This document shows positions 1-64,000 of a stretch of 64,000 bases of DNA, one piece after another. The notes beneath the pieces were generated by a model. The model ran no database searches, was not told where the DNA came from, and worked only from the letters and a program-made list of their open reading frames with translations. Both the position numbers and the translations under genes were made by a program. The DNA is from a virus. The stretch lies in UHGV virus genome UHGV-0033085; one strand, given 5' to 3'. Each line of letters begins with the position of its first letter. Positions within the stretch are counted from its first letter, which is position 1.

Positions 1-2
1 AT

Positions 3-131
3 GCGTCAGATCGTGTTGCAGAAACCATAAAAAACATCATCAAAGAGCAGGCTATTAACACCGGTAATGAAATGGAGAACGCTGGTGAGGCTCTGGTGTG
101 GCTGGTCGACTACTACAAGGAGCGTATGTAA
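3..131 (+). CDS. 3' end of an upstream ORF (partial, function unknown)
   Basis: Open frame from window edge ending at TAA 129-131, overlapping next start (TAATG). Confidence 0.3.
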   Translation, partial: ASDRVAETIKNIIKEQAINTGNEMENAGEALVWLVDYYKERM

Positions 132-799
132 TGACCAAAAAGTTTGAAATCGTATATCGCGACCCGGCAGATCTTATTCCCTATGAGATGAATGCCAAAA
201 AGCATGATGAACAGCAGATCAGAGATCTGGCCGCAGCCATTAAAAAGCGTGGATTTGACCAGCCAATTACGGTCGATAAGAACGACGTAATTATTACTGG
301 CCACGGCCGCCGTGAGGCTGCAATTTTTGCTGGACTTGAGCGCGTACCGGTTATTGTTCGCGATGATCTCAGTGATGACGAGGTTCGTGCGAAGCGCCTT
401 GAAGATAACCGACTTGCCAGCATTGATTACGATGCAATTAAGCTACAGAAAGAGCTTGAGTCGCTTGTTCTGGACGATATCGAGGTTTTCGGCTTTGAAG
501 AGCGTGAGTTGAATGTTCTCGTTGGCAGTATGACAGAAGAAATGGACACCGACTCGCTAGTTATCGATCTTGGCGAAGAAACTAAACGACAGAAGGATGA
601 ACACACCGAGATCAGTCGTGAAGTTGCAGCGGAAGAAGTACGTGTTGTCGACGTATTGGGCTTTAAAACGCTCCCTGCTGGCTCTGCCATTGTTGTTGGT
701 GATTTGCTTGCCCACATGGAAGAAATGACAGGAGAAAGCGGGGTAGACGCATTTGTGGCATATGCGGAGAAGATCTCTTCCGGGGAGATGGCTGCATGA
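131..799 (+). CDS. ParB-like N-terminal (nuclease) domain protein
   Basis: ATG 131 with AAGGAG 8 nt upstream; motif VIITGHGRREAAIFAG resembles ParB GxRRxxA box; listed ORF 98..799 is an in-frame upstream extension. Confidence 0.6.
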   Translation: MTKKFEIVYRDPADLIPYEMNAKKHDEQQIRDLAAAIKKRGFDQPITVDKNDVIITGHGRREAAIFAGLERVPVIVRDDLSDDEVRAKRLEDNRLASIDYDAIKLQKELESLVLDDIEVFGFEERELNVLVGSMTEEMDTDSLVIDLGEETKRQKDEHTEISREVAAEEVRVVDVLGFKTLPAGSAIVVGDLLAHMEEMTGESGVDAFVAYAEKISSGEMAA

Positions 800-1434
800 G
801 CAAATACATCATCAACGTATCGTTTCAGACACGCGTAAATAAAACCACGCGCACGTTGGAAATCGCTGAGTCGTTCGGGCTTGGCCTGGACGAAAAAGAG
901 TGGACGCTTTACGACAATCTGGAGCTGGAAGTGAAGCAGGGCGATGTGGTGTACATCACCGGCCAATCCGGTTCCGGCAAATCCGTTGTGCTGCGCGAGT
1001 TGCAACGACAGATGAAGGATGAAGGGCTGTCTGTAGCCTCCATCGATGATTTTACCTTCGATAATGAGGTTAACGTCATCGATCAGTTGGGCAAAACGAC
1101 CAGTGATGCGCTTGGGTTGTTATCTATGGCTGGTCTGAACGATGCATATCTGTTTGTTCGCAAGCCTTCTGAAATGTCAGACGGTCAGAAATATCGTCTC
1201 AAGATTGCCAAACTGATTGAGTCAGGCGCTAAAGTGTGGGCTGCTGACGAGTTCGGTGCTGTTCTAGACCGTGTAACCGCTCAGGTTGTGGCATCTAACC
1301 TCCAGCGTGCCGCTCGAAAGGTTGGTGCGACGGTAATGGTGGCGACGACTCACGAAGACCTGAAGAACGCGCTGCGCCCGGATATGCAGATCACCAAGCA
1401 CTACAAAGAACGCGTGAAGGTGGAATATGCCTGA
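796..1434 (+). CDS. P-loop NTPase (ABC-like ATPase fold)
   Basis: Walker A GQSGSGKS, signature-like SDGQKYR, Walker B-like VWAADE; ATGA start/stop overlap with previous gene. Confidence 0.5.
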   Translation: MSKYIINVSFQTRVNKTTRTLEIAESFGLGLDEKEWTLYDNLELEVKQGDVVYITGQSGSGKSVVLRELQRQMKDEGLSVASIDDFTFDNEVNVIDQLGKTTSDALGLLSMAGLNDAYLFVRKPSEMSDGQKYRLKIAKLIESGAKVWAADEFGAVLDRVTAQVVASNLQRAARKVGATVMVATTHEDLKNALRPDMQITKHYKERVKVEYA

Positions 1435-1681
1435 TTTGAAAATTGTAGAGCTGAAGCCATCGAAAGAGGATGACAATAACAATGTTGAGGTCATCCGCTT
1501 GCTGGAAGAAGCACTCCAGTACGCCAGAGAAGGCAAATCCCAGAGTCTGGCGCTGCTGATGATCAATAGCGACGGCAGTGTTATGGATTGCTGGCATAAC
1601 GGTGGGCGTCCATACGTCATGGTTGGGGCGATGGAATCGCTTCGCCTGGACTTCATCAATGCCAATATAGAGCGCAGGTGA
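1427..1681 (+). CDS. hypothetical protein
   Basis: 84-aa ORF translationally coupled to flanking genes. Confidence 0.35.
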   Translation: MPDLKIVELKPSKEDDNNNVEVIRLLEEALQYAREGKSQSLALLMINSDGSVMDCWHNGGRPYVMVGAMESLRLDFINANIERR

Positions 1682-2577
1682 TCGACATGACAGACATCAT
1701 CATCAAACGCTACCGCCCGGAAGAGTTCCCGCGTCATCTGGACTTTCTGGAGCGTATGACCGTTGCCAAAGGTACGGTTGAAGACTGGCACGCTCTTAAG
1801 TCTCTTCACTACAAAACAGACGGCAAACCTTTCGCACCAACTTATTATCGCTGCGAACTGGATGGCCGTCTGGTGGGCGTCGTGGTAATGGCTTACCCGA
1901 AACTTTTGCTGGCACCTCGCCATCGCATGTTTCCTAAGTTGAAACCAACCACCAACACCACCGTGGCGAACCAGTACTGGGGGCGATACGTGAATAACAA
2001 CTTCGCGGTGATCAGTCGATCAGTTGTGGATACCCAGTACCGTGGCGTAGGCGTCTCTTATCGAATGATTAACCTGGTTAGCAGGATGCATGACCGGCCA
2101 ATCATTGAGATCCAGTCCTCGATGAGCAAATACAACCCCTTCGCCATGAAAGCAGGGTTCAGGTTCATCCGCCCTGAGCGACCGAAGAGCTATGAAAGTG
2201 CACTGCGTGTGTTCCAGCGCCATTTCCGCTCCGACCCGGGTGATAACGAAGCGATCGTCAAAGAGTTGTTCGCTATGAGCGATGCTCGTCGTCGCCGTGC
2301 ACTGCGTGATCTGGTGGCGGACTACCACAAGAACAGTTCTCTGGCAAAAGCTGGGCGGAATCGTGGCACGACGATTCAGGACATTGCCGACAGTCTGGTG
2401 GACGAGGCCAGCATTGTGAAGCTGCTCAAGGACATTCACAACCTGAGCTTTACGTCTCCGTTGTATGGCGTGTACCGAAACCCTGACTTTGGTCGTCGAC
2501 TGCCTGACACGCTGCCACTGCTGGCATTCGACAAACAACCTTTGGATAAACCGTTAGAAATTGCTTTACCGGCATAA
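1678..2577 (+). CDS. hypothetical protein (possible acetyltransferase-like motif)
   Basis: 299-aa ORF; segment VVDTQYRGVGVSYRMINL resembles GNAT motif A; weak. Confidence 0.35.
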   Translation: MIDMTDIIIKRYRPEEFPRHLDFLERMTVAKGTVEDWHALKSLHYKTDGKPFAPTYYRCELDGRLVGVVVMAYPKLLLAPRHRMFPKLKPTTNTTVANQYWGRYVNNNFAVISRSVVDTQYRGVGVSYRMINLVSRMHDRPIIEIQSSMSKYNPFAMKAGFRFIRPERPKSYESALRVFQRHFRSDPGDNEAIVKELFAMSDARRRRALRDLVADYHKNSSLAKAGRNRGTTIQDIADSLVDEASIVKLLKDIHNLSFTSPLYGVYRNPDFGRRLPDTLPLLAFDKQPLDKPLEIALPA

Positions 2578-2586
2578 GGATTTGCC

Positions 2587-2853
2587 ATGACGTTAACCGA
2601 TAAACAAAAGGACATCATCAAAACGCTCAATCTCGGTTATGAGCGAGGTCATCTACTTGATCTGGACGAATTGCTTGAAGTTTTGCCGTACAAGACAACC
2701 AAGCAAAGTATCCAGTTCTCAATTCGTGCTCTGATAAAAAAGGGGCTGGTGGAGAAAGGGCATACGCGCCAACGCAGTGACAATCGCTATCACCGCCGAA
2801 CTCTTGGGTTAACCACTTTAGGTCGAGCCAAAGCGAAGTTACTGGTGATGTAA
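2587..2853 (+). CDS. hypothetical small basic protein (possible DNA-binding)
   Basis: 88-aa ORF, lysine/arginine rich. Confidence 0.3.
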   Translation: MTLTDKQKDIIKTLNLGYERGHLLDLDELLEVLPYKTTKQSIQFSIRALIKKGLVEKGHTRQRSDNRYHRRTLGLTTLGRAKAKLLVM

Positions 2854-2877
2854 TCGGTCTGGGAGCTTATTTAAAGA

Positions 2878-2933
2878 CCTGCTTCTGTATATATAAATAA
2901 TAAGTAATTTATTAAATATATACGGAAGCAGGC
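2878..2933. repeat. 55-bp AT-rich palindromic element, copy 1 (near-identical copy at 35075-35129)
   Basis: CCTGCTTCTGTATATAT...ATATATACGGAAGCAGG inverted arms; 54/55 identical to second copy. Confidence 0.8.
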
Positions 2934-3049
2934 TTAATAAGACATGCCCAGACCTAATTAAACACCCCAGAAAACAAGTTGGTTAGCAGATGCAGTAAAC
3001 AAGTTGTTTTAGAGCGCATGGACGCGCTCTGTGTGTTTTAGAGGGATCT

Positions 3050-3682
3050 ATGACGGTCGAAAAAGACGAGGTAAAAACTCGCCTGACACCAGCGGAGTGG
3101 GCCGAAGCTGAAGCCAAATGGACGTCAGGCGAATATACACTCTCAAAGCTGGAGGAAGAGTACGGCATTCGTCGTGAAACACTCTCCAGACATTTCAAAA
3201 AGCGAGGATTAGAGAAAGGCGCGGACTCTGTTGGGAAGATGGTTCGTGAGTCTCTTAAATCTGACGCAGAGCTTCGCGCTAAAGCCCGTGCGGAAAAGAT
3301 AGAAGAACGTCGTACACGTTATGACGGCTGGGCGTATGCGTTGGGGCAGATGGTGATGGTCGAAGTCACTACGGCCAAACGTGATGGTAAGCCTTTAGGG
3401 GCGATTGAGGATTCTCTCAAGAGCTTACAGAGAGCCAGTAATACCCTTGCAAAATGCTTTGAAGTTTCGTCCAAAGCATTGGGCATGGATCATGCGGAAA
3501 ATGACGAGGAAGAAATTCCGAACCTGGTATTTGGTGAGCTTACGCCTTCCCAGGTGGCGAAATTACGTCAGGAAGACGACGAGCCTGAAATCATCGATGA
3601 CGAATTGCTTGAGACGTTGGAAGAAGAAGCTCTAAGCGAATTTGATGCGACAGATGATGGAAGTGAAGGGGAGGACGAATAA
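3050..3682 (+). CDS. terminase small subunit (putative)
   Basis: Immediately upstream of TerL with ATGA-type coupling; N-terminal helix-rich region, strongly acidic C-terminal tail. Confidence 0.55.
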   Translation: MTVEKDEVKTRLTPAEWAEAEAKWTSGEYTLSKLEEEYGIRRETLSRHFKKRGLEKGADSVGKMVRESLKSDAELRAKARAEKIEERRTRYDGWAYALGQMVMVEVTTAKRDGKPLGAIEDSLKSLQRASNTLAKCFEVSSKALGMDHAENDEEEIPNLVFGELTPSQVAKLRQEDDEPEIIDDELLETLEEEALSEFDATDDGSEGEDE

Positions 3683-4938
3683 TGGCAATCCCGTCCTCGC
3701 TCAGTCTTGTGCAACTGCATTCTGGACAGATGAAAGTCTTCCAGTCTCCGCATCGATTTAAAGTTGTTTGTGCTGGTCGACGCTGGGGAAAATCCCGGTT
3801 GTCGATCTCCACTATTATTCGTGCGGCGGCAAAGGAAAAAAAGCAAAGGGTCTGGTATGTCGCTCCTACTTACCAGATGGCTCGCCAGATTTTGTGGGAC
3901 GATCTACAGGAAGTTCTGCCTCGTAAGTGGGTTAGGAAAAAGAACGACACCACGATGACAATCGTGTTGAAGAACGGTTCGGAGATCGCCCTCAAAGGTG
4001 CTGATAAGCCTGACACTCTGCGCGGCGTAGCGTTGCATTTTGTAGTGCTTGATGAATTTCAGGATATGAAGGCTGACACCTGGTACAAGGTGTTACGACC
4101 TACTCTTTCATCGACACGCGGCGGTGCACTGATCATTGGTACGCCAAAAGGCTTCTCGGAATTTCACAAACTGTGGACTATAGGCCAGAACGTAGAGCTG
4201 CAAAGAAAGGGACAGTGGAAGAGCTGGCAGTTTGTAACTGCCGATTCTCCGTTTGTGCCTACGGCGGAAATTGAAGCTGCTAAGAACGATATGGACCCGA
4301 AATCGTTCGCTCAGGAGTACCTGGCGAGCTTTGAGAACATGTCCGGGCGCGTTTACTACCCGTTCGATCGTAACGTGCATGTAAAACCGCTTCAGTTCAA
4401 CCCTCGGTTGCCTATATGGGTAGGGCAGGACTTCAACATTGACCCGATGTCTTCAGTAATTTTGCAACCTCAGCCAAATGGTGAGCTATGGGCAATTGAT
4501 GAATTGGTGCTCTTTTCCTCTAACACGGCAGAGGTTTGTGATGAGCTTGAGAGACGCTTCTGGCGCTGGAAATCACAGATAACGGTATTTCCAGATCCGG
4601 CAGGTGCTTATCGCCAACATGCTCGCGGGGAGTCTGACGTCGACATTTTCAAAGAGAAGGGATTCTTACGTGTCGATTATTCGAAAAAGCACCCGCCAAT
4701 TGCGGATCGTGTTAATGCTGTTAACCGAATGCTGATGACCGCATCTGGAGATATCCGGTTGTATATCGATCCGAAGTGCAAGCATTTGATTGATTCACTG
4801 GAAAAAGTCATCTACAAGCCTGGAACACGAGATATGGATAAGACAGGTGGCATTGAGCATAGTGCAGACGCATTGGGCTATCCAGTACATCGTAGGTATC
4901 CAGTCAAAAACCGTGTTATTCTTGGTGGTTCTCGATAG
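3682..4938 (+). CDS. terminase large subunit
   Basis: Walker A CAGRRWGKS, Walker B VVLDEFQD, C-terminal nuclease-like region. Confidence 0.85.
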   Translation: MAIPSSLSLVQLHSGQMKVFQSPHRFKVVCAGRRWGKSRLSISTIIRAAAKEKKQRVWYVAPTYQMARQILWDDLQEVLPRKWVRKKNDTTMTIVLKNGSEIALKGADKPDTLRGVALHFVVLDEFQDMKADTWYKVLRPTLSSTRGGALIIGTPKGFSEFHKLWTIGQNVELQRKGQWKSWQFVTADSPFVPTAEIEAAKNDMDPKSFAQEYLASFENMSGRVYYPFDRNVHVKPLQFNPRLPIWVGQDFNIDPMSSVILQPQPNGELWAIDELVLFSSNTAEVCDELERRFWRWKSQITVFPDPAGAYRQHARGESDVDIFKEKGFLRVDYSKKHPPIADRVNAVNRMLMTASGDIRLYIDPKCKHLIDSLEKVIYKPGTRDMDKTGGIEHSADALGYPVHRRYPVKNRVILGGSR

Positions 4939-4964
4939 GTAGGTAATTATCTAAGGTTATTCAA

Positions 4965-6539
4965 ATGGAATTGAACGATAAACAAATTAAGGATCTGGTG
5001 GCGCGACGCCACCCGGAATACGAAAAGAAAAAAGAACATTGGGACTTCCTCGCCAGCACTTATGCTGGCGGGCGTGGTTGGTTTACAGACAATATCTTTC
5101 GTTACTTTAAAGAGGGAGATCAGGAGTTTAAGGAGCGAGTTGAGCGTGCTTATCGTTTCAACCACACTCGTGAGGTGGTAAACCTCATCAACAAATATCT
5201 CTTTAAAGAAGACATTCATAGAAATATCGAAGAGGCACCAGAGCAGATCCGCAATTTCTGGAAACGTGCGACTCGCCAGAATGCCTCTATTGACTCATTT
5301 ATGGCCGCTATTGATTTGCAGTCGTCTATTTACGGTCGCATATGGGTTGTTGTCGATAGCACGATGAGTGGTGATGTTGAGTCAGTAGCTGACGAGAAAA
5401 AGAAAGATGCTCGCGCCTACGCCTACTGGATTTCACCTCAGCAAATGCTGGATGTGGCATGGGACGACGACGGGAATATGTTGTGGGCGTTAATTGTGGA
5501 AGTCGCTCGTGATGACGCAGATCCTTTTACTTCTACAGGTCAGGAATACCAACGTTATCGTCTGTGGACACAAAACGAGTGGTATCTGTTCCGTGAGGAA
5601 GTGAAGAAGGGCGCTGGTGGAGCAGGTCGCCGTCAGGCAAAAGTTATTTTAGAGGATAGCGGTGAGCATAATCTCGGCGTAGTTCCTGTGTTTCCTGTTG
5701 ATTGTATTGGAGAAAGTGAATCACCGTATTTCAGCCCATCGTTGATCGATGATATCGCTTATCTTGATCGTGCGGTTGCAAACTATCTGTCAAACCTTGA
5801 TGCCATTATTCAGGATCAGACATTTAGCCAGTTGGCTATACCGGTACAGTCGCTTTTACCTGGTGATGAAAACCACACTAAAGTGCTTGAAATGGGCACA
5901 AAGCGAGTCTTCACCTACGATTCTGAAGGTGGAAACCAGCCGTTTTATCTGTCACCAGACCCGAAACAAGCTCAGATGATCATCACTACAATTAAGACGG
6001 TGATTAACGAAATCTACCATTCAGTTGGTGTAGCTGGTGAGCGAACGAAGCAGGACAACGCACAGGGAATCGATAATTCATCTGGTGCCGCAAAAATGTA
6101 TGACTTCCAGCGTGTAAATAGCTTGCTTGTCACAAAAGCAGAGCGTCTGGAAAGGGCTGAACGCCAAATCATGCTACTGGTTGCGAAATGGATGGGGGTA
6201 GATCTGGACGAAGACCACTCTTTAATTGCGTATCCAGAAAGTTTCGATATTCGTGGCCTTACTGATGAATTTTCTGTTGCCGAGAAACTGTCATTACTTC
6301 AGGCACCGGACTCTGTACGTCGTCACCAGATGGAAATGCTTATTGAGAAGATTTTCCCGAACATTACTGAGGCGATGAAAAAGGAATTTGATAAAGATCT
6401 CTTGAATTTTCCTCCAAAAAATGATCTAAATACCCTTGAAAATAAGTCAGTACTTACTTATGATCGTGGTGCAGCCCAAGAAAGCGGGCAAGATCAACCC
6501 CGAGGGAATGGGGACTCATCTACTCAAGAGAACGAGTGA
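4965..6539 (+). CDS. portal protein (putative)
   Basis: 524-aa ORF directly after TerL; position and size typical of portal. Confidence 0.6.
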   Translation: MELNDKQIKDLVARRHPEYEKKKEHWDFLASTYAGGRGWFTDNIFRYFKEGDQEFKERVERAYRFNHTREVVNLINKYLFKEDIHRNIEEAPEQIRNFWKRATRQNASIDSFMAAIDLQSSIYGRIWVVVDSTMSGDVESVADEKKKDARAYAYWISPQQMLDVAWDDDGNMLWALIVEVARDDADPFTSTGQEYQRYRLWTQNEWYLFREEVKKGAGGAGRRQAKVILEDSGEHNLGVVPVFPVDCIGESESPYFSPSLIDDIAYLDRAVANYLSNLDAIIQDQTFSQLAIPVQSLLPGDENHTKVLEMGTKRVFTYDSEGGNQPFYLSPDPKQAQMIITTIKTVINEIYHSVGVAGERTKQDNAQGIDNSSGAAKMYDFQRVNSLLVTKAERLERAERQIMLLVAKWMGVDLDEDHSLIAYPESFDIRGLTDEFSVAEKLSLLQAPDSVRRHQMEMLIEKIFPNITEAMKKEFDKDLLNFPPKNDLNTLENKSVLTYDRGAAQESGQDQPRGNGDSSTQENE

Positions 6540-6560
6540 TAAGTAACAAAAGGAATTTTT

Positions 6561-7448
6561 ATGAATCTGTGGCAAATGCTTTTGGCCCGTCGTGGTCTGA
6601 TGGATGTCGCTGAAGCGCATGAGCGTGGAGGCGCTGGCGGTGTAGCTGCTGATGATGAGCAGAGTACACAAGATCCTGACAAACAGGGTGAACAAAAAGA
6701 GCAGCCGAAGGGCGATGACGAATACGCTGGCATGACTCAGGAAGAGTTACTGGCCGAACTTCGTAAAACCAAGAAAGCTGGTGCTGAACTGCTGAAGGAG
6801 AACATGAAGCGCAAAGAGAAAGAGCGCACATTGGCCGATCAGCTTGCTCAGTACGGTGAAATCGACCCGGCGCGTGCTCGCCAGCTTTTAGAAGCTGAAC
6901 AGGCCGCAGAAAACGCACGTCGTGAGGCGGAGCAAGCTGAACTGGAGCGTCGTGGTGAGTTCGATGCTGTTAAAAAACAGATGATCGAAGCACACCAGGC
7001 AGAGCTGGCACAGCGTGACGAACGTTATGCAGCACTGGAAAGTGAAAACGCATCACTGAAATCTCAATTAGTCGAGATGACCGTGGGCGCTTCCTTCAGT
7101 AACTCTCTCTTCCTACGTGACAAAGTTCTGATGACTCCGGCAAAAGCCCGCGTGATCTACGGTTCTCATTTTGAAGTGGGTGAAGACGGTAGCGTAGTGG
7201 GTTATGACAAACCGGCAGGTCATAAAGAACGAGCTGTTCTGGTTGACGGTGAAGGTAAGCCGTTGCCGTTTGAATCCGCGATTGAACGCATTGTGCGGGC
7301 AGATCCGGAAGCTGACGCATTGATGCGTAGCGAAGCCAAGCAGGGTGTAGGCTCACATTCCAAATCGACCTACACAATATCCCGACCGAAGAACAAGTCG
7401 ACTATGGATAAGTTGGCCTCCGGTCTGGGGAAAATTGGACTTAAGTAA
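6561..7448 (+). CDS. scaffolding protein (putative)
   Basis: E/A/R/Q-rich predicted coiled coil between portal and capsid genes. Confidence 0.5.
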   Translation: MNLWQMLLARRGLMDVAEAHERGGAGGVAADDEQSTQDPDKQGEQKEQPKGDDEYAGMTQEELLAELRKTKKAGAELLKENMKRKEKERTLADQLAQYGEIDPARARQLLEAEQAAENARREAEQAELERRGEFDAVKKQMIEAHQAELAQRDERYAALESENASLKSQLVEMTVGASFSNSLFLRDKVLMTPAKARVIYGSHFEVGEDGSVVGYDKPAGHKERAVLVDGEGKPLPFESAIERIVRADPEADALMRSEAKQGVGSHSKSTYTISRPKNKSTMDKLASGLGKIGLK

Positions 7449-7473
7449 CATCTAAATCAAAGGGAATTGATAG

Positions 7474-8352
7474 ATGCCATTACTGCGTGAAGAAGCTGAA
7501 AAGCTGTCTAACAACGAACTCGAACAGGGTGTGATCGAAACCATCATTGATCGCGATGACCTGTTTGCCATCCTGCCTTTCATGAAGATCAATTCGAAGG
7601 CATATCTTTATAACCGCGAAAAAACCCTGAGCGAAGCTACTTTCATTGATGTGAACGACACCATCACCGAAGGTGCAGCAACCTTCGAAGAGAAAGTTGC
7701 GAAGCTGCGCATTCTGGCTGGCGACGTTGACGTCGACAAATTCCTGGCTACCACTATGGCTGATACCAACAACCAGCTGGCTATCCAGGTTCGTCAGAAA
7801 GTCAAAGGTCTGGCTCGTGCCTTCCGTCGCAATCTGATTGTTGGCGACTCCACCACTAACAACAAAGCCTTCGACGGTATTCCGAAGCTGATGCATGACG
7901 ATCAGAAGATCGACATCTCCGGCGCATCCATGACTTTCTCTATGTTCGACGAACTGGTCGACGCAGTTAAAGATCTGGGCGCAGACTGCATCATGATGCG
8001 TTCTGAGCATCTTCGCGCATATCGTGCGCTGCTGCGAACTGTAAACGTAGGCCCGTCCGAAATCATGATGGAAAACTTCGGTCGACCAATGCTGTGCCAT
8101 AACGGCGTTCCGTTTATCGTAAACGACTTCATTCCGGTTGCGGACTCCACCAAAGCGGATATCTACTGTCTGCACCTTTCTGAAGAAAACGGTGTAACTG
8201 GTCTGTACGGCGGCGAAAACGCCGGTATCGTTGTGGAAAACATCGGCACTGTTCAGAACAAAGACGCAGTACGTACTCGTGTGAAGTGGTACTGCTCTCT
8301 GGCCAATAAGCACGATAAGGCTATCGCTGCACTGACCAATGTAAAAATTTAA
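7474..8352 (+). CDS. major capsid protein (putative)
   Basis: 292-aa ORF after scaffold, followed by strong terminator; position and composition. Confidence 0.6.
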   Translation: MPLLREEAEKLSNNELEQGVIETIIDRDDLFAILPFMKINSKAYLYNREKTLSEATFIDVNDTITEGAATFEEKVAKLRILAGDVDVDKFLATTMADTNNQLAIQVRQKVKGLARAFRRNLIVGDSTTNNKAFDGIPKLMHDDQKIDISGASMTFSMFDELVDAVKDLGADCIMMRSEHLRAYRALLRTVNVGPSEIMMENFGRPMLCHNGVPFIVNDFIPVADSTKADIYCLHLSEENGVTGLYGGENAGIVVENIGTVQNKDAVRTRVKWYCSLANKHDKAIAALTNVKI

Positions 8353-8383
8353 TCAGTGCAGTAGATAAGTAATTATCTATGTT

Positions 8384-8414
8384 AAAGGGTGGGCTATACG
8401 CCCACCCTTTTTGT
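8384..8414 (+). terminator. rho-independent terminator after capsid gene
   Basis: AAAGGGTGGGC-loop-GCCCACCCTTT followed by TTTTG. Confidence 0.65.
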
Positions 8415-8425
8415 AGGAGCGAGAA

Positions 8426-9346
8426 ATGCCAGAACAAAAGATGAAGATTACGGAAGAGGCATTTTCGGATTTTACGGGGCATATGTGCCGTGCCGGATTT
8501 ACCAATTCTATCTCCGATGAACCTTTAACCGAGCGACAACAAAGTCAGCTATCTGCTTGTTTGCAGGCGGTTCCCTTCTCCCAATCCGTAAACATAACCC
8601 CGGCTTCACCGTCAGTTTTGGTTGGGAAAACTGTTCAACTTAGTGCAGGTATTACTATGGGTAAGAGTGCCAGTTCATTCACCTGGAAGTCAGCCAATGA
8701 TCAAATTGCAACCGTCAACGGCACTGGATTAGTAACTGGCGTAGCACCAGGCAAAGTGGAAATTACCGCAACTGATCAGGAAACCCAGCTTTCCGCATCA
8801 GTGGAAGTCACCGTAAATCCGGTAGCCGTTCAATCCGTAACGGTAACGCCAGACTCAACCTCTGTTGAGAAAGGGAAATCAGTCAGTCTGAAAGCGAATG
8901 TTCAGCCGTCAAATGCGACGAATAAGGCAGTTACCTGGTCTTCCAAAAATGAAGACAAGGCAACGGTAGACCAGAGCGGGAACGTTACTGGTGTAGAAGT
9001 TGGCACTGCGACGATTGAGATCGTTTCCCAAGATGGCAGCAAAAAGGCAACTGCAACGGTGGAAGTAACTGCGCCTGTTGTGGCTGTTACCGGCGTCGAA
9101 ATCGACCCAAATAGCACAACCGTTGAGGCAAACAAAACTGTTCAGCTGACCGCAAATGTCGAGCCGGCAGGAGCCACAAATAAAACCGTTACTTGGGAAT
9201 CCAAAAATACCGAGTTTGCAACGGTTGACAGCGAAACCGGTGTTGTAACTGGTGTTGCGGCTGGTACTGCCACAATCGAGGTTACTACCCAAGATGGTAG
9301 CCACAAAGCGACAGCAACTGTAGAAGTAACTGCCGCACAGGAATAA
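8426..9346 (+). CDS. Ig-like (Big_2-type) repeat protein, likely capsid decoration protein
   Basis: Three tandem repeats of the pattern VTxxP.S..V..GK.VQL.A.V.P..ATNK.VTW.S.N...ATVD..G.VTGV..G.ATI. Confidence 0.65.
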   Translation: MPEQKMKITEEAFSDFTGHMCRAGFTNSISDEPLTERQQSQLSACLQAVPFSQSVNITPASPSVLVGKTVQLSAGITMGKSASSFTWKSANDQIATVNGTGLVTGVAPGKVEITATDQETQLSASVEVTVNPVAVQSVTVTPDSTSVEKGKSVSLKANVQPSNATNKAVTWSSKNEDKATVDQSGNVTGVEVGTATIEIVSQDGSKKATATVEVTAPVVAVTGVEIDPNSTTVEANKTVQLTANVEPAGATNKTVTWESKNTEFATVDSETGVVTGVAAGTATIEVTTQDGSHKATATVEVTAAQE

Positions 9347-9390
9347 CCGATATTGGGCGGCTTTCGCCGCCCAAGTGGAGAGAAAGCGTT

Positions 9391-9825
9391 ATGAAACCAG
9401 CAAAAATTGTTTTATTAGAACCGCAATTTTCCGGTTATTCGGGAATGTTGTGCGGCGTTCAGTTCGAGAACGGGGTGTCCGTAGCGGAGTTGCCTTTTAT
9501 CGATCAGCAAAGGATTTGTGCCTCAATGCGAGCATCAACAGTCGAGGGCAAAAATGTTTCTCCGTCTGCCGCATACAGTGATCGTGGCGAGTTGACCGCA
9601 GACCTGATTACCGAGCCAGCAGCACCTAACATTGTACCAATGAAACGTGGGACACCAGATGAACCGGCCAAACAGATCCAGACTTTCACACGAGAAGAGC
9701 TGGAGTCAATTGCAGACAACGAAGGTATTGCCGGTCTACGAGTTATTGGTAATCAGGTTGGTGTCAAAGCGAAAGGAATTGTCGAAATGATTGACGGCAT
9801 CCTGAAAGCACAAGGCGGTGAGTAA
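9391..9825 (+). CDS. hypothetical protein (head module)
   Basis: 144-aa ORF with RBS. Confidence 0.35.
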   Translation: MKPAKIVLLEPQFSGYSGMLCGVQFENGVSVAELPFIDQQRICASMRASTVEGKNVSPSAAYSDRGELTADLITEPAAPNIVPMKRGTPDEPAKQIQTFTREELESIADNEGIAGLRVIGNQVGVKAKGIVEMIDGILKAQGGE

Positions 9826-10658
9826 TGGCGCAGATCGACTCGTATCGTAGCGGTGAAGCTGTTTCCCTTTCATTTGCCTTCAACGTGCTGGATATCGAAT
9901 CTGCTACCTACACAGTAAAGGACAGCACCGGGGCTATTCTCGTTGATGGCGAGCCGCTAGAAATTACCAGCGGTCAAATGTCGATTCCGGTTGTCGTGTC
10001 GGCTGAATATAACCAGCTCTCTGAGAAAGAACGCGATCTGCGGTACGTCATTGTGAAGGCTGTTGCATCGGGTCTGACGCATGAAGAGCGGCAAATGTAT
10101 GTTCTGCTGAATAGTTTTGAACTGTCGATACCAGAACAGTCGTTTGCAACTGTCGCTGATGCTCAAATGCAGGCGATCGATATGCTGAATGGGGACACTT
10201 TGCTGTCGGATGGTGAAGGCTTAATGCGCAAGCGTCTCATTGAGGCTACCAGACGAATTAAAACTTTACCGTTCTCAATCCGCAAAATTCTACGTATCGA
10301 CTTTGACCGATACGATCGCCCTCAAAATATGCTGAATGTGTATGACATTCCGTGGGGAGCAGATGGAGCGTACCGGCATGATTTAGTCGATTGGGAAAAG
10401 ATGACGCAGGAGAAGTTTGAAGAGTTCCCTGACTACTTCAAAGAAGCGTTGATGCTTGCCGTTGTCAACGAAGCGTGTGAGATCGCAAATGGCAATGATG
10501 TAGCCGCAGCACGAGAGGATGGCATTTTGTCAGAGTCCATCGGTGAAACAACCAACATGTACCGTACCGGTAAAGCTGCAAACGTGCATGTGGCTCGTAG
10601 TACCTGGCGCTTGCTGGTCAGTTACATCAACAACCGTATGATTGTTCGCCGTGCGTAA
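9825..10658 (+). CDS. hypothetical structural protein (head-tail region)
   Basis: 277-aa ORF, ATGA coupling to previous gene. Confidence 0.35.
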   Translation: MAQIDSYRSGEAVSLSFAFNVLDIESATYTVKDSTGAILVDGEPLEITSGQMSIPVVVSAEYNQLSEKERDLRYVIVKAVASGLTHEERQMYVLLNSFELSIPEQSFATVADAQMQAIDMLNGDTLLSDGEGLMRKRLIEATRRIKTLPFSIRKILRIDFDRYDRPQNMLNVYDIPWGADGAYRHDLVDWEKMTQEKFEEFPDYFKEALMLAVVNEACEIANGNDVAAAREDGILSESIGETTNMYRTGKAANVHVARSTWRLLVSYINNRMIVRRA

Positions 10659-10737
10659 CGCCAGTCGCATTATTTACTTTTGGTCTAAAGGGTTTTTGGC
10701 CAGTAATGAGAGCGACCGACAACAACAGGGAGAGAGC

Positions 10738-11082
10738 ATGAATATTTCATGGCAAACAGAAATTGCGATCTACCGCTTTGGCGCAAAGAATGTTTACGGC
10801 GAGGCGCAATTGCAATTCGTCAGGAAGACGAATGTCGGCGTGGTTAAGTTCGAACAGAGTAATGAGAAATCGTCAGTTCGTGCTGATAGCTCTGGTAGTC
10901 GTGGTAAGGCGAGCCTGGAACTGTTTGATGCTGTGTTAGTTGTCCCTTTGGAAGCGGCTGTACAACTTGATGATGTACTGATCCTTGAAGGTCAAAAATT
11001 AAAGGTGTCCAGTGTTCATCGCCGCTGGGGGCTACGAGGAAGACCAGGGCATCTTGAAGTGGGGGCGAATATATGGGTCTGA
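10738..11082 (+). CDS. hypothetical head-tail joining protein
   Basis: ATG 10738 after AGGGAGAGAG; listed ORF 10642 start would overlap previous gene. Confidence 0.35.
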   Translation: MNISWQTEIAIYRFGAKNVYGEAQLQFVRKTNVGVVKFEQSNEKSSVRADSSGSRGKASLELFDAVLVVPLEAAVQLDDVLILEGQKLKVSSVHRRWGLRGRPGHLEVGANIWV

Positions 11083-11546
11083 AATACGATGCGCATCAGT
11101 TCAAACGTGCGGGGAATAGACTCAACAACAGCCAGAAAGCATTTAAGCGATATCTTATTCGGGACATGGAAAAGCTGGCGCGTTTGGTTGAGCGCCTCAG
11201 CCGTGCAATGGCCCCGCTGGAAACCGGATCTCTGGAGACAGCCATCTTTGCCAGGGTGATTAAAGAAGGTTATTCAGGGCTGCGCATTGAGCTTTCTGTG
11301 TCTGGAGCAAAACCACGTCAGGGGCATCCGGGCGTAGAAGTAGGTGACTATGCTAAGTACATGGAGCTGGGTAAATACCGACTCGGTTATCTTTCTCGAA
11401 TGAAGAACGTGACAAACCCACCAATTGCCGGTGTTAAACCTCGTGTTGGGCCGCACTTTCTGGAAAGAGCGGTGGAAATTAGCGAGAAGCAGTTCTCAGA
11501 AGCGATTCTTGAGGCTGCAAGAAAAGCCGGTTTTACGAGAGGTTAA
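11073..11546 (+). CDS. hypothetical head/tail completion protein
   Basis: 157-aa ORF in conserved position before major tail gene. Confidence 0.35.
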   Translation: MGLKYDAHQFKRAGNRLNNSQKAFKRYLIRDMEKLARLVERLSRAMAPLETGSLETAIFARVIKEGYSGLRIELSVSGAKPRQGHPGVEVGDYAKYMELGKYRLGYLSRMKNVTNPPIAGVKPRVGPHFLERAVEISEKQFSEAILEAARKAGFTRG

Positions 11547-11547
11547 T

Positions 11548-11931
11548 GTGTTTATTGAAGCGTTTGCAAGTTTGATGCAGAAGGCAAAGATTGGCACGGT
11601 CGGGACTGACATTTTCTGTCACTACTTGCCTGCCAATGTGAAATCTGGCGTCCTGCTTATTAACCCAAATACCGGTATCAGCATCGATCATGAGCTACAG
11701 GGCTTTTACCACGAATCATTCACAATAATTGTGCGTGGTTCGTCAATTACTACGACGGTTGAGAAAGCCAATAAAATCATTGAGATGTTTCCAGTAGAGG
11801 AAACGGAATCTGGTGGTGTTTATTTTCGACTGGTACGACCGATTGCGATGCCAATCATTTATCCCAAAAATGATGGAGCATTAATAGAAGCAGGCATTCC
11901 TGTTGAATTTGCTGGCTATTTATTGAATTAA
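11548..11931 (+). CDS. hypothetical tail completion protein
   Basis: GTG 11548 directly after previous stop; listed ORF start 11425 is an overlap artefact. Confidence 0.35.
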   Translation: MFIEAFASLMQKAKIGTVGTDIFCHYLPANVKSGVLLINPNTGISIDHELQGFYHESFTIIVRGSSITTTVEKANKIIEMFPVEETESGGVYFRLVRPIAMPIIYPKNDGALIEAGIPVEFAGYLLN

Positions 11932-11939
11932 GTTAATTG

Positions 11940-11955
11940 GTAAGTATATACTTAC
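11940..11955. promoter_or_regulatory. perfect 16-bp palindrome GTAAGTATATACTTAC (member of dispersed motif family)
   Basis: Self-complementary 16-mer 50 bp upstream of major tail gene. Confidence 0.45.
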
Positions 11956-12005
11956 TATTAGCGCAATGAATGCGTAGAATTAACGGAAAAAGGAGTTTTC
12001 CATCA

Positions 12006-12752
12006 ATGTCTAATACCCATGTAAAAAACATCAAACTTGGTGCCTGTAAGGTGTCGTTTGGTGGTGTGGATTTGGGTTACACCAAAGGTGGTGTTCAGGT
12101 TGAAGTAGCCACTGAAACGCTGAAAGTCACTGTCGACCAGCACGGCCAGACAATTATGTCCGAGCTGGTGCAGGGTCGTAACATTACCATTACTGCGCCG
12201 CTGGCCGAGTCTGTGTTGAAAAATATGGTTGATCTGATGCCGGGGTCTACTCTGAACGAAGACGACAACGCTGTGACCATCACTTCCGCACAGGGTGTCA
12301 ACCTGATCGACGTAGCCAAAGAGCTGGTTCTGACTCCGCAGGACACTACCGACTACGTTCTGACCATCCCGAAAGCTGCGACCGCAGGTAACTTCACCAT
12401 GACTTACCAGTCTGATGATGTTCGTGTGTTCTCTGTTCAGTTCAGTGCGTACCCTGATGACGAAGGCGTTCTGGGAAGAATGAGCGGCCCTAAACCGGTA
12501 AAAACCGTGTCGATCAAACCGGAATCTCCAACTGTAAAAGCAGGGGAGACTGTGCAACTGACAGCAGAAATCACTCCAGATGATGCCGCAGATAAAACCG
12601 GTGTTTGGGAATCCGAAGACCAGGAAAAGGCCACGGTAGATCAAACGGGTCTGGTACGTGGTGTGGCGCAGGGTACTGCAAACATCTCCTTCACCAGCAA
12701 TAGCGGCGCTAAGAAGGCAACTAAGTCAGTAACGATTAACTCCGCAGATTAA
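12006..12752 (+). CDS. major tail protein with C-terminal Ig-like (Big_2) domain
   Basis: ATG 12006 after AAAAGGAG; C-terminal Big_2-like segment as in lambda gpV; position before chaperone/tape-measure genes. Confidence 0.6.
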   Translation: MSNTHVKNIKLGACKVSFGGVDLGYTKGGVQVEVATETLKVTVDQHGQTIMSELVQGRNITITAPLAESVLKNMVDLMPGSTLNEDDNAVTITSAQGVNLIDVAKELVLTPQDTTDYVLTIPKAATAGNFTMTYQSDDVRVFSVQFSAYPDDEGVLGRMSGPKPVKTVSIKPESPTVKAGETVQLTAEITPDDAADKTGVWESEDQEKATVDQTGLVRGVAQGTANISFTSNSGAKKATKSVTINSAD

Positions 12753-12764
12753 TCAGTAACTAAG

Positions 12765-12795
12765 CAGAGGCTCAGGATGAGCCTCTCTTTTAAAA
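12765..12795 (+). terminator. rho-independent terminator after major tail gene
   Basis: CAGAGGCTC-AGGA-TGAGCCTCT followed by CTTTTAAAA. Confidence 0.55.
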
Positions 12796-12807
12796 GGATT
12801 TAAACCA

Positions 12808-13125
12808 ATGACCAAATTACTCGATCTCGACTCCATTCTGCCGCCGAAAAAAAGCATCAAATTTGGCGGTCAGGAATATCCCATCGTTGAAATGACGGTA
12901 GGTTTGTTCGTTTCCATCAAGCAGATGGAAGGCAAAGATCTCATGAACATGTCTCCTGTTGAGCAAGTGACAGCTTATGCAGATCTGGTTCGTAAGGTTA
13001 TCCCTTCAGTACCTGACGAAGTTCTTGAAAAACTGACTGTTCCGCAACTCCAGCAGATCTTCACCTTCGCTATGGAAGTGATTGATGAAGAAAACGAAAA
13101 AGCGGCTGGCGAAGGGGCAAAGTAA
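12808..13125 (+). CDS. tail assembly chaperone (gpG-like)
   Basis: 105-aa acidic ORF between major tail and tape-measure genes. Confidence 0.5.
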   Translation: MTKLLDLDSILPPKKSIKFGGQEYPIVEMTVGLFVSIKQMEGKDLMNMSPVEQVTAYADLVRKVIPSVPDEVLEKLTVPQLQQIFTFAMEVIDEENEKAAGEGAK

Positions 13126-13205
13126 TTTCCCGCGATGAATCCGGGACAAGGACCGTCTCAATAGATCTCGGATTCTATTTCAGTCGTGTAGTTGCTCACT
13201 ACGCC

Positions 13206-13475
13206 GTGTCGCCATTAGAGCTACTGAACGTTCCTCTCACGATGTTCTGGATGCTCAGTCGCAATATAGACCGTCTGCGTGCGGAAGAGGATGTCCGCAA
13301 CTTACAAGTCGCTCGTGCGTCCCAGGCGGATGGCGAGGCTGTGAAGGCGTTCATGGAGGGTTTGCAACTCAGGATTGGAAGACCAGTCGTAACAGATAAA
13401 GTCTACGATCCAAGCCAGGATAAGGCAGACCCTGACGCCAAAGAGCAACTGATGCAAATATTTGGCAGAGGATGA
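13206..13475 (+). CDS. tail assembly chaperone frameshift-extension segment (gpGT-like, putative)
   Basis: -1 frame relative to G ORF is open from 13089 to 13475, overlapping the 3' end of the G ORF. Confidence 0.4.
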   Translation: MSPLELLNVPLTMFWMLSRNIDRLRAEEDVRNLQVARASQADGEAVKAFMEGLQLRIGRPVVTDKVYDPSQDKADPDAKEQLMQIFGRG

Positions 13476-13482
13476 CAAGGGA

Positions 13483-16400
13483 ATGTCACAAAACGTAGAG
13501 TTTATCCTGTCGCTGGAAGACAAACAGTTTACAGCGTCAATCGATCGTGCGGGGAAACTGCTTACTCGATTTGGTGAGCAGGTAACAAAGCCTGCTCAAA
13601 AAATCCAAACCTTTGAACGCTCTTTGGGTTCGGTCGCCCGTATCATTGGCGTTCTGGAAAGCAAGCTCGATTCTACGGCAGATAAACTACAGGATGTAGC
13701 TGCCGGTTTTGAGCTTGCTTCAGATGCTACGCGTAAAATGCGTGGCAACATCACCAGCCTCAATTCTGGTCTTAAAGCCCTGATTGAGCGCGTCGATACG
13801 ACAACTTCTTCAGTAGATAAACTCACCGCGTCATTACGTAAAGTGCAATCAGAGCTAAATGATTTCTCTGATTGGGCGACCTATGCAAGCAAAAGCGCAA
13901 GCCGCTTTGGTACGGAGGTCAAAGAAGCCTCTGCGTCCGTGAGTGGCATGAATACGCGCCTTAATACCACGACGAAGCGACTCAGTAATTGGGGTGTCAC
14001 AACGAGTCAGGCTGCCGAGGGACTGAAAAAGGTTCGTGAGCAGATGGACGAAGTTATCGGACGTCAGCAACTGATTAGCAAGCCGGTACGCGTTCGTACA
14101 TCTGGAAGTGGCGATGGTGGCAGCGGGCGGCGTAGCGGCTCTGGCCATAGCGGTAAAAGTAACGAAGGAGGTATGTTCTCTGGCCTTCGTGGCAACATTT
14201 TCCTGCTTGGCGAGATCGGAGATGCAGCCAGAACGGTTACTGACATCATGTTTGGGTGGCAGAAGCCTATTGTTGAAGCTGCGGCCGAAATGGAACGTAT
14301 GCGGGTGATGCTTCGAGGGTTGAATAAGGAGAAGTCCAACCCGGGCCAGGCTGCCGCTGATGATATGAAGTACATCGTGGATATGGCTAAGAGCGCCCCA
14401 TTTGCGATGAAAGCTCTAACCGATTCGTTCGTTAAATTCCGCTCAGCAGGATTAGATCCAACAGATGGCTCTTTAAAGACTCTTGTCGATTCCGTTGCTC
14501 GTTTTGGTGGGGATAGCGAACTTCTGAAGCGTGCATCCATTGCTGTTCAGCAGATGTCTGGTAAGGGTGTTGTATCGATGGAAGAGCTTCGCCAGCAATT
14601 AGGTGAAGCCGTTCCTAACGCGATGCAGGCAATGGCAGACGCCGCAGGCATCACTATGGGGGAACTGACTAAAGCCGTTACCAGCGGTACGGTTGAGGCA
14701 AAACAGGCGTTGTCTCTGATGTTTGTTGGTCTGCGTGCGGAGAATGAGAACGCAGCGAAAGACATGATGCAAACCTACACAGGTGCGCTGGCGCAACTTC
14801 AGACGTCATTCACGTTATTTGCTGATCGGGTTGGTCAGGCCGGATATCTGGATTCTCTATCGAAGGGGATGAAAGAACTGGCTTCAATCATGAATAGCGC
14901 CGAAGGGATTTCGTTTGCCAATTCTTTAGGTTCGGGGTTAACAACGGCAATCGATGGGTTGCGTCAGCTTGCTCAATGGTTAGCAAAGAACCAAGAGCTG
15001 GTAATTAATCTCGGTAAGGTCGTGGCCGCGATGGTTGCGTTCAAACTGATGCGAGCAGGGATCATGGGGGTAGTTGGCGCTGGGAGCCAGATGGTTAGCA
15101 CCTTTGCCACGATGGCGACCGCCATACAGACTCCATTTAACCTCGGCGCTACAGCAGTAACTCGATTCAATCGTGCGGCACGTATGGGGCTGGCTCCGAT
15201 CCCCTCTCTTATTTTCGCCATCCGTGGGGCGATTACGGGGCTTAAAGGCGCTTTTGCTGGCCTGACTGCGTTTATTGCGGCGAATCCGATAGGTTTTGTT
15301 TTCACTGCTGCAATGACCGCTGTTGCTGGCTTAATCACGTATATGACCATGCTTCGTAGCGAAACTTCAAAGGTCGTTGACGAGATTAGGAAAATACCAG
15401 AAGCGATGACGGCGGCTAAACGTGCACAGATGGCCGAGTATAAAGCGCGTCTTGAGCAACAAATCACGCAAAAGGAACAAGAGTTAAAATCTGGCGAAAA
15501 GGTGGTTTATGGGCCGGGTATGGCCGGAACTACAGTAAAGATTAATCAGGATGAACGTAAGCGTATAGAAAATGAGCTAAATGACCTTCGTAAGAAACGC
15601 GATAAAACTACTGGGGCAATTGAACGCGGAGACATTGCTGTAGCCAAACGTCTTGCAAAAGATGCGGCAGAATCACAGATAGAGAAAATACTCGAAGAGA
15701 ATAGAGACTTTGCGGCAACGTTCGTGAAAGCTCGTCAGGAGGCTCTGGAGAAAATCCAGAAAATCAAGGATGACGGTTCACTTTCGGATGACGAAAAGAA
15801 CAAGCTATTGGCACCGTTACGTGAAACGGTAAACAAAAGCTATCTGGAGCCTGCGCAAAAACTGGTTGATTCACTTTCTTCTCGTAAGAATGCGACCGAG
15901 AAGCAAATCGCGACTCTTAATGATCAGCTTGAAAAAGCGAAAAAGGAAGGAAATACCGAGCAGATTCAGAAACTGCAAGGAAGTATTCGTGGCTATCAGG
16001 AGCATTTGGAAGTCGTTGCTCAGGAACTGACTCAGGCAGAGTTTAAGAGGGATAACGCGGCCAAAAGTGGTAATGGCTTAGTGTCAATCAATGGAGATGT
16101 TCTTGGGTTAGGTACAACTGATAAAGCTGCTCAGAAGGCGCTGGCGCAATATATGCGAAACCAGATGGATTCTGCGACTTATCAGCGTACTCTGCCTGAC
16201 GGCACTCCGATGATGGACTTCGAAGGTAAGCCGATTATTGGGCCTAAACAACTCAAGACGCAGCTTAATTTGCAGAAAGCATCCAGCGCCAGCTCTCTGG
16301 AGAAAATGAGCGATGAAGAGCGTGCCGCAGCCATTGCTGCACTAACTAAAGCTCGTGAACAGGATGCAGCAGCTGCCGAGAAAGCAGCCCAACGATCAGC

Positions 16401-18039
16401 TAACGCCTCGCAGCGTGCGGCCAAGAAGGAACAGGCAGCGCAACAGAAACTGGCAGCCGGATACCAGAAGGCTCTGGACAAAGCCGATCAGCTTATGGGG
16501 CAAATGGGTGAAAGCTCTAAGGCTACGGTATCGTTTGATCAGTCTCTTCGCGATACAACGAAATCGCTGTCAGATTTGGCTAATGCGGTTCCTAACGAGT
16601 TCATCACTCAAGAGATGATCGACAAGGCGAAAAAACGTCTTGAAGACCTCAAAAATGCGACACCTGAATATCGCGAGATGTTTAATCGCCGCAATGTTGA
16701 GCAGATGATCTCCACTTGGGCACCGGAGGCGGATTCCATTATTAGTGCTGGCTATACGCCGTCTCGCGAAGAGAAAGTTGCTGATTTCGAAGACACCTAC
16801 AACCGCAATCTCAAAGCGTTGATAGAACTTCGTGATAAGGCGTCTGATCCTAAAGTTGTGGCGCTTTATACAAAGAAAATCAATCAACTGATTGCTGCTG
16901 GCAATACCGCGCTCATTAAAGAGACGGGGACTGCGACGCAGAAGTTGGCACTGGAATACGAAAACTTGGCAGAGCAGATCGAAAGCACCTGGACTGATTT
17001 GTTTAGTGGCTTAACTGATGTCCTGACTGATTTCGTTATTAACGGGAAGATGAGCTTCTCCAGCCTATCTCAGTCCATTTTGAAAGATATCACCAATATG
17101 GTCGTGAAGTCGCAGATCACGCTGCCTCTAATGAACATGTTGGGGATGGGAACCACCGCAGCTGGTAGTTCACAGAGTGGTAATTTGCTGACCGGGGTTG
17201 CTTCCGCCGTTGCCAATCAAGGGGTACGAATGGGCAACACTGTTAACGGCGACAAGTCGGTAGGAGAAGCCACGAAGGAGACGTCCAGTTCGGTAACTGG
17301 ATTGGGGCAAACAACACAGCAGACCACCAGCGCAATTGGCACTGCAACAAATGCGATTGGTAGCTGGGTATCAGGGCTATTTGATAGCACTGAAGCCAAA
17401 GATGCCGAGACAAAAGCCGTGAAGGACTCCATCTTTTCGATGCAGAACCTCAGCTCTGTTACCGGCGCGTTGTCTGCCGCGTTTGCAATGCTTGGAGCTA
17501 ATGCTTCTGGCTCTGGTAATAAGTGGTTGAGTTTTGGAGCAACGGTTGCATCTGGTCTTGTTTCAGCTTGGGCTGGCGGTGGTTTCGACAGCGTGACATC
17601 AAGCTCTGCTAAAACCGCAACCAGCAGTGTGGCTGACGGAACTAAAGGCATTCCTGCAATCCCGAAGTTTGCAAATGGAGGAATATTCGGAAAAGACGGC
17701 GTGATCCCACTCCGGGCATACCAGAAAGGCGGTATTGCTAACTCGCCTCAATTAGCGTTATTTGGGGAAGGTTCTATGAATGAGGCGTATGTTCCATTGC
17801 CTGATGGTCGAACAATCCCTGTAACGCTCAGTACCGATGGTATGAGTGGAGGAGGAAATGTTCTTTCTCCGGTATCAATTGAGATCAACGTCCATAGTGA
17901 CGGTAGCACAACTGAATCCGGCGATACAGAAAGCATATGGAACAATGCCGCTCAACGGATGAAAGCAATCGTGCTTGAGACTATCGCTCAAGAAAAACGC
18001 CCTGGCGGATCACTCAACCCAAACACTCAACGTAACTAA
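13483..18039 (+). CDS. tail tape measure protein
   Basis: about 1520 aa, coiled-coil and Gly-rich transmembrane-like segments, position in tail module. Confidence 0.85.
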   Translation: MSQNVEFILSLEDKQFTASIDRAGKLLTRFGEQVTKPAQKIQTFERSLGSVARIIGVLESKLDSTADKLQDVAAGFELASDATRKMRGNITSLNSGLKALIERVDTTTSSVDKLTASLRKVQSELNDFSDWATYASKSASRFGTEVKEASASVSGMNTRLNTTTKRLSNWGVTTSQAAEGLKKVREQMDEVIGRQQLISKPVRVRTSGSGDGGSGRRSGSGHSGKSNEGGMFSGLRGNIFLLGEIGDAARTVTDIMFGWQKPIVEAAAEMERMRVMLRGLNKEKSNPGQAAADDMKYIVDMAKSAPFAMKALTDSFVKFRSAGLDPTDGSLKTLVDSVARFGGDSELLKRASIAVQQMSGKGVVSMEELRQQLGEAVPNAMQAMADAAGITMGELTKAVTSGTVEAKQALSLMFVGLRAENENAAKDMMQTYTGALAQLQTSFTLFADRVGQAGYLDSLSKGMKELASIMNSAEGISFANSLGSGLTTAIDGLRQLAQWLAKNQELVINLGKVVAAMVAFKLMRAGIMGVVGAGSQMVSTFATMATAIQTPFNLGATAVTRFNRAARMGLAPIPSLIFAIRGAITGLKGAFAGLTAFIAANPIGFVFTAAMTAVAGLITYMTMLRSETSKVVDEIRKIPEAMTAAKRAQMAEYKARLEQQITQKEQELKSGEKVVYGPGMAGTTVKINQDERKRIENELNDLRKKRDKTTGAIERGDIAVAKRLAKDAAESQIEKILEENRDFAATFVKARQEALEKIQKIKDDGSLSDDEKNKLLAPLRETVNKSYLEPAQKLVDSLSSRKNATEKQIATLNDQLEKAKKEGNTEQIQKLQGSIRGYQEHLEVVAQELTQAEFKRDNAAKSGNGLVSINGDVLGLGTTDKAAQKALAQYMRNQMDSATYQRTLPDGTPMMDFEGKPIIGPKQLKTQLNLQKASSASSLEKMSDEERAAAIAALTKAREQDAAAAEKAAQRSANASQRAAKKEQAAQQKLAAGYQKALDKADQLMGQMGESSKATVSFDQSLRDTTKSLSDLANAVPNEFITQEMIDKAKKRLEDLKNATPEYREMFNRRNVEQMISTWAPEADSIISAGYTPSREEKVADFEDTYNRNLKALIELRDKASDPKVVALYTKKINQLIAAGNTALIKETGTATQKLALEYENLAEQIESTWTDLFSGLTDVLTDFVINGKMSFSSLSQSILKDITNMVVKSQITLPLMNMLGMGTTAAGSSQSGNLLTGVASAVANQGVRMGNTVNGDKSVGEATKETSSSVTGLGQTTQQTTSAIGTATNAIGSWVSGLFDSTEAKDAETKAVKDSIFSMQNLSSVTGALSAAFAMLGANASGSGNKWLSFGATVASGLVSAWAGGGFDSVTSSSAKTATSSVADGTKGIPAIPKFANGGIFGKDGVIPLRAYQKGGIANSPQLALFGEGSMNEAYVPLPDGRTIPVTLSTDGMSGGGNVLSPVSIEINVHSDGSTTESGDTESIWNNAAQRMKAIVLETIAQEKRPGGSLNPNTQRN

Positions 18040-18081
18040 CTATCGACTGCCCCGGTCGGGGCAGTCTCACAAGGATGTGAG

Positions 18082-18417
18082 ATGGAAAGACAAACGTTTA
18101 ATTGGTATCCAGATTACGAATCTGAGAAAAGCGTAAAACCGAATGTAACGGTACTTAATTTTGGTGATGACTACGAGCAACGACAGGCTCAAGGTCTTAA
18201 TCGTATTAAAGAAGAATGGTCGTTAACCTTTACCAGATCATACAACGAAATTAATGCAATCGATGACTTCCTGACTGAGCGAGCAGGTGTTGAGTCGTTC
18301 TATTGGGTTAATCCAAGAGGAAAACGGATTGTAGTTGTATGCGACAGTCATACGGTCAAGCGATATCAAGGGTACGCAGTATTAACCGCTCCATTCAGAC
18401 AAGTATTTGAGGCTTAA
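18082..18417 (+). CDS. minor tail protein (lambda gpM-like)
   Basis: 111-aa ORF directly after tape measure. Confidence 0.55.
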   Translation: MERQTFNWYPDYESEKSVKPNVTVLNFGDDYEQRQAQGLNRIKEEWSLTFTRSYNEINAIDDFLTERAGVESFYWVNPRGKRIVVVCDSHTVKRYQGYAVLTAPFRQVFEA

Positions 18418-18499
18418 GCATCTGGATAAGTAAGTACTAATTTACTATTATTGTGGCGCTGACAGGATGTTAGCGCCTACTTATTTCAAGGATGAAACA

Positions 18500-19198
18500 A
18501 TGGGAATTAAAGCTGATATTCAGAGCTTATCTCCCTCTGCACTCATTGAGTTGTTCGTACTGGATATGTCGAACACAACTTCAGGGGGGAAGCTATTCTT
18601 CCACGCCGGAACAAACGAACTGATGCAACCGGTCGTCTGGCAAGGAGTGACATATGAGCCGTGGCCAATCAAAGCATCAGGTTTTGACAAAACGGGCCAG
18701 GGAACGTTGCCACGTCCAAAAATTCAGGTGTCGAACTTTGCCGGAACCGTCTCTGCGGAAGTTCAGGCAAACGACGATCTTGTTGGCTGCCGCATTATTC
18801 GCAAGATGACGCTGGCTCGCTTCCTCGATGCCGTTAATTTTAAAGACGGCAACCCAACAGCAGATCCAAACCAACATTTCCCGGATGAAATGTGGTTTAT
18901 CGAACAGAAAACTCTCGAAACTCATCAGGTTGTCGAGTTTGAATTGTCTAGTGTGTTCGATTTGATGGGGGTGCAACTGCCGTATCGTCAGATCATTAAA
19001 AACACCTGCCCGTGGAAATACCGAGGGCCAGAATGCGGCTATACCGGTCCATATTTCGACAAAAATAACCAGCAGACGTCTATGTCTGGTGCGGATTACT
19101 GCACAAAACGTTATGACGCCTGTAATGCGCGTCGGAATTATTTTGCCGACGGTGTGATCCATTTTGGCGGATTTATTGGAGCTACGCGGTATGGGTAA
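18500..19198 (+). CDS. minor tail protein (lambda gpL-like)
   Basis: ATG 18500; C-terminal Cys cluster CPWKYRGPECGY...C...C as in Fe-S containing gpL. Confidence 0.6.
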   Translation: MGIKADIQSLSPSALIELFVLDMSNTTSGGKLFFHAGTNELMQPVVWQGVTYEPWPIKASGFDKTGQGTLPRPKIQVSNFAGTVSAEVQANDDLVGCRIIRKMTLARFLDAVNFKDGNPTADPNQHFPDEMWFIEQKTLETHQVVEFELSSVFDLMGVQLPYRQIIKNTCPWKYRGPECGYTGPYFDKNNQQTSMSGADYCTKRYDACNARRNYFADGVIHFGGFIGATRYG

Positions 19199-19988
19199 TA
19201 AAGCAATCCCTGAGCTTGGCTCTGACGTTATGCAGCAAATCTATCTCTGCGCCATAAATCGCTACCCTAATGAAGCGTGTGGCTTTCTGGTGAGAACTAA
19301 TGGCGACAAATATCGCTTTATGGAAGCGCGAAATGTTTCGGAGAACCCGCAGAGCACTTTTGTAATGCATGTTGACGACATTATGGCGGCAGAGGATGCA
19401 GGTGACGTAATCGCAATCTGGCATTCACATACTGATGAATCAGCAGAAGCATCTGATGCCGATCGTGCAGGCTGTGAAGCGACGGAAGTTCCGTGGATGA
19501 TTCTGGCTATTCGCAAGAATGTTGAGGGAGATGCCCCTTTCCATTTTAGCGAGATGAATGTGATCACACCTGATGGTTTCGAAATGCCATACCTGGGCAG
19601 ACCGTATGTATTTGGCGTATTCGATTGCTGGATGTTGTGTCGGGACTATTTGAAGCGTGAGTTTAACGTCGAACTAAACTCGAACGCACACCTGCATATT
19701 CCATCGTGGTACACCGGCGATAACGACATTCTCGATCAGAACTACCGTAACGAGGGATTGGTGCGTCTTGCGCCCGGAACAGAGCCTCAACGTGGGGACG
19801 TATTCTTTATCCAATACGGGAAAATGCCTGACCACTGCGCGGTTTATATCGGCGATGGAATGATTCTTCATCACCAGATCGACCGCCTAAGTTGTCGTGC
19901 TTATTACGGCGGAATGTATCAGAAACATACGACGCATCACTTGCGTCACAGAGACTTGCTCAAGGGAGATGAGACGTGTCTGAGTTAG
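19191..19988 (+). CDS. tail assembly protein (lambda gpK-like; MPN/JAMM + NlpC/P60 domains)
   Basis: JAMM-like motif IWHSHTDESAEASDAD; Cys/His of NlpC/P60-like C-terminal half (FDCWMLCRDY ... H). Confidence 0.65.
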   Translation: MGNKAIPELGSDVMQQIYLCAINRYPNEACGFLVRTNGDKYRFMEARNVSENPQSTFVMHVDDIMAAEDAGDVIAIWHSHTDESAEASDADRAGCEATEVPWMILAIRKNVEGDAPFHFSEMNVITPDGFEMPYLGRPYVFGVFDCWMLCRDYLKREFNVELNSNAHLHIPSWYTGDNDILDQNYRNEGLVRLAPGTEPQRGDVFFIQYGKMPDHCAVYIGDGMILHHQIDRLSCRAYYGGMYQKHTTHHLRHRDLLKGDETCLS

Positions 19989-20569
19989 TTCATGTGCAGC
20001 TTGGCGGCCCTATGGCTAAACATTTTGGCCGCCACTGGCATCTAAAGGTGCGCAATACAAAACAGGCTCTGGATTTAATTGAGGCCAACAAGCCTGGGTT
20101 TAAAGCATGGATGAAGCGCAACATCAAAACCTATGACAGATACCACATCCAGATCACCAATAAACAGGGCCACAAGTGGTCTGTGGACGAGAGTGAATAT
20201 CAGATGATGGGGCAGTCTGACAACATAGCCAAAATCCGCATTACCCCTGTTCCGCGAGGAAGCGGCGGTTCTGCTTTTGGGTGGTTTCAGACGGTAGTAG
20301 GAGCCGCTTTGTTGGTTGTATCGGCGGTAATGATGCCCGCTCTTGCGCCTCTCGGTTTGTCACTGATGATGGGCGGTATAGCGCAAATCATATCTCCGCA
20401 AGCCACTAACGAAAGTGTGAGGCAGGCGGATAACTCGAACTCTTATTACTTTGATGGACCTCAAAACACAACAAACCAGGGGAACCCTGTACAGCTTATC
20501 TATGGCGAGGAAATTTTAGTTGGCTCACAGGTCGTGAGTTCTTCTATCACCATCGACCAGCTTATGTAA
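19976..20569 (+). CDS. tail assembly protein (lambda gpI-like)
   Basis: 197-aa ORF with hydrophobic C-terminal segment, position between K-like and J-like genes. Confidence 0.55.
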   Translation: MSELVHVQLGGPMAKHFGRHWHLKVRNTKQALDLIEANKPGFKAWMKRNIKTYDRYHIQITNKQGHKWSVDESEYQMMGQSDNIAKIRITPVPRGSGGSAFGWFQTVVGAALLVVSAVMMPALAPLGLSLMMGGIAQIISPQATNESVRQADNSNSYYFDGPQNTTNQGNPVQLIYGEEILVGSQVVSSSITIDQLM

Positions 20570-20586
20570 TCAAGGATTTTTTGGAC

Positions 20587-23500
20587 ATGGAACAGTTCAA
20601 GAAGAAAAAATTACCGCTTCTTATTGCCGGTGCTGGTGGCAAGAAAAGTAAAAGCTCCAGCCGTACCCCGGTTGAAGCTGATGATACTGTCAATTCTCGT
20701 GCTATGGCAGCCATCCTCGACCTTCTTGGCGAGGGGGTTATCGGTGGCCTGGTAAATGGCGCAAAGTCGATCTTCATCGACGATTTACCGATCTTGAATG
20801 AAGATGGCTCTTCCAACTTCAGCGGTATTACATGGGATTTTCGTGACGGCTCACAAGACCAGACGCCAATGGCTGGTTTTGATTTTGTTGAAACGCCTAA
20901 GTCCGTAAATATTCAGCTTAAAAAAACACACGACGTTACGGTTTCAATCGATAACGATGAATCTGATCGCGTTCGTGTCATCATGAAATTCCCCTCTTTA
21001 CGTAGCGTTGATAAAAGCTCTGGCGATACAAATGGCACTACGGTGAAGTACAAATTCCAGATCGCCAACGGAGACGCAACATTTTCTGATGTGGTTGCAG
21101 AAGGTGAGAAAAGCGTTGATATCACGCTAACGGCAAAGAAAACAGGCGTGTATTACCGTAGCTATGAGCTGAAACTACCTAAGCCTGGTCGTGCATACAA
21201 GGTTAGGGTGATTCGCCTTACAGATGATAACAGTAGCCAGTACCTCTACAACGACACATGGGTTGATTCCATCGGTGAGATTGTCGACACGCCAATGAAC
21301 TACCCTAACTCTGCTCTTGTTGGCTTGAAGGTCAATTCAGAGCAGTTTGGTAGCACAATGCCTTCCCGTTCGTATTTGGTGCGCGGTATCAAAATCCGAG
21401 TACCGTCAAACTACAACGAATACACCAATACTTATGTCGGCGTATGGGACGGTACTTTTAAGCTGTTGTCTTCTTCAAACCCTGCGTGGATTCTCTACGA
21501 TTTGCTTACCAATACTCGGTATGGTCTTGGGCAATTTGTGTCGGAATCCATGATTGACCTCGGCCAGCTCTACCAGATTGGTCGATATTGTGACGAAGAG
21601 GTCGATGATGGCTTTGGGGGTAAAGAGAAACGCTTTGCAATCAATACGCAGATCACCAGTCGACAAGACGCATACCGATTAATTCAGGATATTGCCGGTG
21701 CATTCCGCGGCATGGTGTTTTGGGCTGGTGGCATGGTTAACATCATGCAGGATAGCCCATCAGATCCGGTAATGATGTTTACCAACTCCAACGTCAAAGA
21801 TGGACTGTTTACCTATAAAGGTTCTGCGCGTAAAGATCGCCCATCCGTTGCGCTCGTAACCTACAACAACAAGGAGGACGGTTATAAGCAAAATATCGAG
21901 TACGTTGAAGATCAGGACGCAATGCGCCGTTATGGTGAGCGTAAAACAGAAGTCGTAGCATTTGGATGTACAAGCCGAGGCCAGGCTCACCGAGTTGGTT
22001 TGTGGCTTTTGTATACCGCCAGAATGGAGTCGGATGTAATTACATTTACTGCCGGCTTAGACGCCTCATTTCTGATGCCCGGTGAAACCGTTCTGATTCA
22101 GAACAAATATCGTGCAGGTAAACGTAACTCCGGTCGAATTGTGGAGTTTACCAAAAACAGCATCACTCTCGATGCGCCTGTGTCGTTAGCTAAAAGCGGC
22201 AGCTTTATTCGGATATTGAATCAGGAAGGCAAAATCGTTGAACGCGATGTTCTTGAAACTGGCGAAAACATAACAAAGGTTACGTTTTCAAAAGCCCTGT
22301 CGTCAGCGGAAACGCCTGTTTTGAACGGTGTCTGGACAATTACAGAACCAGATCTCGAACCTATGCGCGTTCGCATCGTTAACATCGCGCAGGGGGAAAC
22401 GCCGGGTAGCTTTGACATCACCGCTGTTGAGAACAATCCGTCTAAATATGAGGCAATCGACAATGGTGCAACGCTGATCCCGCAGAATACGACGGTATTG
22501 GACCCAACTTACTCCAAGCCATCTAATCTGCAAATCACTGAAGGGACTTATCTCTCAAGCCCGGGCAACCTGTCAGTAAAACTGACTGCAACATGGGAAG
22601 GAAAATCTCCAGAGTATTGGATCAGTTGGCGACGTTCTGATGAAAACAATGTATCGAACTGGCAATCGGCGCGTGTAACCGAAGAGCAATACGAAATCGT
22701 TAATGTCGCGGAGAATGGACGCTACGACTTCCAGCTGTATGCGGTTTCATTCAACGGTAAAAAAACAGAGATTATCAGTACCGTTTATCAGGTGTTGGGC
22801 ACAATGACACCGCCGGATGCCCCAACGTCATTAACGGCCGTTGGAGACTATCGTAATGTGATACTGAATTGGGTTAATCCAGATTCGGTAGACCTTGATC
22901 ACATTAATGTTTACGCATCCCAGACCAACAATCTGGATACGGCGAAACTGATCGCAGAGTCTGCAAGCACCACCTTTACACATGCTGGTCTTGGGGATAG
23001 CGAAACGTGGTATTACTGGGTTCGAGCATCGAACAAGCGAGGTATGTTAAGCCCTCCGAACTCAAACTTGGGTACAGAGGCGACAACTCGCGATGTACTG
23101 TCGTTCCTGGCTGGCAAAATTACATCTTCCGAGCTTGGTCAGGCTCTGCTTGAGGACATCAACAGTAAAGCCTCTCAAGAAGCAGTTGACGAGTTAAATG
23201 AGCATATCAACCAGAGCGTCGAATCTTTGGAGGGGTCGGTAAACGACGTTAAGGAAGATATAGCTGAATTAGATAAGCAGTTCAGCGATAACCTCGCGAA
23301 TTTTGAAATAAAATTCAACGAGCGTAGCGATGCTTTGGAGAACGCACAAACCGAGCTTAAAGGTGAGGTTTCGGCAACGATCGACAAGGTCAATGAAGCG
23401 TTTGAAAAAATTGATGCTACTGATGCTGCAATTGTTGAAATCGAAAACACCGTATCTGAACACGATAAAGCTCTCGCTAATACAGTCGAGGCAATAAAGG

Positions 23501-25311
23501 CTGCAAGAGATGAAGCGGCGGCTCTTATTGCTAAGGAAAGCGAGGCTCGTGTAGAAGGTGATGCCGCAAACGCTAAACAACTGGAAGTGTTGCAGTCGAC
23601 GGTAGAGGAAAGTTCCGCAGCTGTTGAAGAAATGAAAAAGACGGTTGCAGAGGTCGATCGTGCCAGTGCAGAACTGACTACGAACATTGAGGCGTTAGCC
23701 AAAACAAATATTGACCTGGCTCTTCGTCAAGATGAAGACCAGCACAAGCAGATGGTCAATAACGCGAAGATCGCAACAACACAGAAAACCTTTGCTGATG
23801 ATATGTCTGCAATGGCCACGAAGGTTGAGGAAATTCGCGTAGAAATTGGCGAAGACATTAAGGCCAGTATTCTGGAAGAGTCCACCGCTCGTGCCGATGG
23901 CGATGAAGCGTTGGCAAAGCGTGTCACTCAGCTGCAATCTAAGTTTGAAGGAGATATCAGCGCGGCGATTAGTACAGAACAGGAGGCTCGTACATCTGCC
24001 GATGAAGCTTTGACGAAACAAATAACTCAGCTTGAGTCGAAAGTAAGCAACGATATTGTCGCAGCCATTAAGGAAGAGCAAGAAGCCCGAGCAACGGAAG
24101 ATTCGGCTCTGGCAAGCCAGATCACCCAACTTCAGGCAAAAGTTGATGATGATATTTCTGCTGCAATACGCAGTGAGCAGGAGGCGCGTGCGAGCGGAGA
24201 CTCTGCGTTAGCTAAACAAATAAACCAGCTTCAAGCAAAAGTTGACGGTGATATATCCGCCGCCATCACTCAGGAGCAGGAGGCCAGAGCAAGTGCTGAC
24301 GAGGCGCTCTCACGAGAAATTAACAGCCTGCGAGCACAGACCGGAACTGATATTGCCGCAGCGGTTGCTGTAGAGACAAAGGCAAGGACTGATGCCGATA
24401 GTGCATTGTCCACTCAGATTACGTCTCTTACAGCAAAAGCTAATGATCTCGAGGCATCTCTTGCCAGAGAAACAACGGCTCGTGCTGATGGTGATACCGC
24501 TTTAACAAAAGAGGTTTCAAGTTTAAAAGCACAGACTGCGAAAGATATTAGTGCGGCCGTTGCAGTTGAAACGCAGGCTCGAACTGATGCTGACTCGGCG
24601 TTATCATCTCAGATCACCAAACTGACCTCTCAATACAAAGAGGATATTAAAGCGGCTGTAGCAACCGAAACGAAAACGCGTACAGAGCAAGATGCGGCAC
24701 TGGCGACTCAAATCACAAACTTAGAGTCTCAAACAGCAGCCAACATTTCTGCGGCGGTCACAACTGAAACGACAGCGAGAACGCAGGCAGATAATGCTCT
24801 AAGTGGGCGAATCGACACTCTGAAAGCAGAGGTGGATGGAAATACCGCGACAATTCAACAGCAGGCAACAGCTATTGCTGATACCAACAAAAAAGTGTCA
24901 ACCGCGTGGACGTTGAAAATGGAGACTTCAACGAGCGGAGGGCAGAAGTATGTTGCTGGTATTGCGCTTGGTATCGACACCACTGGCCTTTCTCAGTTTT
25001 TGGTGCAGGCTGACAGGTTTGGTTTGGTCAACTCTGTTAACGGGAAGATCACCACGCCATTTGTTATCGAAAACAGTATCGCCTATATGAATGGTGCGTA
25101 TATCAAGGATGGCACAATCACCAATGCAAAAGTAGGCGATCTGCAATCTACCAATTTTGTTAGCGGTAGATCTGGATGGCGGTTCGGCAAAAATGGAACG
25201 CTTGAGATCAACGGTAATAGCGGGGGTAATGGGCGACTGGTCATAAATGGTCAGCGGATTGACGTTTATGACGATAACAACGTCCTACGAGTAAGAATTG
25301 GCCTTCTGTAA
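20587..25311 (+). CDS. central tail fibre / host specificity protein (lambda gpJ-like)
   Basis: about 1575 aa; conserved tip-attachment order; internal tandem repeats. Confidence 0.8.
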   Translation: MEQFKKKKLPLLIAGAGGKKSKSSSRTPVEADDTVNSRAMAAILDLLGEGVIGGLVNGAKSIFIDDLPILNEDGSSNFSGITWDFRDGSQDQTPMAGFDFVETPKSVNIQLKKTHDVTVSIDNDESDRVRVIMKFPSLRSVDKSSGDTNGTTVKYKFQIANGDATFSDVVAEGEKSVDITLTAKKTGVYYRSYELKLPKPGRAYKVRVIRLTDDNSSQYLYNDTWVDSIGEIVDTPMNYPNSALVGLKVNSEQFGSTMPSRSYLVRGIKIRVPSNYNEYTNTYVGVWDGTFKLLSSSNPAWILYDLLTNTRYGLGQFVSESMIDLGQLYQIGRYCDEEVDDGFGGKEKRFAINTQITSRQDAYRLIQDIAGAFRGMVFWAGGMVNIMQDSPSDPVMMFTNSNVKDGLFTYKGSARKDRPSVALVTYNNKEDGYKQNIEYVEDQDAMRRYGERKTEVVAFGCTSRGQAHRVGLWLLYTARMESDVITFTAGLDASFLMPGETVLIQNKYRAGKRNSGRIVEFTKNSITLDAPVSLAKSGSFIRILNQEGKIVERDVLETGENITKVTFSKALSSAETPVLNGVWTITEPDLEPMRVRIVNIAQGETPGSFDITAVENNPSKYEAIDNGATLIPQNTTVLDPTYSKPSNLQITEGTYLSSPGNLSVKLTATWEGKSPEYWISWRRSDENNVSNWQSARVTEEQYEIVNVAENGRYDFQLYAVSFNGKKTEIISTVYQVLGTMTPPDAPTSLTAVGDYRNVILNWVNPDSVDLDHINVYASQTNNLDTAKLIAESASTTFTHAGLGDSETWYYWVRASNKRGMLSPPNSNLGTEATTRDVLSFLAGKITSSELGQALLEDINSKASQEAVDELNEHINQSVESLEGSVNDVKEDIAELDKQFSDNLANFEIKFNERSDALENAQTELKGEVSATIDKVNEAFEKIDATDAAIVEIENTVSEHDKALANTVEAIKAARDEAAALIAKESEARVEGDAANAKQLEVLQSTVEESSAAVEEMKKTVAEVDRASAELTTNIEALAKTNIDLALRQDEDQHKQMVNNAKIATTQKTFADDMSAMATKVEEIRVEIGEDIKASILEESTARADGDEALAKRVTQLQSKFEGDISAAISTEQEARTSADEALTKQITQLESKVSNDIVAAIKEEQEARATEDSALASQITQLQAKVDDDISAAIRSEQEARASGDSALAKQINQLQAKVDGDISAAITQEQEARASADEALSREINSLRAQTGTDIAAAVAVETKARTDADSALSTQITSLTAKANDLEASLARETTARADGDTALTKEVSSLKAQTAKDISAAVAVETQARTDADSALSSQITKLTSQYKEDIKAAVATETKTRTEQDAALATQITNLESQTAANISAAVTTETTARTQADNALSGRIDTLKAEVDGNTATIQQQATAIADTNKKVSTAWTLKMETSTSGGQKYVAGIALGIDTTGLSQFLVQADRFGLVNSVNGKITTPFVIENSIAYMNGAYIKDGTITNAKVGDLQSTNFVSGRSGWRFGKNGTLEINGNSGGNGRLVINGQRIDVYDDNNVLRVRIGLL
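23860..24860 (+). repeat. degenerate tandem coding repeats (about 78 bp / 26 aa) inside J-like gene
   Basis: About 12 consecutive units of pattern D.AL..QIT.L..K...DI.AA...EQEAR. Confidence 0.6.
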
Positions 25312-25403
25312 TGTAGAAAAAAATATTTATATCGGTAAAAATAAGTAGGTACATACTTAATGGTGGGCAAGGATAGCCCACCAAATCAAGGAGCATATTC
25401 AAC

Positions 25404-28400
25404 ATGTGGTACAGGGAAGGTACTATCACATTTACACAGGGCAGCAATACTCTGGTTGGGGCAGGGACAGCCTGGAACGTAACAGCTAATGGTGTGTTGC
25501 CGGGGATGATCGTCATTGGCCCCGACAACAAGCTGTATGAGATCAAGCGCGTAACCAGTGATACGAACATTGTTCTCTCAGAACCTTATACCGGCGAAAC
25601 TCAGTCTGAAGTTCCGTGCCGAATCATTACGACCTATGAAGGCGACTTAACACAGTTTAGCGCGCGCTTTACTGCACTAATGTCGCGTATGTCGGCTGAT
25701 TCAAAGTCCATGCGCAGTTGGTTGACTGCTCTGGATGAGGTGACAATCGAGCGTGAAGACGGTACAGAAGTGACCGTTAAGCCGCTAATGCAGATCGTCA
25801 ACGAGCACAACGAAAACGTTGAGTGGTATAAAAATAACACTGACGCGATTAATGCTGCTGGCGACAAAGCTCGTGAGGCGGCGGCCAGTGCTGCCGCAGC
25901 AGCCGAAAGCGCCAATACCGCTGGAGAAAAAGCCTCTCAAGCGTCTCAAAGTGCATCCGCTGCGGCATCTTCACAAAGTGCTGCAAGTGCGAGTGCAACT
26001 GCTGCGAAAAAATCTGAAACGAACGCAGAATCAGCACATCTAGCGGCAGCAGAATCAGCGTCTGTAGCGTCGACCAAAGCATCGGAGGCAGCAACATCTG
26101 CGTCCAGTGCCTCTGCATCTAAGGATGCAGCCAAAGCATCAGAGACTAACGCTTCATCGAGTGCAAACGCGGCTGCATCATTTGCAACAGAAGCTGAAAA
26201 TTCGTCTAAGGCAGCAAAAGCGTCAGAGACAAACGCAAAAGCATCTGAAACGGCAGCCGGGCAGAGTGCATCGTCTGCAAACAGTTCGAAATCTGCGGCA
26301 GAAGCGTCAGCAAGCGCAGCCTCAGCAAGTGCGGATAGTGCTTCATCAAGTGCAACTGCGGCAGGAAAATCTGCGGATAGTGCATCGTCATCAGCGACAA
26401 TAGCTACCACAAAAGCGACAGAGGCGACAAGTCAGGCTACAGCTGCTAAAAATTCAGCATCGGCAGCAAAAACCTCTGAAACAAATGCAAAGGTCTCAGA
26501 AGACAATGCGGCTTCCTCTAAGGCGGCAGCTGCTGAATCTGCAAGTTCTGCGTCTGCATCAGCCACCTCAGCATCCGCTTCAAAAGATGAGGCGACCAAG
26601 CAGGCATCAGCAGCGAAGGGTAGTGCTTCAACGGCATCCACGAAAGCAACAGAGGCGGCAGGTAGTGCGACGGCTGCATCTCAGAGCAAAGCTGCTGCTG
26701 AATCCGCTGCGACCCGTGCAGAAGCTGCCGCTGATCGTGCTGAAGAGATCGCCGGTGCAGTTGCGATGGAAGACGCAAGCCTTACCACCAAAGGTGTTGT
26801 GAAACTTAGCAGTGCTGTCGATAGCACCAGTGAATCGCTGGCCGCAACGCCAAAGGCAGTTAAAGCAGTCAATGACAATGCGAACAGCAGGGTGCCATCT
26901 AACCGAAAAATTAACGGGAAAGCACTGACTGCGGATATCACATTAACGCCGAAAGATATTGGTACTTTAAATTCAATAACGATGTCTTTCTCTGGCGGGG
27001 CCGGGTGGTTCAAACTGGCTACTGTTACAATGCCACAAGCGAGTTCCATCGTTTACATCGCATTGATTGGTGGCGCTGGTTACAACGTCGGCTCCCCACA
27101 TCAGGCAGGCATTTCAGAACTGGTTCTACGAGCAGGCAATGGAAACCCCAAAGGGATTACAGGTGCTTTGTGGAAGCGTACAGCTGTCGGATTAACGAAT
27201 TTCGCCTGGATCAACACATCCGGCGATACATATGATATTTACGTTGAAATTGGCAATTATGCGACGAGTGTAAATATCCATTGGGATTGTACTGCAGATG
27301 CGTCAGTTTCTATTTATACATCGCCAACATATTCAGCGAGTAAGCCTTCCAGCGTTACCGATGGTGTTGTTTATACGATGTATAGCACACATCAGAAACC
27401 TACACCATCAGATATTGGAGCACTGCCAACAACCGGAGGAACAGTTTCAGGTCCGTTGTCTGTTACAGGTGGATTAACTGGTTCATTGAATGGTAATGCA
27501 AGTACAGCCACGAAATTGCAGACGGCAAGATCTATCGGTGGAGTTGTTTTCGACGGTTCTGCAAATATTAACCTTCCAGGTGTAAACACTACGGGTAATC
27601 AGAACACTACTGGTAATGCTGCAACTGCTACAAAACTTCAGACTGCAAGAAAAATATCCGGTGTTCCATTTGATGGTTCTACTGATATCACTTTAACCGC
27701 TGCGCATGTTGCCGCTTTCGCAAGAAGGGCAACAGGGTCATATGCGGATGCTGATGGTGGCGTTCCCTGGAATGCCGAATCAGGCGCTTACAATGTCACC
27801 AGCTCTGGCGAAAGCTATATTCTGGTTAACTTCTATACCGGAGTCGGAAGTTGCCGCACCCTGCAGATGAAGGCACATTACAGAAATAGAGGTCTGTTCT
27901 ACCGTTCTTCAAGAGACGGTTATGGTTTTGAAAGTGGTTGGGAGCAGGTTTACACGACTGGATTTATGCCTCAGCCGGCTGATATAAACGCACCAACCGC
28001 TGCCGCTGGATGGTTAAATAGTGGTAACGGAACGGCATTTACGACTGCTCAATTTATAACTTGGCTAAATAATCAGGGGGCATTTACAAACAAACATTGG
28101 ATCGCACGGTGCTCATGGACTTACGCCAACAATAATTATATAGACGACACTGGTTGCGGTAGGATCGATCTATCTGGTTCCGTGATTGAGGTGTTTAGTA
28201 ATAAGGCAACAAGCCACTACACTATTCGTGTTACAACGACAACAACATCAGGTCATGGTGGTGTTAATAATGCGGAATTTATTTATGTGTACAATGGGAG
28301 TGATTATGCGCCAGGCTGGCGTCGTTCTTATAACACTAGAAACAAACCAACAGCTTCTGATGTAGGAGCATTACCGCTTTCAGGTGGCACATTATCTGGA

Positions 28401-29303
28401 GGGTTGACGTCTTCTGGTGAGATCGTTTCAAAATATGCAAATGGTTTCCGCATTGCTTACGGTAACTATGGGTTCTTTATCCGTAATGACGGCGGAAGCA
28501 CATATTTCATGCTAACAGCATCAGGAGACACATTAGGTTCATGGAACGGTTTGCGACCTATTACAATTAATAATACCAGCGGTGCTGTATCAATTGGTAA
28601 TGGACTAAATGTTACTGGTGGCGTAAATGGTAGTTTGAACGGTAATGCTTCAACAGCCACAAAATTGCAGACAGCAAGGAAAATTGCTGGTGTGGCGTTT
28701 GATGGCTCTGCCGATATTACTTTGACTGCGGCTAACCTTAATGCTTATACGAAAACAGAGGTAACAAACCTTCTAAGTTCCTATGCAAGCAGATCATCAC
28801 TGACAGGCTATAGTGGCAACCTGGATATTATTGCTGAAACACTGGTTGTCAAATCAGGCGGTAGTGGAGGGTTTGCTATATGGGATATTGGCACAACTAC
28901 TAGCGGTGCCAATATGTACATTGATCCAAACCCAGGTATCAATACAGTTTGGCGTTCAACATCTTCAAGGCGCTATAAAAAGGAAATTGAAACATTACAA
29001 GATCGATATGCTGATGAACTTTTGTCATTAAGACCTGTTTGGTATCGTTCAATTTGTCGAGGTGACCGAAAGGATTGGGGGTATTACGGCCTTATTGCTG
29101 AAGAGGTTGGTGAGATTGCCCCGCAATATGTCCATTGGCGTGAACCAACAAATAATGATTCTCCAGAAGATATTTCCTCAAATGGTATGGTCGCTGAAGG
29201 GGTGATGTATGAGCGTTTGGTTGTACCACTCATTCATCATATTCAGCAATTGACCAAAAGGGTTGAGGAGCTTGAAACGAAGTTAAATTCACCTAAAGAA
29301 TAA
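25404..29303 (+). CDS. long tail fibre protein with C-terminal intramolecular chaperone (S74-like) domain
   Basis: Ala/Ser-rich low-complexity shaft; three copies of NGNASTATKLQTAR-type motif; C-terminal YGLIAEEV...P auto-chaperone-like block. Confidence 0.75.
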   Translation: MWYREGTITFTQGSNTLVGAGTAWNVTANGVLPGMIVIGPDNKLYEIKRVTSDTNIVLSEPYTGETQSEVPCRIITTYEGDLTQFSARFTALMSRMSADSKSMRSWLTALDEVTIEREDGTEVTVKPLMQIVNEHNENVEWYKNNTDAINAAGDKAREAAASAAAAAESANTAGEKASQASQSASAAASSQSAASASATAAKKSETNAESAHLAAAESASVASTKASEAATSASSASASKDAAKASETNASSSANAAASFATEAENSSKAAKASETNAKASETAAGQSASSANSSKSAAEASASAASASADSASSSATAAGKSADSASSSATIATTKATEATSQATAAKNSASAAKTSETNAKVSEDNAASSKAAAAESASSASASATSASASKDEATKQASAAKGSASTASTKATEAAGSATAASQSKAAAESAATRAEAAADRAEEIAGAVAMEDASLTTKGVVKLSSAVDSTSESLAATPKAVKAVNDNANSRVPSNRKINGKALTADITLTPKDIGTLNSITMSFSGGAGWFKLATVTMPQASSIVYIALIGGAGYNVGSPHQAGISELVLRAGNGNPKGITGALWKRTAVGLTNFAWINTSGDTYDIYVEIGNYATSVNIHWDCTADASVSIYTSPTYSASKPSSVTDGVVYTMYSTHQKPTPSDIGALPTTGGTVSGPLSVTGGLTGSLNGNASTATKLQTARSIGGVVFDGSANINLPGVNTTGNQNTTGNAATATKLQTARKISGVPFDGSTDITLTAAHVAAFARRATGSYADADGGVPWNAESGAYNVTSSGESYILVNFYTGVGSCRTLQMKAHYRNRGLFYRSSRDGYGFESGWEQVYTTGFMPQPADINAPTAAAGWLNSGNGTAFTTAQFITWLNNQGAFTNKHWIARCSWTYANNNYIDDTGCGRIDLSGSVIEVFSNKATSHYTIRVTTTTTSGHGGVNNAEFIYVYNGSDYAPGWRRSYNTRNKPTASDVGALPLSGGTLSGGLTSSGEIVSKYANGFRIAYGNYGFFIRNDGGSTYFMLTASGDTLGSWNGLRPITINNTSGAVSIGNGLNVTGGVNGSLNGNASTATKLQTARKIAGVAFDGSADITLTAANLNAYTKTEVTNLLSSYASRSSLTGYSGNLDIIAETLVVKSGGSGGFAIWDIGTTTSGANMYIDPNPGINTVWRSTSSRRYKKEIETLQDRYADELLSLRPVWYRSICRGDRKDWGYYGLIAEEVGEIAPQYVHWREPTNNDSPEDISSNGMVAEGVMYERLVVPLIHHIQQLTKRVEELETKLNSPKE

Positions 29304-29363
29304 ACAACTTCAATCGGGGCTGGAACTAAACCAGCCCCTGCTTAAAAGTATAAGGATATATTT

Positions 29364-29618
29364 ATGAGCTATGGTGCACAGGTATGGTCGCCATCAAGAC
29401 AGGAGATGGTCGATGCGTTGGCCCCTGTTTATTACCTCGATTATTTTACTCCCTCTGGTTCTGGAAGTAGAACATATGAGGTTGAGGCGGGATTGGGAAT
29501 CGACTATTACATAATGGACGTAACCAATGGGAAATACACAAGTCTTACGGTTTCTGGAAATACCATTTCATGGTCTGGAGCTAGTGGCAATTTAAACATA
29601 TTGGTTTTTCAAAAATAA
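29364..29618 (+). CDS. hypothetical protein (tail fibre-associated cluster)
   Basis: 84-aa ORF with RBS, TAATG-coupled to next ORF. Confidence 0.35.
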   Translation: MSYGAQVWSPSRQEMVDALAPVYYLDYFTPSGSGSRTYEVEAGLGIDYYIMDVTNGKYTSLTVSGNTISWSGASGNLNILVFQK

Positions 29619-29920
29619 TGTACGGAAGCAAGATATATCGATCTGACGGGAAGGTCTGGATGTCTCCTTCTTTGTCTCCTATCGTTTTTCAGAGAAAGCA
29701 GGTTGTTTCTTTGTCTGGCGGGACAGAGTTTAACACCCAAATATCTCCAGATCGTTCACCGATGATTTTTGTTGCCTATTCGAAAGCTGTTTCATTAATA
29801 GCCAACAGAATAGTGCGTAACAACCAGGTGATTTACAGTTTCGGAGGTCAGGGTAGCGACTCTAGTGCCACGATATACGTATTTTCGAAAGGTATAGCCA
29901 AAAAGAAACTTGGGGCATGA
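29618..29920 (+). CDS. hypothetical protein (tail fibre-associated cluster)
   Basis: 100-aa ORF, translationally coupled. Confidence 0.35.
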   Translation: MYGSKIYRSDGKVWMSPSLSPIVFQRKQVVSLSGGTEFNTQISPDRSPMIFVAYSKAVSLIANRIVRNNQVIYSFGGQGSDSSATIYVFSKGIAKKKLGA

Positions 29921-30225
29921 GTTTTTTCAATGCGCGAGGAGAGGAGATCTATAATACGGCAAATATCCCACTTTCATTTACCTTTCTTAATAATACGGAG
30001 TGGAACAGTTCTGGAGGGCATGTTTTTGATTACCCGCCAGCGATAATCCCAACATATGCAAATGTGTTCGCGGTTCCAGTACCGGGCGGGGCCATGACAA
30101 TGGTTTATGGATATGCGGCATATGGAAATACTGTTAGTTCCATATTCGTAAACCAACTTAATGGCGGCCATAGTTTTAGCGTAAATGGCAGAGTACCGGT
30201 AATAAATAGAAATCTGTATAACTGA
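29917..30225 (+). CDS. hypothetical protein (tail fibre-associated cluster)
   Basis: 102-aa ORF, ATGA-coupled. Confidence 0.35.
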   Translation: MSFFNARGEEIYNTANIPLSFTFLNNTEWNSSGGHVFDYPPAIIPTYANVFAVPVPGGAMTMVYGYAAYGNTVSSIFVNQLNGGHSFSVNGRVPVINRNLYN

Positions 30226-30235
30226 TGAGTAAACG

Positions 30236-30466
30236 ATGAAAAGATTATTTCTAACAATAGCTGTTGTTCTCTCTCTTACTGGCTGTCAGAAATTGCCGAC
30301 ACCCATATGTTATGGTGAGGCTATCATTGGTGGACAGGAGACAGTCATACCTATATATGCTGTTAAAAAGGTTAACGGCTATACCTTATACAAAGCGGGT
30401 AGCATCTATAACTGGCGATGGGTTGGAGTAGGTGCTTTCTCATCAGTGCGTTGCAATGCTGAATGA
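30236..30466 (+). CDS. small lipoprotein
   Basis: Signal peptide MKRLFLTIAVVLSLTGC with lipobox LTGC. Confidence 0.5.
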   Translation: MKRLFLTIAVVLSLTGCQKLPTPICYGEAIIGGQETVIPIYAVKKVNGYTLYKAGSIYNWRWVGVGAFSSVRCNAE

Positions 30467-30547
30467 TAAGTAAGTACACACCTACAACAAAAGGGTGAAA
30501 TGTGATATAAATCCGCCATCCCGATTTGACTTTTCATGGAGGAAAAC

Positions 30548-30871
30548 ATGTCGAACGAGATGGCGGGCGTTACAACAGAGCAAGTTGAGCGTATTGCCGC
30601 GATCGTTGCTCGGGAGGTTGTTGGCAAATTAGGTAAAGAGCTACGTGAAGAAATTGGCCAGGAGGTCAACGACCAGCTCAAAACCTACTTTGGCGATATG
30701 ACGCCTTCGCAACACAGCATTCAGCACTCCAACCTGGACAAACTACTTAATCGGCTAGACGCCATCTCCAGCGGGTTCTTTGGCGGCATTATCTCAAAGA
30801 TAACGTCGTTCCTGATTACCGCGCTGCTGCTGGGTCTGGCCGCTTATGGCGTGAAGAATGGACTGCAATAA
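30548..30871 (+). CDS. holin-like membrane protein (putative)
   Basis: ATG 30548 after GGAGGA; single C-terminal TM segment; first gene of lysis cassette. Confidence 0.4.
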   Translation: MSNEMAGVTTEQVERIAAIVAREVVGKLGKELREEIGQEVNDQLKTYFGDMTPSQHSIQHSNLDKLLNRLDAISSGFFGGIISKITSFLITALLLGLAAYGVKNGLQ

Positions 30872-30884
30872 CAGGAGATCAAGG

Positions 30885-31577
30885 ATGAAAACTCCGAGAG
30901 GCATTCGTAATAACAACCCTGGCAACCTCGACAAAGGTTCGCCGTGGCAGGGGCTAATCGACAACCCTGCCGAACCGCGCTTTTGCACGTTTAAAGACCC
31001 TGTTTGGGGGATTCGTGCGCTGGCGGTGACTCTAATTACCTACCACGATAAACGTCGCGCAAAAGACGGCACAAGTATCGATACCATTCGTGAAGTTATT
31101 GAACGCTGGGCACCGCCGAATGAAAACAATACTGACGCCTACATTAATGAGGTGTCTAAAGCCGTTGGTGTAACCGCAGACATGATCATCGATCTGCATG
31201 ATTACGACATCCTTCGACCTTTGGTTGAGGCAATCATTCGCCACGAGAATGGCCGAGGCCCGCTAAAAACGCTGAACACCTGGTATGCGGCAGAAGTTAT
31301 TGAGGAAGGTCTGCGTCGAGCTGGCGTTGTTAAGCCGGTGAAAACCGTGAAGGCTGTTCCTGTAACTAAAGAAACCGCAGGCGCAACTGTTACAGCAGGT
31401 ATTGGTCTGGCGCAGCTGGCCGATGTTATGCCGCAGGTTTCCGCTGCTATGGATAAAGCACAAGGTCATATCTCTAGCGGGGATACAGTACGCATCATCT
31501 TCGGTATTGCCACTATTGTTGTGGCAGGATTCATTGCCTGGTCGCAGGTAAGAAAACACCAGAAAGGGATGGTCTAA
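30885..31577 (+). CDS. endolysin candidate (positional) with C-terminal hydrophobic segment
   Basis: Lies between holin-like gene and spanin pair; no catalytic motif recognised. Confidence 0.35.
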   Translation: MKTPRGIRNNNPGNLDKGSPWQGLIDNPAEPRFCTFKDPVWGIRALAVTLITYHDKRRAKDGTSIDTIREVIERWAPPNENNTDAYINEVSKAVGVTADMIIDLHDYDILRPLVEAIIRHENGRGPLKTLNTWYAAEVIEEGLRRAGVVKPVKTVKAVPVTKETAGATVTAGIGLAQLADVMPQVSAAMDKAQGHISSGDTVRIIFGIATIVVAGFIAWSQVRKHQKGMV

Positions 31578-31578
31578 T

Positions 31579-31830
31579 ATGCTAGGCAGCCTGATGACAA
31601 AGCTAAAAGTTGCTTTGATTACGCTGGCTGCCGTTCTTTTCGTTCTTGTCGGCGCTTACACGATGGGCGGGAATGCGGCGCGACGAGCAATGGAAGAGAA
31701 GGCAAAACAGGAAGACAGAAAACGACTTCAAAGCACAGTGGAAGTGGTGAATGAGACGAGCAATAAAATACGTCAGAAAGATGCTTCTGCCGTTCATCGT
31801 GAGTTGTATGATAAGTGGGTGCGTCATTAA
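31579..31830 (+). CDS. i-spanin (Rz-like)
   Basis: N-terminal TM segment then charged helical region; o-spanin ORF embedded in its 3' end. Confidence 0.5.
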   Translation: MLGSLMTKLKVALITLAAVLFVLVGAYTMGGNAARRAMEEKAKQEDRKRLQSTVEVVNETSNKIRQKDASAVHRELYDKWVRH

Positions 31831-31966
31831 ACCACAAACAGCCAGCGTGTTGTTCTGCGATGGGGCTGAGCCTATCTATATCAGCAATAATGATGTAATG
31901 ACTGAAGAAACCGAACGCCAAATCCTTTTTCACAATACGATGGGAGAGAGGGTTTGTGGTTGGTGA
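31751..31966 (+). CDS. o-spanin (Rz1-like lipoprotein)
   Basis: Starts inside i-spanin in a different frame; lipobox-like ISGC after hydrophobic signal. Confidence 0.5.
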   Translation: MRRAIKYVRKMLLPFIVSCMISGCVIKPQTASVLFCDGAEPIYISNNDVMTEETERQILFHNTMGERVCGW

Positions 31967-31998
31967 TGTCGAAGTTCCCCTCAAATGAGGGGAACACA

Positions 31999-32520
31999 TT
32001 ATTCTTCGAACAATTTTTCGATAGATTTTGTAGGATAGAACAAAGAACGCTCGTTGTTACCAACCAGCTGGATAAAGTCTAAACTTTTATAAAACGCCTT
32101 GGCTTTGTCATTTAACGCCTCAACGAAAAGTCCATGAATGCCTACAGCAAGAGATGCATTGTACACAACGCGCATTGCATGTGTTACAAGCATTGAGCCA
32201 AATCCTTGACCTTGAAGGGACTTGTCCAAAGCCAGCCTACCCAAAGTAACACTTGGAACATTCCGATAAGGTACCTTCTTTTGCTGGCTTCTTGAAGGTA
32301 AGGACTCCTTTTCAAAGCAGCTACCTGACAAAGTGTAATACCCTAACACTTTTGGTCTGCCTTCTTTCGTGCAGAGCACATAAGCGCGAAGAATTTTTCC
32401 CTCATGCTGCCTTTTTAAGTGGTTGGTTAAAAAGGCATTTAGTGATTCTTCACCGCAATCAAAACCATTCAAATCATAATCTTTCTCTCCAGAGAAAATT
32501 TCTATCTTTATATTATCCAC
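31999..32520 (-). CDS. GNAT-family acetyltransferase toxin (TacT/AtaT-like)
   Basis: GNAT motif LQGQGFGSMLV; GTG start 8 nt after antitoxin stop. Confidence 0.7.
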   Translation of the reverse strand: MDNIKIEIFSGEKDYDLNGFDCGEESLNAFLTNHLKRQHEGKILRAYVLCTKEGRPKVLGYYTLSGSCFEKESLPSRSQQKKVPYRNVPSVTLGRLALDKSLQGQGFGSMLVTHAMRVVYNASLAVGIHGLFVEALNDKAKAFYKSLDFIQLVGNNERSLFYPTKSIEKLFEE

Positions 32521-32527
32521 GAGTAAA

Positions 32528-32797
32528 CTACTCCATGCTTTTCAGACGATCAGCAGCTCGTTTCAGCTTGTCGTTCGGTGCCGGAGGATTGCTTATAGCG
32601 TCCATAACCAGATTCCAGGATTCTTCATTCAGAACTAGTCTACGGTGTTGCTCTATAACTTTCACGGCACGTTCAGATGCACTGCTAACCATAAACTGAG
32701 TAATGCTCTGGTTAGACATTGCGGCAGCTTCCTCGATGATGCTTTTATCGTCATCGGTTAATCTCAAATCGATGCGCTGCTTTTTTAGTGCTGACAT
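32528..32797 (-). CDS. DUF1778/RHH-type antitoxin (TacA/AtaR-like)
   Basis: Start MSALKKQRIDLRLTDDDK with AGGAGG 6 nt upstream; listed ORF has 13-aa spurious N-extension. Confidence 0.65.
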   Translation of the reverse strand: MSALKKQRIDLRLTDDDKSIIEEAAAMSNQSITQFMVSSASERAVKVIEQHRRLVLNEESWNLVMDAISNPPAPNDKLKRAADRLKSME

Positions 32798-33115
32798 GTA
32801 TTCCTCCTGATGGCCGTGATGTAGGAAGGCCATCAATCTCCTCTGTTCAAACTGAGTTTTCGACTCAAAAATTACTTTAAAAGGCTATAGCCCATTACGT
32901 GTGCATTATCAAATTGTGTACGGCATATCACCGTACTTGTAATATAGAGGTCATTGTTACTTTTTTCAACAGACAAATACAAGCTATGTTTGCCAATTGT
33001 TAATCACAACCTACCATTTAACCTTTACACCGCAGCCGTAGGCATTTAGGCTATATCACATATAAGAAAACAAATTGTTTCAGACGATAATTATATACGC
33101 AAAGGGAACTCTCCA

Positions 33116-33784
33116 ATGACCAAGATCTTTGTGGTTGGCGGCACAAAGGGCGGGCCTGGCAAATCCACCGTTGCCCAGCAAATTGCCGTTTGCCTGAAAG
33201 TCAAAAAGAAGAAGAAGGTTTATATCACTGATATAGATATTCAGCGCACGACAACGAGCTGGTGTGAAGACCGTCGACAGAACGAATACCTTGAGCTGAT
33301 TCCTTTTGCATACGTTCAGGATGACATCATTAAGCACCTAAAATCGCTTCAGGGTAGAGCTGAGTTTGTAGTGGTAGATGCTGGTGGCTTCGACTCCGAA
33401 ATTCAGCGACAAGCGATGCTGATGGCCGACGTTATCATTATCCCGCTTCGTCCTAAGCGTCGTGATTTGAAATCTCTGCGTGACATCGATCCTATTATCG
33501 ACAATGTTCGCAATGTAAACGATAAAGTGAAGGTCCGCGCGGTCATGAACCAGTGCCCGGCTTTGCCATCACAAGTGTCTCGCATTCTGGCGGCTAAAGA
33601 GATTGTTGAGACGTTTGGAATCGAGTCTGCGCCAGTCAATCTATATAACCGCAACGTCTATGATGATGCGGAAGAGTCTGGTCGTTCTATCTTTGAAATG
33701 ACCGGTAGCGAGCGCGACAAAAAGGCGGAAGCCGAGTTTGAAGAATTTGTAGATTATCTGTTGAGTCTGGAGGAAGAAGAATAA
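33116..33784 (+). CDS. parA: ParA-type partition ATPase
   Basis: Deviant Walker A GGTKGGPGKST; TAATG coupling to downstream gene. Confidence 0.8.
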   Translation: MTKIFVVGGTKGGPGKSTVAQQIAVCLKVKKKKKVYITDIDIQRTTTSWCEDRRQNEYLELIPFAYVQDDIIKHLKSLQGRAEFVVVDAGGFDSEIQRQAMLMADVIIIPLRPKRRDLKSLRDIDPIIDNVRNVNDKVKVRAVMNQCPALPSQVSRILAAKEIVETFGIESAPVNLYNRNVYDDAEESGRSIFEMTGSERDKKAEAEFEEFVDYLLSLEEEE

Positions 33785-34143
33785 TGTCCATGAAAATGGG
33801 TGACCTAGCAAAGCGCAAAGAGCCTGATGCACCGGCTAAGAACACAACTCCTTTGCGCCAACCAGTCAGACCACAGGGACGCCCGACTCGTGGCAAAGAG
33901 AAAATTAAAAGCCGCACAATGTCACTGGAGGACGAATACTTCGAACTGCTGGAGATGATGAAGTTCATCCCTCGCTTCGAGAAGTTCACTCGTTCTGACG
34001 TGATTCGAGCAGCCATTTTCCATCTGGCAGAGAAGTCACCGCAGGAAATCGAGGACATCGTGAAATTGAATGAGGCGATCACCGCTGCCGATGTCACGAT
34101 GCGTACCGATGAAATCAAACGAGAGTTGATGAAGAAAGGTTAA
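33784..34143 (+). CDS. small partition/centromere-binding protein (ParG/ParB-like, putative)
   Basis: 119-aa ORF coupled to parA, basic N-terminus. Confidence 0.45.
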   Translation: MSMKMGDLAKRKEPDAPAKNTTPLRQPVRPQGRPTRGKEKIKSRTMSLEDEYFELLEMMKFIPRFEKFTRSDVIRAAIFHLAEKSPQEIEDIVKLNEAITAADVTMRTDEIKRELMKKG

Positions 34144-34147
34144 AAAT

Positions 34148-34180
34148 TATGCATTGGCGCAATGTACGCGCCAATGCATA
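34148..34180. terminator. perfect 13-bp inverted repeat between convergent genes (bidirectional terminator candidate)
   Basis: TATGCATTGGCGC-AATGTAC-GCGCCAATGCATA. Confidence 0.45.
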
Positions 34181-34195
34181 ACTACAGTGTCAGCT

Positions 34196-34963
34196 TTATG
34201 CCGCGCTAACACTATGTTCAGTCCTAACCACCCCAACCTTCACAAAAGGGCTACCGTAGCTTGGTGGCTTCTTGATTAATTTGCCTACATACAGTTTTCT
34301 AATATGCTCATCGGCTATTCTGCCAACAAATTCATAACGTTTTGTGTCGGGGCCAAGAGCTATATCCCTTGTAAAGTACTGCTGAGAACCGGCTTTGACC
34401 CAGCATTCAATCTGATAAACTTCCATTATCAGCCCACCATATGTAGCGTAGGCATATTTGAGATTCTCGTCTCTTGGAACCTTTGCCCATACGCCACGCG
34501 TAGCTTCATATAATGCCAGAGCGGACATTCCTGACTTGTAGGTGCTGTTTAGCAGGAAGGCAAGACCGGCGTGCTCAGGAGCAATTTCAGTTTCCTCTTG
34601 CAGCACTAAGTGATGGTAGGCGTCCAGTGATATTCTGCCCATCATGGAACCACTTCCTCGTACCTTATTCGTAAGCTCTCCGACCCCCATAAGGTCGATG
34701 CATGTCGCCTCAACAAGTTTGGCTGTGGTTTCATCCATACCATGACGAAGTATATCTATGCCTAATTTTTTATTAGCCAAAAGTTCTTTGATCCGCATGG
34801 ATTTGGGAGAGTCATCGGGATACTTGATGTGATCGAGACAACGAGTCGATTTGCCTTTTCCTATGTAAAACGGTCTTTTCATCTTGTCTTCTGTATCATA
34901 GAGACAGTAAACATAGTATTTAGCCTTATCCAATGATCTCGCGTATACCGATAAATCGTCCAT
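34196..34963 (-). CDS. GIY-YIG nuclease domain protein (possible freestanding homing endonuclease)
   Basis: N-terminal YYVYCLYD...KRPFYIGKGK...R...H pattern typical of GIY-YIG. Confidence 0.55.
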   Translation of the reverse strand: MDDLSVYARSLDKAKYYVYCLYDTEDKMKRPFYIGKGKSTRCLDHIKYPDDSPKSMRIKELLANKKLGIDILRHGMDETTAKLVEATCIDLMGVGELTNKVRGSGSMMGRISLDAYHHLVLQEETEIAPEHAGLAFLLNSTYKSGMSALALYEATRGVWAKVPRDENLKYAYATYGGLIMEVYQIECWVKAGSQQYFTRDIALGPDTKRYEFVGRIADEHIRKLYVGKLIKKPPSYGSPFVKVGVVRTEHSVSAA

Positions 34964-35074
34964 TATTGCATCTCTTAGCTACTGACTAATGCGTTCTATT
35001 TTACACATAAGTTTTTAATCAATTTAACAGGCTCAAAGTGTAGAGCTTCTGGGCGTCTAAGACGACAAGTTATG

Positions 35075-35129
35075 CCTGCTTCTGTATATATAAATAATAA
35101 GTAACTTATTAAATATATACGGAAGCAGG
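35075..35129. repeat. 55-bp AT-rich palindromic element, copy 2
   Basis: 54/55 identical to 2878-2933; inner palindrome TAATAAGT-A-ACTTATTA. Confidence 0.8.
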
Positions 35130-35245
35130 TCTTTTAAAAGACACCACCAGAACAACTCCCTTCCGTTTCCACTTCCAAAAACTGCCACCAGTCGCTATCA
35201 TCCGCTCATTGTGATAAGTAAGTAACTACCTACTAGGTGAGCCAC

Positions 35246-35986
35246 ATGAGCCAAATCTTTTTCGATACCATCGACAACGACCAGTACGACTTCATGACAG
35301 AGTGGAATACCGCTGTTATGGACAAGTGGGTCGCTGAAAACATTGGTTTGTCGCGCTGTAAAGACGAGGCTGAACTCTTCGAGACGAAGTGGTTTGATTA
35401 CCGCGACATGCATCCTCTCATGGCCACCTGTCTTTTTACGGAGGCATACAAACGTCAGTACTCAAATATCATGCTGACGCACGGTCGCGAACACTTTGAA
35501 ACAGCTCCGTTCACCACCGGGTTAAAACGCCTGCCTTATCAGGAGTTGTCGACTGCCAATAAAACGTCGCTATGGAAAGCACGCCAGTTTGCGGATCGCT
35601 ATTGCTGCTCATACGACTACTTTATCTCCACCGTTCTTTCCGCAGCTGCACGACGGCTGTGGGACAAGCTGCCGCGCCCACAGCATTTGTGGCAGCCAGA
35701 ACTGATTGAGATATTTGAAGAGAAATTAGCCAGACGCGCAACAACCCGTCTGGATGACTCTCTTGTTAGCTTTAAGCATATGGGAGACATGCAGTTCAAC
35801 CCGATTCAGGAAAGCTATTTTGAGTGGATTCTGGAGCGTTTGCGCACCATCCCTCGCAGCAAGCGCATACGCGCAATTTTCTCCGCTATCTGGCTAATGG
35901 AAATCGTTCCAGAGCGCCTTATTTCCGCCCACTTTCCAGAAGAACTGGAAGAAGCACGGCGGTTTATTGATCCCCTATCTAATTAA
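35246..35986 (+). CDS. hypothetical protein
   Basis: ATG 35246 in CACATG context; 246 aa. Confidence 0.35.
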   Translation: MSQIFFDTIDNDQYDFMTEWNTAVMDKWVAENIGLSRCKDEAELFETKWFDYRDMHPLMATCLFTEAYKRQYSNIMLTHGREHFETAPFTTGLKRLPYQELSTANKTSLWKARQFADRYCCSYDYFISTVLSAAARRLWDKLPRPQHLWQPELIEIFEEKLARRATTRLDDSLVSFKHMGDMQFNPIQESYFEWILERLRTIPRSKRIRAIFSAIWLMEIVPERLISAHFPEELEEARRFIDPLSN

Positions 35987-36029
35987 CTAATACTAGAAAA
36001 CAATTTGTTTAAAAAACAAAGGAAAGCAC

Positions 36030-37370
36030 ATGACCGAACTTTGCCATACAGGACGCGGGCTGTCCGAAGAGTTTGATGAAGATTTCCAGAACAGACTGAC
36101 GGCATATTTTTGTCGTGATCACGAGTTTCTTACTCGTGCGGGAGATCTGGTTGTGCCTAGCCAATTTGCCAATGCGGCCAATGCCATATTGGTTAATATG
36201 GTTTCGGGCTATTACCGTATGTACAAGAGCGCGCCCTCTTCATCTGCAATTCTTGATATGCTTAAGCGTGCGAAACGCGATAAGACTATCCGTGAGGAAC
36301 TATTCGCCGATGTTGTTGCTGCGTTTAAGCGCATTCTTGCAGAAAAATTGTCCGATACCTCGTACATGGTTGACCAGGTATCAACCTTCGCAAAAAGTGT
36401 AGCGTTTGATGATGCTCTGATTAAGGCTGCTGAACTGAAAGAGAAAGGCGACTTTCAGGGGGCGATGGCAATCATGGCCAAGGTTCAGCAGATTGGATCG
36501 AACGAAGCGACCGGAATCTATGACTACTACACCTCCGCAAGTGAGCGATTGAAAGCGCGTGAATATGAGGCTTCAGAGGAGTATGTGCCAAACAGCATTA
36601 CAACTGGACTCCCTCTGCTCGATAGGTTGCTGTACCAAAAAGGCTGGGCGAAGCGTGAAATGGTGCTCTTCATGGGGTTCGCTAAATCCGGTAAATCGAC
36701 TGCAATGGGTGAATTTTCCATAAACGCAACGCTTGCTGGCTACAATGTTCTGTATCTCTCGCTGGAGGTTCACACCACCATTTTATCCGACCGTTTTGAT
36801 GCAAGATTGTCGGAGACAGAAATGTCCAAGCTGGTGGAACGGCGCGATGAGGTTCATCGTAAGTTGGCAGAGTTGGGAGCCACGAAGGGGATTGGTAGTT
36901 TGTGGGTGGTTGAGCGTCCGTCAGGAAGTATGTCACCGGCAGATCTGGACCGTATGCTTAACAGCATGAAAGCCAACGGCATGGTGCCTGACATGGTTGT
37001 TGTCGACTACGCAGATTTGATGCGTGCCAGTTATGACCTTCGTGATGATCGCGCCAACATTCGTAGTATCTACACCGATTTACGTGCTCTTTATGACAAG
37101 CATAACGTTGCTGGGATCACGGCATCGCAGACAAACCGTGAAGGTGGCGCGTCAGAAGTTGCCACAATGATGCACGCCGCCGACAACATCGAAAAAGTAC
37201 GTATTGCTGACCTGGTAATAACGATCAACAAAACCGAAGAAGAAGAAGCGAAAGGAGAGGCTCGTCTCTACTTTGCCGGTTCACGTAACCAGCAGGGAGG
37301 GATCAGCATTCGCGTTAAACAAAACCTCGAACAAATGCGCTTCATTGAGCGAATCTTAGACGTTACCTAA
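36030..37370 (+). CDS. DnaB-like replicative helicase
   Basis: C-terminal RecA-like domain with Walker A GFAKSGKST and Walker B VVVDYADL. Confidence 0.7.
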   Translation: MTELCHTGRGLSEEFDEDFQNRLTAYFCRDHEFLTRAGDLVVPSQFANAANAILVNMVSGYYRMYKSAPSSSAILDMLKRAKRDKTIREELFADVVAAFKRILAEKLSDTSYMVDQVSTFAKSVAFDDALIKAAELKEKGDFQGAMAIMAKVQQIGSNEATGIYDYYTSASERLKAREYEASEEYVPNSITTGLPLLDRLLYQKGWAKREMVLFMGFAKSGKSTAMGEFSINATLAGYNVLYLSLEVHTTILSDRFDARLSETEMSKLVERRDEVHRKLAELGATKGIGSLWVVERPSGSMSPADLDRMLNSMKANGMVPDMVVVDYADLMRASYDLRDDRANIRSIYTDLRALYDKHNVAGITASQTNREGGASEVATMMHAADNIEKVRIADLVITINKTEEEEAKGEARLYFAGSRNQQGGISIRVKQNLEQMRFIERILDVT

Positions 37371-37451
37371 AAAATAAGCGTGGAGAACACCTCCACGCTT
37401 GATTCATTGGTGAAACAACTTTTCTTTTGCCAAACCACAAAAGAAAAACAC

Positions 37452-38633
37452 ATGAGCCTTTATGTTATATCAACATTTAGGTTGGTCACAATATTGCCTG
37501 TTAAAAGTGGAATTATCGTGAGCGAGCTGAAAGAGCTAATTACCGAATTAGATTTTGAACAATGGTTGGATACTGAAGGTATCGTTTATCGACGTGGAGG
37601 CGTGAGTACTCGCGGTCGTGAAGTGAATATCAAGGAGTGTCCGGTATGCGGCAGCTCCAACTGGAAGGTATATTTCAATCTGACCAGTGGCGTCGGTAAA
37701 TGCTTCGCTGGTGATCATCCCGAAGAGATTCAGTTCAATAAGCTGGTCTTCCTCAAGCACTACAGCGGCAAATCACGACGACAGTTCGAGGAATATGTGC
37801 AGAACGCCCTTCTTTCCCAGGGGTGGGCACCAAAGAAAGAAGAGCTAGTGCTTGCAAGCACAGTCGAGTTAGAGGGGCCAGTTGCACTCCCTCGTCATTA
37901 CGAGCTTCCTATAGATGGCCGTCTTCCAGACTATCTGGTTGAACGAAACATATCGCCTGAAATGGCAAAGTATTTTGACCTACGATACTGCGTCGAAGGC
38001 AAGCACGCCTATGTAGATCCGTATACAGATCAGGTTAAAGGACAGATATTCGATATGCGAATACTGATACCGGTTTACGATCTGGATGGGGTAATGAAGA
38101 CATTTCAGGGACGAGACATTACCGGTACAGCTGAACGTCGCTACCTCTTTCCTATGCAGCTTCCAGCTTCAGGTAAGTTTCTCTACAACGGCCATAATGC
38201 GGTCGGCAAACAGACTGTAGTTGTCTGTGAGGGGGCGTTCGATGTTATGGGGGTTAAACGAGCTATTTTTGATGAAGAAACATTACGTGATTACGTGGAA
38301 CCGATAGGAACGTTCGGGATGCATCTATCTGGTAACACCACTCAGGATGCAGAAGATCAGTTAGGCGCGTTCCTGACGCTCAAGGCGCGTGGGTTACGTA
38401 ATGTGATCATGATGTGGGATAGTGAAAAGCAAGCTATACGCAACACTATGGCCGCAGCCAGGCGACTGACCAGTATCGGTCTTAATGTCAAAGTTGCGTG
38501 TTTGGGGGAGGAAGGACTCGACCCGGGCGGTGCAACGCCAGAACAAATTATCAAAGCCTATTATCGGGCAAAACCGTATACCAAACAGTTGGAGTTGCAA
38601 AGCAAGGTTTTGGGCATTAAGGCTATATCGTAA
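37452..38633 (+). CDS. DNA primase (zinc-finger + TOPRIM)
   Basis: CPVCGSSNW...GKCF zinc motif, TOPRIM-like VVVCEGAFDVMG; ATG 37452 in CACATG context; listed start 37380 lies inside a hairpin. Confidence 0.65.
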   Translation: MSLYVISTFRLVTILPVKSGIIVSELKELITELDFEQWLDTEGIVYRRGGVSTRGREVNIKECPVCGSSNWKVYFNLTSGVGKCFAGDHPEEIQFNKLVFLKHYSGKSRRQFEEYVQNALLSQGWAPKKEELVLASTVELEGPVALPRHYELPIDGRLPDYLVERNISPEMAKYFDLRYCVEGKHAYVDPYTDQVKGQIFDMRILIPVYDLDGVMKTFQGRDITGTAERRYLFPMQLPASGKFLYNGHNAVGKQTVVVCEGAFDVMGVKRAIFDEETLRDYVEPIGTFGMHLSGNTTQDAEDQLGAFLTLKARGLRNVIMMWDSEKQAIRNTMAAARRLTSIGLNVKVACLGEEGLDPGGATPEQIIKAYYRAKPYTKQLELQSKVLGIKAIS

Positions 38634-38708
38634 CAAGTGCCGCCAAAATAAGTAGATGATTACTTATCTTTCTGTAAGAATACTTTCATCTGTTAGCTAG
38701 GAGTTGGT

Positions 38709-39485
38709 ATGAAAGACGAAATTCACAAATTAGCCTGCGACATCATTGATAAAACTGGTTTAGAAATCAGCGAGAGCAATCGACTAGACATCATTGAAAA
38801 AGCGGTAAAAACAGCAATGGATCATATCGCCACTCGTTTGGTTGAGATCCCGCTACCAGGGCTACCTTATCTGAAAGTTGAGTTACACGTATGGGGTGAA
38901 CCTTCTTGTGCACGACGTTCTGCATTAGTTGTTTTTATTAGCAAAGAAAACCCGCTCAGTCTTAAAGTGCAGGTTGGAGCATGGCTTGATGGCAGAGTGA
39001 TCTACACAAATACCGTTTTTTGTCTTTCAAACGACGAAACTATTGAAGCGGCCATTCAAGAAGCAGTTCTAGCAATGCGCAGCAGCGGTTTGATGAAGAA
39101 TAACTACGAAGAGTACTTGCGTTCGATAAGTGGTGAAAAGACATTATCTCTGAAAGCAGATTTCGTTACCCCGAAAAATCTGTTGGAAGTCTTGCTTAAT
39201 AAAGGGGCTAATGATGCCGTAAATGTAATCAGAGAGAGTGAGTATGCGTCTCTTTGCGACATGTGCAAAAGCCAGTTGGATCTGGTGCATATCGTTATTG
39301 ATGCTGGGAAGGCATGTGATGGCGTAATGGCGGAATTTGCTTGGAAGGTGGTCAGGATTGCTAACGAATTACCGATGATAGAGCAAGAGGCTAAATCATA
39401 CGCCACCAATCATATCACAGAGCTTCTTGCCCCCTATCGCTTAGAAAGCAATCAGCGCAAGATGATTAGCTGGGGAAGTTGGTAA
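38709..39485 (+). CDS. hypothetical protein
   Basis: 258-aa ORF with RBS. Confidence 0.35.
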   Translation: MKDEIHKLACDIIDKTGLEISESNRLDIIEKAVKTAMDHIATRLVEIPLPGLPYLKVELHVWGEPSCARRSALVVFISKENPLSLKVQVGAWLDGRVIYTNTVFCLSNDETIEAAIQEAVLAMRSSGLMKNNYEEYLRSISGEKTLSLKADFVTPKNLLEVLLNKGANDAVNVIRESEYASLCDMCKSQLDLVHIVIDAGKACDGVMAEFAWKVVRIANELPMIEQEAKSYATNHITELLAPYRLESNQRKMISWGSW

Positions 39486-39540
39486 TCTCTCCGCGCGTCG
39501 TTTTTTACGCAAATAACGATAGGTAAGTACAAGATTATTT

Positions 39541-40023
39541 ATGGCGGTAGTTGTGAAAGCTGATTTGTCAAAAATCCCCTCTATTTCAGGAAATAATGGT
39601 TATTCACTTCGTTGTGAGGAAGTAAAGATAAACGGTGAGTCGGCATATTGCAGCTACTCCGTTTGCCAGCACACCATTCTTGCCTTCAAAGAAAACCGTC
39701 TTCCTCGAACTTCATTCCAGTCGTGCGCAACCGCTATCAAAGCAGGCAAATGCAAGGCGTTAAAAATGATGGTTGAAGAGATTCGTAAAGGAGAATCTCT
39801 GTATTTCGAAGATATGACCGCGCTCATTAAGGAGGTTGAAGAACAGAATAAACAAGCCAGAACTTTAAAACGAAAACGTGACAGTGTAACGATTAATAGC
39901 ATGGTTAAGAAGAGCACCACATCACAAACAGCGATCACTGACGTGTATGCGGCGTTGCTTGAAGAAACAACAAAAGAAACACATGAGCAAATCGATCAAC
40001 ATATGGAGGTAAAACAACAATGA
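39541..40023 (+). CDS. hypothetical protein
   Basis: 160-aa ORF. Confidence 0.35.
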   Translation: MAVVVKADLSKIPSISGNNGYSLRCEEVKINGESAYCSYSVCQHTILAFKENRLPRTSFQSCATAIKAGKCKALKMMVEEIRKGESLYFEDMTALIKEVEEQNKQARTLKRKRDSVTINSMVKKSTTSQTAITDVYAALLEETTKETHEQIDQHMEVKQQ

Positions 40024-41342
40024 AAAAGTTGATCGCACTTAAGCATAAGCTGGACGAAATGAAAGCTATGGGCACCAATGCAAAAAAAGAGGCATTGGCC
40101 AACATGGATGACTTTGAACAAAGCATGGTTTCATTGATGCTCAACCCTTTCATCCGTTTTGGGGTAAAGAAATACAAAGTGGCAGAGCCGCTTAGTGAGT
40201 CCATCCCAAGTGACGAAAAAGCCATTGATGTACTGAATAAGCTGGCCTCTCGCGAGCTAACGGGGAACGCAGCAATAGCAGCTGTTGAGTCTATCGTGGC
40301 GTCAATGTGCGCCGATGGGCAGGACGTGTTCCGTCGTTTCCTCTTAAAAGACCCGAAAGCTGGCGTTGGGATTAGCCTATGCAACAAGGTTTTTGAAAAT
40401 CCCATTCCGAAATTCGAGGTGCAGCTGGCGTCACCGTATAAAGAAAAAGGCGACAAATACCCCTTCAAGCCAAATCCTAAAGCAAAATGGCCGATGATTG
40501 GCAGTCTTAAGCTCGATGGTTTGCGAGTAATTTGCGAGGTTATTGTTGACGAGGAAGAGGTTAACTTCCTTTCTCGTACTGGTAATCCAATCACGTCTCT
40601 CGATCACCTAAAGCCAGCCATGCTCGAATTAGGCAAACTTTCAGGCCACAAACACATCTTCTTCGATGGTGAAGGAACTGCCGGTTCATTTAACCAGTCC
40701 GTATCTGCATTGCGCAAAAAGAACGTGCAGGCAATTGGCGCTATTTATCATGTTTTCGACTTCTTCCTACCGGAATGGCGAGCACAGGCTAAATCCAAAG
40801 AGTATGCAAAGACAGGTATGAAGCTGAAAGAGCGCCTGGCTATGCTGGTGGCGTTGTTCAAAAACGATCGCAGTGAAGGCTACACACAAGACATTCACCT
40901 GCATCCGTTCTATATCATCCATAGCCACGAAGACTTCATCGAACGCTTCATGAAACGCCTGGACGATAACGAAGAAGGGGAGATGGGCAAAGATCCGAAC
41001 TCTGTTTACGAGTTTAAACGTACCCGCAGCTGGTGGAAGTTAAAAGACGAAGATTCAGAAGATGGTGAAATTATCGACTTTGAGCCGGGCGACCCGGACT
41101 CTGGTTTTGCCAACACACTTGGAAAAATTGTTATTCGTCTTGAAAACGGCGTCATCGTTCGTGCGAGCGGCATTAAGCATAAATATCTGGATGAGATCTG
41201 GAACAACAAAGAGAAGTACCGTGGTCGTATTGTCGAGGTTCATTGTCACGAGAAAACACCGGACGGCAGCTTACGCCACCCACGACTGAAATGGCCGCGT
41301 TGCTTACGCGATACAGAAGATCGAATCGGAGATAAAGAATGA
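40020..41342 (+). CDS. ATP-dependent DNA ligase
   Basis: Adenylation motif I KLDGLR. Confidence 0.65.
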   Translation: MKKLIALKHKLDEMKAMGTNAKKEALANMDDFEQSMVSLMLNPFIRFGVKKYKVAEPLSESIPSDEKAIDVLNKLASRELTGNAAIAAVESIVASMCADGQDVFRRFLLKDPKAGVGISLCNKVFENPIPKFEVQLASPYKEKGDKYPFKPNPKAKWPMIGSLKLDGLRVICEVIVDEEEVNFLSRTGNPITSLDHLKPAMLELGKLSGHKHIFFDGEGTAGSFNQSVSALRKKNVQAIGAIYHVFDFFLPEWRAQAKSKEYAKTGMKLKERLAMLVALFKNDRSEGYTQDIHLHPFYIIHSHEDFIERFMKRLDDNEEGEMGKDPNSVYEFKRTRSWWKLKDEDSEDGEIIDFEPGDPDSGFANTLGKIVIRLENGVIVRASGIKHKYLDEIWNNKEKYRGRIVEVHCHEKTPDGSLRHPRLKWPRCLRDTEDRIGDKE

Positions 41343-41518
41343 TGCTCGGCTGGATGATTGCATTTTTAGCAGTTGGTTTTTTCATAGGTATTGTGGTGAT
41401 GTCCAGTTGCATCAATGACTACATTAAAAGCGGTGTTATAGAAAGACGCGGTCGTATTTATCGCATTGTAGAAATAACCAACACCCTGAAGGAGATTAAG
41501 GATGATCGTATTAAGTAA
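41339..41518 (+). CDS. small membrane protein (59 aa, not in ORF track)
   Basis: ATGA-coupled to ligase stop; hydrophobic N-terminus. Confidence 0.3.
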   Translation: MMLGWMIAFLAVGFFIGIVVMSSCINDYIKSGVIERRGRIYRIVEITNTLKEIKDDRIK

Positions 41519-41717
41519 ACGGGAGAAGGAAACGCTTCATGAAATCAGTAAGTGGCCGGAGTTCCCTGAGTACTGGAAGCCTAAAACGCGAGCTAAGTTA
41601 GAGCGTTTAGGGTTGGTTGCAAACGTTTCTGAAACGTGGTGTTCGGCCAACTACCAGTTAACTGATAAAGGGAAAGTATTGCTACAGCAATTAGTAGAAT
41701 CAGGAGCGTTAAAATGA
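41502..41717 (+). CDS. hypothetical protein
   Basis: 71-aa ORF. Confidence 0.3.
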   Translation: MIVLSKREKETLHEISKWPEFPEYWKPKTRAKLERLGLVANVSETWCSANYQLTDKGKVLLQQLVESGALK

Positions 41718-41866
41718 TTCCATACATCTCATTAGCTTTTATGGGTGGCTTCCTTATCGGCTTCGGCATCTGTCGTGATTTAATTAAGCAGGAACTTAAA
41801 ACCAAAACACTGTGCATCGGAAAGCGTGTGTATCGGGTAGTTCATGAAACAAAGGTGAAAAAATGA
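41714..41866 (+). CDS. small membrane protein (50 aa, not in ORF track)
   Basis: ATGA-coupled on both sides; start is a copy of the ATGATTCCATAC half-site. Confidence 0.3.
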   Translation: MIPYISLAFMGGFLIGFGICRDLIKQELKTKTLCIGKRVYRVVHETKVKK

Positions 41867-42153
41867 GCAATTTAACTTCTTGGGAATGGTGGTTGGCCAC
41901 CTATTTCTTAGCGGCCGGAGTCGCATTCGCCTTTTACGTAGGTCAGTTAGTCGTAAAACTGTTGCTGATTAAATTTGCTAGTCATAAACGTATCGATGAT
42001 GGTCTGTGGCGTCTTGGCACCCTGGTGGAAACTCGCTACGGGCAACTTAAGGAGAACGAAACCATTACTATCCAAGCGAAACGATTCACTGCCACCATTA
42101 CAAGAACACCTAGTCGTAGAGTGGCCTTGATCAAAAAAGTCACAACCGAATAA
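41863..42153 (+). CDS. hypothetical membrane protein
   Basis: 96-aa ORF, N-terminal TM segment. Confidence 0.35.
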   Translation: MSNLTSWEWWLATYFLAAGVAFAFYVGQLVVKLLLIKFASHKRIDDGLWRLGTLVETRYGQLKENETITIQAKRFTATITRTPSRRVALIKKVTTE

Positions 42154-42163
42154 AAACATATTG

Positions 42164-42185
42164 ATAAGTATTTACTTACTTATCT
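42164..42185. promoter_or_regulatory. palindromic motif GATAAGTATTTACTTACTTATC (dispersed motif family)
   Basis: Arms GATAAGTA / TACTTATC at start of tRNA/noncoding island. Confidence 0.4.
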
Positions 42186-42931
42186 TTTGTGTATAAGATG
42201 ACTTTGTTTTCGTTGAGACGCGACTGTTTGAACTTAAATACAAGTGCAAACGAAGAAGTCTATCTGGCAGTAGCCTAATAAGCCAAACACCAGCGAGGTC
42301 AGTTTCCAGCCTCGTTACCGAAATGGGACACACTGAGCGAGTGTGATTGCAGAACGCAGGAGGGAACATTCATGTTCCCTCCGATGAAGTAACAGAATGG
42401 GCGGTTGGTATATTTTCAACTCCATATGACTCCCGGATTCTTAGCCACTGACCGCCCATCCTGTTACGTCATTTTGTTCAATTATGTCGTTTATACTGGG
42501 TTAAAAAGCGGCGACGTAGCCCGGCTGGTATGGTTAGCCAGCACACAACGTTGAGGCCATTACATTTTTATCAATTCTAAGGTTCTATTCACAGAGATAC
42601 CGGCGAGCGTTGATATGTAACATGTTGGGCAAACATTCAATCGGAGTAGTGGCCTCAACGTTGTGAAGACAGGATTGTTGTGTAGGTTTAACCACTGTTG
42701 CCATTGGTGCCTGTTTTCACAACAAATGATTCCATACATCACATTGTATAAATTACAAAGTAGGTGCTGTCCTCAGAAACATCATCTACTTAAAGATTTT
42801 GCCTTCTACTATTGAGCGAAGTCGAAAGCGTCTGGCACTAACGAAAAGTGCAAGTAGCGGTGCGTTTCCTGGCAGAAACTAAACCGTCGCGATTGGCACT
42901 GTTGAGTAATAAATACTGGCAGTGCTGAATT

Positions 42932-43006
42932 GATGGTGTAGCTCAGCGGTAGAGCAGTTGGCTGTTAACCAACTGGTCGGTGGTTCGAATCCACCCACCA
43001 TCGCCA
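42932..43006 (+). tRNA. tRNA-Asn (anticodon GTT)
   Basis: Cloverleaf by hand: acceptor GATGGTG/CACCATC, anticodon loop CTGTTAA, T-loop GGTTCGAATCC, encoded CCA. Confidence 0.8.
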
Positions 43007-43011
43007 ATTTA

Positions 43012-43098
43012 GGGGAGTTAGTCCGTAGAGGTAGCGGTGTAGACTGTAAATCTACTGTCATGGCGACTCGGGTGGTTCGACTCCATCACTCCCCACCA
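43012..43098 (+). tRNA. tRNA-Tyr (anticodon GTA), long variable arm
   Basis: Acceptor GGGGAGT/ACTCCCC, anticodon arm GTAGA-CTGTAAA-TCTAC, T-loop GGTTCGACTCC, CCA. Confidence 0.75.
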
Positions 43099-43102
43099 AA
43101 TT

Positions 43103-43178
43103 GCCGGTTTAGCTCAGTTGGTAGAGCGCCTGCCTTGTAAGCAGGATGTCAGCGGTTCGAGTCCGTTAACCGGCACCA
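43103..43178 (+). tRNA. tRNA-Thr (anticodon TGT)
   Basis: Acceptor GCCGGTT/AACCGGC, anticodon arm CCTGC-CTTGTAA-GCAGG, T-loop GGTTCGAGTCC, CCA. Confidence 0.8.
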
Positions 43179-43541
43179 ACACAACAGGTAAGTGCATTGG
43201 GCGAATCGGCGATACTGACCCACAAGCCCGTAAATCGATAGAGTCAGACCAGTGCTCTTACCGTTGTGAGGAAGTGCAGCTCTTTGAGGCAACCAGAAGA
43301 TAAGCATCTGGCTTCACAACACAACGATAAGATCATTACGGTTAATCGTCGTTCATGTGCACAATGACTGGTCGAAAGGTAGTGATCTTACCGTTGTGGT
43401 GGATTCGCAGACTGATGCGATAGCTTTCTTGGATGTTAGGGAAATGCGGCCGCAAATCTTCCCTTTCGCGAGCGGTGATCGTCCGTAGTCCTAATTGGCT
43501 GCACCGTATGCCGGAGATTCAGTACCGGCCACCACAACGGC

Positions 43542-43628
43542 CGGAGAGTAGGGAGCATGGTGCTCAAGCGGTCTTGAAAACCGTCCCATTGCGCAAGCGA
43601 TGATGGTTCGATTCCATTACTCTCCGCC
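43542..43628 (+). tRNA. tRNA-Ser (anticodon TGA), long variable arm
   Basis: Acceptor GGAGAGT/ACTCTCC, anticodon arm GCGGT-CTTGAAA-ACCGT, T-loop GGTTCGATTCC, CCA. Confidence 0.7.
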
Positions 43629-43851
43629 AGACACAGCGTTGAGCGGTTTGGCCTTTTAATCACCCAGATTAAGACTCCGCTAACATAAACCAGACCGCTC
43701 AACGCTGTGATAGACAATTACGGCAGACGTTCTTAACCATAGCTTGCTAACATCCTAGCAACACTTTTTTTCAGCGCAAAATTCAAAGGGGCTTCGGCCA
43801 CTTTTTTTGCAACTGAAAGAGTCAAGTCTACGAACTTTGTAGGAAGAAATA

Positions 43852-44202
43852 ATGACCAGCAAAGAGAACACACCACTAAAAGTCACCCCTGAACACATTG
43901 AACAACTCATTCAAAGTGAACATTATTTCACTGCATATGATGCCAGCCACGGGGATAACTTCATCTCTGTTTACAATTCAAAAACAGATATCGACAAAGG
44001 TCATGAGTCGTTAAAACTCTTAACGTTCTGCGTTATGGTTCTCAAAAATGGATATACCGTAACGGGAAAATCTGCGTGCGTAAGACCAGAAATCTTCAAT
44101 TTTGATGTTGGTCGCGAGTACGCTCGAAAAGATGCTATCGATCAAATCTGGCCCCTGGAAGGCTATCTCCTGAAGCAAAAGTGGCATGAGGCAAAGCAAT
44201 GA
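43852..44202 (+). CDS. hypothetical protein
   Basis: 116-aa ORF, ATGA-coupled to downstream glutaredoxin-like frame. Confidence 0.4.
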   Translation: MTSKENTPLKVTPEHIEQLIQSEHYFTAYDASHGDNFISVYNSKTDIDKGHESLKLLTFCVMVLKNGYTVTGKSACVRPEIFNFDVGREYARKDAIDQIWPLEGYLLKQKWHEAKQ

Positions 44203-44444
44203 CGATCACTATCTACGGATGAGATAACTGCTCATACTGCAAACGTGCGGTCGAGCTGGCGAAGCAACTAAAGGGACATGGCTACGGTGATTATGAGTAC
44301 ATCGACATCACCACTGCCGGTATCAACAAGGAAAAACTAAGTGAAATTGTTGGTAAACCGGTAGAGACTATCCCCCAAGTGCTGATCGATGGCCAACCGA
44401 TTGGCGGATACACAGAACTGGCTGCATACGTCAGCACCCTCTGA
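44199..44444 (+). pseudogene. glutaredoxin-like gene (T4 NrdC-type CxxC) with in-frame TGA at codon 8
   Basis: Frame reads MTITIYG-TGA-DNCSYCKRAVELAK...IDGQPIGGYTELAAY; TGA at 44220-44222; no ATG downstream. Confidence 0.5.
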
Positions 44445-44448
44445 TTTT

Positions 44449-44475
44449 AACGGCTCACAGGAGCCGTTTTTATTC
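44449..44475 (+). terminator. rho-independent terminator
   Basis: CGGCTC-ACAG-GAGCCG followed by TTTTTATT. Confidence 0.6.
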
Positions 44476-44524
44476 CCACCAAACTCACTCCCGTTTCCCT
44501 TAAAATTCAAAAAACAACGTCAAA

Positions 44525-44555
44525 ATGATTCCATACCTACTATGTATGGAATCAT
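44525..44555. other. 31-bp perfect inverted-repeat site (12-7-12), candidate recombinase target
   Basis: ATGATTCCATAC-CTACTAT-GTATGGAATCAT, 100 bp upstream of tyrosine recombinase gene. Confidence 0.45.
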
Positions 44556-44654
44556 TACTGAAAATGAGTTACTTTTACTCTTGATCCTATAAGAATCTAT
44601 GCCTAATATACTGTTTACTTATACAGTGCATCGGCGTAACTCGGTGATTGTCAT

Positions 44655-45758
44655 ATGAAAAATAGCTTTGACAGAGCACGCGCTGCGGAGAACACCTCAA
44701 AAGAGGCGATTGAGTATCTCGAAAGAGCATCTCAAATGCAGGCCGTTATGATCTCCCAGGTCAGCAATGACATGAGATTCTCGGACGCATTCATGTTATT
44801 CACTCGCTTATCTCTGCTGATAACAAGACGTCGGCCAGAGATCGCTGTTCATTGTATTTTGATACATGTTTTGCCGCACATTGCCGATGTAAAAGTAAGT
44901 GACATTAATAGGTTCATGGTGAACCAACTGGTCAACCCACTAATACTGGATGGCAAAATTGTTATGGGCCGCCGCGTTTTCTCTCTGATGAAGCAGTTCC
45001 TTAGCTGGTGCGCCTTCCAGGGGATGATAGACGTGTCACCGTTAAACGATATGTCACTTAACAAAGTTGCCGGTGGCGCAAAGCCCACACCTCGCGAGCG
45101 GAAGCTGACCGACGCAGAGGTATGGGTGTTCTGGAATATATGGGACTACTTCAATGTGTGCGCTGGTACAAAATGGGCGGCCAGGCTGTGTCTTGTATCC
45201 GCAAGACGACCTGACGAAGTACTGCGTGCTAAAAAAAGTGAGTTCAATCTTAAGCGTGGGGTTTGGAATCAAGGCAAGAGGAACAAATCTGCCCGTGAGC
45301 ATTCGCTGCCTTTAAGCACATTAATGCGCACATGTATTGAAGAGTTGTTCGAATACGGTAAAGGCAGCCAGTGGCTCGTGCCTTCGAATAAAAAAATCGG
45401 GAAAGACCTTCCTATGTCTAAAGTGGCAATAGCCCAGGCATTACGTCGTATTCTGGAACGACCAGAACTGATGGAGCTTGAGCCATTTACACCCCGAGAC
45501 TTGCGCCGTACTGCGCGTAGTTACTTCCCAGCATTAGACATAAGCCAGGAGGTATCACGCAAAATCATGAACCACAGTCTTGAGGGGATAGATCGAGTCT
45601 ACGACCGGCACGATTATATGGACGAGATGCGAGACGCCTTAGAAAGTTTCTCGACGTACATCGCATCAATCGTAGAGCAACCGGATTTAGACGAAATTGA
45701 CCACAAATTCAAGGGAGATCGTCTATCAACAGAGCTTATTCGTGTAAATTTTTCATAG
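44655..45758 (+). CDS. tyrosine site-specific recombinase (integrase/resolvase family)
   Basis: C-terminal catalytic pattern: R in LRRTARSY, H in MNHS, Y in RVYDRHDY. Confidence 0.75.
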   Translation: MKNSFDRARAAENTSKEAIEYLERASQMQAVMISQVSNDMRFSDAFMLFTRLSLLITRRRPEIAVHCILIHVLPHIADVKVSDINRFMVNQLVNPLILDGKIVMGRRVFSLMKQFLSWCAFQGMIDVSPLNDMSLNKVAGGAKPTPRERKLTDAEVWVFWNIWDYFNVCAGTKWAARLCLVSARRPDEVLRAKKSEFNLKRGVWNQGKRNKSAREHSLPLSTLMRTCIEELFEYGKGSQWLVPSNKKIGKDLPMSKVAIAQALRRILERPELMELEPFTPRDLRRTARSYFPALDISQEVSRKIMNHSLEGIDRVYDRHDYMDEMRDALESFSTYIASIVEQPDLDEIDHKFKGDRLSTELIRVNFS

Positions 45759-46139
45759 AGACTTTATGGCCTCAACAACCTTTTGTGATGCGCCTTTCTC
45801 TTTACCGAATCGCTCGTTATATGCAGCAAGAACCTGTTTTTCGTCCTCGTTAAGAGGAGCGGTGCCTTCTTTGTATAAAAATGCTGCGAGTTCAGGTTGG
45901 CGTTCTTCCAGCACCATCATCATAAGACGACTTGGCTCAATACCCAGCGCCAGCGCCAACGGACGAACCTTATCGATAGGCAAAGGAATTTTGCCACTTT
46001 TAATTAAAGAAAGGTTGTTGGCATTTTTATAACCAATAAGTCTGGCTATTTGGGCCTGACTCATAGGTGAGGATTCAATCAGCCCTGCGATAAAAGCAGC
46101 ATAGCGACTTTCTATAAATTCAATCTTGTTGTCAGACAT
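45753..46139 (-). CDS. XRE-family HTH transcriptional regulator (candidate repressor)
   Basis: HTH segment MSQAQIARLIGYKNANNLSLIKSGK; convergent with recombinase. Confidence 0.6.
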   Translation of the reverse strand: MSDNKIEFIESRYAAFIAGLIESSPMSQAQIARLIGYKNANNLSLIKSGKIPLPIDKVRPLALALGIEPSRLMMMVLEERQPELAAFLYKEGTAPLNEDEKQVLAAYNERFGKEKGASQKVVEAIKSL

Positions 46140-46170
46140 TGTTACAACCTTTGCGCGTTCAATTCTCTCT

Positions 46171-46184
46171 GGTAAGTGCTTACC
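46171..46184. promoter_or_regulatory. palindrome GGTAAGTGCTTACC in regulator upstream region
   Basis: Perfect 6-bp arms; same core as dispersed GTAAGTA motif family. Confidence 0.4.
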
Positions 46185-46389
46185 GATATTACATCAAAGG
46201 TTAGGGTTGTAAAGCTATTATCATTTTTTCGATAGGCACTTAAAAGACCGGTTAAAGGCCATTGCACGGAGAAAAATTAGCCCAAAACAGGTAAGAAAAT
46301 TAACTTGCATATGATATGAATGTATTCAGTATTGATATAAATTTTAGTAGTATTCCTTACCATAGTATAAGTTAGAATGGATTGATTGA

Positions 46390-46602
46390 ATGAACACCAC
46401 TATTTCCAGCCTAATCGCTCTTGAGATCGGACACGTACAGAAATTAGCTGATGAGTGTGTAGCTGACATCCTCACCGATCTACCGAATGAGCAGATTCAG
46501 GTTGGTGTGAATGACACAACTGGCTTTATATTCGAACTTAACAACAAACGCTTCACGCTTCTCAATATCGGCTCCGGGTCTTTAGCCGTCAGAATCTGTT
46601 AA
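46390..46602 (+). CDS. hypothetical protein
   Basis: 70-aa ORF followed by 9-bp stem hairpin CTGCGCGAA...TTCGCGCAG. Confidence 0.3.
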   Translation: MNTTISSLIALEIGHVQKLADECVADILTDLPNEQIQVGVNDTTGFIFELNNKRFTLLNIGSGSLAVRIC

Positions 46603-46700
46603 CCCCTCTTCTCCCTGCGCGAATGGCTTAGTTCCCTGTTCGCGCAGTGCTACATTAAACACAGTAGTAAATAATTTGTTTTCATAACAAAGGATTAGCC

Positions 46701-48809
46701 ATGTCTAAAAAACGTTCCATCAAAGAGGTTCAGGACTTCCGTGACAGTGTAAAACGAGTAGTCGCTCTCCTTTCAGGTAAAAACATCCCTGTTGCAGAAC
46801 GAGGGGACGACGCTTATGTACGCTATAACGATGATGGAGAGCCAATTCTCGTAAACATCCCATCAATCCCGGATAACGCAACACCGGCATTGATGAATGC
46901 TGTGCGCGGATTTCTCGATCATGAGGTTGCTCACATTTTGTTTACCGATATTCGTGTGTCCAACAAAATGAGAGAAAAAGGACGCGTTCCTTCCTGGTCG
47001 CTATGGAATGCCTTAGAAGACGTGTTCATCGAGCGAAAAATGGGTCAGGTCTTTAACGGAACAAGACGTAATCTGATGGCAACTCAGCGCCTTATAATCG
47101 AAAAAGTCTTTAAACCAAAGGCTTCAGAGGCTATTGCTTATTGTGGCAAAGATCAGCGCGCGCTTTTTCTAAACTTCTTTCTCTGTCCGGTTGTAAGAGC
47201 CTGGGATGGCCAAGCACCGTTCGTAGATTTCATGGATGAACATTGGCCTGTCATTGAGAAACCAATTTCATTATTAAAAGAACATGGTATCGATGTGGCC
47301 GTGCGTAACATGTCTTGCACCGAGGATTGTGTAAAGGTGGCTGCGACCATAGCTAAGATCCTCAAAGACACTGAAAGTGAAAGCAAAGGTAAGGAGTCAG
47401 CTCCGGGAAAAACTTCCGATCCTTCAGACGCTGACCAGACGGATGCCTCTGGAGAAAACAATGAAGACAACGAAGATCATGAGACACCCTCAGCGTTAGA
47501 TAATCACAAATCTATCAAATCAGAATCACATAGTAAGTACAAACATGATAATAACGACAGTGATGATTCAGATAATTCTGAATCATCAGAAACAATATTC
47601 GATGATACAGAAAATGATAAAGAGGTATCAGATTCTGATGCTTCTGATAACGCGGCGTCAGAATCATTAACCGCTGACCACGAAAAAAGAAAAACGACAG
47701 AAGACGGCTCTTCAGATATCCCAACTCCGTCAAAAATGAGTCTGGAAGAGGCTTTAGAGGAGTTGGATAGCATGGAAGATGAAGTCGGAGGCATGACAGA
47801 AGATGCGCTATCCGAAACGATTAAAAGCGAGTTAACAGAAAGCTCGAAAAGCGAATACAGGCCATACAATCGCTCATACGACTTCATCGGCTCGATTGAT
47901 CAGGCAGAAGCCCATATCAAACGGCTTATTAAAACATTCTCCGATATTGATTTGGGAGGATATCCAATCAGCCGCTATCGCATCGTTCCTGAAGGCAACC
48001 AGCTCTTCGACAAATATATTGAAAAGCATCTTTCGTCAGGTGTTTCGTCGACGCTGGCAAAAGACCTGGAGCGAGCAATAGCAAGCAGAAACAGAGTTCA
48101 GTTTATACCGGGCCAGCGTCGGGGGCGCATTCATGGTTCTAGTATCTACAGATTAGCAATGAATGATGCTCGCGTGTTTCGTAAAAAAGAAGAATCTAAA
48201 GCCGTTAACGCCTGTGTTCAACAAGTGATTGATTTATCAGGTTCAATGAGTGGTATAACGATTAAACTGGCTCTTGCAAGTGCATATACCATCGCCGATG
48301 CCCTTGATCGAATAAATGTTCCCAACATTATCACCGGCTTCACTACATTTGGTAGTCATATGGCGGCAGGAGAACTTAAGGCTGTCAAGTATGAGTTCTC
48401 TCGCTTTGAATCTTTAATGCTACCTATCATCAAAAATTGGAATGAAAAGGTAAATTCTCGCGAAGTTCGCTCACGTATGGGGTGCGTAGGCTACACATTC
48501 CCACTTCTTAATAACGTGGATGGTGAAAGCATAGCCAGCCTTGCATCGTTATTTTCCGGTCGCTTGGAGGACAGGAAGATCATGCTTGTTCTGAGTGATG
48601 GCGCGCCGTGGGCTGTTGGGAGAGGTTTTGACGCTCATTTGCGTTCAGTTGCGAAGCAAATTGAAACGCAGACTGATATTGATTTGATGGCAATTGGCAT
48701 CATGACTGACGCACCGGAGAGATTTTACTCAAATCATGCCCTGGTAACGAGCGTTGATAGTCTTGGTTCATCTGTAGTTACTGAACTATCTCGTATCATT
48801 TTAAAGTGA
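46701..48809 (+). CDS. CobT-like protein with C-terminal vWA domain
   Basis: MIDAS motif DLSGSMSG; long Asp/Ser/Glu-rich acidic middle region; adjacent to AAA+ partner. Confidence 0.6.
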   Translation: MSKKRSIKEVQDFRDSVKRVVALLSGKNIPVAERGDDAYVRYNDDGEPILVNIPSIPDNATPALMNAVRGFLDHEVAHILFTDIRVSNKMREKGRVPSWSLWNALEDVFIERKMGQVFNGTRRNLMATQRLIIEKVFKPKASEAIAYCGKDQRALFLNFFLCPVVRAWDGQAPFVDFMDEHWPVIEKPISLLKEHGIDVAVRNMSCTEDCVKVAATIAKILKDTESESKGKESAPGKTSDPSDADQTDASGENNEDNEDHETPSALDNHKSIKSESHSKYKHDNNDSDDSDNSESSETIFDDTENDKEVSDSDASDNAASESLTADHEKRKTTEDGSSDIPTPSKMSLEEALEELDSMEDEVGGMTEDALSETIKSELTESSKSEYRPYNRSYDFIGSIDQAEAHIKRLIKTFSDIDLGGYPISRYRIVPEGNQLFDKYIEKHLSSGVSSTLAKDLERAIASRNRVQFIPGQRRGRIHGSSIYRLAMNDARVFRKKEESKAVNACVQQVIDLSGSMSGITIKLALASAYTIADALDRINVPNIITGFTTFGSHMAAGELKAVKYEFSRFESLMLPIIKNWNEKVNSREVRSRMGCVGYTFPLLNNVDGESIASLASLFSGRLEDRKIMLVLSDGAPWAVGRGFDAHLRSVAKQIETQTDIDLMAIGIMTDAPERFYSNHALVTSVDSLGSSVVTELSRIILK

Positions 48810-48904
48810 ACAAAACAGCCTTAACGATAAGTAACCACTTACGATATATAATGATATATTTATATAAGAAGTTGAACGCTCATTAGAGAACAAAGGAAAA
48901 ACGC

Positions 48905-50140
48905 ATGACGACTACTGCACTGCAAAATGAAAAAAATCCTTCTGATTACCTTGTTTGCAAGTGGTGCGGCAAATCATTTCACTATTTTAAGTCCCATGTA
49001 GCCAATGGTAATTGCGAGGGCATTCCTGAGTCAGTAAAAGATGCCGATCCTGACACCGTACTGAAAATGTACACAACGCAGTTTCCAGATGAACCAACGC
49101 TATCGAAAAAGGCACTTGATGCAATTCAAGCTAAACGTGCCGAGCAAAAAAGCGAAATGGCCAAATCTTCTGGCTTGACCAGTAGCCCTGGCTACACAGG
49201 CACAGTTGAGTACAAGACAGATCTGGTCGCAGCTCACGAACTGCTAAACGTAACAGTGGAAGAACTCGGAACAAAACGTGGGACGCCGCTCATGGTTAGC
49301 GTCAACGTCAATACGCCGTATCCAGAGTTCGTTCCCGAAGTGAAGAAAGGCTACGTATATGGCGACTTCGAACTGATCAAAGATATTTTCATGATGCTTG
49401 AACTTGGCATACCTGGCTATTTGTGGGGTCATGCAGGAACAGGCAAATCGTCATTGCCTACACAGCTATGTGCTTTGCTCAATCGTCCGTTGATCCGTGC
49501 CCAACATACAGCATCAATGGAAGAGGCACATGTTACGGGGCAAATTCTGGCGCGTGATGGCTCTACGTATTTCGAACCTGGCTTGCTTGCGCTCGCAATG
49601 AAGCATGGCTGGGTTTACCTCGCGGATGAATACGACTTTGCGTTTCCACAAATTCTTGGCGTGTATCAGCCAGTGCTGGAAGGTGAAGCGTTGGTCATCA
49701 AAGAGGCAACTCCAGAATGGCGTCGCATTACTCCGCATGAACGGTTTGCTTTCATTGGCACTGGCAACACGAACGGATCTGGTGATGAAACCGGCTTGTA
49801 CCAGGGTACAAACATCCAGAACGCCGCGAACTTTTCGCGTTTTGGCATCGTTTCGAATGTGAAATACATGAGCAAAGACGCAGAGATCAACATGTTGACA
49901 AATGCAGGCATCGTGGATGAATACGCTGAAAAGATGGTTAAGTTTGCCGGTATCGTTCGCGATGGATACGAAGAACACCTCATTAGTCAGCCAATTGGCC
50001 CTCGTGAACTTTTGTTGTCGGCCAAGATTGGAATGATGCGAGGCGACTTTGTGACAGGTATTGAGCGTTCTTTCATTAACAAACTCCCTTCAGCTTCTGC
50101 ACAAGCGGCTCGTGAAGTTGTTCAAAAAATATTTGGTTAA
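48905..50140 (+). CDS. CobS/MoxR-like AAA+ ATPase
   Basis: Walker A GHAGTGKSS, Walker B YLADEYD; N-terminal Cys/His cluster CKWCGKSFHYFKSH. Confidence 0.6.
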   Translation: MTTTALQNEKNPSDYLVCKWCGKSFHYFKSHVANGNCEGIPESVKDADPDTVLKMYTTQFPDEPTLSKKALDAIQAKRAEQKSEMAKSSGLTSSPGYTGTVEYKTDLVAAHELLNVTVEELGTKRGTPLMVSVNVNTPYPEFVPEVKKGYVYGDFELIKDIFMMLELGIPGYLWGHAGTGKSSLPTQLCALLNRPLIRAQHTASMEEAHVTGQILARDGSTYFEPGLLALAMKHGWVYLADEYDFAFPQILGVYQPVLEGEALVIKEATPEWRRITPHERFAFIGTGNTNGSGDETGLYQGTNIQNAANFSRFGIVSNVKYMSKDAEINMLTNAGIVDEYAEKMVKFAGIVRDGYEEHLISQPIGPRELLLSAKIGMMRGDFVTGIERSFINKLPSASAQAAREVVQKIFG

Positions 50141-50192
50141 TCGTGCGTAAAGGATGTTTCGGCTCTCTTATCGCTGCTTCTGAAACTGGTAA

Positions 50193-50219
50193 GGCTTGTC
50201 TGGTGTGTCCAGACAAGCC
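50193..50219. promoter_or_regulatory. perfect 11-bp stem hairpin in gap before polymerase gene
   Basis: GGCTTGTCTGG-TGTGT-CCAGACAAGCC, no U-tract. Confidence 0.35.
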
Positions 50220-50320
50220 CGATTGTCACCAATCAGCAAAAGAAGTTGCGATTTCGATGCATGGGAAGTTCGTAGGCTTCCACAATGACAAAATCAAAAA
50301 AACCAGAAAGGTAAAAACAC

Positions 50321-52684
50321 ATGAAGGCACTGATGGTTCGAACTGACTTCTCACTTGGGGAGTCGGCTCTAAAAGCAGAAAACGCGGTGAAGATTGCCAG
50401 AGAAGCTGGCTACACCGCTGTAATTTCAGCAGATAGCATGAATATTGCGAGCGTTATTCCACTACAACGTGCCGCTGGTGACGACATGGCGGTTATTTGT
50501 GGTGTGAAACTAAACATTGTTGATGATCCCACATACGAGCACCGGGCTAAACTTGCTAAAGAATCTATGAGATGTATGGAATCATTAGAGCGAGGACGTA
50601 ACTACTCGTTTACCGCTCTAATTAAAAATGAGAAAGGATATCGCGACATCTGCGAACTAATGACGGCGGCCAACACACGAGAACAGTTCTACTTTGTACC
50701 GCGTCTCTCGCTCGAACAGTTGGTTTCTACATATGCCAAAGGCAACATCATCCTGCTTACTTCCGACATCGGTAGCGTGTTCCAACGCAACGATTTTGCA
50801 AAAATCATAAGCACACTGATTACAGCGGGTGGAAAAGACAACTTCTATAGTGTGGTTTATCCGCACCCTACCCCATTCTACGACCAGATTAACGTCCGGG
50901 CGATGAAAGTCGCCAGCGCATTGAAAATAGAGCCAGTGGCGTTCTATCCCGCTTATTACGAATCGATCGACGATGCAGACATTAAAGACATTGCGCACAT
51001 GGTTACGAACAACATCAAAATCGACCAGCCGCATCGTCTGCGTATCCCCCACCAGCGAGATAACGCCGTCAATGGTCGCCGCCATCTCCTTGAGGCGCTT
51101 AAAGCCTTCTCCGTTCGCATGGATGTGCCGGTAACAGCTGCAATGGCCTCAACAACGCAGGATACCATTATCGATGCCTGCACATGGCGCTGGCATGAAT
51201 TGCCGCCAGCACTGCCAAAGATGGCAGACGACGAGCCTGCAACGCTGATGAAACTGGCTGTTGCAGGGCTGCGTAAACGTCTTACCACAAAAGAGTTTGG
51301 CTACACACCACCTGCTTCTGAGAACAGGGTTTATGTTGAGCGGCTAAAGTACGAAATGGACACGCTGACTCGCCTGGGATTCTGTGGTTACTTCCTGATG
51401 GTGCGCGATCTGATGAATCATAGTCGTGAAACTGGCATTCCCGTTGGGCCTGGTCGTGGTTCCTCTGCCGGTTCTCTGGTGGCGTGGTGCATAGGCATAA
51501 CCAACGTCGACCCAATCCGTCACGGTCTTCTGTTTGAGCGTTTCATCAACCCTGAGCGTCTCGACTTGCCGGATGCGGACTTGGACTTCAGCCAGGCACG
51601 TCGCCATGAGGTGATCGAGTATCTGAATGAACGCTACGGCGAAGATTACGTTGCAGGCATTCCGAACTTCACCTACCTGGGCGCAGCCTCTGCACTACGT
51701 GATACCGCTCGTATTTATGGTGTGGAGTCCGCAGATATGGCGGTATCAAAAGAGCTGAAGAACGTCGAGGATGATAGCCTTCCATTGGAGGAGCTGCGCG
51801 AACAACTGGCAAGTCTCGACAAATACGCAACAAAATATCCTGATGCATTCAATGCAGCCTGCAAGTTACAAAGCCTTATGCGTGGCTTTGGTAGACATGC
51901 GGCAGGGATGATCGTAGCAGGTGTTCCTCTGACAGAACGTACACCGGTTGAACGCCGTGGTGACGCGCGTTGTATCGCATTTGACAAGCGTTACTGCGAG
52001 GCTATGGGCCTAATTAAGCTGGACGTACTCGGTCTGGCAACTCTCGATTTGCTCGATAGTGCAAAACGCTACATAAAAGAGAACACAGGTGAAGATATCA
52101 ATCTTGATGCCATTTCTCTTGAAGATCGCAAGGTGCTGGATGGTTTTGCTGCAGGGTATACACAGGGCGTATTCCAGCTTGAATCAGGCCCAATGCGCAA
52201 GCTGCTTAAAGATTTAGGTGGTGGAATTGAGCCAATGAGCTTTAAAACGGTCGTCGCTACAACTGCGCTCTTCCGACCTGGCCCGATTCAATCCGGCATG
52301 TTGGACGATTATGTGTCCGTGGCCAAAGGCTTCATGGCCCCACATTCCTTACACCCAATGCTGGACGACATCTCTCGCGACACAAACGGAGTTCTGATTT
52401 ATCAGGAACAGATCATGGCTGCTACGCGAATCTTGGCGGGGTTCTCAATGGCGGAAGCAGACTCGGTCAGGAAAGCGATCGGGAAAAAAGATATGGAGAA
52501 AATGAAATCCATTGGCGGCGACTTCATTAAGCGAGCGGAGGAAGGCTGGGTGACAGTGTCACTGGATGATGGTTCTACGAGAAAAATCCATAAAGCAGCA
52601 CGCCTACTTTGTGCTGATGGTGAGCGTCGCACTTATGCCGAAGCAATGGCAATAAATGCCGACATAACGAGCTTCGATATTTGA
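50321..52684 (+). CDS. dnaE: DNA polymerase III alpha (DnaE-type), N-terminal fragment; last about 45 codons non-homologous
   Basis: PHP-like N-terminus; core motif GPGRGSSAGSLVAWCIGITNVDP, LLFERFINPER, DADLDF; homology ends near 52546. Confidence 0.8.
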   Translation: MKALMVRTDFSLGESALKAENAVKIAREAGYTAVISADSMNIASVIPLQRAAGDDMAVICGVKLNIVDDPTYEHRAKLAKESMRCMESLERGRNYSFTALIKNEKGYRDICELMTAANTREQFYFVPRLSLEQLVSTYAKGNIILLTSDIGSVFQRNDFAKIISTLITAGGKDNFYSVVYPHPTPFYDQINVRAMKVASALKIEPVAFYPAYYESIDDADIKDIAHMVTNNIKIDQPHRLRIPHQRDNAVNGRRHLLEALKAFSVRMDVPVTAAMASTTQDTIIDACTWRWHELPPALPKMADDEPATLMKLAVAGLRKRLTTKEFGYTPPASENRVYVERLKYEMDTLTRLGFCGYFLMVRDLMNHSRETGIPVGPGRGSSAGSLVAWCIGITNVDPIRHGLLFERFINPERLDLPDADLDFSQARRHEVIEYLNERYGEDYVAGIPNFTYLGAASALRDTARIYGVESADMAVSKELKNVEDDSLPLEELREQLASLDKYATKYPDAFNAACKLQSLMRGFGRHAAGMIVAGVPLTERTPVERRGDARCIAFDKRYCEAMGLIKLDVLGLATLDLLDSAKRYIKENTGEDINLDAISLEDRKVLDGFAAGYTQGVFQLESGPMRKLLKDLGGGIEPMSFKTVVATTALFRPGPIQSGMLDDYVSVAKGFMAPHSLHPMLDDISRDTNGVLIYQEQIMAATRILAGFSMAEADSVRKAIGKKDMEKMKSIGGDFIKRAEEGWVTVSLDDGSTRKIHKAARLLCADGERRTYAEAMAINADITSFDI

Positions 52685-52732
52685 GAATTAATTTATAAGA
52701 TAAGAAAACAATTTGTTTAGTGAGTCTTAGAA

Positions 52733-53467
52733 ATGCCGAGTACGAAGTACAAAATCACAGAAGAATGGTTACGTCAGCGTTACATGGTTGACCTGATGAG
52801 AAAAGAAGACATTGCCGCCGAAGCTGGTTGCAGCAAGGCAAATATTGACCGCTTATTAGCCAAATGGGGGATCAGGCGCGGAAGCGCGCGGATCTCCGCT
52901 ACCCCAGCCTGGAATCGTGGCAAAAACAAAAATAATGACGAACGTATGAAGCGTCTCTCCGAAGCCCGGACTGGCACTGGCAACCCTATGTATGGGAAAA
53001 CCTCGTGGAATGCCGGTCTGCGTGCTGATATCGATGAGCGAGTGGCCACCGTTTCGAAAAAGCTAACCGGCAGAACAATCCGCGCGGAGACGAAGGAAAA
53101 GCTGGCGGCTGCCAAACGTGGAAAGATCGGAGAAGAAGCGAACAACTACAAAGGTGGCATCATCGTAAAAACCAACGGCTACATGATGCAGCTGGTTGGT
53201 AACAATGGCGTTTCGCAATACGAATACGTTCATCGATTGATAGCGAAAGAACGTCTCGGTCGGGAGCTACGTGACGATGAACATGTCCACCATATTAACC
53301 GCGATACGATAGATAACGCCCCTGGGAATCTTGTAGCACTTCCAGAAGACGCCCACATTCGCCTGCATAGTGAAATGCGTGAAGAGATATGGAGCTGGGA
53401 GCGCCAACGGAACTGGCTGGCCTCCAATGGGTATGAGTTCGTGAAGATTGATGAGGTGACTGCATGA
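52733..53467 (+). CDS. HNH homing endonuclease (NUMOD-like repeats + HNH)
   Basis: HNH motif HHINRDTIDNAPGNLVALPEDAHIRLH; repeated GKxxWNxG / KRLSEARTG-type motifs. Confidence 0.8.
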   Translation: MPSTKYKITEEWLRQRYMVDLMRKEDIAAEAGCSKANIDRLLAKWGIRRGSARISATPAWNRGKNKNNDERMKRLSEARTGTGNPMYGKTSWNAGLRADIDERVATVSKKLTGRTIRAETKEKLAAAKRGKIGEEANNYKGGIIVKTNGYMMQLVGNNGVSQYEYVHRLIAKERLGRELRDDEHVHHINRDTIDNAPGNLVALPEDAHIRLHSEMREEIWSWERQRNWLASNGYEFVKIDEVTA

Positions 53468-54633
53468 AAATTACCGGTGTTGTCGAAGAGAGCAATGGCC
53501 TGACGCACGAACGAGCCGAAGAAATCTGGAATATGTTTGAGAAATCCGGCGCGTATGCCTTCAACAAATCACACTCTGTTGCTTACTCCTTAATCAGTTA
53601 TCAATCTATGTGGTTGAAAACTCATTATCCCGCGGAGTTCTTCGCTGCTGCTCTCACTATTCTTGGCGAAGATAAACACCAGGGGCTGGTTAAAGATGCG
53701 CTGACCTATGGTATTCGCGTATTGCCACCAGACGTTAACGTGTCATCTAACCGAATCGAGATCCGCACGCTTGAAGATGGCAGCCAGGTGCTGTATGCGC
53801 CCTTCTCTGCTGTGAAAGGGTGTTCTGAGAATGGCTGCCAAGCCATCATGAGAGCGCGAGAAAAAGTTGGCGGCAAATTCGAGTCACTGGCGCAATTCGA
53901 AGAAGCTGTCGAGAAACGTGCCTGTAATAGTCGAGTGCGCGAATCGCTGCAAAAAGTAGGGGCGTTTGCATCCATCGAGCCAGGTAGTCTGCCAGCAACT
54001 GATCCAGAGCGCCTACGCGACCAGGCTGAATTGATGGGAAACCTTGTCATAGACGCAGTTAAAGCCTCACGTCCGTTTGAGATGAACCCCAAACGTTCGG
54101 CTGAGATTAACGTACTCATGACGCGGATGGCGGCTGAAATGGGCTTAGGTGATGAACTAATCCGCCCCAGCATTGGTATTAAGCCGAAAATCATGATCAT
54201 TCTGGACAATGCGAACGGCAATGATGCTCGAACCGGTTACTTTATGGAGAACGGATACGACGATTTTAAGGCCAAGCTGTTGACGGCTGGGGATTTGCGC
54301 ATGGGCGATCTCTATGTCACAGGCGTTTGCAAAAAGGTGAAAGACAAAGAAAAGGACTACACCAAAGACGAGATCGGCCAGTTCACCGACTTTATGCGTG
54401 AAGAGATCAATCTGGTGCGCCCGACCTATGTGCTGACGTGTGGTAGCCGGGCAACGGCATTGTTTAACAACAAAAACAAGCCATCCGATTTGGTCGGCAG
54501 GAAGGAGTATCTTCCAGACCTTGACGTTACTGTCTTTTACGGGTTTAACCCCAACATTCTTTACTTCAGACCTGAAGAGGGAGAACGACTAGAAGCGATA
54601 TTAGCCGACGTAGCAGAAACTATTAAGTCGTGA
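53464..54633 (+). CDS. dnaE: DNA polymerase III alpha (DnaE-type), C-terminal fragment
   Basis: Motif YAFNKSHSVAYSLISYQSMWLKTHYPAEFFAA; own ATG with GAGGTG upstream. Confidence 0.8.
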   Translation: MKITGVVEESNGLTHERAEEIWNMFEKSGAYAFNKSHSVAYSLISYQSMWLKTHYPAEFFAAALTILGEDKHQGLVKDALTYGIRVLPPDVNVSSNRIEIRTLEDGSQVLYAPFSAVKGCSENGCQAIMRAREKVGGKFESLAQFEEAVEKRACNSRVRESLQKVGAFASIEPGSLPATDPERLRDQAELMGNLVIDAVKASRPFEMNPKRSAEINVLMTRMAAEMGLGDELIRPSIGIKPKIMIILDNANGNDARTGYFMENGYDDFKAKLLTAGDLRMGDLYVTGVCKKVKDKEKDYTKDEIGQFTDFMREEINLVRPTYVLTCGSRATALFNNKNKPSDLVGRKEYLPDLDVTVFYGFNPNILYFRPEEGERLEAILADVAETIKS

Positions 54634-54640
54634 TCCAATA

Positions 54641-54670
54641 AACATGGCCTCTATGGCCATGTTTTCTCTT
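54641..54670 (+). terminator. rho-independent terminator after polymerase
   Basis: AACATGGCC-TCTA-TGGCCATGTT followed by TTCTCTT. Confidence 0.6.
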
Positions 54671-54758
54671 ATCCCCTCATATCCCCTATCCTCGAACTCC
54701 TTGCCTTATCATCACAATGATATAATCAATATAAGATGATAAGTAAAAAGGAAAGCAC

Positions 54759-55190
54759 ATGATCACCGATATTTACGAGAAAATAATGTCTGATCTCGAG
54801 TTTGACCGAGACAATCTGGAGGAAGTCTGGCGTAGACAACCCCGCCTTTTAATGGAGTATGGCTCAAAACTCGCTCATGCAGAAAGAAGTGTCGCAGAGG
54901 CAAAACTTAACCTTGAAGCTGTTGAAGCAAAGCTATACGACACAGAGCGTAAGAACTTGAGTATGAACGGCATTAAGTTCAACGAATCTGTACTGGACGC
55001 TAAGGTTAAAACAAACCCACAGTATCTGTCTAAAAGGCAGAAGTTGGATGAAGCACGGCACATCGCAGACATATACAAACATGCTGTCGCCGCCTTTTCG
55101 CATCGCCGAGACATGATCGTTCAGGCGTCAAAGATGGCCATCGTTGAATTAGAGCGATTAGGCTCTGAACGCTTTATTACTCCCCGTTGA
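54759..55190 (+). CDS. hypothetical protein (weak UvsY-like resemblance)
   Basis: 143-aa helical ORF between polymerase and SSB; CACATG start context. Confidence 0.35.
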   Translation: MITDIYEKIMSDLEFDRDNLEEVWRRQPRLLMEYGSKLAHAERSVAEAKLNLEAVEAKLYDTERKNLSMNGIKFNESVLDAKVKTNPQYLSKRQKLDEARHIADIYKHAVAAFSHRRDMIVQASKMAIVELERLGSERFITPR

Positions 55191-55307
55191 TTTTTGATAG
55201 ATAATAAGTAAGTACTGATCTATCATTTAACAGCTCGAAAGAGCCACGAATGAACGAAAGCCCAACGCGCATAGCGCCATCGGCCAAATCACAACAAGGA
55301 GAAACAC

Positions 55308-56336
55308 ATGTCTAAGACATTACTTGATTTGCTTAACAAAACTCGTGAAGACATTGCCGCCAAACGTGGTAACAACGTTGATCTGACTCGCTTAAAAGAC
55401 GGCGTCAACTATATCCGCATCTTCCCGAATAAAGACGACCCAAACGGTAAGTTCTTCCAGACTTTCGGTATGCACTACGTTAAGTATCAGAACGAGGAAG
55501 GTAAAGAAGCAACCAACGCTTATATTTGTGAGCAACATACTCACGGTCGCGCTTGTCAGCTATGCGAAATGGTGATGGAAGGTCGCGCTCGTCACAAGGG
55601 TAACAAAGCAATGGAAGAACGCATCGGTCAAATGCGTGCCACTCCTCGCTACCTGGTCAACGGCATTCTTTCTGCTCGTGAGGATTTCGCAGATGCTGAG
55701 AAATGCCAGTTAATCGAGCTGCCGTCTACTGTATTCGATGATATCTGCAAAGCAATCACCGAAGACATCGCTGATGATATCGGCAATCCACTGAGCAAAG
55801 AGGAAGGCTACGCATTCCTGATTAAACGTACTGGCTCTGGTCGCGATACCAAATATGACGTCTCGCCTAAGCGTAAAGTCTACAAAGGCGATATCGAAGA
55901 TAAATTCTGGAATACCCAGCATGATCTGATCGCATACGCAAATCAGGCTGATGAAACTCGTCTTCTGTCGACAGTTCGCACTATGGGTCGTCTGATTGGC
56001 ATCGCTGCACCAACTGCCGCAGCATCTGCACCAGCAATTTCCTCAACCGCGAAAACATCGGCTGCGGCACTACCTGGATTTGGCTCTGTCACTGGTCATA
56101 CGGAGGGTGCGACTGCTGTAGCTACCGCTCATACCCCAGCTTCTGAACCAACCAGTCTGGTTGATGAAGAAATCCTCCGTGCCGTTGAAACTGAATTTAA
56201 ACCAGAAGCAAGTTCCGCTGCCGTTGCAGTATCAGTCAAAGAGTCTGAAGCAGTCGCAGCGACATCTGTAGCAGCCGCATCTGCGACGGAAGATGAAGGT
56301 CTGGATGACCTACTGAGAGAGCTGGACTCTCTGTAA
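55308..56336 (+). CDS. ssDNA-binding protein (T4 gp32-like, putative)
   Basis: Zinc-type motif CEQHTHGRACQLC, segment YIRIFPNKDDPNG, Ala/Ser-rich linker, acidic C-terminus. Confidence 0.5.
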   Translation: MSKTLLDLLNKTREDIAAKRGNNVDLTRLKDGVNYIRIFPNKDDPNGKFFQTFGMHYVKYQNEEGKEATNAYICEQHTHGRACQLCEMVMEGRARHKGNKAMEERIGQMRATPRYLVNGILSAREDFADAEKCQLIELPSTVFDDICKAITEDIADDIGNPLSKEEGYAFLIKRTGSGRDTKYDVSPKRKVYKGDIEDKFWNTQHDLIAYANQADETRLLSTVRTMGRLIGIAAPTAAASAPAISSTAKTSAAALPGFGSVTGHTEGATAVATAHTPASEPTSLVDEEILRAVETEFKPEASSAAVAVSVKESEAVAATSVAAASATEDEGLDDLLRELDSL

Positions 56337-56352
56337 TCCCATTACGTGACCA

Positions 56353-56383
56353 GTAAGGCGTCTACGGACGCCTTACTTTTTGG
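56353..56383 (+). terminator. rho-independent terminator
   Basis: GTAAGGCGTC-TACG-GACGCCTTAC followed by TTTTTGG. Confidence 0.7.
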
Positions 56384-56396
56384 AAGGAATGTACCG

Positions 56397-57341
56397 GTGA
56401 ATTATCTCTTCGTAGATGGCAATAGCCTGGGTTATTACCACCAACAATCTGACAAATTGCACAACGGCGAAATGGAAGTACAGGCTGCTTTCGGCTTTGT
56501 TAAGAACGTCCGTCGTTATGCCTCCATCCTCCATGCCCGACCTATGATTCTTTGGGATGGATTTAGTGACAAGCGTCGCGACTTTTACCCGGACTACAAA
56601 GCAAATCGCGACGACGATCCTGATATGAAAAAGATGAAGGAAGGCTTTGCTATCCAGAAGCCATACATCCTCAAAATGATGACCGCGCTTGGAGTTACCC
56701 AACTCATTGCAAAAGATGCAGAAGCGGATGATCTGGCCGGGCTGCTGGTAGCCAGCATTGCACCGCAGCCAATCGTTGAACACATCTATCTGTTAACAGG
56801 CGATAGCGACTGGCTTCAGTTAGTTCGCGAAAACGTAAGCTGGGTAAGCCTGCGCGAAGACGCCAAAAACAAGCAGGTTAATTTTGAGCAATTTGCGGAG
56901 CTGACAGGATTCGCTACTCCTCGCGCATTTTTGGAAGCAAAAGCATTACAAGGCGATAAATCGGACAACATTAGCGGTGTTGGTGGCATTGGTGCTGGCG
57001 GTGCGAAAGAGCTGCTGCATGAATGGGGAAGTGTCGCAACGATGGTGCGCGGCATCAACGACGGCTCAATCGTGGTTGACAAAGGACGCCATAAGACCGC
57101 CTTCAACAAACTAGCGAAGAATGCCTTCAACGAGAAAACAGGCTGTCGAATGCTCGAAGCGTTCAAGAGAAACATCACGCTAATGAACCTGATTGAGACG
57201 AAGTTTCCGCCTACCGAAATCGAAACAATCAAAGGCAATCGTGACGTGAAAGCATTCGAGCAACTGTGCTACGAGCTGAATTTCCGTTCGTTCCTTGAAG
57301 ACCTTGAAGTGTTTGTTCTTCCATTCGAAAGGTATTGCTAA
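56397..57341 (+). CDS. 5'-3' exonuclease / flap endonuclease (FEN family)
   Basis: GTG 56397 after GGAAGGA; motifs YLFVDGNSLGYY and AEADDLAG. Confidence 0.65.
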   Translation: MNYLFVDGNSLGYYHQQSDKLHNGEMEVQAAFGFVKNVRRYASILHARPMILWDGFSDKRRDFYPDYKANRDDDPDMKKMKEGFAIQKPYILKMMTALGVTQLIAKDAEADDLAGLLVASIAPQPIVEHIYLLTGDSDWLQLVRENVSWVSLREDAKNKQVNFEQFAELTGFATPRAFLEAKALQGDKSDNISGVGGIGAGGAKELLHEWGSVATMVRGINDGSIVVDKGRHKTAFNKLAKNAFNEKTGCRMLEAFKRNITLMNLIETKFPPTEIETIKGNRDVKAFEQLCYELNFRSFLEDLEVFVLPFERYC

Positions 57342-57607
57342 TGCTTAAATCGATTATTAATGGCGCTACAACCACCCCTGCCCAACTGGCAAAAGAGATT
57401 GTCTTTTATCACGGTGAGTACGCTGTCATCGCACTGCCGTCAATTCTAGGCGCTGCCGGAATGAAAGCGACAGATCGCGAGTTTGGATTAGTCAGCGAGC
57501 AGGTCGTAAAAATCCTCGCTCGTGTATCCAGACTCCTTAACCACGATGCGATTGTATTCGACGAATCCGCCGCTTTAAAACGAATCAACGAAACAAAAGG
57601 AGCCTGA
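57335..57607 (+). CDS. hypothetical protein
   Basis: 90-aa ORF coupled to flanking genes. Confidence 0.3.
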   Translation: MLMLKSIINGATTTPAQLAKEIVFYHGEYAVIALPSILGAAGMKATDREFGLVSEQVVKILARVSRLLNHDAIVFDESAALKRINETKGA

Positions 57608-57609
57608 TC

Positions 57610-58683
57610 ATGGCAAAAGGAAAATCCGCACTGGCACTTGCTCTGAAAAAGAAAATCGGTAGCAACGACGAAATTCAGAAAGTAACTCATTGGATTGACA
57701 CAGGCTTTCCTCCGTTAAACAAAGCGATTTCCGGTCGTTACGATGGCGGTTTCCCATGTGGTCGTATCGTAGAAGTATTCGGGCCACCAAGCGCGGGGAA
57801 AACCTTTTTGGCAACGGCAGCAATGATCTCCGCACAGAAACAAGATGGTCTGGCGGTATTCCTCGATCATGAGAACAGTTTTGACGTTGGCCTGGCTGTA
57901 GCCAATGGTTTGAATGCAGATGAGGATGACGGTCAGTGGGTATACAAGCAGCCTGATACCTTCGAAGACTCTGTAGAGTTGATCGGCACAATTCTTAAAT
58001 TGGTACGTGATGAAGAGCTTATTCCTGAATCAGCACCTATCTGTATCGTGGCTGACTCACTTGCGTCTATGGTTCCGAACTCCAAAGCCGAGAAGTTCGA
58101 AAAGATGGCTGAAGGCACTGCCAAAGACAAAGATCAGCTAAACATGAACGACAATACGGCACTGGCTCGTGCGACAAGTGCGAACTTCCCTACTCTGGCT
58201 TTGTGGGCACGCAAATACAACGCCTGCATCATCTTCTTGAATCAGGTTCGCACAAAAATCGGTGTAATGTTTGGCGACCCTACTACGTCTCCAGGTGGAG
58301 ATTCACCGAAGTTCTACGCTTCTGTACGTATCCGTCTTGGTGCATCGGTGATGAAGGATGGTAAAGAGAAGATCGGCCAGGACGTAGGCGCAGAATGCAT
58401 CAAAAACAAAGTTGCACCACCGTATGGCAAATGCACCTGGAAATTCTACTTCGATCCTACTCGTGGCCTCGACGTTATCGAATCGCTCGTCGAGTACATG
58501 CTGGAAGAAGGATACCTGCCAAAGAACGCCAGCGGGCGAGTTGAAATTGGTGACAAGAAATACACCAAATCGCAGATCGTCGAGATGTATCGGGAGAAGC
58601 CACTGGCTGAAATCATTGCGGCTTTGCAGGCAATCGACGACCGAAGAGCAAAAGACAACCCCACCGAGTCAGTAGAAGAGTAA
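57610..58683 (+). CDS. RecA/UvsX-family recombinase
   Basis: Walker A GPPSAGKT; RecA-like core. Confidence 0.7.
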   Translation: MAKGKSALALALKKKIGSNDEIQKVTHWIDTGFPPLNKAISGRYDGGFPCGRIVEVFGPPSAGKTFLATAAMISAQKQDGLAVFLDHENSFDVGLAVANGLNADEDDGQWVYKQPDTFEDSVELIGTILKLVRDEELIPESAPICIVADSLASMVPNSKAEKFEKMAEGTAKDKDQLNMNDNTALARATSANFPTLALWARKYNACIIFLNQVRTKIGVMFGDPTTSPGGDSPKFYASVRIRLGASVMKDGKEKIGQDVGAECIKNKVAPPYGKCTWKFYFDPTRGLDVIESLVEYMLEEGYLPKNASGRVEIGDKKYTKSQIVEMYREKPLAEIIAALQAIDDRRAKDNPTESVEE

Positions 58684-58687
58684 ACAC

Positions 58688-58714
58688 AAGGCGTCCACAG
58701 GACGCCTTTTTTAT
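58688..58714 (+). terminator. rho-independent terminator
   Basis: AAGGCGTCC-ACAG-GACGCCTT followed by TTTTTATC. Confidence 0.7.
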
Positions 58715-58775
58715 CTCTTGAAAATATATAAGTACTTACTTATTATTTTCGCATAACAACCACATAGGAAAACAC

Positions 58776-58976
58776 ATGATCAAAATCTATCTATTGGCAG
58801 TAGCCACAGGCGTTTCAGTGGCTCTCATCTACGGTTTACTGGTTCCGTCGCTGATTTCTACCAAGAGTGATTTAGCCGTCATGTTTGGAGTTATCGTTGG
58901 TTTTGGTGCTCCTGTAATCGGTCTTATTGCTGGTCGTAAGTTTATCAACTCATTAATCAAAGCAAAGGGGAAATAA
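58776..58976 (+). CDS. small two-TM membrane protein
   Basis: 66 aa, two hydrophobic helices; precedes SPFH gene by 3 nt. Confidence 0.4.
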   Translation: MIKIYLLAVATGVSVALIYGLLVPSLISTKSDLAVMFGVIVGFGAPVIGLIAGRKFINSLIKAKGK

Positions 58977-58979
58977 GTA

Positions 58980-59810
58980 ATGAAGAAAGGTTTACTTGCA
59001 GTTGCTCTGGCGGCTATTTGCACAATGGGTCTTACTGGCTGTGATCGCGTGGAGCCTGGATACGTTGGCATCAAAGTAAACAAATTAGGTGAAGACAAAG
59101 GGATCGGTGAAGTGGTTGGCGTTGGTCGCCAATGGACAGGTCTTAACACCGAACTTTACGTATTCCCGACCTTCAAACAAATGAAGACCTACGACGAGCC
59201 GTTCACATTCCAGATGAGTGACGGTACTGCTATTGGTCACAAAATTGGCGTTGCGTATCTGGTTAATCGTGACAAGGTAACGACGGTGTTCCAGACCTAT
59301 CGCAAAGGCGTAGACGATATCACCGAATCAGATCTGCGTCAGAAAATTGCCGACTCTCTAAACCGTTTGGCCAGCCGTATGACCACTGACTCATTTATCG
59401 ACGGTGGTAAGGCGCAATTGCTGGACAACGCACTGAAAGATATTCAGAAAGAGATGTCTCCGGTTGGTATTGAGGTACTGAGCCTGTCATGGGTTGGAAA
59501 GCCTGATTACCCAAAAACCGTCATTGAATCTATCAACGCCAAAGTAACGGCTAACCAGCGTACTCTGCAACGTCAGCAGGAAGTTGAACAGCGTAAAGCT
59601 GAGGCGAATATGCTACGTGAACAGGCTAATGGTGAAGCTGATGCTATCCGTGCTCGTGCGCAAGCAGAAGCCGACGCCATTCGTCTGCGCGGTGAAGCTC
59701 TGCGTCAAAACCCGAACGTTATGGAGCTGGAAGTCATCAATAAATGGAATGGCCAGTTACCGCAGTACATGACTCAAGGGGCTAACACTCCTTTCATTAC
59801 AGTGAAATAA
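58980..59810 (+). CDS. SPFH/band-7 domain lipoprotein
   Basis: Lipobox LTGC after signal peptide; SPFH-like core; C-terminal Ala/Glu/Arg-rich coiled coil. Confidence 0.6.
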   Translation: MKKGLLAVALAAICTMGLTGCDRVEPGYVGIKVNKLGEDKGIGEVVGVGRQWTGLNTELYVFPTFKQMKTYDEPFTFQMSDGTAIGHKIGVAYLVNRDKVTTVFQTYRKGVDDITESDLRQKIADSLNRLASRMTTDSFIDGGKAQLLDNALKDIQKEMSPVGIEVLSLSWVGKPDYPKTVIESINAKVTANQRTLQRQQEVEQRKAEANMLREQANGEADAIRARAQAEADAIRLRGEALRQNPNVMELEVINKWNGQLPQYMTQGANTPFITVK

Positions 59811-59825
59811 CTCCCCTAAAAAGTT

Positions 59826-59853
59826 CAGGCGTCCAGTTGGACGCCTTTTTTAT
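59826..59853 (+). terminator. rho-independent terminator
   Basis: AGGCGTCC-AGTT-GGACGCCT followed by TTTTTATC. Confidence 0.7.
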
Positions 59854-59901
59854 CGCAATTATCTTATTAAGAAAACAATTTGTTTAAAAGGATAAGAAAA
59901 C

Positions 59902-60327
59902 ATGACAGTTATTAAGAAACTCTACGATGCCGCAAACGTGGCTCTGGATGTTATTGATGATGAAGTAGCAAAAGGCTTTCCTGAACCTGATTGGGCGCAT
60001 CAGCTACGAAACGCTATCGCCGAAATGAATCCACCAGATCCGACCACCGACGAGACAGACTGGCAGCGATTTATCCGTATGTACGCTCAGGAAATAGGTC
60101 CAACGCCAACGGCAGAGCAAGCAATGCTGCTGAAATACTTCAAAGAGGCGGGAGAGGATTTACCAATTGATGACTCAGCATATTGGTTCCACTGCACATG
60201 GCGTAAGTATGACGTGATATTCACACAAGGCATGGGGAGCAAAGATATGGTTGTGTGGCATCTACTCCATATAGACACAGCCGTTGACAGAGTTATTGAA
60301 CAGTTTTTCCCTAAACAAGAAGATTGA
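59902..60327 (+). CDS. hypothetical protein
   Basis: 141-aa ORF. Confidence 0.35.
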   Translation: MTVIKKLYDAANVALDVIDDEVAKGFPEPDWAHQLRNAIAEMNPPDPTTDETDWQRFIRMYAQEIGPTPTAEQAMLLKYFKEAGEDLPIDDSAYWFHCTWRKYDVIFTQGMGSKDMVVWHLLHIDTAVDRVIEQFFPKQED

Positions 60328-60382
60328 TCGCCTATTCATAACTAACAAAATAAGTAAACACTAACCACAAAAGGAAAAACAC

Positions 60383-60658
60383 ATGAGAGTTTTAGTTCGA
60401 ATCGTTACCAGCACTGTCTATGACGTGTTTCCGCTTTTTATGGTCAAAGCCGATGGCCTTAACGACGAAGAAACTGACGCGCTGATCCAGCGTATTCTCG
60501 TTGAATATACAGGTCATGACGCTGATTCAGTGATGGTTGATGATGATGGTGTTTGTTGGCATAACGGCAACTGTTGGTACGTAGAAGAGACTCAACAAAT
60601 CAGTGATGAAGATGCCGCACATCTTGAGCGTATTTTAAGCATCAGCACTTTTGAGTGA
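60383..60658 (+). CDS. hypothetical protein
   Basis: 91-aa ORF, CACATG start context. Confidence 0.35.
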   Translation: MRVLVRIVTSTVYDVFPLFMVKADGLNDEETDALIQRILVEYTGHDADSVMVDDDGVCWHNGNCWYVEETQQISDEDAAHLERILSISTFE

Positions 60659-60697
60659 GTTTACAGTAAAATTTATATAAGTTAGTATCTACCTATC

Positions 60698-60877
60698 ATG
60701 AAGATTTTTATTGAATACTTGTTACTCATCGTTTCAATAGCTTTTGTCATCGACTGCATTTTCACCGGTGTCATTCGTAAAGTCTTTTCCCCGGTGAACG
60801 ACGTAGTCATAAACGCTTTGGCTATCGTGCTCGTATTTAATTCAGCATTTGATGTAATCAAAGAGGTGGCAGCATGA
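60698..60877 (+). CDS. small membrane protein (59 aa, not in ORF track)
   Basis: Two hydrophobic segments; ATGA-coupled to next ORF. Confidence 0.3.
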   Translation: MKIFIEYLLLIVSIAFVIDCIFTGVIRKVFSPVNDVVINALAIVLVFNSAFDVIKEVAA

Positions 60878-61209
60878 AGGCCATCCCATTCGCGCTGTTG
60901 TTCCTTTCTTCGATCGTTGTGGCCGACACCACTGTTTATCAGTGTGAAATGTCTGTAGCCGACGTTAAGAATGGCGCTCTTACCGACGTCATAAAAGCAC
61001 CATATGGAGCGATGGTCGTAGACAGCGGCGACCAGTTCTATGTTGTGCGTGACGATCGAGTGTTGTCATCCCCATATCTCACAAATCGTAATGGCAAATT
61101 AACCGGCGTCGGAGAAGACCACTTCGTATACAACAAATACAAGGGCTTCTATGGTGTTCACGCTTCTCAGCAAAGCTACCTTTTCGATGACTGCAAGGAG
61201 GTTGGATAA
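60874..61209 (+). CDS. secreted/periplasmic hypothetical protein
   Basis: N-terminal signal peptide MKAIPFALLFLSSIVVA. Confidence 0.4.
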   Translation: MKAIPFALLFLSSIVVADTTVYQCEMSVADVKNGALTDVIKAPYGAMVVDSGDQFYVVRDDRVLSSPYLTNRNGKLTGVGEDHFVYNKYKGFYGVHASQQSYLFDDCKEVG

Positions 61210-61421
61210 TGGCATTAACACTGGCAGGTCTGGAAATCGAGAAAACAAGCGGCTACTGGCGTGCTAAGGGTTTCAAGCAGCCTGGCATTCTTGAGCGTCT
61301 GGAACGTGAAGATGGGTATATCGTCCACCAGCGGCGTGAATGGCGTATGTACGATCCAGAAACAGGAAAACTGACTACAAAAGCCGGAACACTTTGGGGT
61401 CTGTTAAAGAAAATACACTAA
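61209..61421 (+). CDS. hypothetical protein
   Basis: 70-aa ORF. Confidence 0.3.
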   Translation: MALTLAGLEIEKTSGYWRAKGFKQPGILERLEREDGYIVHQRREWRMYDPETGKLTTKAGTLWGLLKKIH

Positions 61422-61466
61422 ATGCAAACTGACTGCGGCACGTTCCGCAGTCATATTTCATAGTCG

Positions 61467-61951
61467 TCACCGCTGACAGCATACACAATCAACTACCGCT
61501 GATAGCATATCGAGAGTCTATCTCACCGCTCACAGCATACTTTACTCGATTTTTTACCGCTGACAGCATACTTAAGACATTGCATGAATAATGTGTACCG
61601 GTATGGGTATAACCAGAACAAAATTACCGCTGGCAGCATACGAAGGTCTGACATATACCATTAATTACCGCTGATAGCATATCCAAACAAAAATTCCTCA
61701 ATAAAACACCGCTGACAGCATACGTTCTATCAGGGAGCAGCAGGCAATAAATGCCTTTCACTACAAGCAATCAGCGCAATAGCAATAGAATGTTAGTGAG
61801 CGCAAACCTATATGGAATGCACTCTTCGAGGTTAGTAACCACTGGGGAGGTATGACAGAGCATTGAGTGGTGATAGATGATTTACCGCCCACAGCATACG
61901 TTCATCTCACTATACCGCTGGTAGCATACATTTCACCGCTGACAGCATATC
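61467..61951. repeat. iteron array downstream of repA (about 10 copies of YACCGCTGACAGCATAC; incA-like)
   Basis: Direct repeats at about 61467, 61493, 61521, 61554, 61624, 61674, 61707, 61882, 61912, 61932. Confidence 0.8.
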
Positions 61952-63044
61952 AAAGCAGTTTGAGACTATTGGAAAGGATCTCAATCATCTTGATATTTTC
62001 AGGCGTCAAATTCTGCGAAAGTTCGGTTATCTTGTTGATAATGTTCTGTTTGGCATCAATTTCCCCAGCTTTCTCATCTAGTTTTTTGGGTTCGATGTCT
62101 TCAGGTTTTGGCGGTGCGACTTTGAGTTTTGGATTGCGGCTGTGAATCTGGATATAGATCGACCGCCCTCGCTTAATCTCGCTGTATTCGAGATAACCCA
62201 AATCTTGGAGAGCTTTTAAGCCGTTGCGTATAGTCTGATTCTGCGAGCTGACATTCCTGCTACTCAAATTGAGTCGCGCACGCAATCGAGCAAGCGATAC
62301 CGGCGCAGGCTTGGTTGGAAGACTTTCGATGAAGGTGTACAGAGCCTGTGCTGTTTCTTTGCGTGGTAGCTTATTGATAACCTTTAACTGCAAAAGAACC
62401 TTATGGTCAAAGCGATATAGTTCGGCCAGCTTCGGTTCTGCATAGAACACCACCGTATCTTTCTGCTCGTTGTAGTCCACGCTATTGATGAGGTGCACCA
62501 TCAGAAGCGAGATCTTGTTAGAGCCGTCGACGTTCTTTTCTTCATACGTTCTCTGGAAAGACAGAGTTGTACGCATGATCTTCAAAAGACTGTTTGTAAG
62601 CCGGTCGCGGAGTGTTTTGCGGATCTGTGACGATGGATAGCCACAAAACTTCGCAAATTTCGTGATGCTTAACTCGACACGACCGTTAGGTTCGCCGTAT
62701 TCTGCCAGCGAACGCACAACGCCCACCCACGTTTTGAAATCATGATCCATGTCGAGACGAGGACCGGTTATCTTGATATCGGAATAGCCTTCAGAACGGG
62801 CTACTTCGAGCTGAACAAGCTCCTTTGAAGCATCGATCTCATTTGGCTTGTTACGCTTGCTGTATTTTGTCCCCTTGAGCGTGGGCACGAACAATCCCAG
62901 CCGCATCAACGCAATTGGTTGGACTGTATTGTTGCTATTAGGGACAAGTTCCCCTGTGTACAATTCAAGGGAACCTTCTTCAAAGTTGTCGATGTTATCT
63001 TCTACTTCTTTGTTATTTTTACCTTTTTTATTTTTTGTGGACAT
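61950..63044 (-). CDS. repA: RepA plasmid replication initiator (P1 RepA-like)
   Basis: Segments NSNNTVQPIALMRLG and DIKITGPRLDMDHDFKTW match P1 RepA from memory; ATG 63044 with AAGGTG upstream; listed N-extension lies over iterons. Confidence 0.75.
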   Translation of the reverse strand: MSTKNKKGKNNKEVEDNIDNFEEGSLELYTGELVPNSNNTVQPIALMRLGLFVPTLKGTKYSKRNKPNEIDASKELVQLEVARSEGYSDIKITGPRLDMDHDFKTWVGVVRSLAEYGEPNGRVELSITKFAKFCGYPSSQIRKTLRDRLTNSLLKIMRTTLSFQRTYEEKNVDGSNKISLLMVHLINSVDYNEQKDTVVFYAEPKLAELYRFDHKVLLQLKVINKLPRKETAQALYTFIESLPTKPAPVSLARLRARLNLSSRNVSSQNQTIRNGLKALQDLGYLEYSEIKRGRSIYIQIHSRNPKLKVAPPKPEDIEPKKLDEKAGEIDAKQNIINKITELSQNLTPENIKMIEILSNSLKLL

Positions 63045-63063
63045 GTGGACACCTTTGTCATTC

Positions 63064-63168
63064 AACCGCTGACAGCATACTTGATTTGCCGCTGACAGAA
63101 TACCAAAAACAGTTGGCAGCATACGGTGAACCGCTGACAGACTATCAATTACCGCTGACAGCATACAT
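63064..63168. repeat. iteron array upstream of repA (4-5 copies; incC/origin-like)
   Basis: ACCGCTGACAGCATAC-type repeats at 63064, 63087, 63129, 63149 plus partial at 63112. Confidence 0.75.
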
Positions 63169-63206
63169 GAACATGACTTCAGACCAGTCGTGGCGCGGCT
63201 TACAGC

Positions 63207-63280
63207 GATCGGGGATCTTATTTGATCTATATAAGGATCTATCTATGGATCTCTTTATTAGGATCTATCCTGTGGATATG
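63207..63280. other. origin-like region: GATC cluster plus DnaA-box-like site
   Basis: Six GATC within 60 bp (63207-63266) and TGTGGATAT (8/9 match to DnaA box complement) at 63271. Confidence 0.55.
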
Positions 63281-63365
63281 TGAATAATTAAAACAGGCAT
63301 TTACTACCTTCGGCGCACCTGGTGGGTTATCGTTGCCTCGGCTAACAATCACAGAAAAATGACAT

Positions 63366-63965
63366 ATGGATCTAAAACGCACGCGCTGGGTTCGTCGTCT
63401 TGAAGACGGCTCCTACACTATCGAATCAAATTCCAACCTGAATAAGCAGAAGTTGCTTTGTGACATCTGCGGTATAGCGGCGAAGTGCCCGATCTACGAA
63501 ACCAGAATTAAACTTGATAAGGCTGGTGTGAATTTTCATTTAAACAGTTGCATCAGGTACGTTCCATTACTCGCATTTCGTAAACCGATCATCGGATTGG
63601 ATGCTCCCTACTTCAACACACTCCGTTCAGGTGTGACGTGGCGAGATCGTTTATCACCAGACAAGCTGATTTGCCTCGTATCCGCAGACACAGGGAAAAT
63701 CATCCGTTTTGGGAAAGTAGACAAGGTTTACTCAGGCCCAGTAGACGAAATGTTGCGGAAACACAGCCGGTTTAATCATCTCTGTATGGGTGGTGAGAAA
63801 ATCGAGAAGGTAGAAGAAGTGATCCGCAAATCCTACGGACACTTTCTGACCAAAGATAGCCTGCTCACCGCAATCTACATCAGACATGTAAAACGTGAGT
63901 TCGACCTCGAATACCACAGCGAAGAAGAGCCTGGCTTTTCGCAGATCGTATACAGAAGGTCGTAA
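63366..63965 (+). CDS. hypothetical protein
   Basis: 199-aa ORF adjacent to origin. Confidence 0.35.
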   Translation: MDLKRTRWVRRLEDGSYTIESNSNLNKQKLLCDICGIAAKCPIYETRIKLDKAGVNFHLNSCIRYVPLLAFRKPIIGLDAPYFNTLRSGVTWRDRLSPDKLICLVSADTGKIIRFGKVDKVYSGPVDEMLRKHSRFNHLCMGGEKIEKVEEVIRKSYGHFLTKDSLLTAIYIRHVKREFDLEYHSEEEPGFSQIVYRRS

Positions 63966-64000
63966 TGGATTACCGGATTGGGATCACTGGTGCTCAGGGC

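What the first reader, a model, noticed from the sequence alone, without database searches (positions are those of the whole stretch)
44525..44555. 31-bp perfect inverted-repeat site next to the tyrosine recombinase, with two extra half-site copies
ATGATTCCATAC-CTACTAT-GTATGGAATCAT (12-bp arms, 7-bp spacer) lies 100 bp upstream of the tyrosine recombinase gene, matching the architecture of lox/dif/att core sites. The same 12-mer arm ATGATTCCATAC, preceded by AA(A), also occurs at 41714-41725 and 42725-42736, in the same orientation, bracketing the small-ORF / structured-RNA / tRNA island. This could be a dimer-resolution or integration site, with the extra half-sites as accessory or relic sites marking a cassette.
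Basis: partly seen in the sequence, partly recalled or inferred. Interest (0 to 1): 0.6.

Follow-up and report, generated by a model that had tools for sequence, protein, structure and literature searches.

The report
Recombinase target site in a phage-plasmid
The 31-bp palindrome is very probably the DNA site cut and rejoined by the neighbouring recombinase of an SSU5-like phage-plasmid, most likely to keep plasmid copies as monomers, and three extra single-arm copies nearby are strictly conserved for a reason not yet known.

Summary
A perfect 12-7-12 palindrome lies at 44525-44555, 99 bp before a tyrosine-recombinase gene.

The window is an SSU5/pHCM2-type phage-plasmid, 98% identical to E. 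coli phage Cyrano. In about 115 related elements the palindrome always sits 45-101 bp upstream of an Int homologue. Both arms are invariant down to 57% Int identity. They change symmetrically in more distant homologues (GTGATTCCATAC, then A/GTGACTCCAGAC) while the 12-7-12 layout stays. The spacer varies by clade.

The pair also occurs on non-phage megaplasmids that lack the neighbouring repressor. In 5,426 complete E. coli genomes, all 255 copies are on plasmids and none is chromosomal.

Best reading: this is the core site of a simple, two-domain recombinase used for plasmid multimer resolution, as Cre/loxP is. Its promoter carries a conserved LexA box. An attP role, an operator role and a cassette marker are not supported.

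The single-arm sites (ATGATTCCATAC+ATC) are not relics. They are invariant in 65-75%-identical backgrounds, including at synonymous positions in dnaE, and all point toward the palindrome. Their role is unknown.

The parts
44525..44555 (.). Core site: left arm ATGATTCCATAC (44525-44536), 7-bp spacer CTACTAT (44537-44543), right arm GTATGGAATCAT (44544-44555).
   Evidence: The site was found with a 7-bp spacer in 101 viral and 7 genome loci. An Int homologue lies next to it wherever the locus reaches far enough. The arms co-vary symmetrically in distant homologues.
44498..44524 (+). Semi-conserved left flank box (consensus about cAGAtTTcAAAAAA plus 9-10 variable bp). Sequences become unrelated between lineages to the left of it, so it marks the right edge of the cargo slot.
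   Evidence: aligned unique left flanks. (homology with relatives resumes at 44506-44524).
44581..44609 (+). Putative int promoter: TTGATC (44581-44586), 17 bp, TAATAT (44604-44609).
   Evidence: Read from the sequence. Conserved in the 82-100% clades, with TTGACC in the GTG clade. It scores below the threshold of the consensus scanner, so it is inferred.
44609..44628 (.). LexA (SOS) box-like site TACTGTTTACTTATACAGTG, overlapping the -10 and start region of the int promoter.
   Evidence: It is the only CTGT-N8-ACAG in the 64 kb. A CTG-N10-CAG box is kept at the same place in all 82-100% Int clades and in the GTG-arm clade, with the full CTGT-N8-ACAG form in most of them.
44655..45758 (+). Tyrosine recombinase (Int), 367 aa. 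Putative catalytic residues are R185, K211, R281 (in place of the usual His), R284, H307 and Y316.
   Evidence: Pfam Phage_integrase and Phage_int_M. Alignment A1. AF2 model with pLDDT 84 and an all-helical N-terminus. Best structural matches are lambda Int 75-356, Tn1549 Int, IntI and Xer.
45753..46139 (-). Convergent HTH protein (putative lysogeny repressor), overlapping the int 3' end by 6 bp. It is a neighbour, not a required partner of the site.
   Evidence: Weak Pfam HTH_19 hit. Annotated as putative repressor CYRAN_45 and expressed in lysogeny (PMC9928086). Absent next to int and its palindrome in Erwinia, Pantoea and Rahnella.
41714..41728 (+). Single-arm site 1: ATGATTCCATAC+ATC. It coincides with the start codon of a 50-aa ORF (MIPYI...).
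   Evidence: Invariant in backgrounds of 66-100% identity.
42726..42740 (+). Single-arm site 2: ATGATTCCATAC+ATC. It is non-coding, between a conserved structured block and tRNA-Asn.
   Evidence: The 12-mer is invariant in every int-carrying genome examined (the +ATC tail varies in three E. coli-lineage relatives, ATT or ACC). The only mutated 12-mer is in int-less SSU5 (ATGATTCCGTAC). It becomes GTGATTCCATACATC in the clade whose palindrome arms are GTG....
50571..50585 (-). Single-arm site 3 (plus strand GAT GTATGGAATCAT) inside dnaE codons for C-M-E-S, pointing back toward the palindrome.
   Evidence: In the 12-mer 0 of 12 columns vary, against 31 of 51 around it. Third codon positions vary at 1 of 5 inside and 17 of 17 outside (p=7e-4). 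Both the CMES peptide and the site are absent in the three genomes whose arm differs from ATGATTCCATAC.
45261..45272 (-). Degenerate arm-like sequence inside int (TTGATTCCAAAC, 2 mismatches). It is closer to the consensus in the Klebsiella clades (TTGATTCCATAC+ATC/ATT). Its significance is doubtful because it codes for VWNQ.

Best explanation
The 31-bp palindrome is the core recombination site of the adjacent tyrosine recombinase. One Int monomer binds each 12-bp arm, and strand exchange occurs across the 7-bp spacer.

The element is a circular plasmid prophage of the SSU5/pHCM2/pMT1 type. The most likely job of the pair is the one Cre/loxP does for P1: converting plasmid multimers, made by homologous recombination, back to monomers so that the low-copy plasmid segregates stably.

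Int is a simple two-domain enzyme with a helical core-binding domain and a catalytic domain. It has no lambda-type arm-binding domain.

Its promoter lies between the site and the gene and carries a LexA box, so Int should be made at a low basal level and induced by DNA damage.

The three single-arm 15-mers are bound by the same protein, but they are probably not recombination partners.

Shown here:
- existence of the site;
- strict linkage of site and gene;
- co-variation of the arms with Int;
- exclusively plasmid location;
- purifying selection on the single-arm sites.

Inferred:
- binding and cleavage by Int;
- resolution as the biological role;
- LexA control.
For: (1) Layout. The 12-7-12 arrangement is what tyrosine recombinases use. 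The model's best structural match, lambda Int, uses a 7-bp overlap (general knowledge), and Rci sfx sites are 12-7-12 (PMC11852207).

(2) Linkage. In 101 viral and 7 genome loci found by the arms alone, every locus with enough flank has an Int homologue of 57-100% identity starting 45 or 96-101 bp from the site.

(3) Co-variation.
- Homologues of 58-59% identity have GTGATTCCATAC on both arms.
- Homologues of 44-50% identity (Providencia, Xenorhabdus, Erwinia, Pantoea, Rahnella) have A/GTGACTCCAGAC on both arms.
- Apart from the outermost base in some, the arms stay symmetric, and the layout is always 12-7-12 upstream of int.

(4) The pair occurs without the HTH neighbour on an Erwinia 106-kb contig and on Pantoea (508 kb) and Rahnella (723 kb) replicons.

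(5) The spacer differs by clade (CTACTAT, CTATTAA, TTGGTAG, TTGTAAG, TCTTTAG, TTATATA and others) and can even flip between near-identical elements (L002 versus L050). This is tolerable only if the site recombines with copies of itself.

(6) In complete E. coli genomes there are 255 copies, all on plasmids and none chromosomal. The two-armed site was found in only 7 contigs of 185,579 species genomes, each with int beside it.

(7) Int is the only site-specific recombinase annotated in Cyrano. Cyrano also encodes RecA-, UvsY- and gp32-like recombination proteins and has about 5.5 copies per cell (PMC9928086).

(8) All 822 related PLSDB plasmids differ from SSU5 at the tRNA-Asn/CobT junction. 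SSU5, isolated as a phage, has lost int and the repressor there.

(9) Catalytic residues are conserved, and the fold is that of a tyrosine recombinase.
Against: - No recombination product was observed. No cointegrate or resolved pair with a junction in the spacer was found.
- LexA repression of a housekeeping resolvase is unusual and might point to a role in induction instead.
- Int was not among the Cyrano genes listed as expressed in lysogeny.
- The conserved single-arm sites and the semi-conserved left box have no counterpart in Cre/loxP, so the system does more than simple resolution, or does it differently.
- Some homologues lie on 0.2-0.9 Mb contigs whose nature I did not resolve.
Confidence: 0.6

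Rival explanations
1. Shufflon-like or cassette-like system. The single-arm sites are asymmetric recombination sites, as sfx sites are for Rci. Int would recombine them with each other or with the palindrome to invert or excise the tRNA, cargo, int and dnaE segment, or to capture cargo.
For: - Rci sfx sites have exactly this layout: a 12-bp variable arm, a 7-bp core and a 12-bp conserved arm (PMC11852207).
- In the E. coli lineage, sites 1 and 3 share 19 bp (ATGATTCCATACATCTCAT) in inverted orientation.
- The cargo slot abuts the palindrome.
- The single-arm sites are under selection.
Against: - The 7 bp after the arm are not shared between sites in other lineages. Only ATC is conserved.
- The palindrome spacer differs from the half-site spacers.
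- 242 of 243 E. coli plasmids are collinear across site 3. No genome joins a half-site flank to the palindrome.
- No second site lies at the far edge of any cargo.
- Int is not an Rci-family protein by HMM.
Confidence: 0.12
2. The pair serves the phage side of the life cycle rather than plasmid maintenance. After SOS induction or infection, Int would circularise terminally redundant DNA or process concatemers. Alternatively, LexA-controlled transcription from P_int mainly acts as antisense to the convergent repressor gene.
For: - A conserved LexA box sits on P_int.
- int converges on the repressor gene and overlaps it.
- Cyrano is induced 39-fold by ciprofloxacin (PMC9928086).
- Cre has a comparable second role in P1 (general knowledge).
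Against: - SSU5 was isolated and deposited as a phage although it lacks int and the site.
- The same pair occurs on non-phage megaplasmids.
- The 57-62% clade and the distant homologues have no LexA box.
Confidence: 0.15
3. The palindrome and its single arms are operators of a transcription factor: the adjacent HTH repressor, or the 71-aa protein encoded just before site 1.
For: - The palindrome lies 26 bp upstream of the -35 of P_int.
- The repressor gene is a neighbour in all phage-plasmids.
- Site 1 overlaps a start codon.
Against: - The palindrome persists, with arms co-varying with Int, where no HTH gene is nearby.
- The centre-to-centre arm spacing of 19 bp does not fit a dimeric HTH operator.
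- The motif occurs only within about 9 kb of int, not at other promoters.
Confidence: 0.06
4. The palindrome is an attP core for integration into a host chromosome.
For: - The gene is annotated as integrase.
- The fold is closest to lambda Int.
- The 7-bp spacer matches the overlap length of lambda-type sites.
Against: - 0 of 255 E. coli copies are chromosomal.
- No two-armed site exists outside these elements in 185,579 species genomes.
- Perfectly symmetric arms and a freely drifting or flipping spacer do not fit a fixed attB.
- The model has no arm-binding domain.
Confidence: 0.04
5. The palindrome is only a hairpin, acting as a transcription terminator or an RNA structure.
For: The strand folds well as a hairpin (-11.9 kcal/mol, z = -7.7).
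Against: - The arms are conserved in sequence, not merely in pairing.
- No T-run follows, and the terminator scan does not call it, whereas the real grx terminator is at 44449-44468.
- The same arm recurs as single copies.
Confidence: 0.02

Closest known systems
Cre/loxP of phage-plasmid P1
   Same: - A tyrosine recombinase without an arm-binding domain.
- A single simple palindromic site (arms plus an asymmetric spacer) near its gene.
- Carried on a plasmid prophage and never integrated.
- The role proposed here is the one established for Cre: multimer resolution (P1 role cited in PMC7969092).
   Different: - The layout is 12-7-12 (31 bp), not 13-8-13 (34 bp).
- Int has no detectable sequence similarity to Cre. 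Structurally Cre is only a weak match (Foldseek E about 0.02), against lambda Int at 2e-7.
- The site is 99 bp from the gene.
- The promoter is LexA-controlled.
- Conserved single-arm copies lie kilobases away.
Rci/sfx shufflon of plasmid R64
   Same: - An identical 12-7-12 site layout.
- Natural sites in which only one 12-bp arm (plus core) is conserved, as in the three 15-mers here (PMC11852207).
   Different: - Here a fully symmetric site exists as well.
- The single-arm sites share only 3 bp of the spacer.
- They are 1-6 kb apart, and no inversion variants are seen.
- Int is not in the Rci family by HMM.
TnpI/IRS of Tn4430 and TnpI of Tn5401 (from my own knowledge, not checked here)
   Same: - A tyrosine recombinase resolution site just upstream of its gene.
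- It is built from an inverted pair of roughly 12-bp motifs plus extra single copies of the same motif that act as accessory or regulatory sites.
   Different: - In those systems the accessory copies lie within about 100 bp of the core, or in the transposon ends.
- Here they are 1.8-6 kb away, on both sides, and one sits inside a coding region.
Lambda Int core site (COC')
   Same: - The best structural match for the core-binding and catalytic domains (TM 0.75 to residues 75-356).
- A 7-bp overlap region.
   Different: - The model has no N-terminal arm-binding domain.
- The arms are perfectly symmetric.
- No attB and no integrated forms are known.
XerCD/dif, cer and psi
   Same: The proposed function is the same (multimer resolution), and the site is likewise two arms around a short spacer.
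   Different: - This is a single self-encoded recombinase with identical arms, not two host enzymes with different arms.
- No adjacent 150-200-bp accessory region was identified.

Membership tests
Tyrosine-recombinase core recombination site | Two inverted recombinase-binding arms of about 9-13 bp flank a 6-8-bp spacer. | tested here: met
   Perfect 12-bp arms and a 7-bp spacer.
Tyrosine-recombinase core recombination site | The site is linked to, and co-evolves with, a catalytically competent tyrosine recombinase. | tested here: met
   Int lies next to the site in every locus with enough flank. Both arms change symmetrically with Int divergence. The R-K-(R)-R-H-Y residues are conserved and the fold is confirmed.
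Tyrosine-recombinase core recombination site | Int binds the arms, cleaves at the arm/spacer borders and exchanges strands. | not testable with these tools
   This needs EMSA or footprinting and in vitro or in vivo recombination assays.
Plasmid multimer-resolution system (Cre/loxP-like) | The element is maintained as a plasmid and is not integrated. | tested here: met
   All 255 places in complete E. coli genomes are on plasmids. Relatives are deposited as circular records.
Plasmid multimer-resolution system (Cre/loxP-like) | There is one site per replicon, and only self-by-self recombination is needed, so the spacer is free to drift. | tested here: met
   One full site per locus. About 12 spacer variants follow the clades and flip orientation.
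Plasmid multimer-resolution system (Cre/loxP-like) | Loss of the recombinase or the site raises multimer levels and lowers plasmid stability. | not testable with these tools
   This needs genetics. The only indirect support is that none of 822 related PLSDB plasmids shares SSU5's int-less junction.
Phage attP / integrative system | Integrated copies exist, flanked by attL and attR, and there is a chromosomal attB. | tested here: not met
   There are 0 chromosomal copies in 5,426 E. coli genomes. Only 7 two-armed sites were found in 185,579 species genomes, all next to int.
Phage attP / integrative system | The integrase has an N-terminal arm-binding domain, and arm-type sites flank the core. 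| tested here: not met
   The N-terminus of the AF2 model is all-helical, and there is no Pfam arm-binding domain. Distant homologues at 25-34% identity do carry PF13356, but this clade does not.
Shufflon (Rci/sfx) inversion system | There are several asymmetric sites with a conserved arm and a conserved 7-bp core in inverted orientation, and the intervening DNA is found in alternative orientations. | tested here: not met
   The arm is conserved, but only 3 of the 7 core bp are shared. 242 of 243 plasmids are collinear across site 3. There is no Rci-family HMM hit.
Integron-like cassette platform | Cargo units are each bounded by recombination sites next to the integrase's primary site. | tested here: not met
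   Cargo blocks have no site at their distal edge. The cargo junction lies about 27 bp left of the palindrome, and the left edge varies after tRNA-Asn.
Repressor operator | The site is linked to a DNA-binding regulator and overlaps its target promoters. | tested here: not met
   The palindrome persists without any HTH neighbour. In the main clades it sits upstream of, not over, the predicted int promoter.

The most novel reading that the evidence does not exclude
The three single-arm 15-mers are working sites of a second activity of the recombinase. Damage-induced Int would bind, and perhaps nick or loop, single arms that all point toward the core site. One of them is written into the dnaE reading frame. 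In this way Int would couple the SOS response to control of the replication, tRNA and cargo module, or would impose a long-range architecture that makes recombination selective for resolution. That would be a tyrosine recombinase with dispersed, polar, kilobase-distant accessory sites, which no characterised system that I know of has.
Probability: 0.2. Interest if true: 0.8.

Novelty: new variant of a known kind. Interest (0 to 1): 0.62.

Why it matters
SSU5/pHCM2/pMT1-type phage-plasmids are common in Enterobacteriaceae, present in about 5% of complete E. coli genomes here. They carry resistance genes (PMC9600943) and virulence genes. Their maintenance functions are poorly known, and phage-plasmids are usually said to lack integrases (PMC12977533).

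This work assigns a probable function and an exact target to their integrase. It also shows that the site marks the fixed edge of the main cargo slot. In the Yersinia pestis contig that slot holds the F1 capsule operon.

The analysis gives a natural series of related recombinase/site pairs: ATGATTCCATAC, GTGATTCCATAC and A/GTGACTCCAGAC arms, with several spacers. These could become orthogonal 31-bp tools alongside Cre/loxP.

The conserved, polar single-arm sites are an unexplained feature, and binding and genetic assays can test it directly. One of them constrains synonymous positions and the peptide sequence of a DNA polymerase.

Tried and rejected
- Rfam scan of 41-47 kb: only the tRNAs and an insignificant tmRNA-like hit, nothing at the sites.
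- Literature searches for the 12-mer, SSU5 integrase or tyrosine recombinase, and pMT1/pHCM2 integrase: no description of this site.
- Sequence search of Int against the PDB: no hit at E<=1. NCBIfam gave only a weak P4-type integrase domain hit, far below its cutoff.
- I searched for deletions or inversions with junctions at the half-sites. None was found in seven relatives, in about 110 left flanks, or in 243 E. coli plasmids across site 3.
- Origin of the extra half-site in PhiR41_1 cargo (L116:14622): that stretch has no match in E. coli genomes.
- Half-sites in the Providencia and Xenorhabdus elements (own arm ATGACTCCAGAC or GTGACTCCAGAC): none within +-10 kb. Co-variation of the half-sites therefore rests on a single base change (A to G) in one clade.
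- Homology breaks exactly at the palindrome edge first looked like evidence for Int-mediated cargo capture. I rejected this because the 27 bp to the left form a semi-conserved box shared by unrelated cargos. The sharp edge is better explained by selection on the site.
- Reading the spacer flips (L002 versus L050; L052) as recombination products: standard strand exchange cannot flip a spacer between unchanged flanks. Template switching at the hairpin is as likely. This remains unresolved.
- The nature of the 0.2-0.9 Mb contigs carrying close homologues is not resolved. The look-up returned only contigs of about 106 kb and 12 kb with the same neighbours.

Full report
**Observation.** The window holds ATGATTCCATAC-CTACTAT-GTATGGAATCAT at 44525-44555. 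The exact 12-mer occurs five times: 41714(+), 42726(+), the two arms at 44525(+) and 44544(-), and 50574(-). With one mismatch allowed, 0.41 matches are expected, and none of 100 shuffles reached five. Relaxed searches add only a two-mismatch copy inside int. The part of the closest relative examined beyond the region matching the window (48 kb) has no copy. The motif is therefore confined to about 9 kb around the recombinase gene. Perfect palindromes with arms of 12 bp or more are rare in the window: there are three.

[quoted passage not shown] It is 70-78% identical to Klebsiella phage-plasmids and Salmonella phage SSU5. The gene order is DNA ligase, small ORFs, a conserved non-coding block, tRNAs (Asn, Tyr, Thr, Ser), variable cargo, the palindrome, int (44655-45758), a convergent HTH gene, a 70-aa ORF, CobT, CobS and dnaE.

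**The palindrome belongs to the recombinase.**
- A scan of IMG/VR for the two arms, allowing 5-9 bp between them, gave 101 loci, all with 7 bp. A scan of one genome for each of 185,579 species gave only 7 loci, in Kluyvera, Chimaeribacter, Buttiauxella and a 108-kb Yersinia pestis contig.
- Wherever the locus extends far enough, an Int homologue of 57-100% identity starts 45 or 96-101 bp from the site.
- More distant homologues were fetched by protein. All keep a 12-7-12 palindrome upstream of int, but both arms have changed.
  - The 58-59% clade has GTGATTCCATAC.
  - The 44-50% homologues have A/GTGACTCCAGAC. These come from Providencia and Xenorhabdus phage-plasmids, an Erwinia 106-kb contig, and 508-kb Pantoea and 723-kb Rahnella replicons.
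- Apart from the outermost base in some of these homologues, the change is the same on both arms. A symmetric change in a kept layout is the signature of a protein-binding site that co-evolves with its protein.
- The HTH neighbour is missing in the Erwinia, Pantoea and Rahnella contexts. The partner protein is therefore Int.

**The protein.** Pfam finds the catalytic and central domains. The alignment keeps R185, K211, R281/R284, H307 and Y316. The AF2 model has pLDDT 84 and an all-helical N-terminal half, with no beta arm-binding domain. Its best structural matches are lambda Int residues 75-356, Tn1549 Int, IntI and the Xer proteins. Cre is a weaker match. There is no PDB hit by sequence.

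**Role.**
- Integration is not supported. In 5,426 complete E. coli genomes the int-site segment occurs 255 times in 252 genomes, always on plasmids. No orphan two-armed site exists in the species genomes.
- The spacer differs between clades and is found in both orientations relative to int. L002 and L050 have the same flanks on both sides but opposite spacers, and L052 carries the flipped form of its clade's spacer. A fixed chromosomal partner could not tolerate that, but recombination between copies of the same site can.
- Int is the only site-specific recombinase annotated in Cyrano. Cyrano also encodes its own RecA-, UvsY- and gp32-like proteins and has about 5.5 copies per cell (PMC9928086).
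- SSU5 was isolated as a phage and lacks cargo, int and repressor. Its tRNA-Asn/CobT junction is found in none of 822 related plasmids.
- Together this favours multimer resolution, the role of Cre/loxP in P1 (PMC7969092). I found no paper that describes the site.

**Regulation.** Between the palindrome and int lies TTGATC-17-TAATAT, followed by TACTGTTTACTTATACAGTG. That is the only CTGT-N8-ACAG in the window. Both elements are conserved in all 82-100% clades and in the GTG-arm clade. The 57-62% clade instead has the palindrome 45 bp from the ATG, with a -10-like TATGCT just after it. That geometry would allow autoregulation. LexA control is inferred, not shown. It fits the ciprofloxacin inducibility of Cyrano, but it is unusual for a resolvase. 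I therefore keep a rival in which the pair, or transcription from P_int into the convergent repressor gene, serves induction.

**The cargo slot.** Close relatives lose homology with the window between 43008-43198 and 44506-44524. Aligned left flanks show that the last 27 bp or so before the palindrome form a semi-conserved box (about cAGAtTTcAAAAAA). Otherwise unrelated cargos share this box. The sharp edge is best explained by selection on an extended site, not by cassette capture. No cargo has a second site at its far edge. The slot holds different cargo in different elements:
- Gp49 and glutaredoxin in the window;
- a highly expressed moron in Cyrano;
- colicin with its immunity protein and ParE/Phd in Xenorhabdus;
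- Acb2 in Klebsiella;
- PhoH and Ail/Lom in Citrobacter;
- a chaperone-usher operon in PhiR41_1;
- caf1M-caf1A-caf1, the F1 capsule operon, in the Y. pestis contig.

**The single-arm sites.**
- All three carry ATGATTCCATAC followed by ATC.
- Extraction by position, not by motif, shows the 12-mer unchanged at sites 1 and 2 in backgrounds of 66-100% identity. The one exception is site 2 of int-less SSU5. The ATC tail is also unchanged at site 1, and at site 2 it varies in only three E. coli-lineage relatives.
- In dnaE the codons TGT ATG GAA TCA never vary, while 31 of 51 surrounding columns and 17 of 17 surrounding third positions do.
- The encoded peptide CMES, and the site, are absent from the three genomes whose palindrome arm differs from ATGATTCCATAC. 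The DNA motif appears to dictate the peptide.
- In the GTG-arm clade, non-coding site 2 is also GTG.... This single co-variation links the single arms to the same protein.
- In every locus the left copies are on the int-sense strand and the right copies on the other strand (73 and 35 cases, no exception). All of them point toward the palindrome. Most are orthologous positions, not independent events.
- They are not relics.
- They are also unlikely to be recombination partners. Only 3 of the 7 spacer bases are shared across lineages. The palindrome spacer is different. 242 of 243 E. coli plasmids are collinear across site 3, and the one exception is a split at the end of a circular record.
- The closest precedents are the one-armed 12-7-12 sfx sites of Rci (PMC11852207) and, from my own knowledge, the accessory repeats of TnpI. 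Neither matches the kilobase distances or the coding-region location. Their function remains open.

**Verdict.** The integration, relic and cassette readings are not. The Int-site pair is a new member of the simple tyrosine-recombinase systems. The conserved, polar, dispersed single-arm sites and the LexA control make it a new variant, and an experiment is worthwhile.

Noticed in passing
window 44581-44628: A LexA-box-like site (TACTGTTTACTTATACAGTG) overlaps the -10 of the putative int promoter. It is conserved across most Int clades. int converges on the HTH repressor gene and overlaps it by 6 bp, so SOS-induced transcription would run antisense to the repressor.
   Followed up: partly
L111:40-3890 (Yersinia pestis NCTC5923 contig), palindrome at L111:4520: The F1 capsule operon (Caf1M chaperone, Caf1A usher, Caf1 antigen; Pfam E=1e-92) occupies the cargo slot and ends about 630 bp left of the palindrome. 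PhiR41_1 has a chaperone-usher operon plus an AraC-type regulator in the same slot (L002:905-5599).
   Followed up: partly
L006:9917-10153 (SSU5): SSU5 joins tRNA-Asn almost directly to CobT and lacks cargo, int and repressor. None of 822 related PLSDB plasmids has this junction. SSU5 therefore looks like a deletion derivative, possibly the reason it behaves as a lytic phage. Its site 2 is the only mutated half-site (ATGATTCCGTAC).
   Followed up: partly
window 44220-44222: The GrxA-like glutaredoxin gene (44199-44444) has an in-frame TGA at codon 8 where Cyrano has CGA (Arg). It is a pseudogene or a sequence variant in this element.
   Followed up: yes
window 42204-42474: Long blocks of non-coding sequence are identical in the window, SSU5 and a Klebsiella phage-plasmid that are otherwise about 75% identical. 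This suggests a conserved structured RNA between the small ORFs and site 2. There was no significant Rfam match.
   Followed up: partly
window 42932-43629: The tRNA cluster (Asn, Tyr, Thr, Ser) is 82-94% identical to tRNA clusters of P1, P7, D6 and many P1-like E. coli plasmids. It is therefore shared between two unrelated phage-plasmid groups.
   Followed up: no
window 34147-34181: A second perfect palindrome with a 7-bp spacer (TTATGCATTGGCGC-AATGTAC-GCGCCAATGCATAA, 14-bp arms) lies between the end of the ParA operon and a convergent gene. It may be a partition site or a bidirectional terminator.
   Followed up: no
window 47561-47588: A perfect 12-4-12 palindrome, TGATGATTCAGA-TAAT-TCTGAATCATCA, lies inside cobT. 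Its arms share ATGATTC with the Int arm. It is not conserved in SSU5 or Klebsiella relatives, so it may be chance.
   Followed up: partly
window 50321-54633: dnaE is split here into ORFs of 787 aa and 389 aa with a 244-aa ORF between them. Cyrano has one 3507-bp gene. This could be an inserted mobile ORF or a disruption.
   Followed up: no
L002:6002-6032 versus L050; L052: The 7-bp spacer is found flipped between otherwise near-identical elements (ATAGTAG versus CTACTAT; TTAATAG versus CTATTAA). Both cases have palindromes extended to 15-17 bp. The mechanism is unclear: template switching at the hairpin or antiparallel synapsis.
   Followed up: partly
window 45261-45272; L126:10607; L007:6736: An arm-like sequence lies on the minus strand inside int, coding for VWNQ. 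It has 2 mismatches in E. coli but only 1 in the Klebsiella clades, followed by ATC (L126, L122) or ATT (L007). It could be a fourth single-arm site or a coding coincidence.
   Followed up: partly
L125:14481-16802 (Xenorhabdus): The CobS-like AAA_5 gene of the Xenorhabdus element carries a LAGLIDADG_3 domain. This suggests an intein or a homing-endonuclease insertion.
   Followed up: no

Follow-up and report, generated by a model that had tools for sequence, protein, structure and literature searches.

A CobS/CobT-like motor-adaptor gene pair in the replication operon of an SSU5-like phage-plasmid

Introduction

Liu et al. 2021 (PMC8651126) described a two-gene viral cobST cluster that occurs in tailed phages as well as in archaeal viruses, and the gene pair analysed here belongs to this family, from which it differs in nothing essential. 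The phage CobS/CobT-like pair is an already known and widely annotated phage feature, which is labelled 'porphyrin biosynthesis proteins' in SSU5 and is carried by approximately 1000 plasmid records. This well-documented status (PMC8651126) was overlooked in the first-pass annotation of the DNA. The annotation held that the role of such pairs in phages is not established, and the literature searched reports no experimental function for any phage CobS/CobT homologue.

Structures of Brucella CobS, CobST, and CobSTN solved by cryo-EM and crystallography (preprint 10.64898/2026.07.21.739949) provide the mechanistic template for the pair. According to the same preprint, cellular CobT contains a disordered linker of approximately 90 residues, the function of the shaft that enters the AAA+ ring is known for Brucella CobT Q373-R413 only, the CobT_N domain has an M48C-like fold, and helix alpha10 of CobS (A322-V326) docks CobT_N in the cellular complex.

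NorQ/NorD, CbbQ/CbbO, RavA/ViaA, and CoxD/CoxE resemble the phage pair in combining an AAA_5-type ATPase with a client-gripping vWA/MIDAS partner. However, their vWA partners lack a CobT_N/zincin domain, and the clients of these MoxR-vWA remodellers are respiratory and carbon-fixation enzymes, which are absent here. In the magnesium chelatase BchI/BchD (ChlI/ChlD), an AAA+ motor is paired with an adaptor that carries an acidic linker and, at its C-terminus, a vWA/MIDAS domain. Unlike that of the phage adaptor, the N-domain of BchD is AAA+-like and not zincin-like, and none of the searches gave a significant match to the BchI/BchD family. According to Iyer et al. 2021 (PMC7824862), group 2.2 jumbo phages encode a MoxR AAA+/vWA pair in which a metallopeptidase forms the N-terminal part. 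Compared by description, both that pair and the one in the window, which is the whole 64-kb stretch of DNA analysed, consist of a MoxR-type ATPase and a vWA protein to which a zincin-type domain is fused. A role in virion assembly was proposed for the jumbo-phage pair, whereas the window pair lies within the replication operon of a phage-plasmid that is temperate.

Organization of the locus

The window originates from an SSU5-like E. coli phage-plasmid, and matches CP053388 at 99.5% and phage Cyrano at 98.5%. On a single strand, the pair, a small Cys-rich ORF, and dnaE follow one another closely, and a divergently oriented repressor-like gene lies upstream of them (Table 1). The cobT-like and cobS-like genes are separated by 95 nt; the small ORF begins 2 nt past the cobS-like stop and overlaps the start of dnaE by 26 nt. 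No terminator-like site was found on the + strand between the cobT-like gene, the cobS-like gene, the small ORF, and dnaE. The small ORF is probably co-transcribed with the pair, and relatives have small ORFs at the matching position between the ATPase gene and dnaE. The upstream neighbours and the pair occur in the same order in Cyrano, Acinetobacter pA52-1, metagenomic phages, and integrated prophages. The dnaE gene is intact in Cyrano, unlike the split dnaE of the window.

The coordinates and lengths that the first-pass annotation gave for the two ORFs are exact on the + strand, and translation returns the Walker A, Walker B, and MIDAS motifs, the acidic Asp/Ser/Glu-rich middle region, and the N-terminal Cys/His cluster that it had named (Table 1). 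Its placement of the pair immediately upstream of the polymerase gene is correct as to upstream, but not as to immediately, because the 67-aa ORF intervenes.

Table 1. Positions of the pair, its predicted domains and motifs, and the neighbouring genes in the window
Feature	Position	Strand or context	Basis
Integrase, upstream neighbour	44655-45758	+	ORF list and profile searches
HTH repressor-like gene, upstream neighbour	45753-46139	-	ORF list and profile searches
Small ORF, upstream neighbour	46390-46602	+	phrog_2627
CobT-like adaptor gene	46701..48809	+	702-aa ORF
N-terminal CobT_N-type domain, aa 1-225	46701..47375	+	Intact zincin motif
HEXXH, H74-E75-x-x-H78	46920-46934	+	Translation
N103, E106, D107, E111	47007-47033	+	Translation
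Acidic Asp/Glu/Ser-rich linker, aa 226-440	47376..48020	+	42% D+E+S, net charge -34
Shaft-equivalent segment, aa 455-500	48063..48200	+	Aligned to Brucella CobT region preceding vWA domain
vWA domain, complete MIDAS site	48201..48806	+	D511, S513, S515 (nt 48231-48245), N605/D607, D633
MIDAS motif DLSGSMSG, aa 511-518	48231-48254	+	Translation
CobS/MoxR-like AAA+ ATPase gene	48905..50140	+	411-aa ORF
Ros/MucR-type zinc-finger module, aa ~14-70	48944..49114	+	Family-level profile matches
Cys/His cluster CKWCGKSFHYFKSHVANGNC, aa 18-37	48956-49015	+	Translation
AAA+ module	49328..50137	+	Brucella CobS residue-by-residue alignment
Walker A GHAGTGKS, aa 175-182	49427-49450	+	Translation
Walker B region LADEYD, aa 239-244	49619-49636	+	Translation
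67-aa Cys-rich ORF between ATPase gene and dnaE	50143..50346	+	phrog_6337, 8.9e-44
Replicative polymerase dnaE	50321..54633	+	Pfam PHP, DNA_pol3_alpha, finger, HHH_6
HNH/NUMOD3 endonuclease ORF splitting dnaE	52733-53467	within dnaE	Pfam HNH_3, NUMOD3

Relationship to cobaltochelatase

Profile searches place the two proteins in the CobT and CobS/MoxR (AAA_5) families and not in unrelated ones, which bears out the CobT/CobS-like architecture read from the sequence by the first-pass annotation. The CobT-like protein matches Pfam CobT over residues 9-294 (2.2e-27) and CobT_C over residues 492-701 (1.8e-81), phrog_1576 (1.8e-300), and, among PDB entries, Brucella CobT (1e-16). The ATPase matches Pfam AAA_5 (2.1e-15), phrog_249 (1.1e-106), and Brucella CobS over residues 142-411 (1.1e-25), with CbbQ and NorQ as weaker PDB matches. 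These family matches are far beyond chance, and by profile and alignment the phage ATPase is a homologue of cobaltochelatase CobS and the adaptor a homologue of CobT. The adjacency of an AAA_5 ATPase gene to a gene for a vWA protein with a complete MIDAS places the pair in the MoxR class.

The positions of the Walker A, Walker B, sensor, and arginine-finger residues are the same as in Brucella/Pseudomonas denitrificans CobS-CobT (PDB: 9ujv and 9uka, among others), and in both cases the genes are adjacent and the adaptor has a CobT_N-type domain, an acidic disordered linker, a shaft-equivalent segment, and a full MIDAS. Nevertheless, the CobT-like protein scores 66.6 bits against the equivalog profile TIGR01651 (cut-off 759.05), and the ATPase 86.6 bits against TIGR01650 (cut-off 558.55). 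With both scores at least 6-fold below the curated cut-offs, the status of cobaltochelatase equivalogs was rejected.

The first-pass annotation saw no cobalamin context here, and none emerged. A cobaltochelatase would be expected to share its cell with CobN and the pathway of hydrogenobyrinic acid a,c-diamide. The window contains no CobN-like ORF; outside the pair and dnaE, its ORFs longer than 450 aa encode the tape measure, the tail tip, the tail fibre, and one protein without a Pfam match. To our knowledge, E. coli has no aerobic or de novo pathway for vitamin B12. For its production in E. coli, heterologous cobN, cobS, and cobT and approximately 30 genes are needed (PMC6249242). The pair almost certainly makes no vitamin B12 here.

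The CobT-like adaptor

The adaptor has the architecture of the CobT family, with a CobT_N domain, an acidic linker, a shaft-equivalent segment, and a vWA domain with a MIDAS. Conservation was evaluated in 146 representative sequences, each of which stands for a cluster at 50% identity. Conservation is lowest and gaps are most frequent in the acidic linker, the length of which varies among relatives. Residues G471, G475, and F493 of the shaft-equivalent segment are at least 97% conserved, and the MIDAS residues are 100% conserved. Residues D511, S513, S515, N605, and D633 of the MIDAS align to D422, S424, S426, N518, and D546 of Brucella CobT.

The N-terminal domain contains an HEXXH zincin motif that escaped the first-pass annotation. 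The residues H74, E75, H78, N103, E106, D107, and E111 are 93-99% conserved among the representatives, and 97-99% conserved if N103 is set aside. HEXXH is present in 143 of the 146 representatives and in none of the 81 cellular CobTs sampled, all of them from Hyphomicrobiales, in which the common motif at the corresponding position is DS[MI]AL[RK]. An hhalign comparison of the phage N-domain with cellular CobT N-domains (E=2.4e-5) positions HEVAH opposite DSMAL. At the level of the motif, the HEXXH...ED..E zincin site is kept by the phage adaptor and lost by cellular CobT. We infer that the third zinc ligand is one or other of the downstream glutamates.

Residues 72-128 of the CobT-like protein are matched by phrog_459, annotated as 'peptidase', and no Pfam peptidase family other than CobT itself matches the N-domain. 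The structure model of the N-domain is poor (pLDDT 56), and a Foldseek search with this model found nothing. The intact motif of the zinc site suggests that the adaptor may also cleave or otherwise process a client. HEXXH is absent from some lineages that bear the pair, which have DSEISK (nickie), DQEVAK (Acinetobacter), or DFKLLR (ICP2) instead; therefore, proteolysis cannot be essential for every member of the family.

The CobS-like ATPase and its putative zinc finger

The AAA+ module of the ATPase contains Walker A (G175-S182), Walker B (D241-E242), sensor-1 (N288), an arginine finger (R312), and sensor-2 (R367), which correspond to G71-S78, D141-E142, N186, R210, and R271 of Brucella CobS. 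In an alignment of nine divergent sequences, of both phage and cellular origin, G175, G178, G180, K181, D241, E242, R312, and R367 do not vary. Judged from the alignments, the motifs for ATP binding and hydrolysis, the shaft-equivalent segment, and the MIDAS site of the pair are all intact.

Both ends of the ATPase differ from those of cellular CobS. The protein terminates at a residue aligned to position 315 of the 328 of Brucella CobS, and thus lacks the C-terminal docking helix alpha10; the alignment has no counterpart of the Shinella CobS tail VELKESAANIVLEATV. The CbbQ/NirQ/NorQ C-terminal domain (PF08406) was not reported in the window ATPase at E<=0.01, and CbbQ_C (PF08406) is present in many ATPase homologues of 43-48% identity. 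The N-terminus is extended by approximately 140 residues that are absent from cellular CobS.

The Cys/His cluster in this extension has the arrangement C18-x2-C21-x4-H26-x4-H31-x5-C37, followed by Y56...P61..P64..S67, and C18, C21, H26, H31, Y56, and S67 are invariant in sets of 67 and 38 homologues. Profile evidence at the family level supports a Ros/MucR-type zinc finger, an identity that the first-pass annotation missed and from which the window copy has diverged. Pfam ROS_MUCR (PF05443) scores 28.8 bits in relative P0177, 25.3 in P0172, 23.8 in Acinetobacter, and 16 and 14 in others, so that one relative (P0177) exceeds the cut-off of 25.4; the window finger alone gave no Pfam ROS_MUCR match and reached no Pfam threshold. 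The best PDB match of a family profile that includes the window sequence is Ros87 (PDB: 2JSP; E=5.9e-5). The ligand spacing characteristic of Ros/MucR fingers is C-x2-C-x9-H-x3/4-H. The pattern C-x2-C-x9-H-x3-5-[HC] fits 96 of 113 homologues, and most homologues share with Ros87 the spacing C-x2-C-x9-H-x4-H and the subsequent (T/S)xxxY...P motif. In the window finger (C18-x2-C21-x9-H31-x5-C37), the fourth ligand is changed from His to Cys, and there is a 12-residue acidic insertion. The AlphaFold2 model of residues 11-70 has a pLDDT of 77-89, and Foldseek identified no fold similar to it.

DNA binding and silencing by Ros/MucR require basic flanking regions and an N-terminal oligomerisation domain (PMC7710501). 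Unlike Ros/MucR, the phage finger is fused to an AAA+ ATPase and is in a neutral region without basic flanks (net charge 0 in the window, mean -0.3 in the family). It lies 14-17 residues from the N-terminus, which leaves no room for an oligomerisation domain. The finger is found in the clade of siphoviruses and phage-plasmids of approximately 100 kb, and not in the ICP2, P-SSM2, and Staphylococcus phage homologues. Its presence suggests that the pair may be recruited to DNA or a partner protein.

Distribution and genomic context

The SSU5 homologue is 72.5% identical, and further homologues occur in Rhizobium, Pseudomonas, Stenotrophomonas, Vibrio (ICP2), and Gordonia phages and in cyanophages; the pair is also present in phages that infect Vibrio cholerae, Staphylococcus, and Listeria. 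In RHEph10 (Rhizobium), nickie (Pseudomonas), Acinetobacter pA52-1, metagenomic phages, and prophages, and likewise in ICP2, a podovirus unrelated to them, the cobT-like gene is followed by the cobS-like gene, small ORFs or a sigma factor, and replication genes. In cyanophage P-SSM2, the cobT-like and cobS-like genes are three small ORFs apart and lie between gp46 and gp45/gp44; the cyanophage homologue consists of CobS and a protein annotated as 'peptidase'. Adjacent or near-adjacent AAA_5 ATPase and vWA genes recur in the other lineages that have both. In every lineage examined, the pair is located among early, replication, or recombination genes, outside the structural module.

Proposed function and alternatives

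We propose, with a probability of approximately 0.6, that the pair is an ATP-driven protein-remodelling and possibly proteolytic machine that is expressed with the replication genes and does not serve B12 synthesis. It is most likely a phage-type CobS/CobT motor-adaptor, composed of a MoxR-class AAA+ ring (411 aa) and a vWA/MIDAS adaptor (702 aa). By analogy to Brucella CobST, six ATPase subunits would form a ring, the adaptor shaft would be inserted into its pore, and ATP hydrolysis would move the adaptor, the MIDAS face of which would hold a protein client. The cellular client is CobN, whereas the phage client would be another protein. The adaptor zinc site may additionally cleave or process the client, and the zinc finger may bring the machine to DNA or a partner protein. 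The gene context suggests that the pair acts early in lytic growth, alongside DNA replication. The synteny with dnaE inside the SSU5-like clade is inherited and does not constitute independent evidence.

The pair could alternatively be a virion-assembly chaperone that would fold structural proteins, assemble them, or mature them by proteolysis, as proposed for the group 2.2 jumbo phages (T4-like) by Iyer et al. 2021 (PMC7824862), in which the MoxR-vWA system needed for tail development of Acidianus two-tailed virus is cited as a precedent. The conserved HEXXH site and the cyanophage 'peptidase' are consistent with such a function; however, the location of the pair among early, replication, or recombination genes argues tentatively against it, as does its distance of approximately 17 kb from the structural genes identified in the window (tape measure, tail tip, and tail fibre, at approximately 13-29 kb). 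We consider a role in virion assembly unlikely.

As a rule, MoxR-vWA pairs serve the maturation or reactivation of metalloenzymes. By analogy to NorQ/NorD, CoxD/CoxE, and CbbQ/CbbO, the phage pair might insert or activate the metal cofactor of a replication enzyme, for example the PHP-domain metal cluster of the phage DnaE, and the PDB matches of the ATPase to NorQ and CbbQ agree with this. Throughout the SSU5/nickie/RHEph10 clade, the next replication gene after the pair is a dnaE with a PHP domain. The pair is also found beside unrelated replication systems, such as that of ICP2 with a family-A-type polymerase, and in the T4-like P-SSM2 it adjoins the clamp and clamp-loader genes gp45/gp44. 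Cofactor insertion also leaves both the zinc finger and the conserved protease-type motif unexplained, and we regard it as quite improbable.

The genes have also been interpreted, as published for viral cobST, as auxiliary metabolic genes encoding a true cobaltochelatase motor that would take over CobN or a ChlH/BchH-type subunit of the host, boost cobalamin synthesis, and thereby feed B12-dependent nucleotide metabolism (Liu et al. 2021, PMC8651126). The clear CobS/CobT homology, the conserved shaft-equivalent, MIDAS, and ATPase motifs, and some carriers infecting hosts whose genus or order yielded cellular cobT loci here (Rhizobium) speak for this interpretation. Other hosts of carrier phages, such as Pseudomonas and Gordonia, synthesize B12 aerobically. 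However, carrier phages also infect V. cholerae, S. aureus, and Listeria, hosts in which we know of no CobN. Together with the E. coli host and its need for foreign cobN/S/T (PMC6249242), the window without CobN, the low equivalog scores, the zincin motif that all 81 cellular CobTs lack, and the missing CobT_N-docking helix, this makes a cobalamin function very improbable.

The order of the genes also differs: the phage cobT-like gene precedes the cobS-like gene, whereas cobS precedes cobT in the cellular arrangement, as seen at one locus (Shinella L006).

Homology to cobaltochelatase subunits

The two open reading frames that the first-pass annotation described as encoding a CobT-like vWA protein (the adaptor) and a CobS/MoxR-like AAA+ ATPase are present at the positions claimed. 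Translation confirmed the MIDAS motif DLSGSMSG (residues 511–518 of the adaptor), the Walker A (GHAGTGKS, residues 175–182) and Walker B (LADEYD, residues 239–244) motifs of the ATPase, and the Cys/His cluster at ATPase residues 18–37. The acidic middle of the adaptor spans residues 226–440, of which Asp, Glu, and Ser make up 42%, and has a net charge of -34. The CobT/CobS-like reading is borne out by matches of the pair to the Pfam profiles CobT_C (1.8e-81), CobT (2.2e-27), and AAA_5 (2.1e-15), which are far above chance, and to phrog_1576 (1.8e-300) and phrog_249 (1.1e-106) of PHROGs. The closest solved structures are those of Brucella CobS (1.1e-25) and Brucella CobT (1e-16). The earlier observation is thus confirmed and its cautious interpretation supported. 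A match to DrmE among the PADLOC defence models (E=9e-4, 15.9 bits) is marginal, lies inside the low-complexity linker, and was discarded as noise.

The homology of the pair to CobS and CobT is secure. The adaptor scores 66.6 bits against the equivalog model TIGR01651 (cut-off 759) and the ATPase 86.6 bits against TIGR01650 (cut-off 558.6). Because both scores lie under the cut-offs, the two proteins are classified as other than cobaltochelatase equivalogs.

Machinery shared with the cellular complex

Residue-by-residue alignment of the window ATPase to Brucella CobS defines the catalytic positions: Walker A G175–S182 (Brucella G71–S78), Walker B D241–E242 (D141–E142), sensor-1 N288 (N186), the arginine finger R312 (R210), and sensor-2 R367 (R271). 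Most of these positions are invariant across nine divergent sequences of phage and cellular origin. The adaptor MIDAS residues D511, S513, S515, N605, and D633 are the counterparts of D422, S424, S426, N518, and D546 in Brucella, and their conservation reaches 100% across 146 representatives of 50%-identity clusters. Within the segment equivalent to the Brucella shaft, which enters the ATPase pore, G471, G475, and F493 are conserved to at least 97%. Because the MIDAS and shaft-equivalent residues are conserved, the mechanism of ring, shaft, and MIDAS is, by analogy with the Brucella structures, probably kept in the phage pair. Unlike Brucella CobS, the window ATPase stops at the residue aligned to position 315 of 328, and therefore lacks the CobT_N-docking helix of the cellular complex.

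Zincin-like site in the adaptor N-domain

The N-domain of Brucella CobT has an M48C-peptidase-like fold (preprint 10.64898/2026.07.21.739949). The N-domain of the window adaptor contains H74-E75-V-A-H78, followed by N103, E106, D107, and E111. An exhaustive search retrieved 4989 relatives, including 511 with E<=1e-30, and the best 146 full-length cluster representatives, with 30–58% identity to the query, were used. HExxH occupies the zincin position in 143 of the 146, and the zincin-site residues are 93–99% conserved, compared to a mean column identity of 49% over the N-domain. The motif occurs in none of 81 cellular CobTs, a sample from one bacterial order composed of Shinella CobT and 80 CobTs from Hyphomicrobiales genomes, in which the motif is RG.(G/A)DS[MI]AL[RK].

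Since the phage-type N-domain profile did not retrieve Brucella CobT_N from the PDB, homology was demonstrated by hhalign of the phage-type and cellular N-domain alignments (E=2.4e-5, 130 columns), which places HEVAH facing DSMAL and confirms both the homology and the register. A Pfam scan of 22 divergent N-domains matched CobT alone and no named peptidase family, and a phmmer search of the N-domain against the PDB gave only chance matches to HLA chains. The AlphaFold2 model of the N-domain, calculated from 19 closely related rows, was poor (pLDDT 56, below 50 for residues 1–123) and was set aside; Foldseek searches with it gave only matches with E>3. Because HEXXH is retained in SSU5-like elements, Rhizobium phage RHEph10, the 'peptidase' of cyanophage P-SSM2, and Gordonia phage GMA3, but lost from Pseudomonas phage nickie, Acinetobacter pA52-1, and podovirus ICP2, the putative catalysis appears to be strongly selected in the clade of the window and dispensable in some lineages. 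The N-domain profile additionally has a weak match to the anti-CRISPR AcrIIA26 (PDB: 9zq6_B, E=0.004) over residues ~94–139, at a conserved N..ED..IE...G..N block, which could be due to chance or be a remnant of shared ancestry.

Predicted zinc finger of the ATPase

Cellular CobS starts ~40 residues ahead of Walker A, whereas the window ATPase has ~140 residues extra. The extension begins with C18-x2-C21-x4-H26-x4-H31, and C18, C21, H26, H31, Y56, and S67 are invariant in 67 homologues. The pattern C-x2-C-x9-H-x3-5-[HC] fits 96 of 113 full-length homologues. The zinc-finger part of the Pfam profile ROS_MUCR (positions 58–120; cut-off 25.4 bits) matches homologue P0177 with 28.8 bits, over the cut-off, and the homologues P0172, from Acinetobacter, from nickie, and from RHEph10 with 25.3, 23.8, 16, and 14 bits, respectively. 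A finger profile that includes the window sequence retrieved Ros87 (PDB: 2JSP) as the first PDB match, with E=5.9e-5 and the ligands in register; the second match had 0.025. The finger of the window itself, which has no Pfam match, is diverged, with Cys37 in place of the fourth histidine and a 12-residue acidic insertion. These comparisons support homology of the finger to Ros/MucR at the family level. In contrast to Ros/MucR, the window finger region is neutral, and has neither the oligomerisation domain nor the basic flanks (PMC7710501). A Foldseek comparison of an acceptable AlphaFold2 model of the ATPase N-terminus (pLDDT 78) to the PDB found nothing below E=1.9, and thus did not confirm the predicted Ros-like fold. 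DNA binding by the finger is hypothetical.

The 556-residue ATPase of GMA3 (L008, 3011–4678) has a Cys-rich N-terminal extension that is longer and of another type than that of the window, and the N-terminal add-ons of phage CobS-like ATPases thus differ between lineages. Literature searches found no report of a Ros/MucR-AAA+ fusion.

Gene context

The window segment shares 99.5% identity with 'Escherichia phage CMS-2020a' and 98.5% with Cyrano, an SSU5-like phage-plasmid from E. coli LF82 (PMC9928086). The genes are ordered integrase (+ strand), HTH repressor-like gene (- strand), 70-residue ORF, CobT-like, CobS-like, 67-residue ORF, and DnaE. The pair is located upstream of dnaE, as the first-pass annotation had proposed, but not immediately so, because the 67-residue Cys-rich ORF intervenes. 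In relatives, this position is taken by small ORFs (Photobacterium prophage) or by a sigma-70-like gene. A promoter and terminator scan of 45700–50400 gave no signal over the shuffled expectation and no + strand terminator-like site between the genes. Together with the short gaps and the overlap, this makes it likely that the pair is co-transcribed with the replication genes. The inverted repeat ahead of the cobT-like start lacks a T-run and is therefore not a typical terminator.

Features of the window in the region of the CobT/CobS-like pair
Feature	Position	Strand	Remarks
Small ORF	46390–46602		
9-bp inverted repeat	46615–46647		CTGCGCGAA ... TTCGCGCAG, 15-nt loop; between the small ORF and the cobT-like start
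CobT-like adaptor	46701–48809	+	702 aa
AcrIIA26-matching block	46980–47117		weak match
CobS/MoxR-like ATPase	48905–50140	+	411 aa; 95-nt gap from CobT-like gene
Cys-rich ORF	50143–50346	+	67 aa; phrog_6337 (8.9e-44); starts 2 nt past the ATPase stop; overlaps dnaE start by 26 nt
dnaE, split	50321–54633		
dnaE N-part	50321–52684		787 aa
HNH/NUMOD3 homing-endonuclease ORF	52733–53467		interrupts dnaE
dnaE C-part	53464–54633		389 aa
Uracil-DNA-glycosylase-superfamily domain	53464–54633		weak match; C-terminal domain of DnaE, within the dnaE C-part

The dnaE gene of Cyrano is unsplit and has 3507 nt; in pA52-1, a NUMOD4 ORF interrupts dnaE at a comparable point. The split DnaE may function, for example, as two subunits. 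[quoted passage not shown] In Cyrano, dnaE is followed by genes for UvsY, gp32-like SSB, exonuclease, and RecA. The RecA gene of the Ectothiorhodospira prophage (L093, 17375–19188) contains an intein, with a weak Intein_splicing match between two RecA_N matches; the unusual length of the Cyrano RecA gene (L001, 23929–26268; 2340 nt) suggests that it also contains one.

RHEph10, nickie, pA52-1, ~100-kb metagenomic phages, and integrated Ectothiorhodospira and Photobacterium prophages share the arrangement of a cobT-like gene, a cobS-like gene, small ORFs or a sigma factor, and then dnaE. This synteny reflects inheritance within one large clade, and unrelated phages are more telling. In ICP2, the genes that follow the pair encode a primase, a helicase, and another kind of DNA polymerase. 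In the T4-like P-SSM2, the 'peptidase' and cobS, three small ORFs apart, are flanked by gp46 on one side and by gp45 and gp44, the clamp and clamp-loader genes, on the other. The two genes of GMA3 are adjacent in reversed order, with the ATPase first. A specific role in plasmid maintenance was rejected, since homologues occur in phages without signs of a plasmid lifestyle (ICP2, cyanophages, and Staphylococcus Kayvirus).

Proposed function

We propose, with a probability of about 60%, that the pair is a phage-type MoxR/vWA remodelling machine that is expressed with the replication genes and has a client other than CobN. The conserved zinc site would allow the client to be cleaved or processed in another zinc-dependent way, and the finger would bring the machine to DNA or a partner.

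It is conceivable, if unlikely, that the pair is a DNA-recruited, AAA+-driven metalloprotease machine that removes host proteins bound to phage DNA. The Ros/MucR-type finger would recruit the AAA+ ring to phage DNA that is rich in AT, where a host protein on the DNA would be gripped by the vWA/MIDAS face of the adaptor. Candidates for this client include silencers of the H-NS/MucR type, factors of replication or defence, and trapped complexes of protein and DNA. The client would be extracted by the ring and cut by the zincin site, clearing the template for the phage replisome. Such a machine would be an equivalent, in a bacterial virus, of p97/Cdc48-SPRTN/Wss1 in eukaryotes, and the ancestor of cellular CobT would have been a catalytically active protease-adaptor whose activity was later lost. 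Just as doubtful is a function as a virion-assembly chaperone, which was proposed for the MoxR and vWA pair with an N-terminal metallopeptidase of T4-like jumbo phages (Iyer et al. 2021; PMC7824862). That the pair serves as a metal-insertion chaperone for a replication enzyme is rather improbable.

The hijack of host CobN, proposed for the cobST two-gene cluster of tailed viruses from eight host orders (Liu et al. 2021; PMC8651126), is very improbable for this pair. E. coli has no de novo B12 synthesis, for which heterologous cobN, cobS, and cobT are among the ~30 genes required (PMC6249242). The window encodes no CobN-like protein, in agreement with the earlier remark that cobalamin pathway context is missing, and its other ORFs longer than 450 residues are, in full, the tape measure, tail-tip protein J, a tail fibre, and one without a Pfam match. 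Several other hosts of carrier phages (V. cholerae and S. aureus) are also not known to have CobN.

Distribution and naming

The pair is an already known and widely annotated feature, the names of which are often wrong. In public databases, the 90%-identity cluster has 3307 member sequences, which go under the names 'cobalamin biosynthesis protein CobT', 'cobaltochelatase CobT-related protein', or 'porphyrin biosynthesis protein'. The CobT-like gene is also carried by clinical plasmids of enterobacteria and Acinetobacter, in ~1000 records (Klebsiella 345, Escherichia 228, Acinetobacter 147, Enterobacter 92, Yersinia 63, and Salmonella 49). Among the phage records searched, 74 contain the CobT-like gene and 801 the CobS-like gene; the majority of the latter are cyanophages, and the others include Staphylococcus, Listeria, Vibrio ICP2, Rhizobium, Pseudomonas, and Gordonia phages. 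A match in Xanthomonas phage JGB6 was set aside, as the record is broken into many short ORFs. Literature searches revealed no experiments on a phage homologue of CobS or CobT. The names given to the pair in the Cyrano record (L001, 12001–15440), 'dimethylbenzimidazole phosphoribosyltransferase' and 'cobalamin synthetase', belong, through a name collision, to the unrelated CobT and CobS of the Salmonella nomenclature; the same mix-up recurs in a 2024 phage paper.

CobS/CobT homologues are routinely tallied as 'vitamin B12 auxiliary metabolic genes'. This label is probably wrong for the clade of the SSU5-like pair, because the host lacks the partner enzyme, the zincin site lost in genuine CobT is kept, and the ATPase finger is absent from genuine CobS. 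If so, metabolic inferences from viromes would need correction. The residual interest of the pair lies in the two sequence features and the CobN-less host, which speak against the standard 'B12 gene' label, and in a question that is testable in E. coli. SSU5-like phage-plasmids are a genetically tractable model and offer a way to the actual client of this machine in phages. The recorded host of the close relative PhiR41_1 is E. coli K-12 MG1655, and client identification is therefore feasible.

Follow-up and report, generated by a model that had tools for sequence, protein, structure and literature searches.

A two-gene DnaE-type polymerase in an SSU5-like phage-plasmid, with a homing endonuclease gene in the gap and tails resembling a decayed split intein

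Introduction

The polymerase locus of the virus genome UHGV-0033085 raises a question that is simple to state: is its dnaE an intact gene into which a homing endonuclease gene was recently inserted, or a gene that has long existed in two pieces, and, in the latter case, what produced the break and what holds the two products together? The DNA analysed, hereafter the window, is a stretch of 64,000 nucleotides to which all coordinates refer, and it represents an SSU5-like phage-plasmid of Escherichia coli. Phage-plasmids of this type occur commonly in clinical E. coli, Klebsiella, Enterobacter, and Cronobacter. The answer that we favor, with a probability of roughly 0.7, is that dnaE was anciently split at the break point of a split intein that has since decayed and no longer splices, and that the endonuclease in the gap carries the surrounding block from plasmid to plasmid.

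Organization of the polymerase locus

The locus contains three real ORFs on the plus strand, in the order dnaE N-fragment (ORF A, 50321-52684), HNH/NUMOD3 endonuclease (HEG-1, 52733-53467), and dnaE C-fragment (ORF B, 53464-54633). The 787 aa of ORF A comprise the PHP, palm/NTPase, and finger domains (Pfam PF02811, PF07733, and PF17657, i.e., PHP, DNA_pol3_alpha, and finger domains) and terminate in a 46-aa extension; this frame is unbroken in 8/8 sampled alleles that carry the endonuclease. ORF B, of 389 aa, encodes the remaining fingers (FNKSH...), the HhH beta-binding region (HHH_6, PF14579), and a UDG-like C-terminal domain, and its ATG, which overlaps the endonuclease stop (ATGA), is preceded at 6 nt by a Shine-Dalgarno sequence, GAGGTG, located within the 3' end of the endonuclease ORF. 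Annotation pipelines call this fragment either a pseudogene or a "uracil-DNA glycosylase".

Near-identical phage-plasmids possess a single uninterrupted dnaE of 1168-1172 aa, and in the window two genes, with HEG-1 between them, encode the replicative polymerase, which is of the C family (DnaE / Pol III alpha type). A sequence-only reading of this DNA had already leaned mildly toward a polymerase in two pieces around a freestanding 244-aa HNH/NUMOD-type endonuclease gene, with the N-terminal and catalytic-core part in ORF A and a GAGGTG-ATG start proper to ORF B, and the ORF and domain searches agree with it on each of these points. Its description of the gap needs amendment. The break, placed there at 52546/53494, runs instead from the stop at 52682-52684 to the start at 53464: the former positions are those where similarity to canonical bacterial DnaE stops (with Taq Pol III alpha the alignment ends at residue 738 of an uninterrupted homologue and resumes at 788), yet in every family member, split or fused, the polymerase fragments conserve the 46 residues GWVTV...SFDI and the head MKITGVVEE. 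The non-coding DNA of the insert, estimated at about 210 bp, amounts to the 48 nt that separate the ORF A stop from the start of the endonuclease (52685-52732, plus strand), whose core is identical across all sampled alleles, and the endonuclease, thought to lie in another frame, shares that of ORF A with three stops between them, which leaves ORF B alone in a different frame.

The spacer holds a near-palindromic motif, AAGAAAACAATTTGTTTA (52702-52719, plus strand), whose presence ahead of the endonuclease had been noticed from the letters and is confirmed, as one copy. The motif is a regulatory one that belongs to the phage-plasmid itself, and it occurs six times in the window at up to 3 mismatches, against 0.11 expected, with copies upstream of parA, dnaB-like, cobT-like, and DUF7238 genes. 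SSU5, which is devoid of the endonuclease, carries the motif at the equivalent genes, and the endonuclease-less spacers of three relatives (L005, L022, and L102) have kept it. The motif may couple HEG-1 expression to the replication regulon.

The endonuclease and its mobility

HEG-1 (52733-53467, plus strand) has its own ATG, is bounded by stops, and lies outside any intron or intein. Its 244 aa consist of an HTH-like N-terminal region, NUMOD3 repeats (Pfam, E 2.7e-6), and a C-terminal HNH_3 domain (E 1e-7), and phrog_21964 of the PHROG collection matches it over the full length. The HNH catalytic core is found at residues 165-205 (53225-53347, plus strand; EYVHRLIA...EHVHHINRD...DN...NLVALPEDAHIRLH), where PF13392 scores 31.9 bits (E 1e-7) against a cut-off of 24.8.

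The gene is always situated between the dnaE halves, and it is polymorphic for presence, being carried by 23/143 E. coli plasmids and 9/78 IMG/VR loci. It does not travel alone: a block at 52301-53560, comprising HEG-1 with upstream and downstream flanks of about 370 and 95 bp, moves between backbones as a unit. Compared with the uninterrupted relatives L004 and L006, the window shows about 100% identity outside the block but 47-85% within it, whereas the comparison with Cronobacter and Buttiauxella gives the reverse pattern, and the block boundaries are identical on CMS-2020a-, Cyrano-, and SSU5-like backbones. The polymorphism and the co-conversion of the flanks, both expected of a homing endonuclease, are observed at one site of otherwise near-identical genomes. 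Moreover, HEG-1 and the gap ORF of one relative share 46% identity, the C-fragments being only 41% identical, and the dN/dS of HEG-1 is 0.17-0.28 (about 0.2). As judged from these comparisons, HEG-1 is under purifying selection and is exchanged among divergent backbones with a fixed flanking block, and it would appear to be active and mobile. Presumably it cuts the dnaE of co-resident relatives whose alleles are fused or lack the endonuclease, and recombinational repair of the cut then copies it in, with co-conversion. Recombination is frequent in these elements, and it weakens arguments from dN/dS and from parsimony alike.

A probable intein relic in the tails

The extension that terminates ORF A (GWVTVSLDDGSTRKIHKAARLLCADGERRTYAEAMAINADITSFDI; 52544-52681, plus strand; 46 aa) is homologous to a DnaE-type split intein, in sequence and in predicted fold, and specifically to the C-terminal half of its N-part (IntN). 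With profile A1, hmmsearch against the PDB returned 14 top matches that are all Npu, Ssp, or halophilic DnaE inteins (E 1.4e-4 to 0.017, the next at E 0.18), these being variants of only two or three inteins, and hhalign aligned A1 positions 4-44 to Npu residues 57-97 with 91.5% probability (E 8.6e-7), a short similarity of about 41 columns at 22% identity. AF2 modeled the relic confidently both within a fused relative (pLDDT 87-95) and alone (82.8), and sequence and fold searches alike place DnaE split inteins first, although AF2 was possibly steered by the same sequence similarity and the structural test is to this extent not fully independent. Likeness of sequence and fold, together with a break at the IntN|IntC boundary, speaks for descent from a split intein, a statement of homology and not of activity.

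The relic covers only the equivalent of Npu 57-101, the first ~56 and last ~26 intein residues being missing; its end coincides with the natural end of IntN, and its conserved His and that of block B do not fall in register. At the other side of the gap, the head MKITGVVEE (53464-53490, plus strand), about 9 aa and too short for a statistical test of its own, occupies the starting position of the intein C-part (IntC), is absent from contiguous insert-less relatives, and is presumed to be a relic of the first IntC strand. The insertion point is not that of the cyanobacterial DnaE intein, whose site lies ~24 residues downstream, and relatives of the same family bear canonical split inteins with endonucleases at two other dnaE sites.

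The tails are acidic, with a charge of -1 to -5 in 9/9 sequences, and the heads are positive in 35/40, the head of the window, with a net charge of -1, being an exception to the basic trend. Such charge complementarity agrees with how the capture step of split inteins has been described (PMC11766414). The two tails probably hold the polypeptides together: an acidic tail and a mostly basic head would form a non-covalent clasp by which chains of ~87 and ~43 kDa assemble into the polymerase.

This is the element that the sequence-only reading missed. It had allowed that its 45 + 10 extra residues might be a native linker, with the endonuclease outside the polymerase reading frame; the residues are indeed native to the fragments, but the gene is nonetheless split. 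These residues are probably themselves the split-intein relic, and the locus would therefore descend from an intein-type "fractured gene" rather than from a bare endonuclease insertion. The ancestor, on this reconstruction, combined a split intein with an endonuclease, and the intein later lost splicing.

Age of the split and alternative explanations

The alternative that fares best, which we nevertheless consider unlikely, holds that the endonuclease entered an intact dnaE, as the sequence-only reading had supposed, and did so fairly recently, that the ~55-aa segment is a native, lineage-specific mini-domain, that the fused SSU5-type gene is ancestral, and that the intein likeness is convergence of a small beta-rich fold. 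The uninterrupted genes of close relatives at the same locus and the low intein identity noted above are in its favor, and the protein search was biased against long proteins, so that contiguous deep relatives bearing the insert could have escaped it. The distribution of the split argues otherwise. Stand-alone homologues of the C-fragment form about 45 protein clusters (383-425 aa, 33-96% identity), which in 38 clusters start 25-35 (mostly 32) residues ahead of FNKSH and in 35/40 stand-alone cases begin with MKI or MKV, and split genes still occur at identities as low as 33-40%, their tails (DI..F*) homologous and their heads MK[IV]. Four relatives (L098, L100, L102, and L103) all pair an N-fragment of 780-790 aa with a C-fragment of 385-395 aa. 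The gap is filled, depending on the relative, by HEG-1, by an unrelated HNH endonuclease (HEG-2), by an unknown ORF, or by a spacer of 65-72 nt. Contiguous proteins that bear the insert come only from the SSU5 group and are at least 90% identical, whereas the insert is missing from all the deep contiguous relatives examined, 11 by pattern scan, of which alignment confirms 7. The ranking of DnaE split inteins first by both kinds of search likewise speaks against convergence. These comparisons indicate that the split is ancient, arose once in a broad phage family, and predates the endonuclease copy of the window.

The fused genes point in the same direction, for each fused class adjoins a split class. 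The relic of fused CMS-2020a is 79% identical to that of a split Klebsiella gene, and the relic of fused SSU5 is 66% identical to that of the split L085, whereas the two fused classes are mutually only 32% identical; their junctions are also differently built, the ATG at the head-Met position being kept in SSU5 and replaced by ATA in CMS. We infer that the uninterrupted SSU5-type genes are secondary, the outcome of at least two independent in-frame re-fusions that left the relic as an internal insert of ~50 aa.

A second alternative, which we regard as very improbable, is that the split inactivated the plasmid dnaE, so that the halves are decaying pseudogenes and replication is left to the host Pol III. 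RefSeq does annotate ORF B as an incomplete pseudogene (PGAP "pseudo, missing N-terminus"), but start codon and head are conserved over the roughly 45 clusters, as is, in most lineages, a Shine-Dalgarno-like sequence. We infer that both halves are functional, because omega for the dnaE fragments is 0.01-0.12 at dS up to about 1 (0.02-0.11 for the N-fragment within other split groups and 0.01-0.12 for the C-fragment) and because the ORFs are intact in every sampled allele, from E. coli, Enterobacter, Cronobacter, Buttiauxella, Klebsiella, and metagenomes. Two ORFs, selection on both, and apparently element-derived tails, absent from insert-less relatives, are the marks of a gene in pieces of the Aeh1 NrdA type, whose enzyme assembles without splicing, and all are found here.

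It is more doubtful still that the extensions still work as a split intein of unusually small size, joining the halves into one polymerase by trans-splicing, even though the locus is arranged exactly like a fractured gene and the extensions show homology to IntN. The HINT fold needs at least ~120 aa, and the extension and head provide only ~55. All the intein catalytic elements are missing: there is no block A, F, or G, no terminal His-Asn, and no nucleophile at +1, where the residue is variable, and position 1 of the extension is an invariant Gly rather than Cys/Ser. Pfam gave no Hint or intein match at E<=10, in agreement with the sequence-only reading, which saw no canonical intein, and fused alleles keep the segment permanently.

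Lastly, that reading had left the choice between a fragmented gene, which stands, and a group I intron with an endonuclease ORF, which, like ribosome bypass or read-through of the gap restoring one frame, is hardly credible despite the frequency of phage endonuclease genes in group I introns, the precedent of bypass beside a mob gene in T4 gene 60, and the ATT codons on either side of the gap, since the covariance-model check that it proposed gave no Rfam match at E<=10 in 52000-54000, only 48 nt are non-coding, the 779-nt gap between the fragments holds a translated ORF, the 65-72 nt spacers with 3-4 in-frame stops outlast endonuclease loss, and every lineage supplies ORF B with a Shine-Dalgarno and ATG of its own.

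Implications

The ancient split at a decayed intein, if correct, can be taken a step further. With about even confidence, we propose that a split intein without splicing chemistry was kept long-term as a non-covalent "capture" module, made of the acidic C-terminal half of IntN and the basic first strand of IntC, that holds a two-piece DnaE, and that living genomes span the path from active split intein with endonuclease, to relic tails with alternating endonucleases, to the endonuclease-less split, and finally to in-frame re-fusion with a 50-aa scar. [quoted passage not shown] It also suggests a route by which an essential gene could undergo permanent fission, and later re-fusion, without a dead intermediate. 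A natural minimal association module (~46 + 9 aa) that binds without splicing could interest protein engineers, and the endonuclease block may serve as a weapon of exclusion or competition between co-resident phage-plasmids.

Comparison with known systems

The relic finds its best match, in sequence as in fold, in the cyanobacterial split DnaE intein (Ssp/Npu), reportedly described by Wu et al. in 1998. This intein resides in the same protein and region, about 24 residues from the FNKSH site, and is broken at the same IntN|IntC boundary; unlike the locus of the window, its halves are at separate loci with no endonuclease and trans-splice to one chain, which the relic cannot do.

Regarding polymerases in two genes, gene 43 of T4-like Aeromonas phages is divided into 43A and 43B, parted by a seg endonuclease gene in phage 25 or by an untranslated spacer in 44RR (Petrov et al. 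2006, reviewed in PMC2988022). Both systems have a two-gene replicative polymerase whose gap, in related phages, holds either an endonuclease gene or a short spacer. They differ in that the enzyme is of the B family there and of the C family (DnaE) here, where the locus resides in temperate phage-plasmids from Enterobacteriaceae, the gap has been occupied by two unrelated HNH lineages, and the tails appear to be intein-derived.

In Aeromonas phage Aeh1, nrdA is split by mobE (Friedrich 2007; Crona 2011, PMC3045599), and its tails were shown to be essential. There too an HNH endonuclease gene divides an essential enzyme related to replication, and the two polypeptides carry C-/N-terminal tails missing from unsplit homologues, although the enzyme is another one, the case is a single phage, and no intein link in sequence or structure was shown. 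The locus of the window has a detectable intein link, a large family, endonuclease turnover, and re-fusions, while the role of its tails is predicted. Crona et al. speculated that the Aeh1 tails and mobE represent a degenerate split intein (PMC3045599), and the present locus, if our reading is true, would supply sequence-level evidence for such an origin of gene-fragment tails.

The closest parallel is offered by the "fractured genes" reported by Dassa et al. (2009, PMC2677866), replication genes from phages or metagenomes, three DnaE loci among them, that are interrupted by a split intein and have a freestanding endonuclease gene between their two parts. The order of N-extein with IntN-type extension, endonuclease, and IntC-type head with C-extein is the same, as are the dnaE host gene, the phage setting, and the control elements that accompany the endonuclease. 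In contrast, the window has a ~46 + 9 aa relic with no Cys1 and none of the splicing blocks or the +1 nucleophile, so that no single chain is produced, its endonuclease is HNH rather than GIY-YIG or Vsr-like, and the insertion point is different. Gene order and IntN-type extension are thus present and the functional split intein that defines the class is absent, and the locus of the window is best described as a degenerate derivative of a fractured gene.

Organization of the Split dnaE Locus

The window is an SSU5-like phage-plasmid by its DNA matches, the best being the E. coli plasmid NZ_CP082122 (99.9% over the junction), and its C-family polymerase gene is carried in two pieces among genes for CobT-like, CobS-like AAA, gp32-like SSB, and 5'-3' exonuclease proteins. 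All on the plus strand, these are ORF A (50321-52684, 787 aa), which encodes the N-fragment with PHP, DNA_pol3_alpha, and finger domains; the 244-aa ORF of the HNH homing-endonuclease gene HEG-1 (52733-53467), which matches HNH_3 and NUMOD3; and ORF B (53464-54633, 389 aa), which encodes the C-fragment with HHH_6 and a weak UDG-like C-terminus. At the same position, SSU5, Cyrano, PhiR41_1, and CMS-2020a have a single uninterrupted dnaE of 1168-1172 aa.

The sequence-only reading had placed the break at 52546/53494, and similarity to canonical DnaE does stop there: Taq Pol III alpha aligns up to residue 738 of an uninterrupted homologue and again from residue 788. However, the break itself lies elsewhere because the residues between these two blocks are conserved in split and uninterrupted family members alike, and are therefore part of the polymerase fragments. 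The true discontinuity runs from the ORF A stop (52682-52684) through a 48-nt spacer and the endonuclease ORF to the start of ORF B, whose ATG shares bases with the stop of the endonuclease ORF (ATGA). Likewise, the roughly 210 bp of non-ORF sequence ascribed to the insert reduces to the 48-nt spacer between the ORF A stop and HEG-1, as HEG-1 and ORF B overlap, and HEG-1, thought to lie in another frame, is in frame with ORF A, from which three stops separate it. The idea of a two-piece polymerase held: within the split groups, both halves are under strong purifying selection (omega 0.01-0.12), which points to a functional two-piece enzyme.

The C-terminal domain of ORF B (window 54270-54480, residues ∼271-339) matches the UDG-like family PF03167 weakly (E 0.0055), the match is clear in relatives P0024-P0073, and in this phage DnaE the domain replaces the OB-fold that bacterial Pol III alpha has there; for this reason, some records name ORF B “uracil-DNA glycosylase”. 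In the RefSeq records behind the relatives' loci L007 and L010-L013 (e.g., NZ_CP082122 8463-9581), PGAP marks ORF B as “incomplete; missing N-terminus”, hence a pseudogene, with a start placed 48 nt after the actual ATG, and PLSDB tables omit it; thus, a functional C-fragment gene is systematically misannotated.

The region just 3' of dnaE is a variable cargo spot, which holds HicAB, CspG, or a DUF4365 protein depending on the plasmid (L002 7356-8204, L010 4821-5036, and L011 5513-6361 in relatives); none of these is present in the window.

Age of the Split and Occupants of the Gap

In Klebsiella phage-plasmids, dnaE is split at the same codon positions as in the window, with a 787-aa ORF A ending in NADIVDFGV and a 389-aa ORF B starting with MKIAKVI, and their gap, which lacks the near-palindromic motif described later, contains instead of HEG-1 a second, unrelated HNH endonuclease, HEG-2 (NUMOD4-HNH_3-HTH). 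Among 78 informative IMG/VR loci, HEG-1 occupies the gap in 9 and HEG-2 in 12, while 8 are split without an endonuclease and 49 have an uninterrupted dnaE. The great majority of ORF B homologues, at identities as low as 33%, are separate genes encoding 383-425 aa; the protein searches behind this result cannot serve to count fused versus split genes, given that they returned almost exclusively proteins near the query length and missed the uninterrupted 1168-1172-aa DnaE proteins that are 93-96% identical, apparently through a length bias in how candidates are collected. The start is conserved: 38 C-fragment clusters begin 25-35 (mostly 32) residues before FNKSH, and MKI or MKV opens 35 of 40 stand-alone heads.

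All four distant split loci inspected have an N-fragment of 780-790 aa upstream. Their gaps are occupied by a 242-aa ORF 46% identical to HEG-1 (E 1e-67; C-fragment 41% identical to ORF B), by a 230-aa ORF 36% identical to HEG-2 (E 2e-42; C-fragment 39% identical), by a 184-aa ORF that matches nothing in Pfam at E ≤ 1 (L103 3681-4235; C-fragment 57% identical), which may represent an unrecognised nuclease family, and, in the last case, by a 70-nt spacer only, with two copies of the palindromic motif. As HEG-1- and HEG-2-like ORFs occupy the gaps of loci whose C-fragments are only ∼40% identical to ORF B, the residence of both endonuclease lineages in the dnaE gap goes back roughly as far as the divergence of the polymerases; the split itself is older than the window's HEG-1.

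HEG-1 as a Mobile Element

HEG-1 is intact in 8 of 8 sampled alleles (dN/dS 0.17-0.28) and occurs in 23 of 143 E. coli genomes carrying the window's plasmid type, as well as in Enterobacter and Cronobacter plasmids. Compared with L004 and L006, two E. coli alleles with an uninterrupted gene, the window is ∼100% identical outside 52301-53560 and 47-85% identical inside this block, whereas the pattern is reversed with respect to Cronobacter/Buttiauxella (backbone 70-88%, block 92-98%). The same boundaries recur on CMS-2020a-, Cyrano-, and SSU5-like backbones, and the downstream one coincides with the invariant FNKSH-coding sequence. This pattern has the signature of homing with co-conversion of the flanks, a principle already described (PMC2988022), or, at the minimum, of a cassette that is transferred whole.

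For HEG-1, a search of 5.8 billion proteins returned 5 clusters only, all ≥88% identical; the phage database held none above 41% identity, and no solved structure was matched by sequence at E ≤ 1. The 46%-identical relative was found solely via its genomic context. The 5' region of HEG-1 (52670-52760) can fold into a hairpin pairing the sequence just before the AUG (dG −15.8 kcal/mol, z −2.2, 7 of 200 shuffles), and this weakly supported structure is similar to the hairpins known to sequester the RBS of mobE and of the endonuclease genes in fractured genes.

Intron and Bypass Alternatives

A group I intron, which the sequence-only reading had kept as an alternative to be checked with covariance models, did not withstand that check: the Rfam scan of 52000-54000 at E ≤ 10 returned neither a group I nor a group II intron, only a chance miRNA match. 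Moreover, three kinds of endonuclease-less derivative retain the split with the halves only 65-72 nt apart, too small for a ribozyme core, namely Buttiauxella p1WJP83 (69-nt spacer), the IMG/VR locus L022 (65 nt, keeping the last ∼16 nt of the endonuclease ORF, i.e., the Shine-Dalgarno sequence of ORF B), and the L085-L091 group (72 nt of different sequence). Translational bypass or read-through is rejected because 3-4 stops lie in frame in the endonuclease-less spacers, a Shine-Dalgarno sequence and an ATG precede the C-fragment in each lineage, and the window's gap measures 779 nt.

No target-site duplication is apparent between the tail and head codons, for which a codon listing gives 8-10 matches in 24 nt, not above chance. 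On the plus strand of the gap, neither a sigma-70-like promoter nor an intrinsic terminator was found, and ORF A, HEG-1, and ORF B are probably co-transcribed.

A Split-Intein Relic at the Fragment Termini

Every split gene has a segment of ∼55 aa, of which 45-48 aa extend the N-fragment at its C-terminus (the tail) and ∼9 aa form the head of the C-fragment; no insert is present in 11 of 11 contiguous distant relatives by pattern scan, and alignment of 7 confirms that the segment is missing. Sequence profiles and structure models together indicate that these extra residues are the relic of a split intein. When a profile of the segment (A1, 12 sequences) was searched against all PDB sequences, 14 of the 14 best matches were cyanobacterial-type DnaE split inteins, such as 7qil (E 1.4e-4), Npu 4lx3, 2keq, and 4kl5 (E ∼4e-4), and Ssp 1zd7 and 1zde (E ∼3e-3), the next match being noise (E 0.18). 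The match spans intein residues ∼57-101, the C-terminal half of IntN to its natural end. In hhalign, A1 positions 4-44 pair with Npu 57-97 (91.5% probability, E 8.6e-7), and the PDB alignments of the A1 search bear out the Npu sequence used over this matched part. The ORF A stop coincides with the end of IntN, and the ORF B start (MKIxxV) with the start of IntC (MIKIATRK in Npu).

AlphaFold2, run without templates on a fused relative, gives the relic a pLDDT of 87-95 and the order beta-beta-beta-beta-alpha-beta, and the relic alone reaches 82.8. With this stand-alone model, the top nine Foldseek matches are all Npu/Ssp DnaE inteins (probability 0.77-1.0, TM 0.58-0.68), a structural test not fully independent of the sequence similarity. 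Profile and fold searches alike place the extension at Npu residues 57-101, and a match to block A, which lies at the IntN N-terminus, was discarded.

An active intein was also rejected: at the fragment termini, neither a Hint nor an intein domain is matched in Pfam at E ≤ 10, and the relic cannot splice, as position 1 is an invariant Gly instead of Cys/Ser, and the terminal Asn, the +1 nucleophile, and blocks A, F, and G are all missing. Canonical split inteins with endonucleases do occur in same-family relatives at two other dnaE sites, GPGRGS/C and FQFE/C, and some relatives have “middle fragments” of 198-201 aa with a canonical IntC at the start and a window-type relic at the end. In a distant relative on a Logan contig (SRR24750912; L104 634-6650), dnaE is in three pieces with canonical split inteins at these two sites, a 339-aa ORF without Pfam domain in one gap and a 247-aa HNH_3 ORF in the other; at the window's split site, this gene has neither a break nor the insert.

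Direction of Evolution

The fused relic of CMS-2020a shares 79% identity with the split relic from Klebsiella, and that of SSU5 shares 66% with the split relic of L085; between the two fused classes, identity is only 32%. Their junctions are also distinct, with five tail residues kept and then ATG in SSU5, and zero tail residues and ATA at the head-Met codon in CMS-2020a. The most parsimonious history would be an ancestral split followed, after endonuclease loss, by at least two independent in-frame re-fusions; fused deep relatives may be missed here because the protein search under-reports long proteins.

Proposed Expression and Assembly of the Two-Piece Polymerase

A near-palindromic motif, AGAAAACAA(A/T)TTGTTTA, is present as a perfect copy in the spacer between ORF A and HEG-1 and is also found 13-80 nt upstream of the starts of five window genes (2968-2985, 33064-33081, 35994-36011, 46668-46685 on the minus strand, and 59869-59886), those for a 210-aa ORF, parA, a dnaB-like helicase, a cobT-like protein, and a DUF7238/NinX-like protein. 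The endonuclease-free SSU5 bears it at equivalent genes (locus L097, positions 15447, 19383, 27727, and 41846). The motif probably serves a replication/partition regulon as operator or promoter element, and HEG-1, through its spacer copy, is therefore probably wired into the replication regulon of the host element.

The two polypeptides would probably associate via the relic. All 9 of 9 tails examined carry a charge of −1 to −5, and 35 of 40 heads are positive, the window's own head (MKITGVVEE, net charge −1) being an exception; these acidic tails and mostly basic heads mirror the “capture” step of split-intein assembly between an anionic IntN and a cationic IntC (PMC11766414). Separate translation of ORF A and ORF B would yield polypeptides of ∼87 and ∼43 kDa, the latter from a GAGGTG Shine-Dalgarno sequence inside the 3' end of the endonuclease gene, to whose translation that of ORF B may be coupled.

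Comparison with Known Systems

Freestanding endonucleases are known to split essential phage genes, as in Aeh1 nrdA/mobE and T4 39/60/mobA, and the cyanobacterial split DnaE intein is likewise of a known kind. An endonuclease gene between the dnaE halves is thus ordinary in itself, and the notable part is the relic together with its evolutionary series. No report of the locus was found in the phage-plasmid literature searched; new are the intein-less two-piece C-family polymerase, the detectable intein ancestry of the fragment tails, a gap in which two HNH lineages have alternated over the long term, and, apparently, the natural re-fusions. Fractured genes with split inteins, DnaE included, have been described by Dassa et al., with the endonuclease gene at the same place as in the window locus (PMC2677866), and in T4-like gene 43 the gap is taken up by a seg gene or else by a spacer that is not translated (PMC2988022). 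Finally, a functional precedent for the polymerase tails is given by Aeh1 NrdA, whose element-derived tails are essential and, as the authors speculated, might be a degenerate split intein (PMC3045599).
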